IMG/VR virus record: IMGVR_UViG_2695420889_000011
Coordinates: 1-11,785 of that record
Direction: 5' to 3' (one strand)
Source: a virus
Taxonomy: Duplodnaviria > Heunggongvirae > Uroviricota > Caudoviricetes
Length of the DNA stretch: 11,785 nt
Shown: positions 1-11,785 of the stretch, one piece after another
Position numbering within the stretch: the first letter of the stretch is position 1
How the letters are laid out: every line of letters starts with the position of its first letter
Notes under the pieces: model-generated
What the model was told of the DNA's origin: nothing
Databases searched by the model: none
What the model saw: only the letters and a program-made list of their open reading frames with translations
Made by a program: the position numbers and the translations under genes

Positions 1-7045: not shown

Positions 7046-7393
7046 TTACTTATCACATAAATCAAATGCAGCCTTAGTGACATCCCCTAGGCTCTTTTTT
7101 AACCCTGGGGCGGCATCATTATCTAGCCAAAATGGATTATTGTTATCTAACGGTAACGCACCAAATGTTTTACCTTTTATTCGAGCCAAACCTGTAAGTG
7201 CATATAACTTATTATCGTCAAAATTCATCACATAAGGATTACCATCAAGACACTGTAATTGAACCTCATCAGTATTAAATGGCCATACCCCATTGAAACT
7301 CTCACGTTCAATAGTTTTAAAAGGCATTGCGACGGCGGAAAAAGAAAACATAGATAAAAAAGTAACTAATAGTTGAACCTTTTTTACTTTCAT
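7046..7393 (-). CDS. Secreted/periplasmic small protein with signal peptide; possibly DUF2511 (YebY-like)
   Basis: 115-aa ORF with SD GAGGT 6 nt upstream. N-terminal signal peptide MKVKKVQLLVTFLSMFSFSAVA. The mature part has the pattern W-x-FN-x-[DE]EV-x-L-x-C-x-x-GN ... DN-x-x-PG-x-KKSL ... LC with two Cys; the resemblance to YebY is from memory only. Stop is 5 bp before the int start. Confidence 0.55.
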   Translation of the reverse strand: MKVKKVQLLVTFLSMFSFSAVAMPFKTIERESFNGVWPFNTDEVQLQCLDGNPYVMNFDDNKLYALTGLARIKGKTFGALPLDNNNPFWLDNDAAPGLKKSLGDVTKAAFDLCDK

Positions 7394-7422
7394 ATCATTA
7401 CCTCAATTTAGCTCAAGTAAGA

Positions 7423-8073
7423 TTACAAATTAAAAAACGCCCTAGAAATGACACCGCCTACCAAAACCCCTACGCAGATAAAGAATATTATTTCTTTTGG
7501 ATAAAGTCGGATTAATTCTGAAGCACGAAGTCGGACTTCTGGTAAGGTCGAACTCTCTGTGTGGCTTGATGCCGATTGTTGCTCTAACCACGACAATGCA
7601 GACTGTAACTGAGAACGAGTAAGATCGTTTAAACGTCCTGTACCGAAATTGATATGGCAATACCGCAGAAGTTTTTGTCGAAGTCCACAGTCTTCACTGT
7701 TACGTAGTAATAAACTTACAAGAGCCTTACAGGCATCATGATCTTTACATCGCTCAAGCATTGCATGCAGAAAACTCTCCGCTGTTTTATATTGATTTAC
7801 TGTCATATCATCAATACCAGCTACACCAATCTCCGCATGTACTTTTTGCCAAATAATAAACGCTTCAGTATTGCTAGCTTCTGCAATAGCAGCAACCAAG
7901 CTATTCAGCTCCTTACGCTGAGCCTTAAGCAAAGGGCGATCGTCATCATCATTATTCGAAGGGATTGCGATATTGACGGTATGAGAACCATCATATCGCT
8001 CTATCTGAATATTCTTTTCGTGAAAATCACGCCCAGCAACGCGATTGTTTGAACCGTTTGAGTTGACGGCCAT
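7423..8073 (-). CDS. Hypothetical protein (216 aa) with C-terminal transmembrane anchor
   Basis: Strong SD GGGAGGTG just upstream of the ATG, 15 bp after the repressor stop. Single hydrophobic C-terminal helix IIFFICVGVLVGGVISRAFF. The N-terminus shares an NNR[VI]AGRD[FY] motif with the C-terminus of the upstream repressor. Confidence 0.6.
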   Translation of the reverse strand: MAVNSNGSNNRVAGRDFHEKNIQIERYDGSHTVNIAIPSNNDDDDRPLLKAQRKELNSLVAAIAEASNTEAFIIWQKVHAEIGVAGIDDMTVNQYKTAESFLHAMLERCKDHDACKALVSLLLRNSEDCGLRQKLLRYCHINFGTGRLNDLTRSQLQSALSWLEQQSASSHTESSTLPEVRLRASELIRLYPKEIIFFICVGVLVGGVISRAFFNL

Positions 8074-8088
8074 GTCACCTCCCTACTA

Positions 8089-8493
8089 TCACCTACCCTT
8101 AGTTTCGTTATAGTCACGACCAGCGATACGGTTATTACCACCAGAAATATTTAACTCACGTCCTGATAGCTGAGTTTCCTTTTCACTGATCGCACCTTTT
8201 AAAGCCCCAATCACCGCGTTTTTCACATCTAACGAAGCTGCTCGAAAGCGAGTAATCAACTCCTGCTCATCATCGTTATAAGTTTCAGGTGAGTGAATTC
8301 CCAACACAACATACTGAACATCAAGGCCAAAACGAGACAGCGCTGCCAAATACGCAGCATCAGGAAAGCTATCTCCTTTCTCATATCTAAGCTGAGTTAG
8401 CTTTTTGACTCCACCAATGTCGCTCATGGCAACTTGACTAAGTCCCAATCTTTCCCTTTCCTCACGCAACCGCTGACCAATATCATTTTTCAT
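8089..8493 (-). CDS. XRE-family helix-turn-helix transcriptional regulator (CI-like repressor candidate)
   Basis: The N-terminus IGQRLREERERLGLSQVAMSDIGGVKKLTQLRYEKGDSFPDAAYLAALSRFGLDVQYVV is a typical HTH_XRE (Cro/C1-type) domain. First gene of the leftward operon ending in int, facing a divergent promoter region. Confidence 0.7.
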   Translation of the reverse strand: MKNDIGQRLREERERLGLSQVAMSDIGGVKKLTQLRYEKGDSFPDAAYLAALSRFGLDVQYVVLGIHSPETYNDDEQELITRFRAASLDVKNAVIGALKGAISEKETQLSGRELNISGGNNRIAGRDYNETKGR

Positions 8494-8502
8494 ACAAAAA
8501 CC

Positions 8503-8531
8503 TTGACAGGTATCTTTTTTGATACCAAAAT
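8503..8531. promoter_or_regulatory. Divergent promoter region with palindromic operator candidate GGTATC-T6-GATACC
   Basis: TTGACA at 8503-8508; perfect inverted repeat GGTATCTTTTTTGATACC at 8509-8526 occupying the spacer; weak -10-like CAAAAT at 8526-8531 with 17-bp spacing. Lies between the divergently transcribed repressor gene and the rightward operon. Confidence 0.35.
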
Positions 8532-8568
8532 GATTTCACGAGCTATTAGATGATCACAATATACCACT

Positions 8569-8775
8569 ATGAAACAAGTTCTTCACGATACCAGATCACG
8601 CATTCCGCGTAACACCGCCACAGGTCCAAGACTGGCACTTCGGCTGTCCCTCGAGGAGCGAGCCGTCATTGATGAAATGGCAGCTAAAGAACAACGCTCA
8701 TCCTCTAACATGGCGCGCATGATCTTCCTTCGCGGCCTAGAGCTAACCCAGAAAGAACAAAACAAATCTTCCTGA
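8569..8775 (+). CDS. Small DNA-binding protein candidate (ribbon-helix-helix-like), first gene of the rightward operon
   Basis: 68-aa ORF. The segment RLALRLSLEERAVIDEMAAKEQRSSSNMARMIFLRGL fits the beta-strand/helix/helix pattern of RHH regulators. No clear SD. The antisense ORF 8583-8765 looks like low-complexity junk. Confidence 0.4.
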   Translation: MKQVLHDTRSRIPRNTATGPRLALRLSLEERAVIDEMAAKEQRSSSNMARMIFLRGLELTQKEQNKSS

Positions 8776-8791
8776 TCAGGAGGCTAGTGGG

Positions 8792-8995
8792 ATGTCAGGT
8801 ATAACCATCAATATCAATGTGAATGCCCCCTATGTATCCCTGCAGAAATATGCAGAGATAACAGGTATCCCTCTTAATACATGCAAAAAGATGTTGGCTG
8901 ACGGTCGAATTATTATCCGCCCCAAACGCGCCAAAATGGAAAAGCCTGAAGTAAACCTTGTGGCGATGTTAAAAGACGCTTTGGCTAACAGCTAA
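8792..8995 (+). CDS. Small HTH protein, excisionase/AlpA-like regulator candidate
   Basis: 67-aa ORF with strong SD AGGAGG (8778-8783). The segment YVSLQKYAEITGIPLNTCKKMLADGRI is HTH-like, as in Xis/AlpA-type proteins. Confidence 0.5.
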   Translation: MSGITININVNAPYVSLQKYAEITGIPLNTCKKMLADGRIIIRPKRAKMEKPEVNLVAMLKDALANS

Positions 8996-9016
8996 AACAA
9001 TGAACAGAGCACCATC

Positions 9017-9367
9017 ATGAAAAAAAACGCTAATAATCCATACTCCAAATTTCGTAATGGCGTAGAACGCCATGTACACCACGTCGCTACCAGTGCATCA
9101 CGTAGTAACAGTCGCTATAACCTGAACGAAACACACGCAACACCGGATGGCCACGCTGTAAAACAAATCGGCGAGCATACCTGGCTGATTGAGAAAGCTG
9201 GAATCGTGGTCCACAAATGCCCACGCAATCCGTTTACCGGAAACCGCATTTTTGCATTGAGCTGCGGAGACAATCACTTCGGACAGGATTTCACATTATA
9301 CGAAGCACTTCGCACGGTTGATCGTCTGCTTCGCGGGCAAAGTTTTATTAAACAGGCTGATTTATAA
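9017..9367 (+). CDS. Hypothetical protein (116 aa)
   Basis: Intact ORF in the rightward operon; no recognisable motif; weak SD. Confidence 0.45.
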   Translation: MKKNANNPYSKFRNGVERHVHHVATSASRSNSRYNLNETHATPDGHAVKQIGEHTWLIEKAGIVVHKCPRNPFTGNRIFALSCGDNHFGQDFTLYEALRTVDRLLRGQSFIKQADL

Positions 9368-9377
9368 CAGGTGCTTT

Positions 9378-9692
9378 ATGACCAAAGAGCATGCACAAGG
9401 TGTATTTATCCGTTTTATTGATTTTCGCGGTGAACTGTTATTACGCGCATCCGCTATTGATGGAGTGGCTCCGGCGGGTAAAAACGGAGCCGACGAAGCC
9501 ACTTACGTTTATCTGAACGGCACGCGACTGCTTGTGGAACTTCCGTACCAGACCGTACGAGAAATCATTAGTGAAGCTGAAAAGGCACGCCTGGCTAATG
9601 GCGTGAACCCTATATCGAAATTATTTGTATGGATTCAGAAACTGAAATTCAGAAAGCAGATTAAAGGGCGTTGCGATGGGCAAAGAATATAA
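9378..9692 (+). CDS. Hypothetical protein (104 aa); start moved to the internal ATG at 9378
   Basis: The ORF-track start at 9318 would overlap the preceding gene by 50 bp. The in-frame ATG at 9378 has SD AGGTG 6 nt upstream and lies just after the preceding stop (9365-9367). Confidence 0.45.
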   Translation: MTKEHAQGVFIRFIDFRGELLLRASAIDGVAPAGKNGADEATYVYLNGTRLLVELPYQTVREIISEAEKARLANGVNPISKLFVWIQKLKFRKQIKGRCDGQRI

Positions 9693-9918
9693 AACTCTCA
9701 TTAACAAAGCACTTGAGCGTTTTTATTTTCGCTTAAGTGCATCAGGCGCTCATGCTGAACGAGCAGCCCGTGACTCATTGACCAGGGCAATCCGGAGTCT
9801 GTATGACGTGGCTTTTTACGCTGATGATCTGGATGCACTTAACGAACTTTCCGAGCTGATCTGTGCCGCAGAATGCGGGGAACATATTGAACCGTATAAG
9901 CTGGGGAATATTGCATGA
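9676..9918 (+). CDS. Hypothetical protein (80 aa)
   Basis: Intact ORF with AAGGG about 8 nt upstream; overlaps the 9378-9692 gene by 17 bp, consistent with an operon. Confidence 0.45.
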   Translation: MGKEYKTLINKALERFYFRLSASGAHAERAARDSLTRAIRSLYDVAFYADDLDALNELSELICAAECGEHIEPYKLGNIA

Positions 9919-10028
9919 GTATATTTATCTCATGGCTTGTTCTGATTATTTCGGTGGCCTGCGCCATTGGGATTATGCGAATTATTCATTCAGTAAAAAA
10001 GATTGAACGCTTTTTCACTGGTGAATAA
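9915..10028 (+). CDS. Small hydrophobic peptide (37 aa, MSIFISWLVLIISVACAIGIMRIIHSVKKIERFFTGE), single predicted TM helix
   Basis: Hand-translated; not in the ORF track because it is under 60 aa. Its ATG overlaps the stop of the upstream gene (ATGA at 9915-9918), suggesting translational coupling. Confidence 0.3.
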   Translation: MSIFISWLVLIISVACAIGIMRIIHSVKKIERFFTGE

Positions 10029-10121
10029 CGATACAAATAAAGCATCAAATTAAATAAGAAAACGTGAAAACCATCCGTATTAACGGAGGTATTCGCACAC
10101 GCAAATAACGGAGATACAAAA

Positions 10122-10532
10122 ATGCACGCAAAAGAAGAAGGTATCATCAGAGCACTGAAAGAAATTTCAAAGACAGAAAACGAAGTAGCGAAAAAAGCCG
10201 TGGCAAATGCACATATGGACGTCGCAACCCACACACTGATAGTCGCAAGAGTCACGGCAGAAGCAGCCGAAATTATCGCAAAACAGGATGCTGAACTGGC
10301 GGTTCTCAGAACACAACCAGTCACCGGACTGGATTTGTCTAACACCGGACGCCTTATTTACACAATTGGCTCGGAGCTACAGCGATACACCATTATCGCC
10401 GGATTACAGGATAAATACCTGATCACTCCTCACCCCATAAGGGAATCAGAAATTCTGACAAATCTCCGCCTGATAGAACGCTCTCAAGTTGTATTCATTG
10501 ATGACGCGCAATGTGCCGTATTTAACGCATAG
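10122..10532 (+). CDS. Hypothetical protein (136 aa)
   Basis: Intact ORF with SD GGAG about 9 nt upstream; no recognisable motif. Confidence 0.5.
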   Translation: MHAKEEGIIRALKEISKTENEVAKKAVANAHMDVATHTLIVARVTAEAAEIIAKQDAELAVLRTQPVTGLDLSNTGRLIYTIGSELQRYTIIAGLQDKYLITPHPIRESEILTNLRLIERSQVVFIDDAQCAVFNA

Positions 10533-10555
10533 GGTTACTGGACAAAGGGGGCGCA

Positions 10556-10759
10556 ATGGCAATTAAGCATTTTCCCGTCGTTCGCTTTACCTCCAGAGGG
10601 CGCGAATACGAGGTCGACGAACGCCTGATTACCACTATCGACAAACATCGTTCGGAAAAGGATGCACACCACATCTACCTCACTGACGGCACTTACTTCT
10701 GCGCCACCAACGTGGCGCGGGTGAATCTTATCCGACAGGTACAGGAGCCACGCAGATGA
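10556..10759 (+). CDS. Hypothetical protein (67 aa)
   Basis: Intact ORF with SD AAGGGGG upstream; stop overlaps the next start (ATGA at 10756-10759). Confidence 0.5.
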   Translation: MAIKHFPVVRFTSRGREYEVDERLITTIDKHRSEKDAHHIYLTDGTYFCATNVARVNLIRQVQEPRR

Positions 10760-11022
10760 CCATTCTGGACTACATCGCTACTCATCCGGGGTGTAGCGGC
10801 GGAGAGATCGCCGCAGCACTGAATACCCCAACCACAGCCATTAATGCTGAGTTACGCCGACTTTGGCGCGGCGGCTTAGTCATCAGAACAAACCGCAGCA
10901 CAGGTGGTCGCGCTCGCAAAACAGGAGGCCAGGCTTCTTACCACGTAAACCCGATGCTGTTCGGGTGTAGTAATCCACTTACTCACATGTTTAACCAGCT
11001 ACTGAAGGAAGCCAGAGCATGA
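10756..11022 (+). CDS. Winged-helix DNA-binding protein candidate (88 aa)
   Basis: The segment LDYIATHPGCSGGEIAAALNTPTTAINAELRRLWRGGLV resembles a winged-HTH recognition module. SD AGGAG 10 nt upstream. Stop overlaps the next start (ATGA at 11019-11022). Confidence 0.5.
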   Translation: MTILDYIATHPGCSGGEIAAALNTPTTAINAELRRLWRGGLVIRTNRSTGGRARKTGGQASYHVNPMLFGCSNPLTHMFNQLLKEARA

Positions 11023-11318
11023 GCACCATCAACCACCAGAAGCTACGCGAACTGGCATTTGCCCTGCAACGAATGGCAACGCCTCAAAAATTACTGGCAT
11101 TTCGCGCAATGCTCTCGCCGTCTGCTGTGCTGGCACTGCTGGATCAGCTGGAGCACGCCAGAACCACTGCTCCAGCCATTCGCCTCACGCTCCATCATGA
11201 AATCGCTGATTTCTGCGCAACGCTGGGGGCACCTGGCGAACCGGAAACGCCGGAAGCAATGCAGCAAGAGCTGCTGCAACGCATCGATAACGTTTTTGAT
11301 TTTTTTCTGAACCAGTAA
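11019..11318 (+). CDS. Hypothetical protein (99 aa), last gene of the rightward operon
   Basis: Intact ORF translationally coupled to the upstream gene. Chosen over the overlapping alternative-frame ORFs 11059-11310 (+) and 11091-11357 (-) because of the coupling and operon context. Confidence 0.5.
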   Translation: MSTINHQKLRELAFALQRMATPQKLLAFRAMLSPSAVLALLDQLEHARTTAPAIRLTLHHEIADFCATLGAPGEPETPEAMQQELLQRIDNVFDFFLNQ

Positions 11319-11339
11319 GAAACCAGAACATGCACACAC

Positions 11340-11461
11340 AAAAAAACCGCTTGCCATGCCTCAATCGGTCAGGTTACATTTCCGCTGCACCTCATAAAAC
11401 GGGCGCCGGGATTCTCAACCCGATACAGAGCAAAGCGCATAACCGCGCAAGCGGTTTTTTT
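11340..11461 (+). terminator. Terminator-like structured element: 15-bp perfect long-range inverted repeat ending in a GNRA hairpin and T-run
   Basis: AAAAAAACCGCTTGC (11340-11354) is the exact reverse complement of GCAAGCGGTTTTTTT (11447-11461). A local hairpin AACCGC-GCAA-GCGGTT (11441-11456) is followed by a T-run. Located 22 bp after the operon stop. Confidence 0.4.
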
Positions 11462-11473
11462 GTGCGTACTGTA

Positions 11474-11502
11474 TTGCCACGTCTTTTTCGCGTCAGAATT
11501 AT
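11474..11502 (+). promoter_or_regulatory. Candidate sigma-70 promoter for the downstream leader and gene
   Basis: TTGCCA (11474-11479), 17-bp spacer, AATTAT (11497-11502). Sequence-only prediction. Confidence 0.3.
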
Positions 11503-11518
11503 GGCGGGGCGTACGGGG

Positions 11519-11633
11519 CCGACTTCGGTCGGACCGGATTCTTTGCTCTCCGGTGTTGAGAACCCTGTACGTCTCGCCACCCCGAGATTCTCAACTCTGG
11601 ATGGTGAGTTATTTCTATCACCGAGCAAAGAGG
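11519..11633 (+). promoter_or_regulatory. Structured 5' leader / riboregulatory element with alternative pairings that can occlude the SD of the downstream gene
   Basis: UUCG-tetraloop hairpin CCGAC-TTCG-GTCGG (11519-11532). Segment CTTTGCTCT...GTTGAGAACCC (11541-11565) is complementary to GATTCTCAAC (11586-11595) and GAGCAAAG (11623-11630), the latter abutting the SD AGAGG (about 11629-11633). It is also complementary to an upstream copy at 11408-11435. Confidence 0.35.
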
Positions 11634-11640
11634 CCACACC

Positions 11641-11785
11641 ATGGCAGACCGCAAACAGCACCGCGCTATCGCGGAGCGTCGTCACATCCAGACTGAAATC
11701 AACCGCAGACTTTCCCGCGCATCACGCGTCGCGCAAATCATGCACATCAATATGCTGCATGAGCGCAGCCACGCACTATCAAACA
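11641..11785 (+). CDS. Hypothetical protein, 5' part only (runs off the window end)
   Basis: ATG at 11641 with SD GAGG 7 nt upstream. Open frame MADRKQHRAIAERRHIQTEINRRLSRASRVAQIMHINMLHERSHALSN... continues to the window edge. Hand-translated; absent from the ORF track because of length. Confidence 0.45.
   Translation, partial: MADRKQHRAIAERRHIQTEINRRLSRASRVAQIMHINMLHERSHALSN

What the first reader, a model, noticed from the sequence alone, without database searches (positions are those of the whole stretch)
7046..8493. Repressor-linked cargo: membrane-anchored and periplasmic proteins embedded in the lysogeny (repressor-to-int) operon
Four co-oriented, tightly spaced genes (repressor, 216-aa C-terminally anchored membrane protein, 115-aa signal-peptide protein, int) form an operon-like unit. 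Genes sitting between a prophage repressor and int are expressed in the lysogen and are classic sites for superinfection-exclusion or abortive-infection modules (compare cI-rexA-rexB of lambda). Neither cargo protein has a known function; a membrane protein plus a periplasmic partner suggests an envelope-acting exclusion or defence function.
Basis: inference. Interest (0 to 1): 0.65.

Follow-up and report, generated by a model that had tools for sequence, protein, structure and literature searches.

The report
Phage repressor with matching membrane partner
The four genes are the lysogeny operon of a P2-like E. coli prophage, but only the small periplasmic protein is swappable cargo. The membrane protein is a fixed partner of the repressor, and the two carry the same short sequence at their facing ends, a pairing I found no description of in eight full-text searches.

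Summary
Repressor (8493-8089), a 216-aa tail-anchored protein (8073-7423), a 115-aa signal-peptide protein (7393-7046) and int (7040-6039) lie on one strand, 15, 29 and 5 nt apart, with no terminator-like site between them. They belong to a complete P88-like (P2-family) prophage in tRNA-Leu.

- **216-aa protein (F).** It has an Flk_N domain plus a C-terminal anchor. In about 100 loci it always directly follows this type of repressor (R), in P2-like and one Mu-like phage.
- **Shared motif.** R's disordered C-terminal tail (LNISGGNNRIAGRDYNE) and F's disordered N-terminal head (VNSNGSNNRVAGRDFHE) carry the same motif. The motif changes between lineages but stays matched within pairs (17 of 362,880 partner permutations do as well).
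- **Controls.** R homologues without the tail have no such neighbour. In other phages the same head sits on unrelated small membrane proteins, again directly after a tailed repressor.
- **115-aa protein.** It is YebY-like (DUF2511) and occupies a truly variable slot that holds at least 10 alternative gene sets or none. Vibrio phage K139 (cI-orf2-glo-int) is the closest known analogue.

R and F most likely bind each other directly. What that binding achieves is unknown.

The parts
8089..8493 (-). R: immunity-type XRE repressor, 134 aa. HTH at residues 1-65, two helices at 74-110, disordered tail at 106-134.
   Evidence: Pfam HTH_31/HTH_3 and PHROG 8/4/3 repressor families. AF2 gives pLDDT below 50 for residues 106-134. 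It is divergent from an Arc-like/Cox-like early operon.
8104..8154 (-). R tail motif LNISGGNNRIAGRDYNE (aa 114-130), followed by TKGR and a triple stop (TGA TAG TAG).
   Evidence: Conserved in about 48 of 120 listed R homologues as class A, with other classes in about 39 more. It matches the F head with z=9.2 against shuffles.
7423..8073 (-). F: 216-aa tail-anchored cytoplasmic protein with an Flk_N domain.
   Evidence: NCBIfam Flk PRK10715 8.6e-16, partial and below cutoff. PHROG 5825 4e-103. PF27202 Flk_N is recorded on homologues. AF2 shows a helical core at 45-172.
8017..8067 (-). F head motif VNSNGSNNRVAGRDFHE (aa 3-19), predicted disordered.
   Evidence: 10 of 17 residues are identical to the R tail, and 6 of those 10 use different codons. 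pLDDT is below 50 for residues 1-41. These are the only two occurrences of the motif in the 37-kb prophage.
7429..7500 (-). C-terminal membrane anchor of F (aa ~192-215).
   Evidence: Hydropathy, AF2 helix 192-215, and a conserved terminal hydrophobic stretch in 28 homologues. E. coli Flk is an experimentally shown tail-anchored protein (PMC6794478).
7046..7393 (-). Cargo: 115-aa periplasmic YebY-like (DUF2511) protein. Signal peptide aa 1-22 (nt 7328-7393).
   Evidence: Pfam DUF2511 28.4 bits against a gathering score of 21. PDB YebY 7n0j E=0.0027. Trp37, Cys48 and Cys113 of YebY are conserved (sequence; PMC8689200). PHROG 2950.
6039..7040 (-). P2-type tyrosine integrase, last gene of the operon.
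   Evidence: Pfam Int_N 5e-32 and Phage_integrase 2.5e-22.
5837..5932 (.). att repeat: the 3' 55 nt of tRNA-Leu plus 41 nt downstream, marking the left end of the prophage.
   Evidence: 100% identical over 96 bp to the region of the intact tRNA-Leu at the far end of the prophage in strain RM11626-C1.
8503..8531 (+). Promoter-like site of the divergent early operon (TTGACA-17-CAAAAT), overlapped by the palindrome GGTATC-N6-GATACC (8509-8526), a candidate operator.
   Evidence: The operator assignment is inference.
8569..8995 (+). Arc-like (8569-8775) and Cox-like (8792-8995) early regulators, divergent from R.
   Evidence: PHROG 3431 9.8e-29 and PHROG 575 1.2e-27. Phage 520873 is annotated the same way.

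Best explanation
This is the lysogeny (immunity) operon of a P88-like, P2-family prophage: repressor R, membrane partner F, one cargo gene, then integrase.

F is part of the immunity module, not cargo. It is a cytoplasm-facing protein held in the inner membrane by a C-terminal anchor, and it is made together with R. Its disordered N-terminal head carries the same roughly 17-residue motif as R's disordered C-terminal tail. I infer that head and tail pair directly, most simply as beta-strands. That would couple the repressor pool to a membrane-bound protein. Either F holds or limits R at the membrane, or R's tail caps F's head and keeps F from self-associating while repressor is plentiful.

The third gene is the real cargo. 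It encodes a YebY-fold periplasmic protein sitting in a swap-slot, is presumably expressed in the lysogen from the repressor promoter, and most plausibly acts at the envelope (exclusion or binding of an external agent), as Glo does in phage K139.

Shown here: the gene order, the obligate R-F linkage, the matched and co-varying motif, and the variability of the cargo slot. Inferred: physical R-F binding, its consequence, co-transcription, and any exclusion role.
For: 1. Linkage. In all of about 100 loci fetched through F (E. coli, Klebsiella, 9 other genera, 80 IMG/VR contigs), a 125-140-aa HTH repressor ends just before F. The same holds in distant lineages: L022, a phage with holin and transglycosylase genes; L023, Mu-like; and L024-L027. 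R's stop and F's start often overlap (L022, L024, L116).

2. Motif match. The R tail and F head are similar in 7 of 9 diverged lineages, with z between 4.4 and 12 against shuffles. Only 17 of 362,880 partner permutations reach the cognate score sum. There are distinct motif classes, matched within pairs: NRxAGRDY, QQFxGxVxxVxxGD, GxFAxRDIVN and QIAGxxIY.

3. Protein-level selection. 6 of the 10 identical residues use different codons.

4. Searches starting from R only. The Gilliamella R (tail GQIAGGNIY) is followed by an Flk_N protein with head EQIAGRDIY. The Pectobacterium R (tail GQFAGNQIINN) is followed by F with head GQFSSRDIINI. Of 29 non-redundant tailed R loci, 28 have a matching next gene with a hydrophobic segment. 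Of 6 tail-less R homologues, none do. These counts are not phylogenetically independent.

5. Module swap. P88 itself shares an 89-94% identical early region but has a C-type repressor, and it has neither F nor cargo.

6. Modularity. The same head occurs on unrelated small membrane proteins (Zn-ribbon plus 2 TM; helix plus 2 TM; a 187-aa type), each directly after a repressor with the same tail. One of those repressors has an N-terminal region unlike the XRE HTH of R and resembling, from memory and not scanned here, the phage CI-repressor type. Ralstonia phage YO107_2 has three motif bearers. In YO077_2 the pair matches although the genes are on opposite strands.

7. Structure. Both motif regions are low-confidence (disordered) in AF2 monomers next to well-folded cores.

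8. Two motif classes occur in one host genus, Pectobacterium. This favours R-F specificity over a shared host receptor.

9. Cargo slot. There are at least 10 alternative contents or none. The same cargo occurs with F alleles only 54-61% identical, and F alleles 86% identical carry different cargo.

10. Precedent. K139 has cI-orf2-glo-int with a mapped lysogenic promoter.
Against: - No direct evidence of binding.
- Among 232 R homologues and 92 F representatives, no protein is long enough to be an R-F fusion, and none listed carries both domains.
- Two lineages show no significant match (L109 and L110), and one tailed R lacks a matching neighbour (L256).
- Within the class-B motifs the cognate partner is not always the best scorer, so co-variation is largely at the level of motif classes.
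- Tethering an immunity repressor to the membrane has no obvious benefit, and the direction of control (F on R, or R on F) is unresolved.
- Operon status rests on spacing and the absence of terminator-like sites. No minus-strand promoter reached the consensus scan.
- The DUF2511 protein has no match to any known exclusion or defence protein.
Confidence: 0.55

Rival explanations
1. One reading: the membrane protein and the periplasmic protein form a two-part, envelope-acting superinfection-exclusion or abortive-infection module carried as cargo between repressor and int, in the manner of cI-rexA-rexB.
For: Position in the lysogeny operon. K139 Glo is a periplasmic exclusion protein at the same place. 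Exported proteins or lipoproteins recur downstream of the motif-headed membrane protein in many lineages. TIR-TM lies two genes downstream of F in L022.
Against: F is invariant, while the third gene is replaced by at least 10 alternatives, including cytoplasmic BRCT-type and DUF8087 proteins, or is absent. F tracks the repressor tail, not the cargo. There are no PADLOC hits for either protein. DUF2511 is not homologous to Glo.
Confidence: 0.1
2. Amyloid-like (prion-type) signalling. The R tail templates the F (or X) head into a cross-beta assembly, as in NWD2/HET-S or E. coli Bab/Agp (BASS11). A change in repressor state is thereby converted into oligomerisation of a membrane effector, leading to cell death, abortive infection or accelerated lysis.
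For: This is the defining genomic signature: the same short motif at the facing termini of products of adjacent genes, co-varying between lineages. The motifs are rich in G, N, Q and V, especially class B (HGDVGIVAEGDVIQNNSNVIHLG), and are disordered in monomer models. All effector-side proteins are membrane proteins. Some F heads carry two GRD units against one in R (P0143, P0145, P0156), which resembles HET-s (2 repeats) and NWD2 (1), the latter recalled from knowledge. Precedent exists in E. coli prophage hotspots (bioRxiv 10.1101/2024.11.07.622273).
Confidence: 0.17
3. Shared recognition by a third party. The motif is a degron or docking site for a host factor such as a membrane protease (FtsH, RseP) or a phage antirepressor, and F acts as a membrane-bound decoy or adaptor that tunes repressor stability.
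For: Disordered terminal tails ending in basic residues are typical degrons. 186 CII is degraded by FtsH and RseP (PMC7708051, listed). The lambda CII C-terminal tag is another example (own knowledge). The prophage carries an isrK/C4-type antisense RNA module, next to a 76-aa ORF that sits where P88 has its 'derepression protein' (positional inference).
Against: Several very different motif classes exist within one host genus and stay matched within pairs. This is not expected if a conserved host protein reads the motif. No third motif bearer exists in this prophage.
Confidence: 0.12
4. F is a prophage-encoded mimic of the flagellar regulator Flk and acts on the flagellar type III export gate (FlhA/FlhB), for example to alter motility or block flagellotropic phages.
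For: Flk_N homology. The membrane topology is the same as that of Flk, which blocks late-substrate export; an FlhA_C interaction is proposed and was tested by two-hybrid (PMC13344023).
Against: The family is very common in Klebsiella pneumoniae prophages (P0095 on 754 contigs). That species is generally non-flagellate (own knowledge). Chromosomal Flk lacks the head motif. In other phages the same position and head are used by proteins without Flk_N.
Confidence: 0.05

Closest known systems
Vibrio phage K139 lysogenic operon cI-orf2-glo-int (Peduoviridae)
   Same: A P2-family phage with the repressor first and int last. Accessory genes sit between them, including a small periplasmic protein annotated as involved in phage exclusion, all transcribed from the mapped lysogenic promoter PL. 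A BRCT-domain protein (orf2) also occurs in the slot of the Klebsiella and Enterobacter relatives.
   Different: Glo is not homologous to the DUF2511 protein. K139 cI is 215 aa, and the K139 record lists no Flk_N gene. K139 cI was not checked for a tail motif.
Sie/Ltp genes in the lysogeny modules of lactococcal and streptococcal phages (Sie2009, Ltp)
   Same: Membrane or exported proteins encoded between repressor and integrase, expressed in the lysogen, and blocking DNA entry (own knowledge; the Ltp paper PMC3952083 is listed).
   Different: Gram-positive siphoviruses, no sequence relationship, and no matched motif with the repressor is known.
Lambda cI-rexA-rexB
   Same: An accessory membrane protein co-transcribed with the repressor in the lysogen.
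   Different: No homology (no PADLOC hit). RexB is polytopic and partners RexA rather than the repressor, and there is no shared terminal motif.
Flk (RflH, 'Fluke') of Salmonella and E. coli
   Same: Flk_N helical domain and a C-terminal tail anchor with the bulk of the protein in the cytoplasm.
   Different: Flk is 320-410 aa, chromosomal and a flagellar export-gate inhibitor, and it starts MQPxSGPG without the head motif. F is 185-225 aa, phage-borne and always follows a tailed repressor.
Paired amyloid signalling motifs (fungal NWD2/HET-S; bacterial BASS1-10; E. coli Bab/Agp BASS11)
   Same: The same short motif at the termini of proteins encoded by adjacent genes. The effector side is membrane-targeted. 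Bab/Agp sits in prophage defence hotspots.
   Different: In those systems the sensor is an NLR or another large multidomain protein and the effector motif is C-terminal. Here the motif is on the C-terminus of a 134-aa repressor and the N-terminus of the membrane protein. Amyloid formation is untested and the class-A motif is unusually charged.
Type II toxin-antitoxin pairs and ICEBs1 immR-immA-int
   Same: An HTH protein with a disordered C-terminal partner-binding tail, followed by a closely coupled second gene. In ICEBs1 the order is repressor, repressor-modulating protein, int (own knowledge).
   Different: F has no toxin or protease signature, and antitoxin tails do not mimic their toxins' sequence.
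E. coli YebY (DUF2511; PDB 7n0j) and MlbQ
   Same: The Pfam family, the signal peptide, Trp37 and the Cys48-Cys113 disulfide positions. PMC8689200 already noted yebY homologues lying between a XerD-like recombinase and a CI-type repressor in Enterobacteriaceae.
   Different: Not in a yobA-yebZ-yebY copper operon, and only distantly similar to YebY (E=0.0027). Function in prophages is unknown.

Membership tests
Flk / Flk_N (PF27202; NCBIfam PRK10715) | Flk_N helical domain | tested here: met
   NCBIfam Flk 8.6e-16 over residues 37-166. PF27202 is precomputed on nearly all homologues.
Flk / Flk_N (PF27202; NCBIfam PRK10715) | Full-length equivalog: about 330 aa, scoring at or above the 353-bit cutoff | tested here: not met
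   58 bits against a cutoff of 353, and 216 aa. Long Flk proteins form a separate length class without the head motif.
Flk / Flk_N (PF27202; NCBIfam PRK10715) | C-terminal tail anchor with a cytoplasmic N-terminus | tested here: met
   Hydropathy and an AF2 helix at 192-215. Topology was not tested experimentally.
Flk / Flk_N (PF27202; NCBIfam PRK10715) | Acts on the flagellar export switch | not testable with these tools
   Its abundance in Klebsiella pneumoniae prophages argues against this role.
DUF2511 / YebY | Pfam PF10709 above its gathering score | tested here: met
   28.4 bits against 21; YebY 7n0j E=0.0027.
DUF2511 / YebY | Signal peptide and the two conserved disulfide cysteines | tested here: met
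   The AVA|M site and Cys48/Cys113 are at the same positions as in YebY (PMC8689200).
DUF2511 / YebY | yobA-yebZ-yebY (copper) operon context | tested here: not met
   The gene lies between F and int in a prophage.
Superinfection-exclusion genes of lysogeny modules (K139 Glo, Sie2009, Ltp) | Encoded between repressor and int on the repressor strand | tested here: met
Superinfection-exclusion genes of lysogeny modules (K139 Glo, Sie2009, Ltp) | Homology to a characterised exclusion protein | tested here: not met
   Glo comparison E=7.5; no PADLOC hit.
Superinfection-exclusion genes of lysogeny modules (K139 Glo, Sie2009, Ltp) | Blocks infection by other phages | not testable with these tools
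   Requires phage challenge experiments.
Variable accessory (moron or defence) hotspot of P2-like phages | Different gene content at the same position between conserved flanks | tested here: met
   At least 10 architectures between F and int. The int-primase interval is reported as a minor P2 defence hotspot (PMC13586616).
Variable accessory (moron or defence) hotspot of P2-like phages | Contains recognisable defence systems | tested here: inconclusive
   Only weak PADLOC hits in the enterobacterial cargo (PDC-S48, WYL). A strong TIR-TM hit occurs in the distant L022. DUF2511 itself has no hit.
Amyloid signalling motif pairs (BASS / HET-s type) | The same short motif at the termini of products of adjacent genes | tested here: met
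Amyloid signalling motif pairs (BASS / HET-s type) | The sensor is an NLR/STAND or comparable multidomain receptor | tested here: not met
   The motif-bearing partner is a 134-aa HTH repressor.
Amyloid signalling motif pairs (BASS / HET-s type) | The motif forms cross-beta fibrils or prion-like foci | not testable with these tools
Type II toxin-antitoxin | A recognisable toxin family downstream of an HTH antitoxin | tested here: not met
   F has only Flk_N. R gives only weak, sub-threshold MqsA/HipB-type HTH hits.

The most novel reading that the evidence does not exclude
Temperate-phage repressors of this type use their C-terminal tail as a mimic or template of the N-terminal head of a co-expressed membrane-anchored protein (Flk_N type, Zn-ribbon-2TM type and others). 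The result would be a modular 'repressor-guard' switch. While repressor is abundant the membrane protein is capped or held. When the repressor is titrated, degraded or bound by an antirepressor, the heads self-assemble, possibly as an amyloid-like beta structure, and the membrane protein acts by killing the cell, excluding phage or timing lysis. In this way the immunity state is wired directly to the membrane. This would be a previously unrecognised class of phage regulatory module, spread across P2-like, Mu-like and other phages of Proteobacteria.
Probability: 0.3. Interest if true: 0.9.

Novelty: new variant of a known kind. Interest (0 to 1): 0.7.

Why it matters
About 1 in 10 complete E. 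coli genomes, including O157:H7 and O145, and very many Klebsiella genomes carry this module, so its genes are expressed in a large share of clinical lysogens.

If the repressor and the membrane protein do bind through their matched ends, this is a new way for a prophage to connect its lysis-lysogeny switch to the cell membrane. It is also a simple, swappable interaction tag that could be exploited for engineering.

The motif gives a direct handle for experiments: delete it, scramble it or swap it between pairs.

The slot next to int is a small, well-delimited place to look for new lysogen-expressed envelope or defence genes. The YebY-like protein is the most common occupant in E. coli in this sample.

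Tried and rejected
- **Fusion proteins.** I looked for natural R-F fusions. None exceeds 227 aa among R homologues, and no HTH appears among the F representatives.
- **Defence models.** PADLOC gave nothing for F or DUF2511.
- **Broad alignment query.** A scan with the broad F alignment failed for lack of a conserved stretch.
- **Deposited phage genomes.** They hold F-like genes only in phage 520873 and three Ralstonia phages, so no studied phage is available as a model.
- **Glo versus DUF2511.** No similarity.
- **Gene conversion.** I rejected it as the cause of the motif match because synonymous codons differ, the pairs match even on opposite strands (L118), and the motif sits on unrelated proteins.
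- **Chance similarity.** Rejected on the shuffle and permutation tests.
- **Literature.** Searches for CP-933T, for Flk with prophage, and for membrane-anchored repressor partners found no description of these genes.
- **Automatic tail classifier.** My classifier was too narrow and missed class-B tails, so I report manual counts instead of its Fisher test.
Full report
**Context.** The window is 100% identical to E. coli O145 strain RM11626-C1. Positions 1 to about 5800 belong to a different element with a large family-B-type DNA polymerase gene, recombinase remnants and an IS3 fragment. From about 5933 onward lies a complete 37-kb P2-family prophage, closest to phage P88 and phage 520873 (genus Xuanwuvirus). 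It is integrated into the tRNA-Leu of the leuZ-cysT-glyW cluster. A 96-bp repeat, comprising the 3' 55 nt of the tRNA plus downstream sequence, sits at 5837-5932 and again at the far end of the prophage.

**Observation.**
- R, 8493-8089, 134 aa, XRE-type HTH.
- F, 8073-7423, 216 aa.
- The 115-aa ORF, 7393-7046.
- int, 7040-6039.

The gaps are 15, 29 and 5 nt, and no terminator-like site lies on that strand. R is divergent from an Arc-like and a Cox-like gene (PHROG 3431 and 575). The 75-bp intergenic region has a promoter-like site for the early operon, overlapped by the palindrome GGTATC-N6-GATACC. This is the usual layout of a P2-type immunity region. F has one hydrophobic segment at its very C-terminus. 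The 115-aa protein has a classical signal peptide.

**What the two middle proteins are.**
- F matches the flagellar regulator Flk over residues 37-166 (NCBIfam, 8.6e-16, far below the equivalog cutoff). Its homologues carry Pfam PF27202 Flk_N.
- Flk is a cytoplasm-facing, experimentally verified tail-anchored protein (PMC6794478, PMC13344023).
- AF2 gives F a confident helical core (45-172), a C-terminal helix (192-215) and a low-confidence N-terminus (1-41), even though that N-terminus is among the best conserved parts of the family.
- The 115-aa protein is a DUF2511/YebY family member. It scores above Pfam's gathering score, matches PDB 7n0j at E=0.0027, and conserves YebY's Trp37 and the Cys48-Cys113 disulfide positions.
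- YebY is a periplasmic protein of uncertain function whose fold resembles the lantibiotic-binding protein MlbQ. The YebY paper already noted homologues between a recombinase and a CI-type repressor in Enterobacteriaceae (PMC8689200).

**Are they cargo?** I collected about 100 loci through F: NCBI genomes of E. coli and Klebsiella, nine other genera, and 80 IMG/VR contigs.
- In every one, a 125-140-aa HTH repressor ends just upstream of F.
- The interval between F and int varies from 222 to 1851 bp. It holds at least ten alternative same-strand contents:
  - DUF2511.
  - A 288-295-aa BRCT-domain protein.
  - DUF8087.
  - A 291-313-aa protein.
  - A 244-aa membrane protein.
  - Three different signal-peptide proteins, one of them VasI-like.
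  - Multi-gene sets.
  - Nothing at all.
- The same cargo occurs with F alleles only 54-61% identical, and 86%-identical F alleles carry different cargo.
- So only the third position is a swap-slot.
- P88 has an 89-94% identical early region but a C-type repressor, and it has neither F nor cargo. F therefore belongs to the immunity module, not to the phage backbone.
- The closest studied analogue is Vibrio phage K139. Its lysogenic operon is cI, orf2 (BRCT), glo (a periplasmic exclusion protein), then int. Glo is not homologous to the DUF2511 protein.
- A recent survey lists the int-primase interval as a minor defence hotspot of P2-like phages (PMC13586616).

**The unexpected feature.** R ends ...LNISGGNNRIAGRDYNETKGR, and F begins MAVNSNGSNNRVAGRDFHEKN.
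- Ten of 17 aligned residues are identical, and six of those ten use different codons. The similarity is therefore kept at the protein level.
- These are the only two occurrences of the motif in the prophage.
- In diverged lineages the motif is different but again matched within the pair:
  - QQFNGPVGTVTTGDVVN / QQFHGAVEQVAAGDIKN (L022).
  - FNAPISGGEFAARDIVN / FNNQIHDGQFAGRDIVN (L024).
  - VHGDVGQTVKGNV / IHGDVGIVAEGDV (L026).
- Seven of nine lineages have z between 4.4 and 12 against shuffled tails. Only 17 of 362,880 permutations of partners reach the cognate score sum.
- Both motif regions are low-confidence in AF2 monomer models next to well-folded domains.
- Chromosomal Flk proteins lack the motif.

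**Tests starting from R.** Searching from R alone, without using F, gave two checks.
- A Gilliamella R with tail GQIAGGNIY is followed by an Flk_N protein with head EQIAGRDIY.
- A Pectobacterium R with tail GQFAGNQIINN is followed by an Flk_N protein with head GQFSSRDIINI.
- Among 35 non-redundant R-homologue loci, 28 of the 29 with a tail have a matching, hydrophobic-segment-bearing next gene. None of the 6 tail-less homologues do. In those, the next gene is int, a cargo-type membrane protein or something unrelated. The classification was manual and the loci are not phylogenetically independent.

**Modularity.** I scanned IMG/VR for the back-translated class-A motif.
- It lies 54 times in F proteins, 49 times in R proteins and 26 times elsewhere.
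- The 'elsewhere' hits are mostly N-terminal heads of unrelated small membrane proteins: head plus Zn-ribbon plus 2 TM; head plus helix plus 2 TM; and a 187-aa type. These have no meaningful Pfam assignment; the only hit is a sub-threshold DUF3619 match.
- In each of the six inspected, the gene directly upstream is a repressor ending in the same motif. One of these repressors has an N-terminal region unlike the XRE HTH of R and resembling, from memory and not scanned here, the phage CI-repressor type.
- Ralstonia phage YO107_2 has three motif bearers: R, an Flk_N-like protein, and a 130-aa polytopic protein. In YO077_2 the matched pair is encoded on opposite strands.
- The common denominator is therefore a repressor tail plus a membrane-anchored protein head. 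It is not the Flk_N domain as such.
- Two motif classes coexist in one host genus, Pectobacterium. That argues for pair-specific recognition rather than a conserved host reader.

**Mechanism.**
- The best-supported step is direct pairing of the R tail with the F head. This is inferred from obligate linkage, co-variation and modularity; it is not shown.
- What follows from that pairing is open. Two models fit.
  - F holds part of the repressor pool at the membrane, acting as a buffer or a switch for induction.
  - The R tail mimics the head and caps it, so the membrane protein can self-associate and act only when repressor is lost. This logic resembles an antitoxin tail or a guard.
- The second model shades into amyloid-type signalling. 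Its genomic signature is exactly this kind of adjacent-gene motif pair, and it has just been described in an E. coli prophage-borne Abi system, Bab/Agp (bioRxiv 10.1101/2024.11.07.622273).
- Against a strict amyloid reading are the short, charged class-A motif and the absence of a large sensor protein.
- A shared-degron or decoy model, and a Flk-mimic model acting on flagella, are less likely. The reasons are the pair-specific motif classes and the abundance of the module in Klebsiella prophages.

**The DUF2511 cargo.** I can only say three things. It is an exported YebY-fold protein. It is the commonest occupant of the slot in E. coli in this sample. It sits where K139 carries an exclusion protein. 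Exported proteins and lipoproteins, some BamE-like, also recur just downstream of the motif-headed membrane protein in non-enteric relatives.

**Novelty.** The cargo slot is a new member of a known kind, namely lysogeny-operon accessory genes. In eight full-text searches of open-access papers and preprints I found no description of a repressor-membrane-protein pair with matched termini. That library omits most subscription journals. Deposited phage genomes contain F-like genes only in one prophage-derived E. coli record and three Ralstonia phages. All mechanistic statements beyond sequence relationships are untested.

Noticed in passing
window 11387-11461 (+) and 11497-11584 (+): Rfam hits above gathering score to the isrK Hfq-binding RNA (58 bits) and the C4 antisense RNA (76 bits) in the early region. 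They lie next to a 76-aa ORF that sits where P88 has its 'derepression protein'. This suggests a P1 immI-like antisense-controlled antirepressor in this P2-like prophage.
   Followed up: partly
window 1-5800 (e.g. 1871-4426 +, 4895-5635 +, 4266-4844 -): A separate element sits next to the prophage at the same tRNA-Leu. It has an 851-aa DNA polymerase gene (RefSeq: DNA-directed DNA polymerase), a truncated Arm-domain integrase, a tyrosine-recombinase-like ORF (65-985) and an IS3 fragment. From memory this looks like an E. coli pipolin (primer-independent PolB element) in tandem with the prophage. I did not test this.
   Followed up: no
window 5837-5932: A 96-bp exact repeat of the 3' part of tRNA-Leu plus its downstream terminator marks the prophage end. 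ARAGORN finds no tRNA here because only a fragment is present.
   Followed up: yes
window 8074-8091: R ends in three consecutive stop codons (TGA TAG TAG), followed by GGAGGT GAC ATG of F in the same reading frame. In other lineages R's stop and F's start overlap (L022, L024, L116), which suggests translational coupling.
   Followed up: partly
window 8569-8775 (+) versus 8583-8720 (-): RefSeq annotates a 45-aa minus-strand ORF here. The plus-strand 68-aa ORF, however, matches the Arc-like repressor PHROG 3431 at 9.8e-29 and is annotated as such in phage 520873. The RefSeq call is probably wrong.
   Followed up: partly
window 8509-8526: A perfect palindrome GGTATC-N6-GATACC lies between the -35 and -10 of the early promoter-like site, with a 12-nt direct repeat ATACCAAAATGA / ATACCACTATGA at 8522 and 8561. 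These are candidate operators.
   Followed up: no
L119 (Ralstonia phage YO107_2) 1656-3708; L122, L126, L136, L138, L162, L176, L185 (IMG/VR): Uncharacterised small membrane protein families carry the same N-terminal head motif as F and follow tailed repressors. The types are Zn-ribbon plus 2 TM, helix plus 2 TM, a 187-aa type and a 130-aa polytopic type. One phage has three motif bearers.
   Followed up: partly
L126:972-1451, L185, L136, L022:3591-3968, L023:3635-4165, L176: In non-enteric relatives the gene after the motif-headed membrane protein is very often a lipoprotein. In L126 it has a BamE domain (8.5e-07). This hints at a recurrent third, exported component.
   Followed up: partly
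L022:3990-4862: A TIR-TM defence protein (PADLOC 4e-103) sits two genes downstream of the R-F pair in a distant phage, just before the holin.
   Followed up: partly
L021 (Candidatus Symbiopectobacterium) 3605-4631: In this degenerating symbiont genome F is frameshifted, and both motif copies carry substitutions at otherwise invariant positions (R: AGNNF; F: AVRDF). This is consistent with joint decay of the pair.
   Followed up: no
window 9318-9692: The ORF between the DUF4761 and DUF4754 genes is annotated as frameshifted in RefSeq.
   Followed up: no

What the first reader, a model, noticed from the sequence alone, without database searches (positions are those of the whole stretch)
8017..8154. 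Shared NNR[VI]AGRD[FY] peptide motif at the repressor C-terminus and the membrane protein N-terminus
The last about 17 residues of the XRE-type repressor (LNISGGNNRIAGRDYNE) and residues 3-19 of the next protein (VNSNGSNNRVAGRDFHE) are clearly related. The underlying DNA differs at many synonymous positions (for example AAT AAC CGT ATC GCT GGT CGT GAC versus AAC AAT CGC GTT GCT GGG CGT GAT), so the similarity is maintained at the protein level rather than being a recent nucleotide duplication. This could be a common interaction, degron or protease-recognition tag that couples repressor stability or activity to the membrane protein.
Basis: seen in the sequence. Interest (0 to 1): 0.6.

Follow-up and report, generated by a model that had tools for sequence, protein, structure and literature searches.

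The report
Repressor tail matches membrane partner's N-terminus
The immunity repressor of this E. coli P2-like prophage ends in a short peptide that recurs at the start of the membrane-anchored protein encoded next to it, and because the two copies change together across many prophages they probably form a docking link between the lysogeny switch and the cell membrane, a link I found described nowhere.

Summary
Repressor residues 114-130 (window 8104-8154, minus strand) and residues 3-19 of the next protein (8017-8067) share 10 of 17 residues. The local alignment score is 62, against 20.3±4.3 for shuffles (0 of 20,000 reached it). DNA identity is only 59%.

The window is the lysogeny end of a P2-like prophage. 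The downstream protein is tail-anchored and has a cytoplasmic Flk_N domain. The pair was present in every locus examined: 89 P2-like, 22 Mu-like prophage loci and one Salmonella salamae locus carrying an integrase.

The motif comes in at least five sequence flavours, and each repressor tail matches its own partner. Flavour does not follow the phylogeny of the rest of either protein.

The motif is almost always terminal: 157 of 158 pattern hits in viral contigs were terminal or cut by a locus end. It also links XRE repressors to a second, unrelated membrane protein (zinc ribbon plus two predicted transmembrane helices). Natural HTH–motif–Flk_N fusions exist.

Best reading (inferred, untested): a co-evolving homotypic docking motif couples the repressor to a membrane-anchored regulatory partner. 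A host-protease degron is disfavoured. An amyloid-signalling-like mechanism is not excluded. I found no description in the paper library.

The parts
8089..8493 (-). XRE-family helix-turn-helix immunity repressor, 134 aa: HTH aa 1-64, helices 74-85 and 88-110, disordered tail 111-134
   Evidence: Pfam HTH_31/HTH_19/HTH_3. PHROG transcriptional regulator/repressor families. It sits divergent from Arc-like and Cox-like genes in a P2-like prophage. AlphaFold2 gives pLDDT >90 for the HTH and <50 for residues 109-134. The HTH resembles P22 C2 and ICEBs1 ImmR in PDB sequence searches.
8104..8154 (-). C-terminal tail motif of the repressor, aa 114-130, LNISGGNNRIAGRDYNE, followed by the basic end TKGR
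   Evidence: The tail consensus INVSGxGNRVAGRDYNExKK is conserved at the extreme C-terminus of homologues across Enterobacterales.
8074..8088 (-). 15-nt spacer TAGTAGGGAGGTGAC with a GGAGG ribosome-binding site. The two ORFs are in the same frame here, separated by three stop codons (TGA TAG TAG).
   Evidence: No promoter- or terminator-like site was found between the genes. Spacer length differs in other loci (-4 to 18 nt, rarely about 270 nt), so the frame relation is not conserved.
7423..8073 (-). Tail-anchored partner protein, 216 aa: N-terminal motif, Flk_N helical domain, variable linker, C-terminal transmembrane helix
   Evidence: Precomputed Pfam PF27202, named Flk_N. phrog_5825 at E 4e-103. 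Partial match to NCBIfam Flk NF007987, E 8.6e-16, 58 bits against a cutoff of 353. AlphaFold2 model.
8017..8067 (-). N-terminal motif of the partner, aa 3-19, VNSNGSNNRVAGRDFHE
   Evidence: G7, N10, R11, D16 and E19 are invariant across 28 family members. The region has low confidence in the monomer model, pLDDT 52-57.
7960..8016 (-). Conserved second strand-like stretch after the motif, aa 20-38, KNIQIERYDGSHTVNIAIP. It may be a pseudo-repeat of the motif.
   Evidence: It is conserved in all P2-type members. MAFFT aligns the single motif of Mu-type partners to this stretch. It has no confident structure in the monomer model.
7555..7941 (-). Flk_N helical domain, aa 45-173
7429..7500 (-). C-terminal transmembrane anchor, aa 192-215. 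It places the whole N-terminal part in the cytoplasm.
   Evidence: Predicted helix 192-215 at pLDDT 94-97, with one residue after it and no N-terminal signal sequence. A hydrophobic C-terminus is conserved across the family.

Best explanation
The two peptides are the two halves of a co-evolving, homotypic docking motif. It is a short sequence rich in Gly, Asn, Val and Ile that is disordered in either protein alone. Through it, the disordered C-terminal tail of the prophage immunity repressor pairs with the cytoplasmic N-terminus of the membrane-anchored protein made from the same operon. The partner thereby acts as a membrane-tethered regulatory subunit of the lysogeny switch. It captures or assembles repressor molecules at the inner face of the membrane, and so sets how much active repressor is available. 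This would give a repressor that has no self-cleaving peptidase domain a route of control independent of RecA-stimulated self-cleavage. Shown here: the motif exists, is terminal, is under protein-level selection, always occurs in pairs, and switches flavour in concert in both partners. Inferred: that the two copies bind each other, and that the partner regulates the repressor rather than the reverse.
For: 1) Strict co-occurrence. All 89 P2-like loci, all 22 Mu-like loci examined and one Salmonella salamae locus that carries an integrase but was not typed have an XRE ORF with the motif at its C-end, collinear with and just upstream of a partner that has the motif at its N-end. A homologous E. 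coli repressor without the tail (P0224) has no Flk_N gene downstream.
2) Flavour covariation. With five flavour representatives, the cognate pairing is the single best of 120 permutations (215 against at most 136 for any derangement). Every row and column maximum lies on the diagonal.
3) Concerted switching independent of the rest of the proteins. The Flk_N domains of L017 and L018 group with L015 and L020 (normalised score 42-55) and not with E. coli (16-17). Yet both their N-terminal motifs (40-41) and their repressors' tails (38-42) group with E. coli and not with L015 and L020 (7-12). Gilliamella and Orbaceae have similar domains (56) but different motifs (18 and 11), each matched to its own partner.
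4) Portability. The same motif links XRE repressors to a second, unrelated membrane protein (zinc ribbon plus two predicted transmembrane helices) at the same position of the same Mu-like backbone.
5) Rosetta-stone fusions. P0404 and P0422 are single chains of HTH, a strand-like linker and an Flk_N-like domain. P0404 occupies the repressor position next to a Ner-like gene.
6) Both motifs sit in low-confidence terminal extensions next to well-folded domains, as expected for fold-on-binding elements.
7) Topology allows contact. The partner is tail-anchored, so its N-terminus is cytoplasmic.
8) The genes are probably co-transcribed: a 15-nt spacer with a ribosome-binding site and no promoter or terminator signal between them.
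Against: There is no direct evidence of binding. Within the main flavour there is no fine position-by-position covariation (p = 0.12). Covariation is seen only between deep flavours, so the number of independent events is small. Co-transcribing a sink with its own repressor is an unusual design, so the direction of control could be the reverse. The natural fusions lack a membrane anchor, so membrane attachment is not obligatory for whatever the Flk_N domain does with the repressor. The motif core is fairly charged (R, R, D, E), which is not typical of simple strand-zipper interfaces.
Confidence: 0.5

Rival explanations
1. Reverse direction, antitoxin-like. The membrane protein is an effector (exclusion, abortive infection or lysis-related) that self-assembles through its N-terminal motif. 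The repressor's look-alike tail caps it and keeps it inactive while the prophage is repressed. Loss or titration of the repressor releases the effector.
For: The architecture resembles type II toxin-antitoxin operons: a DNA-binding protein with a disordered C-terminal tail sits upstream and its target sits immediately downstream. Both partner families are small membrane proteins. In Mu-like prophages the pair lies just upstream of the holin and transglycosylase genes. The partner (58-68% identity) is more conserved than the repressor (35-53%) between P2-like loci, as expected if it acts on a conserved host target.
Against: There was no match to any PADLOC defence model or known toxin family. 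HTH-Flk_N fusions that lack a membrane anchor sit in the repressor position, which fits a regulatory domain better than a toxin. Truncated or frameshifted partner genes occur in E. coli next to the repressor gene, but this says nothing about toxicity.
Confidence: 0.2
2. Amyloid-signalling-like templating. The motif is a beta-arch or beta-solenoid element like the BASS motifs of Bell/NLR and Bab/Agp gene pairs. Clustering of the membrane partner's N-termini would nucleate a cross-beta assembly that recruits and converts repressor tails, giving a switch-like, self-propagating inactivation (or activation) step.
For: The genomic hallmark is the same as that used to discover BASS motifs: adjacent collinear genes, a very short spacer or overlap, the motif at the C-terminus of the upstream product and the N-terminus of the downstream one, several motif families, 'all-in-one' fusions, and association with more than one partner domain (preprint 10.1101/2020.01.06.895854; Bab/Agp in E. 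coli prophage hotspots, preprint 10.1101/2024.11.07.622273; here). The composition bias is the same: N 2.5-2.9x, G 1.4-2.0x, V and I 1.1-1.3x, K 0.6x, P 0.2-0.3x, L 0.14-0.33x. A possible pseudo-repeat follows the motif in the P2-type partner.
Against: The motif is shorter (about 17-20 aa against about 25) and its core GRD[FY]xE is charged. Neither partner is an NLR/STAND sensor or a Bell/HeLo-type executioner. No amyloid predictor or fibril test could be run, and AlphaFold2 gave no beta structure for either motif.
Confidence: 0.13
3. Shared degron or host-factor tag. Both termini are recognised by the same host machine (for example ClpXP, Lon, FtsH or a chaperone). The membrane protein would then compete with, or deliver, the repressor for degradation.
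For: Both copies are strictly terminal, as protease tags are. Repressor tails end in basic residues (KK, KGR, KKNK, RRRKTK), and ClpX-recognised C-termini such as MuA's are basic (my own knowledge, not tested). Lambda CII and CIII set a precedent for competition at membrane-bound FtsH (my own knowledge).
Against: A tag read by a conserved host machine should not diversify into mutually dissimilar flavours that match only within each pair. Two flavours coexist in Pseudomonas Mu-like prophages and at least two in Enterobacterales. The tail is present only where a motif-bearing partner is present.
Confidence: 0.1
4. Evolutionary relic. The duplication is a scar of the fission of an ancestral HTH-motif-Flk_N fusion, or a recombination linker between modules, with no present function.
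For: Fused forms exist. A degraded motif relic lies in the intergenic gap of L104, next to three tandem repressor paralogues.
Against: Both copies keep invariant residues across hundreds of divergent sequences while synonymous sites have diverged. Both degenerate together in an endosymbiont genome (L010). The same motif has been recruited to an unrelated partner.
Confidence: 0.03

Closest known systems
SinR / SinI (and SlrR / SlrA) of Bacillus subtilis
   Same: An XRE-type HTH repressor whose C-terminal segment is homologous to a segment of a protein encoded next to it. In SinR/SinI the shared segment lets the partner form a heteromer with the repressor and antagonise it (my own knowledge). 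The present pair shows the same logic of a partner that copies the repressor's own tail.
   Different: The SinR/SinI segment is a helical hook and SinI is a small soluble protein. Here the segment is a short Gly/Asn-rich terminal motif predicted disordered. The partner is membrane-anchored with an Flk_N or zinc-ribbon domain, and the system sits in prophage immunity regions. No sequence relationship was detected.
Amyloid signalling gene pairs (BASS motifs: Bell/NLR pairs; Bab/Agp abortive-infection system of E. coli)
   Same: Adjacent collinear genes with a tiny spacer, a short motif at the C-terminus of the upstream product and the N-terminus of the downstream one, several motif families matched within pairs, fused 'all-in-one' forms, the same composition bias, and location in E. 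coli prophages for Bab/Agp.
   Different: The partner domains differ: an HTH repressor and an Flk_N or zinc-ribbon membrane protein, rather than a pore-forming Bell domain and an NLR or TPR-PIN sensor. The motif is shorter and more charged. Amyloid formation was not tested.
Flk (Fluke/RflH), flagellar type III secretion switch inhibitor
   Same: A tail-anchored, cytoplasm-facing inner-membrane protein with the same helical Flk_N domain (PMC13344023).
   Different: Flk has two Flk_N repeats and a Pro/Gly-rich N-terminus without the motif, and in E. coli K-12 it has no adjacent XRE gene. The window protein scores 58 bits against a family cutoff of 353. The phage protein is abundant in Klebsiella, which is non-flagellate (my own knowledge), and also occurs in Gilliamella.
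Lambda cI-rexA-rexB immunity operon
   Same: Accessory genes, including a membrane protein, are co-transcribed with the repressor in the lysogen, and RexA is reported to modulate the CI/Cro switch (my own knowledge, not checked in the paper library).
   Different: There is no shared motif between CI and Rex proteins and no homology. Lambda CI is inactivated by self-cleavage, for which this 134-aa repressor has no peptidase domain.
Type II toxin-antitoxin modules with HTH antitoxins (HigA, MqsA, HipB types)
   Same: A two-gene operon with an upstream DNA-binding protein that has a disordered C-terminal tail, a downstream target and a short spacer.
   Different: The downstream product matches no toxin family. 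The tail resembles the partner's own terminus, which is not a feature of known antitoxins. The upstream protein is the prophage immunity repressor.

Membership tests
P2-like prophage immunity repressor (functional class) | HTH protein transcribed divergently from the Cox/early operon, next to the integrase end of a P2-like prophage | tested here: met
   HTH_31/HTH_3. Cox-like phrog_575 and Arc-like phrog_3431 lie on the opposite strand. The record also holds an integrase, replication endonuclease, portal, terminase and P2-family capsid.
P2-like prophage immunity repressor (functional class) | Binds operators and confers immunity | not testable with these tools
   Only a promoter-like site at 8503-8531 (+) and repeats ATACCAAAATGA / ATACCACTATGA were seen.
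Flk (NCBIfam NF007987, equivalog) | Whole-protein score above the curated cutoff | tested here: not met
   58.1 bits against a cutoff of 353. Only profile positions 20-149 of 339 are matched.
Flk (NCBIfam NF007987, equivalog) | Tail-anchored topology with an Flk_N domain | tested here: met
   PF27202 Flk_N. C-terminal transmembrane helix 192-215. E. coli Flk has two such repeats and the same anchor.
Amyloid signalling motif pair (BASS-type) | Adjacent collinear genes, short spacer, motif at the C-terminus of one product and the N-terminus of the other | tested here: met
   Spacers of -4 to 18 nt in nearly all of 112 loci, with four at about 270 nt (L117-L120) and one at 136 nt (L104). Terminal positions in 157 of 158 pattern matches.
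Amyloid signalling motif pair (BASS-type) | Composition enriched in N, G, Q, V, I and depleted in K, P, L; length about 25 aa | tested here: inconclusive
   The composition bias is met. The conserved core is only 17-20 aa and contains the charged GRD[FY]xE.
Amyloid signalling motif pair (BASS-type) | One partner is an NLR/STAND-type or other sensor, the other a cell-death effector (Bell, HeLo, TIR, CHAT and the like) | tested here: not met
   The partners are an XRE HTH repressor and an Flk_N or zinc-ribbon membrane protein. There were no PADLOC or Pfam matches to such domains.
Amyloid signalling motif pair (BASS-type) | Motif forms cross-beta fibrils and propagates as a prion-like state | not testable with these tools
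   No amyloid predictor or experiment was available. AlphaFold2 monomer models give no beta structure.
SinR/SinI-type repressor-antagonist pair | The partner shares the repressor's C-terminal segment | tested here: met
SinR/SinI-type repressor-antagonist pair | The shared segment is the helical multimerisation hook; the partner is a small soluble protein | tested here: not met
   The segment is predicted non-helical and disordered. The partner is a 216-aa tail-anchored membrane protein.
SinR/SinI-type repressor-antagonist pair | Heteromer formation displaces repressor oligomers from DNA | not testable with these tools
Type II toxin-antitoxin module | The downstream product belongs to a toxin family or is toxic | tested here: not met
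   No toxin or defence model matched. Toxicity itself is not testable here.

The most novel reading that the evidence does not exclude
The shared terminal motif is a functional amyloid-like (beta-arch) signalling element, as in Bell/NLR and Bab/Agp pairs, but wired to a prophage immunity repressor. Clustering of the membrane partner would template repressor tails into an assembly that switches the repressor off (or on) in an all-or-none, self-propagating way. That would be a prion-like route to prophage induction or immunity that needs no repressor cleavage and responds to events at the membrane.
Probability: 0.13. Interest if true: 0.9.

Novelty: new variant of a known kind. Interest (0 to 1): 0.7.

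Why it matters
Short XRE repressors without a self-cleaving domain control very many prophages, and how they are switched is mostly unknown. This module is common. The 2-kb region is in 524 of 5,426 complete E. coli genomes. One Klebsiella variant alone is recorded on 754 contigs. The module is shared by two unrelated temperate phage types, P2-like and Mu-like. If the motif is a docking element, it defines a direct physical line between the inner membrane and the lysis-lysogeny switch. The specificity code, meaning the motif flavours, could be read from sequence and swapped experimentally. It also gives the poorly understood Flk_N domain a second, testable context. Finally, it extends the rule that a matching terminal motif in adjacent genes marks interacting proteins beyond immune NLR systems.

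Tried and rejected
1) Read-through or frameshift fusion of the two ORFs. They are in frame in this window, but three stop codons separate them, and the spacer length varies in other loci (-4, 0, 2, 3, 8, 9, 11, 13, 15, 18, about 270 nt). Rejected.
2) Recent DNA duplication or gene conversion. Rejected on 53-67% nucleotide identity and divergent synonymous codons.
3) Chance or low complexity. Rejected.
4) Predicting the complex. The complex was therefore not modelled.
5) Cis-docking of the N-terminal motif onto the Flk_N domain. The monomer model shows nothing confident.
6) Fine covariation within the main flavour. Not significant.
7) Finding a characterised phage that carries the module. Only Escherichia phage 520873 holds the E. 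coli type, unannotated and in three pieces, and no phage holds the Pseudomonas Mu-like partner; the Pectobacterium one found only a weak partial match (36% identity, 60% of the query) to the same phage.
8) Literature searches for a membrane-anchored antirepressor, Flk in prophages, or amyloid motifs on repressors found nothing specific.
10) A second tail-less control (P0240) could not be looked up.
11) The A4 alignment was too diverse for a locus scan.
Full report
WHAT IS IN THE WINDOW

Positions 6039-11785 are the left (lysogeny and early) end of a P2-like prophage. A 2-kb stretch (7000-9000) is 100% identical to E. coli O145 chromosomes. It occurs in 524 of 5,426 complete E. coli genomes.

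In the annotated record the gene order is as follows:
- integrase, 6039-7040, minus strand
- DUF2511 protein, 7046-7393, minus strand
- a 216-aa hypothetical protein, 7423-8073, minus strand
- a 134-aa helix-turn-helix protein, 8089-8493, minus strand
- on the other strand, an Arc-like gene (8569-8775) and a Cox-like gene (8792-8995), then early genes, the replication endonuclease and the P2-type head genes

Pfam and PHROGs agree with these assignments. The 134-aa protein is therefore in the position of the immunity repressor. The 216-aa gene follows it after 15 nt that hold a GGAGG ribosome-binding site. No promoter- or terminator-like signal lies between them.

THE OBSERVATION

Repressor residues 114-130, LNISGGNNRIAGRDYNE (window 8104-8154), and partner residues 3-19, VNSNGSNNRVAGRDFHE (window 8017-8067), share 10 of 17 residues. 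They share only 30 of 51 nucleotides, and 4 of the 10 codons for identical residues are identical.

- The local alignment score is 62. Shuffled termini give 20.3 +/- 4.3, and 0 of 20,000 reach 62. This is also the best alignment between the two whole proteins.
- Profiles built from 29 homologous tails and 23 homologous N-termini align with hhalign probability 98.6% and E 1.3e-15.

The same point holds for 11 of 12 other pairs; the exception is an 8-residue Gilliamella segment with 88% nucleotide identity.

THE TWO PROTEINS

The AlphaFold2 model of the repressor has a confident HTH (residues 1-64) and helices at 74-85 and 88-110. The tail, residues 111-134, has pLDDT below 50.

The partner has three parts:
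- a low-confidence N-terminus, residues 1-40, pLDDT 52-57
- a very confident helical domain, residues 45-173
- a C-terminal transmembrane helix, residues 192-215, with one residue after it

It is therefore tail-anchored, with everything else in the cytoplasm.

The helical domain is Pfam PF27202, named Flk_N. It matches the N-part of the flagellar regulator Flk at E 8.6e-16 but far below the family cutoff. E. coli Flk itself has two such repeats, the same C-terminal anchor, and a Pro/Gly-rich N-terminus without the motif. Flk, also called Fluke, is described as a tail-anchored cytoplasmic inhibitor of the flagellar secretion switch (PMC13344023).

Fold searches give only weak similarity of a roughly 60-residue helical bundle to NinB, the Red-beta C-terminal domain and ORF6C/Bro-type phage regulatory proteins. 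I take from this only that the domain looks like a protein-protein interaction module.

THE PAIR IS A CONSERVED MODULE

- All 120 listed homologues of the partner keep the N-terminal motif.
- Homologues of the repressor across Enterobacterales keep INVSGxGNRVAGRDYNExKK at the very C-terminus.
- In 9 genomic and 80 viral-contig loci of P2-like prophages, every partner gene is preceded by a collinear XRE ORF carrying the motif. There are 42 distinct tail/N-terminus combinations and spacers of 8-18 nt.

More distant repressor homologues lie in Mu-like transposable prophages. These carry Ner-like, IclR-type HTH, DUF3102, transposase and MuB-like genes on one side and holin and transglycosylase genes on the other. 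There too an Flk_N-type membrane protein follows the repressor immediately.

A homologous E. coli repressor that lacks the tail (P0224) has no Flk_N gene downstream.

THE MOTIF CO-VARIES BETWEEN PARTNERS

The pairs read as follows:

| Lineage | Repressor tail | Partner N-terminus |
|---|---|---|
| E. coli | NRIAGRDYNE | NRVAGRDFHE |
| Pectobacterium | FNGDISGQFAGNQIINN | FNGTAQGQFSSRDIINI |
| Gilliamella | GEGQIAGGNIY | AEQIAGRDIYN |
| Pseudomonas aeruginosa | QQFNGPVGTVTSGDVVN | QQFHDRVHQVAAGDIKN |
| Orbaceae | QIIHGNNHGLVVDA | QHICGDNLGNVVNA |
| L106 | QVFHQAPIGDIFGRDLV | QEFSGPVGDVAGRDII |

With five flavour representatives, the cognate assignment is the single best of 120 permutations. It is the maximum of every row and every column.

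Flavour does not follow the rest of the proteins:
- The Flk_N domains of two Pseudomonas-group prophages (L017, L018) are close to those of L015 and L020 (42-55) and far from E. coli (16-17).
- Yet their N-terminal motifs and their repressors' tails are both close to E. coli (38-42) and far from L015 and L020 (7-12).
- Gilliamella and Orbaceae have similar domains (56) but different motifs, each matched within its own pair.

So the two copies have switched or been retained in concert at least twice, independently of the domains they are attached to. This argues that the match itself is what is selected. It is hard to reconcile with a tag read by a conserved host machine.

Within the main flavour I found no finer covariation.

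THE MOTIF IS A PORTABLE TERMINAL ADAPTOR

A DNA pattern for N-R-[VI]-A-G-R-D-[FY]-x-E hit at least 120 viral contig stretches, where about one or two matches are expected by chance. The 158 matches break down as follows:

| Position of the match | Count |
|---|---|
| C-terminus of an ORF | 67 |
| N-terminus of an ORF of at least 130 aa | 66 |
| Cut by a locus end | 10 |
| N-terminus of a second partner family | 14 |
| Internal in an unrelated protein | 1 |

The second partner family is 111-128 aa long. It has the motif, a CPxCE...CxHC zinc ribbon and two predicted transmembrane helices. It is always just downstream of an XRE repressor ending in VSGxGNRVAGRDYNETKE, in the same Mu-like backbone.

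What the two partner families share is an N-terminal motif and a membrane anchor.

Natural single-chain versions also exist. P0404 and P0422 consist of an HTH, a strand-like linker and an Flk_N-like domain, without an anchor. P0404 sits in the repressor position next to a Ner-like gene. Some partners have an extra periplasmic domain after the transmembrane helix.

MECHANISM

Shown:
- a terminal, disordered, strongly conserved motif
- always paired
- co-varying between partners
- portable between partner domains
- located on the same (cytoplasmic) side of the membrane

Inferred: the two copies recognise each other through homotypic strand-type pairing. The repressor is thereby physically coupled to a membrane-anchored partner that acts as its regulatory subunit. 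I give this 0.5.

The direction of control is open:
- The partner may sequester or assemble the repressor. That reading is favoured by the fusions in the repressor position.
- The repressor tail may instead cap a membrane effector, in an antitoxin-like way (0.2).
- A shared host degron is disfavoured by the flavour pattern (0.1).
- A neutral relic is close to excluded by the conservation (0.03).

COMPARISON WITH KNOWN SYSTEMS

The logic of a partner that copies the repressor's own tail is that of SinR/SinI. However, the segment, the partner and the context all differ.

The genomic signature is exactly the one used to discover amyloid signalling motifs in Bell/NLR pairs. It was recently shown for the Bab/Agp abortive-infection pair in E. 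coli prophage hotspots. The motif segments here have the same composition bias: N, G, V and I enriched; K, P and L depleted. The partner domains, the shorter length and the charged core do not fit, and amyloid formation could not be tested. I keep this as the most novel reading, at 0.13.

Full-text searches of the paper library found no description of this module. Only one deposited phage genome, unannotated, carries the E. coli type.

VERDICT

This is a real, statistically solid and evolutionarily conserved feature. It is best described as a co-evolving terminal docking motif linking prophage XRE repressors to membrane-anchored partners. It is a new variant of known kinds, namely shared-segment repressor antagonists and adjacent-gene terminal motif pairs. 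The mechanism is inferred, not shown.

Noticed in passing
window 1871-4426 (+), with 1183-1821 (+): An 851-aa protein annotated in RefSeq as a DNA-directed DNA polymerase, with no Pfam match. It contains KTRG and a TTD motif (VTTDGF), which I recall as hallmarks of primer-independent PolB of pipolins (PMC5695915 discusses KTRG). The neighbourhood in the record holds a type I restriction-modification system, an IS3 element and recombinase fragments, which fits a pipolin-type defence island next to the prophage.
   Followed up: partly
window 1-207, 65-985 (+) and 4266-4844 (-): The 3' end of an IS3-family transposase, a 306-aa ORF with a Phage_integrase domain (E 3e-22), and a truncated integrase that keeps only the Arm DNA-binding domain. 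These are remnants of other mobile elements between the polymerase island and the prophage. No tRNA gene was found in the window.
   Followed up: partly
L124, L151, L163, L188, L191, L198, L201, L207, L209, L211, L226 (viral contigs): A second partner family at the same position of Mu-like prophages: 111-128 aa, the NRVAGRDY motif at the N-terminus, a CPxCE...CxHC zinc ribbon and two predicted transmembrane helices. It always lies just downstream of an XRE repressor with the matching tail.
   Followed up: yes
P0404 (locus L107 838-1626) and P0422: Natural single-chain fusions of an XRE HTH, a strand-like Gly/Asn/Val linker and an Flk_N-like domain, with no transmembrane helix. P0404 lies divergent from a Ner-like HTH_35 gene, which is the repressor position.
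   Followed up: partly
L104 767-2801 (Salmonella enterica subsp. salamae): Three tandem XRE paralogues precede one Flk_N gene. Two carry the full tail motif and the third has a degenerate tail (ARNISDTGNNENK). The 136-nt gap before the Flk_N gene contains a relic reading ..AVGRDYHVK in one frame.
   Followed up: no
L102 3001-4132 (E. coli 186/P2-like prophage): A homologous repressor without the tail motif is followed not by an Flk_N gene but by a 117-aa CxxC...CxxC protein and a 140-aa coiled-coil protein with a C-terminal transmembrane helix. This is another repressor-plus-tail-anchored-protein arrangement without a shared motif.
   Followed up: no
P0389, P0396, P0397 (L106 3001-3858), P0407, P0410: Partner variants that continue past the transmembrane helix into a Cys-containing periplasmic segment (..SVCEF..K.Y.VGS..). 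They have a long coiled coil between the Flk_N part and the membrane, and look like bitopic sensors. L106 has the matching repressor tail upstream.
   Followed up: partly
window 8074-8088: The repressor and partner ORFs are in the same reading frame here, separated by three consecutive stop codons (TGA TAG TAG) and GGA GGT GAC. The frame relation is not conserved in other loci.
   Followed up: yes
L010 (Candidatus Symbiopectobacterium) around 4900-5100: In this endosymbiont genome both copies of the motif are degraded at core positions (NRVAGNNFHE and NRVAVRDFNE). The partner and integrase genes also appear interrupted.
   Followed up: no
window 8503-8572 (+): A promoter-like site (TTGACA, 17 nt, CAAAAT) faces the Arc-like gene. 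Two copies of ATACCA(A/C)(A/T)ATGA lie 39 nt apart, and a 19-nt imperfect inverted repeat spans the repressor start. These are candidate operators of the switch.
   Followed up: no

What the first reader, a model, noticed from the sequence alone, without database searches (positions are those of the whole stretch)
11408..11643. Three-part complementary RNA motif set forming mutually exclusive structures that can sequester the downstream ribosome-binding site
Segment 2 (11541-11565, CTTTGCTCT...GTTGAGAACCC) is the nested reverse complement of both segment 1 upstream (GGGATTCTCAAC at 11408-11419 and AGAGCAAAG at 11427-11435) and segment 3 downstream (GATTCTCAAC at 11586-11595 and GAGCAAAG at 11623-11630). 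Pairing of 2 with 3 buries the sequence abutting the SD of the gene starting at 11641, while pairing of 2 with 1 would free it. A candidate promoter (11474-11502) lies between segments 1 and 2, so segment 1 may act from a different transcript (operon 3' end or small RNA) as an anti-antisense. The seqA/seqB/seqC-like layout recalls the RNA-based immunity of satellite phage P4, but the sequences and context here are not obviously the same.
Basis: seen in the sequence. Interest (0 to 1): 0.65.

Follow-up and report, generated by a model that had tools for sequence, protein, structure and literature searches.

The report
P4-type antisense RNA immunity cassette
The three complementary segments are real and co-evolve, but they are a known phage regulator, the IsrK/C4 (P4 seqA-CI-seqC) antisense-RNA cassette, here in a P2-like prophage just before an anti-repressor-like gene.

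Summary
TTCTCAAC and GAGCAAAG each occur three times in the 11.8-kb window. All six copies lie in 11412-11630, in +,-,+ orientation.

Rfam places segment 2 in the unpaired loop and junction of a C4 antisense RNA (RF01695, 11497-11584, 76 bits). It places segment 1 inside an IsrK-like sRNA (RF01394, 11387-11461, 58 bits) that ends in an intrinsic terminator. Segment 3 ends on the Shine-Dalgarno sequence of a gene related to P4 epsilon, the helper derepression protein.

Phage P4 carries the same two families in the same order, where they are known as seqA, CI RNA and seqC. N15 and a lambdoid phage carry them upstream of anti-repressor genes.

In 29 near-identical cassettes from P88-like phages, variation is concentrated in six blocks. 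Both pairings are kept by compensatory changes: 95-96% of cells are paired, against 29-58% when the partners are slid. These 29 sequences carry 13 specificities that do not cross-match.

The likely mechanism is that processed C4 RNA pairs with segment 3 and blocks translation of the epsilon-like gene, with possible polarity on replication gene A. Segment 1 would act as an autoregulatory target or decoy.

This is a new member of a known kind, in a P2-like rather than a P4-like element. Interest is low to moderate.

The parts
11334..11354 (+). Left arm of a 21-nt inverted repeat whose right arm (11447-11467) is the 3' half of the IsrK terminator plus its U-tract. It could be an antiterminator for transcripts that arrive from the upstream early operon. 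It is also an A-tract just upstream of the -35 hexamer.
   Evidence: I1, 95% complementary; terminator-stem probability 0.61 for a transcript from 11387, 0.001 for one from 11300. The role is inferred only.
11351..11380 (+). Sigma-70-like promoter (TTGCCA-18-TACATT) that ends 7 nt before the IsrK-like 5' end. It is the counterpart of P4 PLE and Gifsy-1 PisrK.
   Evidence: The hexamers are invariant in 29 cassettes while the spacer varies. P4 has TTGCCT...TATAGT in the same position.
11387..11461 (+). IsrK-like small RNA (the P4 seqA region). It has two 5' hairpins, the a1 and b1 target sequences, and an intrinsic terminator.
   Evidence: Rfam RF01394, 58.4 bits against a gathering score of 50, full-length match; fold.
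11412..11419 (+). a1 (TTCTCAAC), in the loop and 3' side of IsrK hairpin 2. It is complementary to a'.
11427..11435 (+). b1 (AGAGCAAAG), in the single-stranded linker of IsrK. It is complementary to b'.
11441..11461 (+). Intrinsic terminator of IsrK (AACCGC-GCAA-GCGGTT followed by Ts). It is the counterpart of P4 terminator t1.
   Evidence: The stem is invariant and only the loop varies in the alignment.
11474..11502 (+). It is doubtful. The -10 hexamer is the conserved 5' flank of the C4 model, and a start site there would fall inside the C4 5' stem.
   Evidence: The -35 varies (TTGCCA/TCGCCA/TTGCTA/TTGCCG); Rfam alignment.
11497..11584 (+). C4/CI-type antisense RNA. A 17-bp closing stem runs from 11502-11518 to 11563-11579. 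There are two inner hairpins and a 3' ACC(C) tail. The likely mature RNA is about 11502-11582.
   Evidence: Rfam RF01695, 76.1 bits against a gathering score of 45, full-length match. MFE -47.6 kcal/mol, z -4.86.
11539..11549 (+). b' (UUCUUUGCUCU), the loop of C4 hairpin 2. It is the specificity determinant that pairs with b1 or b2.
   Evidence: opening cost 1.5 kcal/mol
11555..11562 (+). a' (GUUGAGAA), the single-stranded junction of C4. It is the specificity determinant that pairs with a1 or a2.
   Evidence: opening cost 0.02 kcal/mol
11588..11595 (+). a2 (TTCTCAAC), the first half of the downstream target (P4 seqC), 9 nt after the C4 3' stem.
11623..11632 (+). b2 (GAGCAAAGAG), the second half of the downstream target. 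It overlaps the SD AAGAGG (11628-11633), and the ATG is at 11641.
   Evidence: duplex with b' -13.9 kcal/mol
11641..11785 (+). First 48 codons of a 76-aa gene that runs off the window. It is a P4 epsilon-like 'derepression' (anti-repressor) protein. In full-length relatives it is followed by a 121-aa ORF and the replication endonuclease gene A.
   Evidence: Pfam PF25738, 32.7 bits against a gathering score of 27; 32% identity to P4 epsilon, E 6e-9; gene order.

Best explanation
The finding is the RNA immunity cassette known from satellite phage P4 (seqA - CI RNA/seqB - seqC), from P1/P7 (a1b1 - c4 - a2b2), from N15, and from Gifsy-1 (IsrK - STnc1160). Here it sits inside the early operon of a P88-like (Xuanwuvirus, P2-family) prophage of E. 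coli.

Proposed mechanism:

1. A promoter at 11351-11380 starts transcription at about 11387.
2. Most transcripts stop at the intrinsic terminator (11441-11461). This gives a short IsrK-like RNA that carries a1 and b1.
3. Read-through transcripts, and transcripts arriving from the upstream early promoter, contain the C4 element.
4. C4 folds into a stable tRNA-like stem structure and is cut out. RNase P would cut at U11501|G11502, and the 3' end would be trimmed after the ACC tail.
5. Mature C4 exposes b' (a loop) and a' (a junction). These pair with a2 and b2 in the leader, and the b2 pairing covers the Shine-Dalgarno sequence.
6. Ribosomes therefore cannot start on the epsilon-like anti-repressor gene. 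The untranslated, C-rich message is then likely to be terminated, which would lower expression of the next ORF and of replication gene A.
7. The identical a1/b1 copy upstream competes for C4. In the nascent transcript it would serve C4 autoregulation at the terminator, as reported for P4 t1. As free IsrK RNA it would titrate C4 and turn the downstream genes on, as reported for Gifsy-1 IsrK.

Shown here:
- family membership;
- fold and exposure of a' and b';
- target geometry and overlap with the SD;
- three-way covariation;
- orthogonality of the specificity types;
- identity of the downstream gene.

Inferred from the characterised relatives:
- processing of C4;
- action in trans;
- transcriptional polarity;
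- the direction of the effect of IsrK;
- the biological role, which I take to be a second immunity layer or induction gate.
For: - **Rfam.** C4 scores 76.1 bits and isrK 58.4 bits. Both are full-length and above their gathering scores.
- **Other phages.** P4's immunity region gives the same pair in the same order: C4 74.9 bits, isrK 60.8 bits, plus c4-a1b1 at 44.1 bits. P88, N15 and lambdoid phage 1720a-02 do too. In N15 and 1720a-02 the annotated downstream genes include anti-repressors.
- **P4 layout.** It matches base for base in design: promoter, seqA hairpins, terminator, CI, then seqC whose b2 (TTCACAGGA) runs into the SD AGGAGG and the ATG.
- **Fold.** C4 has an MFE of -47.6 kcal/mol, z -4.86. 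a' and b' are essentially unpaired, with opening costs of 0.02 and 1.5 kcal/mol. Duplexes are b':b2 -13.9, a':a2 -8.5 to -10.2, and b':b1 -11.5 kcal/mol.
- **Family-wide test.** Among 52 distinct a'/b' combinations, a locus's own flanks carry a perfect complement of 7 nt or more in 85-98% of cases. Cross-locus controls give 3-5%.
- **Fixed geometry.** a2 lies about 9-10 nt after C4, b2 about 41-44 nt after it, and the start codon 9-12 nt after b2.
- **P88-type alignment (29 sequences).**
  - For the 1:2 pairing, 95.9% of cells are paired, 11 of 17 pairs show double changes, and there are 104 compensatory cells.
  - For the 2:3 pairing, 95.4% of cells are paired, 10 of 18 pairs show double changes, and there are 96 compensatory cells.
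  - Slid controls give 29-58% paired.
  - Identity is 70% inside the six blocks and 93% outside. There are 13 specificities.
  - None of 156 ordered pairs of distinct specificities matches at both determinants.
- **Downstream gene.** It hits Pfam Derepression and is 32% identical to P4 epsilon. Its CDS is C-rich and G-poor, with C/G 1.67.
- **Literature.**
  - IsrK is described as the structural homologue of P4 seqA and C4 as that of CI RNA, and the pair is called the 'IsrK-C4 immunity system' (PMC3632133).
  - IsrK activates the downstream anti-repressor in trans, and the C4-like STnc1160 depends on the isrK promoter (PMC4825925).
Against: - No expression, processing or genetic data exist for this element or any P88-type cassette in the literature I could search.
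- Nested-structure folding predicts that in a full read-through transcript segment 1 pairs with segment 2 in cis and unfolds C4. The SD stays about 60% open. This is the Gifsy-1 'structure A' situation and could limit C4 maturation.
- A crude thermodynamic mimic of C4 bound to a1/b1 did not change the predicted probability of the terminator hairpin (0.61 against 0.63). The P4-like autoregulation step is therefore not supported by my calculation.
- Every read-through transcript carries two target sets per C4. Repression therefore needs C4 to outlive the mRNA.
- Rho-dependent polarity rests only on base composition.
Confidence: 0.78

Rival explanations
1. A purely cis-acting RNA switch. Within one transcript, segment 2 pairs either with segment 3 (RBS buried) or with segment 1 (RBS free). 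No processed trans-acting RNA is involved.
For: - The full read-through transcript is predicted to pair segment 1 with segment 2 in cis. Its energy is -117.4 kcal/mol, against about -101 for the separately folded modules.
- In Gifsy-1 such a cis helix between the middle of IsrK and the downstream region was shown by compensatory mutations and native gels (PMC4825925).
- If the C4 5' stem is truncated (transcript from 11509), segments 2 and 3 pair in cis and the SD is only 7% open.
Against: - Segment 2 lies in the unpaired parts of an autonomous, very stable fold that is conserved across phage families and scored by a structure-aware model.
- With C4 intact, the cis 2:3 pairing is not predicted and the SD is 72% open.
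- Specificity types are orthogonal. This is expected for a diffusible immunity factor and is not needed for a cis switch.
- Homologues in P1, P4 and N15 act in trans (own knowledge; the Citron & Schuster 1990 and Sabbattini 1995 titles are cited).
Confidence: 0.1
2. Activator logic dominates, as in Gifsy-1. The important regulator is the short IsrK-like RNA (segment 1). It acts in trans on the read-through mRNA or on C4 to switch on the epsilon-like anti-repressor and so trigger prophage induction. C4 repression is only the background state.
For: - The promoter-plus-terminator unit makes segment 1 a separate RNA.
- IsrK overexpression activates the downstream anti-repressor 100-fold or more, and the isrK promoter is needed for Gifsy-1 induction.
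- a1/b1 are identical to a2/b2 in their cores, so IsrK is a perfect decoy for C4.
- P88 virions are recovered after mitomycin C treatment (PMC5285337).
Against: - In Gifsy-1 the regulated ORF (orf45) starts inside the C4-like region and is coupled to anrP. Here the regulated gene has its own SD next to b2, as in P4.
- a1 is partly buried in IsrK hairpin 2, with an opening cost of 3.9 kcal/mol.
- Nothing links isrK promoter activity to an inducing signal here.
- This rival is compatible with the main explanation rather than exclusive of it.
Confidence: 0.3
3. The region is protein-coding, and the repeats are by-products of that. Candidates are an 'Ash family' pseudogene, the minus-strand ORF annotated in P88, and the long ORF that starts at ATG 11501.
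For: - PV468777 carries a misc_feature 'similar to ash family protein' over the region, and P88 has a minus-strand 'hypothetical protein' there.
- N15 gene 32 and the 1720a-02 'antirepressor' CDS overlap the RNA hits.
- An ORF of 148 codons starts at 11501.
Against: - The ORFs have no Pfam or NCBIfam hit.
- RefSeq annotates no CDS there in the identical E. coli locus.
- Variation is confined to six short blocks that change in a base-pair-compensating way.
- The alignment has 1- and 2-nt indels in the region.
- The structure-aware RNA models score far above threshold.
Confidence: 0.02
4. The cassette serves mainly helper-satellite warfare. C4 from the P2-like prophage silences incoming P4-like satellites, or the reverse, because the two share the cassette scaffold.
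For: - The same scaffold occurs in P4-like satellites and in this helper-type phage.
- Barquist et al. suggested that such cassettes in prophages might protect against satellites.
Against: - Among 13 P88-type and 39 other specificities (507 pairs), none matched at both determinants with 7 nt or more.
- The cassette's own downstream target is always matched. Self-regulation therefore explains the conservation.
Confidence: 0.05

Closest known systems
Satellite phage P4 immunity region (PLE - seqA - t1 - CI RNA/seqB - seqC - first ORF ... epsilon ... alpha)
   Same: - It has the same two Rfam families in the same order with almost the same scores.
- The promoter lies directly before the IsrK-like element, and an intrinsic terminator lies between seqA and CI.
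- a' sits in the junction and b' in the loop.
- b2 runs into the SD of the first gene.
- An epsilon homologue is encoded downstream.
- Even the 'perfect run, one mismatch, G-C clamp' form of the a1:a' pairing is shared. The perfect run is 7 bp in P4 and 8 bp here.
   Different: - The host element is a complete P2-like (helper-type) phage, not a satellite.
- The spacer between the terminator and C4 is 35 nt here and 107 nt in P4.
- The first regulated gene is the epsilon-like gene itself. In P4 it is a 65-aa ORF, with epsilon further downstream.
- The cassette is embedded in a longer operon and is bracketed by a 21-nt inverted repeat that P4 lacks.
- The specificity sequences differ.
Phage P1/P7 immI: a1b1 - c4 antisense RNA - a2b2 - icd - ant
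   Same: It is the founding member of Rfam C4 (RF01695). A processed antisense RNA uses its a' and b' sequences to pair with duplicated upstream and downstream targets, and b2 lies at the RBS of the first gene before an anti-repressor. Different a/b sequences define heteroimmune types. (Own knowledge of Citron & Schuster 1990, cited; the family names c4 and c4-a1b1 appear.)
   Different: - I did not analyse the P1 sequence itself.
- The P1 anti-repressor Ant and Icd are unrelated to the epsilon-like protein here.
- The upstream target here matches the isrK model, which includes a terminator, and not only the c4-a1b1 model.
Salmonella Gifsy-1 IsrK - orf45/STnc1160 - anrP
   Same: - It has an IsrK sRNA with its own promoter and a leaky terminator.
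- The read-through RNA carries a C4-like stable species.
- The middle of IsrK pairs with the downstream region.
- The output is an anti-repressor, and the locus affects prophage induction.
   Different: - The published Gifsy-1 mechanism is activation by IsrK in trans, through translation of orf45 coupled to anrP.
- Here the regulated gene has its own SD next to b2, and no conserved orf45 equivalent exists.
- The host is a lambdoid phage, not a P2-like one.
Phage N15 secondary immunity (CA RNA - antirepressor) and lambdoid/Stx phage cassettes
   Same: The isrK and C4 Rfam hits are in tandem upstream of anti-repressor genes.
   Different: The phage families and the regulated proteins differ. Identity to the window cassette is only about 70-75%.

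Membership tests
Rfam RF01695 C4 antisense RNA | Covariance-model score at or above the curated gathering score, over the full model | tested here: met
   76.1 bits against 45, model positions 1-87 of 87, window 11497-11584
Rfam RF01695 C4 antisense RNA | A long closing stem that encloses two hairpins, with b' in the second loop and a' in the 3' junction left single-stranded | tested here: met
   The MFE equals the centroid at -47.6 kcal/mol, z -4.86. Opening costs are 1.5 and 0.02 kcal/mol.
Rfam RF01695 C4 antisense RNA | Downstream a2/b2 targets complementary to a'/b', with b2 at the ribosome-binding site of the next gene | tested here: met
   a2 is at 11588-11595 and b2 at 11623-11632, overlapping the SD at 11628-11633. 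95.4% of cells are paired and 10 of 18 pairs covary. The geometry is conserved in 49 loci.
Rfam RF01695 C4 antisense RNA | Upstream a1/b1 copy of the targets | tested here: met
   a1 is at 11412-11419 and b1 at 11427-11435. 95.9% of cells are paired and 11 of 17 pairs covary.
Rfam RF01695 C4 antisense RNA | Excision from a longer precursor (RNase P at the 5' end) and action in trans as an immunity factor | not testable with these tools
   Only features consistent with this are seen: an invariant U at -1 and G at +1 (AAUUAU|GG), and a 3' ACC tail after the stem.
Rfam RF01394 isrK | Covariance-model score at or above the gathering score; two 5' hairpins plus an intrinsic terminator | tested here: met
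   58.4 bits against 50, model positions 1-77 of 77, window 11387-11461. Terminator.
Rfam RF01394 isrK | Own promoter that gives a discrete sRNA; Hfq binding | tested here: inconclusive
   A consensus promoter ends 7 nt before the 5' end, and its hexamers are invariant. There are no transcript or Hfq data.
P4-like satellite (element level) | Satellite gene set (alpha primase, sid, psu, delta) on an element of about 11 kb | tested here: not met
   The cassette lies in a P2-like phage with int, C-like repressor, cox, replication endonuclease A and parM. It is therefore a homologous cassette and not a P4-like satellite.
Pfam PF25738 Derepression (P4 epsilon) - downstream gene | HMM score at or above the gathering score; similarity to P4 epsilon | tested here: met
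   The full-length homologue L001:6342-6569 scores 32.7 bits against 27. It is 32% identical to P4 epsilon over 50 aa, E 6e-9. Binding to the phage repressor was not tested.

The most novel reading that the evidence does not exclude
In P88-like (Xuanwuvirus) P2-family phages, the P4-type IsrK/C4 cassette is a second, RNA-based immunity and induction gate placed directly on an epsilon-type anti-repressor and on replication gene A. P2 and 186 lack it. It comes in at least 13 orthogonal, modularly reshuffled specificity types. A 21-nt inverted repeat (11334-11354 / 11447-11467) makes the IsrK terminator promoter-dependent. Transcripts from the cassette's own promoter stop and make the IsrK decoy, while early-operon transcripts read through. 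This would also suggest that P4 satellites and this helper lineage exchanged their immunity-plus-derepression module.
Probability: 0.4. Interest if true: 0.5.

Novelty: new member of a known kind. Interest (0 to 1): 0.3.

Why it matters
- The cassette is in about 21% of complete E. coli genomes (1161 of 5426), including O157:H7 and O145 strains. It carries no RNA annotation in the records I inspected, and several phage records annotate it as protein.
- Recognising it assigns a regulatory function to an 'empty' 320-bp gap. It also predicts which P2-like prophages are heteroimmune.
- It points to an RNA-gated anti-repressor as a candidate route of induction for a P2-like lineage. P2 itself is classically non-inducible (own knowledge).
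- The sharply block-wise, compensated variation is a clean natural example of diversification of RNA-RNA specificity.
- Nothing here changes the known mechanism class.

Tried and rejected
1. **Chance complementarity.** Rejected by shuffles and by covariation.
2. **Protein-coding explanations.** I checked ORF 11460-11696 (+) and the 148-codon ORF from ATG 11501. I also considered ORF 11392-11685 (-) and the 'Ash family' label.
   - ORF 11460-11696 gave no Pfam or NCBIfam hit.
   - The alignment shows short indels, and the ORF from 11501 is not annotated in RefSeq.
3. **Cross-specificity between helper-type and P4-type cassettes.** None matched at both determinants.
4. **C4 binding to a1/b1 favouring the IsrK terminator.** A simple block-the-bases calculation showed no effect (0.61 to 0.63). 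I keep this step only as an analogy to P4 t1.
5. **A counterpart of the 21-nt antiterminator-like inverted repeat in P4-type loci.** None was found; the longest complement was 9 nt. My terminator detector skipped the P88-type loci. Their conservation was read instead, and it gives no covariation.
6. **Primary literature.** The main P4 paper (PMC176756) is not held. P4 and P1 mechanistic details therefore rest on my own knowledge plus citations seen.
7. **Literature on this cassette in P88-like or P2-like phages, or in the O157 P2-like prophage.** Searches found nothing specific.
8. **P2 and 186.** Their early/regulatory regions have no C4 or isrK hit.
9. **PADLOC scan of neighbouring unknown genes.** No hits.
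Full report
**1. The observation**

| Element | Sequence | Coordinates | Pairs with |
|---|---|---|---|
| a1 | TTCTCAAC | 11412-11419 | a' |
| a2 | TTCTCAAC | 11588-11595 | a' |
| a' | GTTGAGAA | 11555-11562 | a1 or a2 |
| b1 | AGAGCAAAG | 11427-11435 | b' |
| b2 | GAGCAAAGA(G) | 11623-11632 | b' |
| b' | (U)UCUUUGCUCU | 11539-11549 | b1 or b2 |

Each 8-mer occurs exactly three times in the 11,785-base window, counting both strands. All copies are in this stretch and in +,-,+ order. The expected count is about 0.5 per window, and 3 or more matches occurred in 1-1.5% of shuffles for each motif alone.

The b2 pairing covers five of the six bases of the Shine-Dalgarno sequence AAGAGG (11628-11633). 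That sequence lies 7 nt before the ATG at 11641.

**2. What it is**

An Rfam scan of the window at curated thresholds gives two hits, both in the finding.
- RF01695, C4 antisense RNA: 11497-11584, 76.1 bits against a gathering score of 45.
- RF01394, isrK: 11387-11461, 58.4 bits against a gathering score of 50.

Segment 2 is the loop of the second inner hairpin (b') plus the single-stranded junction (a') of C4. The rest of C4 is a 17-bp closing stem and a UUCG-capped hairpin. The MFE is -47.6 kcal/mol, z -4.86, and it equals the centroid. Making a' and b' single-stranded costs 0.02 and 1.5 kcal/mol.

Segment 1 lies in hairpin 2 and the linker of the IsrK-like RNA. That RNA ends in an intrinsic terminator at 11441-11461.

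A sigma-70-like promoter (TTGCCA-18-TACATT, 11351-11380) ends 7 nt before the IsrK 5' end.

**3. Context**

Window 6039-11785 is the left, early end of a P2-family prophage of the P88/Xuanwuvirus type.
- It is about 90% identical to the P88-like phages.
- It is 100% identical to E. coli O145:NM strain FWSEC0002.
- The gene order is integrase, two cargo ORFs and an HTH repressor on the minus strand. The plus strand then carries a small DNA-binding protein gene where P88 has cox, several small early ORFs, a MarR-type wHTH gene and an Ead/Ea22-like gene. The cassette follows.

The gene that starts at 11641 runs off the window.
- Its full-length homologue is 76 aa.
- It passes Pfam PF25738 'Derepression' (32.7 bits against 27).
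- It is 32% identical to P4 epsilon, annotated in the P4 record as the helper derepression protein. By my own knowledge epsilon inactivates the P2 repressor.
- In complete relatives a 121-aa ORF and replication endonuclease gene A follow.

The early/regulatory regions of P2 and 186 have no C4 or isrK hit, whereas P88 does.

**4. Relation to known systems**

P4's own immunity region gives C4 (74.9 bits, the CI RNA) and isrK (60.8 bits, the seqA region) in the same order. It also gives a near-threshold hit to RF03163, 'a1, b1 targets of C4'.

Reading the P4 sequence shows the same design: PLE promoter, seqA hairpins, terminator, CI, then seqC. The b2 of seqC (TTCACAGGA) runs into the SD AGGAGG and the ATG.

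N15 and a lambdoid phage (1720a-02) have the same tandem upstream of anti-repressor genes.

The published literature already equates these elements.
- IsrK is described as a structural homologue of P4 seqA, C4 as that of CI RNA, and the pair is called the 'IsrK-C4 immunity system' (PMC3632133; PMC4825925).
- The c4 and c4-a1b1 motifs are listed in PMC2864571.

**5.

A scan of IMG/VR with a pattern for the conserved C4 core returned 120 loci. They carry 52 distinct a'/b' combinations.

| Determinant and flank | Own flanks with a perfect complement of 7 nt or more | Cross-locus control |
|---|---|---|
| b' upstream | 87% | 5.3% |
| b' downstream | 85% | 4.6% |
| a' upstream | 92% | 5.2% |
| a' downstream | 98% | 3.0% |

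The geometry is fixed. In P88-type loci a1 lies 89 nt and b1 74 nt before the C4 stem. a2 lies 9 nt and b2 43-44 nt after it. The start codon follows b2 by 9-11 nt.

Twenty-nine distinct P88-type cassettes align with 90% mean column identity. Variation is concentrated in six blocks, which are exactly a1, b1, b', a', a2 and b2. Identity is 70% inside the blocks and 93% outside.

| Pairing | Cells paired | Pairs with changes on both sides | Compensatory cells |
|---|---|---|---|
| Segment 1 : segment 2 | 95.9% | 11 of 17 | 104 |
| Segment 2 : segment 3 | 95.4% | 10 of 18 | 96 |

Sliding the partners by 1-3 columns gives 29-58% paired. No shuffle reached the observed values.

There are 13 specificities, built from 5 a' and 10 b' variants in mixed combinations. 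None of the 156 ordered pairs of different specificities matches at both determinants. This is what heteroimmune antisense systems should look like.

**6. Mechanism**

What is shown here is the family membership, the fold, the exposed determinants, the targets, the SD overlap, the covariation, and the identity of the downstream gene.

By homology with P1, P4 and N15 (own knowledge), I infer the following.
- C4 is cut from read-through or early-operon transcripts. The invariant U|G at 11501/11502 and the 3' ACC tail fit an RNase P substrate.
- C4 then acts in trans on a2/b2, with duplex energies of -8.5 to -10 and -13.9 kcal/mol. This blocks initiation on the epsilon-like gene.
- The untranslated, C-rich message (C/G 1.67) would then be prone to premature termination. 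That would lower expression of gene A.

Segment 1 has two possible roles, which do not exclude each other.
- In P4, CI RNA plus seqA enhance termination at t1, which autoregulates CI. This is from my own knowledge of Briani et al. 2000, whose title is cited.
- In Gifsy-1, free IsrK RNA activates the downstream anti-repressor in trans.

My crude calculation did not reproduce an effect of C4 binding on the terminator hairpin.

Nested folding predicts a cis 1:2 helix in full read-through RNA, which is the Gifsy-1 'structure A'. It predicts a cis 2:3 helix only when the C4 stem is truncated. A pure cis switch is therefore less likely than trans action, although cis pairing may modulate how much C4 matures.

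**7.

It scores 9 of 12. Three points count against it.
- Its -10 hexamer is the conserved 5' flank of the C4 model.
- A start 5-9 nt downstream would delete part of the closing stem.
- Its -35 varies among cassettes.

In Gifsy-1 the C4-like RNA disappears when the isrK promoter is deleted. I regard this promoter as unlikely but not excluded.

**8. Verdict**

The element is an already well-known kind of regulator. What appears undescribed is its presence and diversity in the P88-like branch of P2-family phages, directly upstream of an epsilon-type gene. I found no paper on this. That makes it a new member of a known kind. It is widespread, in 1161 of 5426 complete E. coli genomes. It has no RNA annotation in the records I inspected.

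Noticed in passing
window 11334-11354 and 11447-11467: This 21-nt, 95% complementary inverted repeat is the longest in the region. It brackets the isrK promoter and the IsrK body. The right arm is the terminator's 3' half, its U-tract and GUG. Predicted terminator-stem probability is 0.61 for a transcript from 11387 and 0.001 for one from 11300. This suggests promoter-dependent antitermination for early-operon transcripts. The core CACAAAAAAACCGC / GCGGTTTTTTTGTG is conserved in the P88-type loci examined, and P4 and P4-type loci lack it. The left arm could equally be an UP-like A-tract.
   Followed up: partly
window 11501 onward (+), 11460-11696 (+), 11392-11685 (-); L001 6031-6291; L002 5033-5221; L129 1518-1808; L128 1441-2304: Long ORFs and database CDS or misc_feature annotations overlie the IsrK/C4 RNAs. 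The labels are 'similar to ash family protein', 'hypothetical protein', N15 'transcriptional repressor' and an N-terminally extended 'antirepressor'. They look like protein mis-annotations of RNA genes.
   Followed up: partly
window 11660-11674: A GC-rich hairpin (CCGCG-CUAU-CGCGG) lies 20 nt into the epsilon-like CDS. Its sequence resembles the IsrK terminator stem (direct repeat D2, 11442-11453 against 11660-11671, 83%), but it has no U-tract. It might correspond to an atypical terminator such as P4 t4. This was not tested.
   Followed up: no
window 1-6000: A separate element lies next to the prophage integrase. It has a second tyrosine recombinase (65-985), an 851-aa ORF (1871-4426) with no Pfam or PADLOC hit, two further unknown ORFs and IS3 remnants. 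RefSeq lists a 'DNA-directed DNA polymerase' among the features under the match. The full 6-kb stretch is found in only 30 of 5426 complete E. coli genomes, mostly O145 strains.
   Followed up: partly
window 7046-8073 (-): Two cargo ORFs lie between the prophage integrase and the repressor. One is a 114-aa DUF2511 protein and the other a 215-aa protein with no family hit. Neither has a PADLOC match. P88 itself lacks them.
   Followed up: no
alignment A1 (P88-type cassettes), for example L001, L002, L035, L038, L050, L058: The a and b determinants are reshuffled independently. Five a' and ten b' variants give 13 combinations. All three copies of each determinant change together in otherwise about 93% identical scaffolds. 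This suggests recombination or gene-conversion-like exchange of specificity blocks.
   Followed up: partly
E. coli genomes: Some genomes carry up to 4 copies of the cassette, and the window's own strain has 2 places. I did not examine whether co-resident copies always differ in specificity.
   Followed up: no

What the first reader, a model, noticed from the sequence alone, without database searches (positions are those of the whole stretch)
11340..11532. 15-bp perfect long-range inverted repeat enclosing 92 bp, plus GNRA and UUCG tetraloop hairpins
A7CCGCTTGC (11340-11354) and GCAAGCGGT7 (11447-11461) are exact reverse complements, so the transcript can either form a small GCAA-tetraloop terminator hairpin or a long 15-bp stem enclosing segment 1 of the RNA switch. 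A CCGAC-UUCG-GUCGG hairpin follows at 11519-11532. This density of stable, tetraloop-capped helices in a 200-bp non-coding stretch is typical of a structured small RNA or processing site rather than a simple intergenic spacer.
Basis: seen in the sequence. Interest (0 to 1): 0.45.

Follow-up and report, generated by a model that had tools for sequence, protein, structure and literature searches.

The report
Prophage RNA immunity cassette with closing helix
The hairpins belong to two already-known phage regulatory RNAs (an IsrK/seqA-type small RNA and a C4/CI-type antisense RNA) that guard an anti-repressor gene in a P2-like prophage. The long inverted repeat is real and conserved, but one arm lies outside the small RNA, so it can pair only in longer read-through transcripts, and its job is untested.

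Summary
Observation confirmed. A7CCGCTTGC (11340-11354) and GCAAGCGGT7 (11447-11461) are exact reverse complements. The repeat is 18 nt perfect and 21 nt with one mismatch, and no simulated sequence produced one like it. The two hairpins are not novel. Rfam places an IsrK-type sRNA at 11387-11461, whose terminator is the GCAA hairpin. It places a C4 antisense RNA at 11497-11584, whose first inner hairpin is the UUCG hairpin.

The window is a P88-like (Xuanwuvirus, P2-like) prophage. The cassette sits upstream of a gene related to the P4 epsilon derepression protein. The C4 loops match sites in IsrK (a1/b1) and over the gene's ribosome-binding site (a2/b2). More than 40 distinct loop/target combinations in relatives all keep this match.

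The left arm lies upstream of the predicted sRNA promoter and overlaps its -35. The long stem therefore needs a transcript that starts upstream and reads through the terminator. In P2-like relatives the arms are conserved across variable flanks, and two flanking pairs covary between two lineages. Lambdoid and P4 copies lack the repeat. The GNRA loop is not conserved (mostly GCCA). No DNA inversion was found, and a classical antiterminator role is excluded.

Best reading: a lineage-specific long-range RNA helix on a known cassette, function unproven.

The parts
11330..11785 (+). Reading frame kept open across the whole cassette (the 'Ash' frame). Its ATG at 11330 is 11 nt after the stop of the upstream ead-like gene, and it runs off the window end.
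   Evidence: 152 codons without a stop. The same frame is open for about 560-800 nt in nearly all of more than 100 related loci. Pfam Phage_ASH matches aa 16-108, which is the isrK+C4 DNA: 19.3 bits here, 27.1 bits in P88, cutoff 26. An in-frame ATG is kept in each P2-like subgroup that has a plus-strand upstream gene, although the junction sequences differ.
11334..11354 (+). Left arm of the inverted repeat. It contains an A7 tract at -47..-41 and overlaps the -35 hexamer.
   Evidence: It is invariant in nearly all P2-like relatives even where the DNA on either side differs.
11351..11380 (+). Predicted sigma-70 promoter of the sRNA: TTGCCA (11351-11356), 18 nt spacer, TACATT (11375-11380). The start is inferred at about 11387.
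   Evidence: Consensus scan. The Rfam isrK model begins at position 1 at 11387. The -10 pattern TAC..T is kept in all P2-like subgroups. The start site is inferred, not measured.
11387..11461 (+). IsrK / P4-seqA-type small RNA. Hairpin 1 is 11387-11406. Hairpin 2 is 11407-11422 and carries target site b1 (11409-11419). Site a1 is 11427-11435. The intrinsic terminator AACCGC-GCAA-GCGGTT-T5 is 11441-11461.
   Evidence: Rfam RF01394, 58.4 bits against cutoff 50, full length. Fold of the RNA alone. Terminator scan. b1 and a1 are complementary to the C4 loops.
11447..11467 (+). Right arm of the inverted repeat: terminator loop, terminator 3' strand, U-tract and six bases beyond it.
   Evidence: The pairs beyond the U-tract covary between lineages.
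11497..11584 (+). C4 / P4-CI-type antisense RNA. The closing stem is 11502-11518 with 11563-11579. The UUCG hairpin is 11519-11532. The second hairpin is 11533-11554, with loop a' core at 11541-11549. The single-stranded b' is 11555-11565.
   Evidence: Rfam RF01695, 76.1 bits against cutoff 45, full length. Found next to isrK in all 17 annotated relatives tested. Inverted repeats I5, I7 and I8.
11582..11643 (+). Leader of the downstream gene. It holds target site b2 (TTCTCAAC, 11588-11595), target site a2 (GAGCAAAGA, 11623-11631) overlapping the Shine-Dalgarno AGAGG, and the start codon at 11641-11643.
   Evidence: Direct repeats D1 and D4 and inverted repeats I2 and I8. a2 and b2 match a' and b' in every specificity type examined.
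11641..11785 (+). 5' part of the 'derepression protein' gene, a relative of P4 epsilon. It is cut by the window end.
   Evidence: Annotated in relatives. The full-length P88 homologue aligns with P4 epsilon at 29% identity over 66 aa, E = 2e-8.

Best explanation
The stretch is the RNA immunity cassette of a P88-like (P2-like) prophage.

An IsrK/seqA-type sRNA is made from its own promoter and ends at the GCAA-loop terminator. Transcripts that leak through that terminator carry a C4/CI-type antisense RNA, which contains the UUCG hairpin. The two exposed C4 segments (a', b') pair with a2/b2 over the ribosome-binding site of an epsilon-like anti-repressor gene and keep it silent. The same C4 segments can pair with identical sites a1/b1 on IsrK, so IsrK can act as a competitor. 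This part is shown by family membership and massive loop-target covariation. My confidence in it is about 0.95.

The inverted repeat is an extra, lineage-specific layer. Its right arm is the terminator loop, 3' strand, U-tract and 3' flank. Its left arm lies upstream of the sRNA promoter. The arms can therefore meet only in plus-strand RNA that starts in the upstream operon and has read through the terminator.

In such RNA a helix of about 21-23 bp displaces the small terminator hairpin. It closes the IsrK domain into a 92-nt loop and takes in the start codon and first codons of the frame that is open across the cassette.

I infer that this helix marks upstream-initiated transcripts for a different fate from promoter-proximal ones. 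The most likely fate is cleavage as a double-stranded RNase III-type substrate, or a block to ribosome entry. My confidence that the helix is a selected RNA feature is about 0.45. The specific downstream consequence is not shown.
For: Identity of the RNAs:
- Rfam hits are above the gathering scores.
- The isrK+C4 pair recurs in all 17 annotated relatives and in P4 itself.
- More than 40 different a'/b' loop combinations each have matching a1/b1 at fixed positions in IsrK and matching a2/b2 in the leader.
- The downstream gene is related to P4 epsilon.
- Published work equates IsrK/C4 with P4 seqA/CI and with the P1/P7 systems (PMC3632133; PMC4825925).

The helix:
- It is not chance.
- The arms are invariant in nearly all P2-like loci, although the DNA upstream of the left arm and the promoter spacer differ between subgroups.
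- 85% of cells are paired, against 35-58% when the partner is slid by 1-3 columns.
- Two pairs just outside the A/U tract change on both sides between lineages, C-G/A-U to U-A/G-C. This gives CAC/GUG in one lineage and CACGU/ACGUG in the other.
- RNAalifold predicts the helix without being told.
- It is in the minimum-energy fold of every P2-like subgroup with pair probability about 1.0. The duplex is -26 to -30 kcal/mol against -8.4 for the terminator hairpin. The window segment folds with z = -4.7.
- The covarying pairs lie beyond the termination point. This argues that any RNA role is in read-through transcripts.
- At least two of the three start-codon bases fall inside the helix extension in every subgroup that has the AUG.
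Against: - All the covariation comes from one split between two haplotype families, so it is one or two evolutionary events.
- The terminator stem itself never varies within the P2-like set, so its pairs are uninformative.
- The loop position opposite the left-arm T varies freely (C, A, T, G) without compensation.
- One metagenomic recombinant (L274) breaks the first flanking pair.
- In P4 and in one group of P4-like satellites the terminator differs and no complement exists. In another satellite group the match is only partial and is not in the best fold.
- In one P2-like subgroup (A5 tract) the upstream neighbour is on the opposite strand, so upstream-initiated plus-strand RNA is not assured there.
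- Single-side changes give no clear G-U versus A-C asymmetry, so neither strand nor RNA versus DNA is settled.
- No transcript, cleavage or probing data were available.
Confidence: 0.5

Rival explanations
1. The repeat is a by-product with no function of its own. The left arm is conserved because it is the promoter (an A-tract acting as an UP-like element, plus the -35). The right arm is conserved because it is the terminator. The complementarity would be inherited from an old inverted duplication and kept or perfected by template-switch (quasipalindrome) mutation or by hitch-hiking.
For: The A7 tract sits at -47..-41 and CTTGCC overlaps the predicted -35. The right arm has an obvious job as a terminator. 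The loop base is unconstrained, and the 'perfecting' A appears sporadically in several backgrounds. Covariation is limited to one lineage split. P4 and satellite copies work without the repeat.
Against: CCGC at -40..-37 and CAC at -50..-48 have no known promoter role, yet they match the terminator strand and the bases beyond the U-tract. Ten of the eleven positions outside the A/T tract are complementary. A second lineage keeps complementarity with different flank bases. Lambdoid copies have strong promoters with no such arm.
Confidence: 0.25
2. The left arm is the 3' strand and U-tract of a leftward (minus-strand) intrinsic terminator. It would stop antisense transcription through the cassette from running into the early genes. 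Its likeness to the right arm would only reflect terminator-like make-up.
For: On the minus strand the arm reads GCAAGCGG-U7. In most subgroups a local hairpin is predicted that ends at the U-tract, although the 5' strand differs between subgroups. The whole-segment minimum free energies range from -6.3 to -11.6 kcal/mol. The A-C mismatches of the long helix would be G-U pairs on the minus strand.
Against: The hairpins are weak and contain mismatches, and any GC-rich 8-mer finds such partners. The terminator scan did not call one. No leftward promoter is predicted nearby. This reading does not explain complementarity or covariation beyond the U-tract.
Confidence: 0.12
3. The two arms are a pair of inverted DNA sites for one protein, for example a phage regulator that loops out or represses the sRNA promoter.
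For: The left arm overlaps the -35, a usual operator position. Two sites read by one protein would also change together, so the covariation fits this reading as well.
Against: No candidate protein or known operator motif was found. The arms are not palindromic in themselves. The right arm coincides exactly with a terminator strand and U-tract, which is an unlikely place for an operator. The A-tract and T-tract lengths differ between the arms in two subgroups (A5 against T7).
Confidence: 0.08
4. The repeat flanks an invertible promoter segment (an inverton), or it acts as a classical antiterminator of the IsrK terminator.
For: Inverted repeats flank a 92-bp segment that holds a promoter. The long stem competes with the terminator hairpin.
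Against: A query with the 92-bp segment inverted found only native-orientation copies among about 1150 E. coli genomes that carry the element. The best full-length match was 82% identical and was shown to be in native orientation. There is no invertase nearby; the only recombinase is the tyrosine integrase at 6039-7040. The left arm repeats the terminator's 5' strand (AACCGC), so the long stem still abuts the U-tract and does not remove the terminator geometry.
Confidence: 0.02

Closest known systems
Phage P4 immunity region (seqA - CI RNA - seqC, followed by epsilon and alpha)
   Same: The order of parts is the same: promoter, IsrK-like seqA RNA with its own terminator, C4-like CI RNA, a second target set over the first ribosome-binding site, then an epsilon-type derepression gene and replication genes. 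Rfam finds isrK and C4 in P4 in the same arrangement, and the downstream protein is related to epsilon.
   Different: Here the cassette sits inside the early operon of a P2-like helper-type phage rather than in a satellite. P4 has no complement to its terminator upstream of its promoter, and its terminator stem differs (GACGC/GCGTC).
P1/P7 immI: c4 antisense RNA with a1/b1 and a2/b2 targets controlling icd-ant
   Same: An antisense RNA with two exposed segments that match one target pair upstream and one over the ribosome-binding site of an anti-repressor operon. Specificity is set by a few bases, as between P1 and P7. The C4 family match is 76 bits, and there are many specificity types.
   Different: In these loci the upstream target pair is packaged as a separate terminated sRNA (IsrK type). 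The regulated gene is epsilon-like, not icd/ant. Processing by RNase P, known for P1 c4, was not testable here.
Salmonella Gifsy-1 IsrK - STnc1160 - orf45 - anrP (PMC4825925)
   Same: A short IsrK and a read-through isoform come from one promoter. A C4-like processed RNA lies downstream, and an anti-repressor is the output. The sRNA family is the same.
   Different: Gifsy-1 is lambdoid. Lambdoid copies lack the upstream arm: the best complement is usually 4-7 nt. The long-range helix described here has no counterpart in that paper.
Lambda sib/tI retroregulation and rRNA processing stalks (RNase III substrates that form only in certain transcripts)
   Same: The logic is alike. A double-stranded stem of about two helical turns exists only in transcripts with a particular origin or extent, so RNAs that share sequence get different fates. 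The stem length here is 21-23 bp.
   Different: This is resemblance only. No cleavage was tested. Here the discriminating arm is at the 5' side (promoter of origin), whereas in sib it is at the 3' side (read-through).

Membership tests
Rfam RF01394 isrK (IsrK / P4 seqA-type sRNA) | Covariance-model score at or above the curated gathering score over the full model | tested here: met
   58.4 bits against 50, model positions 1-77 of 77, 11387-11461
Rfam RF01394 isrK (IsrK / P4 seqA-type sRNA) | Two 5' hairpins followed by a Rho-independent terminator | tested here: met
   Model alignment, fold of the 75-nt RNA, terminator scan. Hairpins 1 and 2 are kept, with compensatory changes in relatives.
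Rfam RF01394 isrK (IsrK / P4 seqA-type sRNA) | Carries sites complementary to the loops of an adjacent C4-type RNA | tested here: met
   b1 at +25 and a1 at +40 match b' and a' in the window and in more than 40 specificity types
Rfam RF01394 isrK (IsrK / P4 seqA-type sRNA) | Transcribed from its own promoter as a discrete Hfq-binding RNA | not testable with these tools
   There is only a consensus promoter match at the expected distance. No expression or Hfq data were available.
Rfam RF01695 C4 antisense RNA (P1/P7 c4, P4 CI) | Covariance-model score at or above the gathering score over the full model | tested here: met
   76.1 bits against 45, model positions 1-87 of 87, 11497-11584
Rfam RF01695 C4 antisense RNA (P1/P7 c4, P4 CI) | Long closing stem enclosing two hairpins, with exposed segments a' and b' | tested here: met
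   Structure line of the alignment. The first hairpin is the UUCG hairpin at 11519-11532. In relatives its stem and loop change together (CUUCGG, CGAAAG, CGCAAG, GCAUCAGC variants).
Rfam RF01695 C4 antisense RNA (P1/P7 c4, P4 CI) | Targets both upstream (a1/b1) and over the ribosome-binding site of the regulated gene (a2/b2) | tested here: met
   Inverted repeats I2, I5, I7 and I8. a2 overlaps the AGAGG Shine-Dalgarno 8 nt before the ATG at 11641. This holds in nearly all of the loop combinations listed.
Rfam RF01695 C4 antisense RNA (P1/P7 c4, P4 CI) | Matured from a longer precursor (RNase P 5' processing) | not testable with these tools
   This is consistent with the lack of a conserved promoter of its own. 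The TTGCCA-17-AATTAT match at 11474-11502 is TCGCCA or absent in relatives.
RNase III processing stem | Double-stranded RNA of about 20 bp or more | tested here: met
   21 bp with one mismatch, and 23 bp with two A-C mismatches in the window. It is the predicted ground state of the long transcript.
RNase III processing stem | Staggered cleavage that depends on rnc | not testable with these tools
   No RNA-end data were available
Invertible promoter (inverton) | Both orientations of the flanked segment occur in populations, with a nearby invertase | tested here: not met
   Only the native orientation was found in about 1150 E. coli genomes carrying the element. No invertase gene is present in the window.
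Terminator/antiterminator attenuator | The alternative helix sequesters the terminator's 5' strand, or otherwise removes the stem next to the U-tract | tested here: not met
   The left arm contains the same AACCGC as the terminator's 5' strand and pairs with the 3' strand. A stem still abuts the U-tract.

The most novel reading that the evidence does not exclude
In Xuanwuvirus-type P2-like phages the IsrK-C4 immunity cassette carries a device that discriminates transcripts by their promoter of origin.

Transcripts that enter from the upstream early operon carry the left arm and an AUG for a frame kept open across both RNA genes. These transcripts are either translated straight through the cassette, bypassing the terminator and the C4 control, or, once untranslated, are locked by the 21-23 bp helix and cut.

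Transcripts that start at the cassette's own promoter lack both the arm and the AUG, and yield the two regulatory RNAs. On this reading the Pfam 'Ash' family would be the translated shadow of two RNA genes.
Probability: 0.2. Interest if true: 0.6.

Novelty: new variant of a known kind. Interest (0 to 1): 0.33.

Why it matters
The two hairpins add nothing new. They are textbook parts of the C4/CI and IsrK/seqA RNAs.

What may be worth a specialist's time is the placement and the extra features. A P4/P1-style RNA immunity cassette sits in the early operon of a P2-like phage, in front of an epsilon-like anti-repressor and the replication gene. In that lineage it carries two features not described for P1, P4 or Gifsy-1:
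- a conserved helix that only upstream-initiated read-through RNA can form;
- a reading frame kept open through both RNA genes.

If these are functional, they would show how one stretch of DNA gives different products depending on which promoter fired. They would also explain how lytic transcripts get past an RNA-based immunity block without an N- or Q-type antiterminator.

The many loop/target specificity types are also a natural set of orthogonal RNA repressor-target pairs.

Tried and rejected
- **Chance.** Rejected by simulation.
- **Inverton.** Rejected. The 100%-coverage hits at 82% identity were alignments running through the native copy, as the three-way alignment showed.
- **Classical antiterminator.** Rejected, because the left arm duplicates the terminator's 5' strand.
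- **GNRA loop as a feature.** Rejected. Most relatives have GCCA.
- **Second promoter for C4** (TTGCCA-17-AATTAT, 11474-11502). Not conserved, and it would start inside the C4 stem.
- **Satellite group C** (CATAAAAAAGAGCT against AGCGTCTTTTTTTATG) as independent covariation. Dropped. It needs two bulges, and the best fold does not use it.
- **Strand assignment from G-U versus A-C asymmetry of single-side changes.** Inconclusive. About four changes favour the plus strand, and two changes plus two standing mismatches favour the minus strand.
- **Minus-strand terminator.** Weak hairpins only, with no promoter to feed it.
- **Search for further independent lineages:**
  - The genome collection gave only 3 loci.
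  - The phage collection holds the epsilon-like gene only in Xuanwuvirus.
  - IMG/VR and metagenomes gave the same two haplotype families.
- **Literature.** Nothing found on this helix or on IsrK/C4 in P2-like phages. The key P4 paper (PMC176756) is not held.
- **Failed scripts.** Two of my own shuffling scripts timed out and were replaced.

Full report
**What is in the sequence**

The arms A7CCGCTTGC (11340-11354) and GCAAGCGGT7 (11447-11461) are exact reverse complements with 92 nt between them. It is 18 nt perfect (CACAAAAAAACCGCTTGC / GCAAGCGGTTTTTTTGTG) and 21 nt with one mismatch (11334-11354 / 11447-11467).

In 200 first-order Markov simulations of the window, no perfect inverted 15-mer within 200 nt appeared. 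The window has four overlapping ones, all from this repeat.

The GCAA hairpin (AACCGC-GCAA-GCGGTT followed by Ts, 11441-11461) and the CCGAC-UUCG-GUCGG hairpin (11519-11532) are as described.

**What the hairpins are**

A scan of the whole window against Rfam gave two matches above the curated thresholds:
- isrK (RF01394) at 11387-11461, 58.4 bits against cutoff 50;
- C4 antisense RNA (RF01695) at 11497-11584, 76.1 bits against cutoff 45.

The GCAA hairpin is the intrinsic terminator of the IsrK-type RNA. The UUCG hairpin is the first of the two inner hairpins of C4, and CuUcGG is the family consensus at that position.

The window matches P88-like phages (genus Xuanwuvirus, P2-like Peduoviridae) and many E. 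coli prophages. In their annotation the cassette lies in the early operon, after cox and a run of small genes. It sits directly before a 76-aa 'derepression protein', a small ORF and the replication endonuclease.

The rest of the window fits this picture: a tyrosine integrase, a helix-turn-helix repressor, DUF4761, and MarR-like and Ead-like genes. The full-length P88 copy of the derepression protein aligns with the epsilon protein of satellite phage P4 (29% identity over 66 aa, E = 2e-8). The window holds only the 5' part of the gene.

**How the known part works**

The two exposed C4 segments are a' (in the loop at 11541-11549) and b' (11555-11565).
- They are complementary to b1 (11409-11419) and a1 (11427-11435) inside IsrK.
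- They are also complementary to b2 (11588-11595) and a2 (11623-11631) in the leader of the derepression gene.
- a2 overlaps the Shine-Dalgarno sequence 8 nt before the ATG at 11641.

One search gave 66 distinct a'/b' loop combinations in the loci I collected. In nearly all of the 46 printed, b1/b2 were matched by 7-8 nt and at least one a site by 9-10 nt, at fixed positions, and the a and b types reassort freely. That is very strong comparative support for these pairings.

This is the logic established for P1/P7 c4 and for P4 CI. Published work states that IsrK and C4 are the structural counterparts of P4 seqA and CI RNA (PMC3632133). In Gifsy-1, short IsrK acts on its own read-through isoform to switch on an anti-repressor (PMC4825925). 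P4 itself shows the same isrK-C4 order.

C4 has no conserved promoter of its own. The promoter-like match at 11474-11502 is not kept in relatives and would start inside the C4 stem. So C4 must come from RNA that reads through the IsrK terminator, as reported for STnc1160 in Gifsy-1.

**Where the left arm sits**

A sigma-70-type match (TTGCCA 11351-11356, 18 nt, TACATT 11375-11380) lies at the right distance from position 1 of the isrK model at 11387. The left arm therefore occupies about -53 to -33, with its A7 tract at -47 to -41, and it overlaps the -35.

It is not in the sRNA.

The left arm also contains AACCGC, the same bases as the terminator's own 5' strand. The long stem would still end against the U-tract, so it cannot be a classical antiterminator.

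**Comparative evidence on the repeat**

I collected about 300 loci.

In every P2-like copy the left arm is kept. This holds even though the DNA upstream of it differs between subgroups (ead-like, SPFH, DNA-binding or other genes) and the promoter spacer differs in some.

Most copies have terminator loop GCCA rather than GCAA. GCGA and GCTA also occur, with no change in the left arm. The perfect repeat of this window is therefore a minority state, and the loop is not a conserved GNRA.

Lambdoid copies (Stx phages, Rac-like and others) and P4 have no upstream complement, usually 4-7 nt at best. One satellite group shows a partial, bulged match that is not used in its best fold.

A divergent P2-like lineage (L138-L145) is informative. 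Next to the A/U tract it has CACGT...ACGTG where the main lineage has CAC...GTG. Two adjacent pairs thus change on both sides and stay paired.

Formal counting on 24 distinct haplotypes gives:
- 85% of cells paired, against 35-58% when the partner is slid by 1-3 columns;
- two pairs with compensatory changes that separate the lineages (a third shows one in a single sequence);
- 0 of 500 shuffles reaching the observed covariation score.

RNAalifold predicts the helix on its own, along with the two IsrK hairpins.

Thermodynamically the helix dominates the long RNA in all P2-like subgroups:
- pair probability about 1.0;
- duplex -26 to -30 kcal/mol, against -8.4 for the terminator hairpin;
- z = -4.7 for the window segment.

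**Limits of that evidence**

- The covariation amounts to one lineage split, and metagenomes gave only the same two families plus one recombinant that breaks a flank pair.
- The terminator stem never varies within the P2-like set.
- Single-side changes do not favour one strand clearly.
- Two inverted sites for a DNA-binding protein would covary in the same way.
- In the subgroup with an A5 tract the upstream neighbour is a minus-strand gene, so upstream-initiated plus-strand RNA is not assured there.

**Alternatives tested**

- An invertible promoter is excluded. A query with the 92-bp segment inverted found only native copies in about 1150 E. coli genomes.
- A leftward terminator at the left arm is possible. 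Weak local hairpins abut the U-tract on the minus strand in most subgroups. However, no leftward promoter is predicted, and this reading does not explain pairing beyond the U-tract.
- The by-product reading (promoter plus terminator, with complementarity inherited or perfected by template switching) cannot be ruled out. I give it about 0.25.

**A related observation**

The frame starting at ATG 11330 lies 11 nt after the stop of the upstream gene and 4 nt before the 21-nt arm. It is open through IsrK, C4 and the start of the derepression gene to the window end.

The same frame stays open for about 560-800 nt in nearly all of more than 100 related loci of all contexts. Pfam's Ash family matches exactly the translated isrK+C4 DNA, and NCBI annotation calls 'ash family' pseudogenes here.

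The ATG is kept in frame in each P2-like subgroup that has a plus-strand upstream gene, despite different junction sequences. In the divergent lineage it overlaps the upstream stop as ATGA. The encoded peptide between the arm and the -10 is not conserved, which suggests that it is openness, not the protein, that is kept.

In every AUG-bearing subgroup at least two of the three AUG bases fall within the extension of the long helix. This leads to the more speculative reading given as the novel case. Upstream-initiated RNA would be translated through the cassette, or otherwise locked and perhaps cut at the 21-23 bp helix. RNA from the cassette promoter lacks both arm and AUG and yields the regulatory RNAs.

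**Verdict**

The hairpins are already-known RNA families in a known kind of immunity system, so most of the finding is ordinary.

The inverted repeat is a conserved, lineage-specific addition that I could not find described. It is best read as a long-range RNA helix of read-through transcripts, with about 0.45 confidence that it is a selected RNA feature. Its consequence (processing or a block to ribosome entry) is inferred only.

Noticed in passing
window 11330-11785 (+), and the same frame in L001-L217: One reading frame is kept open across both RNA genes and on into the next gene in nearly all of more than 100 loci of P2-like, lambdoid and P4-like contexts. Pfam PF10554 (Phage_ASH) matches exactly the translated isrK+C4 DNA. 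In lambdoid prophages the frame is fused in-frame to the annotated Rha-family anti-repressor CDS, which starts upstream of the sRNA promoter (L009 CDS 1452-2300 against isrK 1503-1579). Either the RNAs overlap a real coding frame, or the Pfam family is a translated RNA.
   Followed up: partly
L010 496-684, 865-1047, 1515-1703; also L142 (two modules): An E. coli prophage carries three isrK-C4 cassettes in tandem inside an annotated 'ash family protein' gene. The two copies analysed have different b' loops. One IMG/VR contig carries two cassettes.
   Followed up: no
relatives, isrK +25/+40 and C4 loops: 66 distinct a'/b' loop combinations were found (46 listed), nearly all with matched targets, and the a and b types reassort independently. 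This is a large natural set of orthogonal antisense specificities, probably shuffled by recombination in the invariant blocks between them.
   Followed up: partly
window 11404: In hairpin 1 of IsrK this window has C (GGGCGCC), where every related locus collected has T, G or another base that keeps the pair (mostly GGGTGCC). This gives an A-C mismatch in the stem, flagged 'v' in the Rfam alignment.
   Followed up: no
window 11474-11502: There is a promoter-like match (TTGCCA-17-AATTAT) between IsrK and C4 that would start inside the C4 closing stem. The -35 is TCGCCA or absent in many relatives, so it is probably not functional.
   Followed up: partly
window 11365-11369 with 11419-11423; relatives cols 40-47 with isrK +33..+40: RNA from the promoter spacer can pair with the linker between b1 and a1. 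The window has ATCGG/CCGAT where most relatives have GTCAG/CTGAC. The two states mostly travel together (10 of 11 against 2 exceptions), but this may be linkage only.
   Followed up: no
L300 1707-2231 (-), group B loci (L029, L053, L109, L146-L157): In the subgroup with a shortened A5 tract, a 174-aa gene of unknown function is inserted on the opposite strand directly upstream of the cassette, between the early genes and the sRNA promoter.
   Followed up: partly
L009 1226-1276: A DicF RNA (RF00039, 54.7 bits) lies about 230 nt upstream of the isrK-C4 cassette in a Rac-like E. coli prophage.
   Followed up: no
L001 about 2940-2990 (P88) and the same flank in L158, L160, L182: In the subgroup with an SPFH-domain gene upstream, a strong hairpin (CCGGCCAG-N9-CTGGCCGG) follows that gene about 25 nt before the ATG of the open frame. 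It has no adjacent T-run.
   Followed up: no
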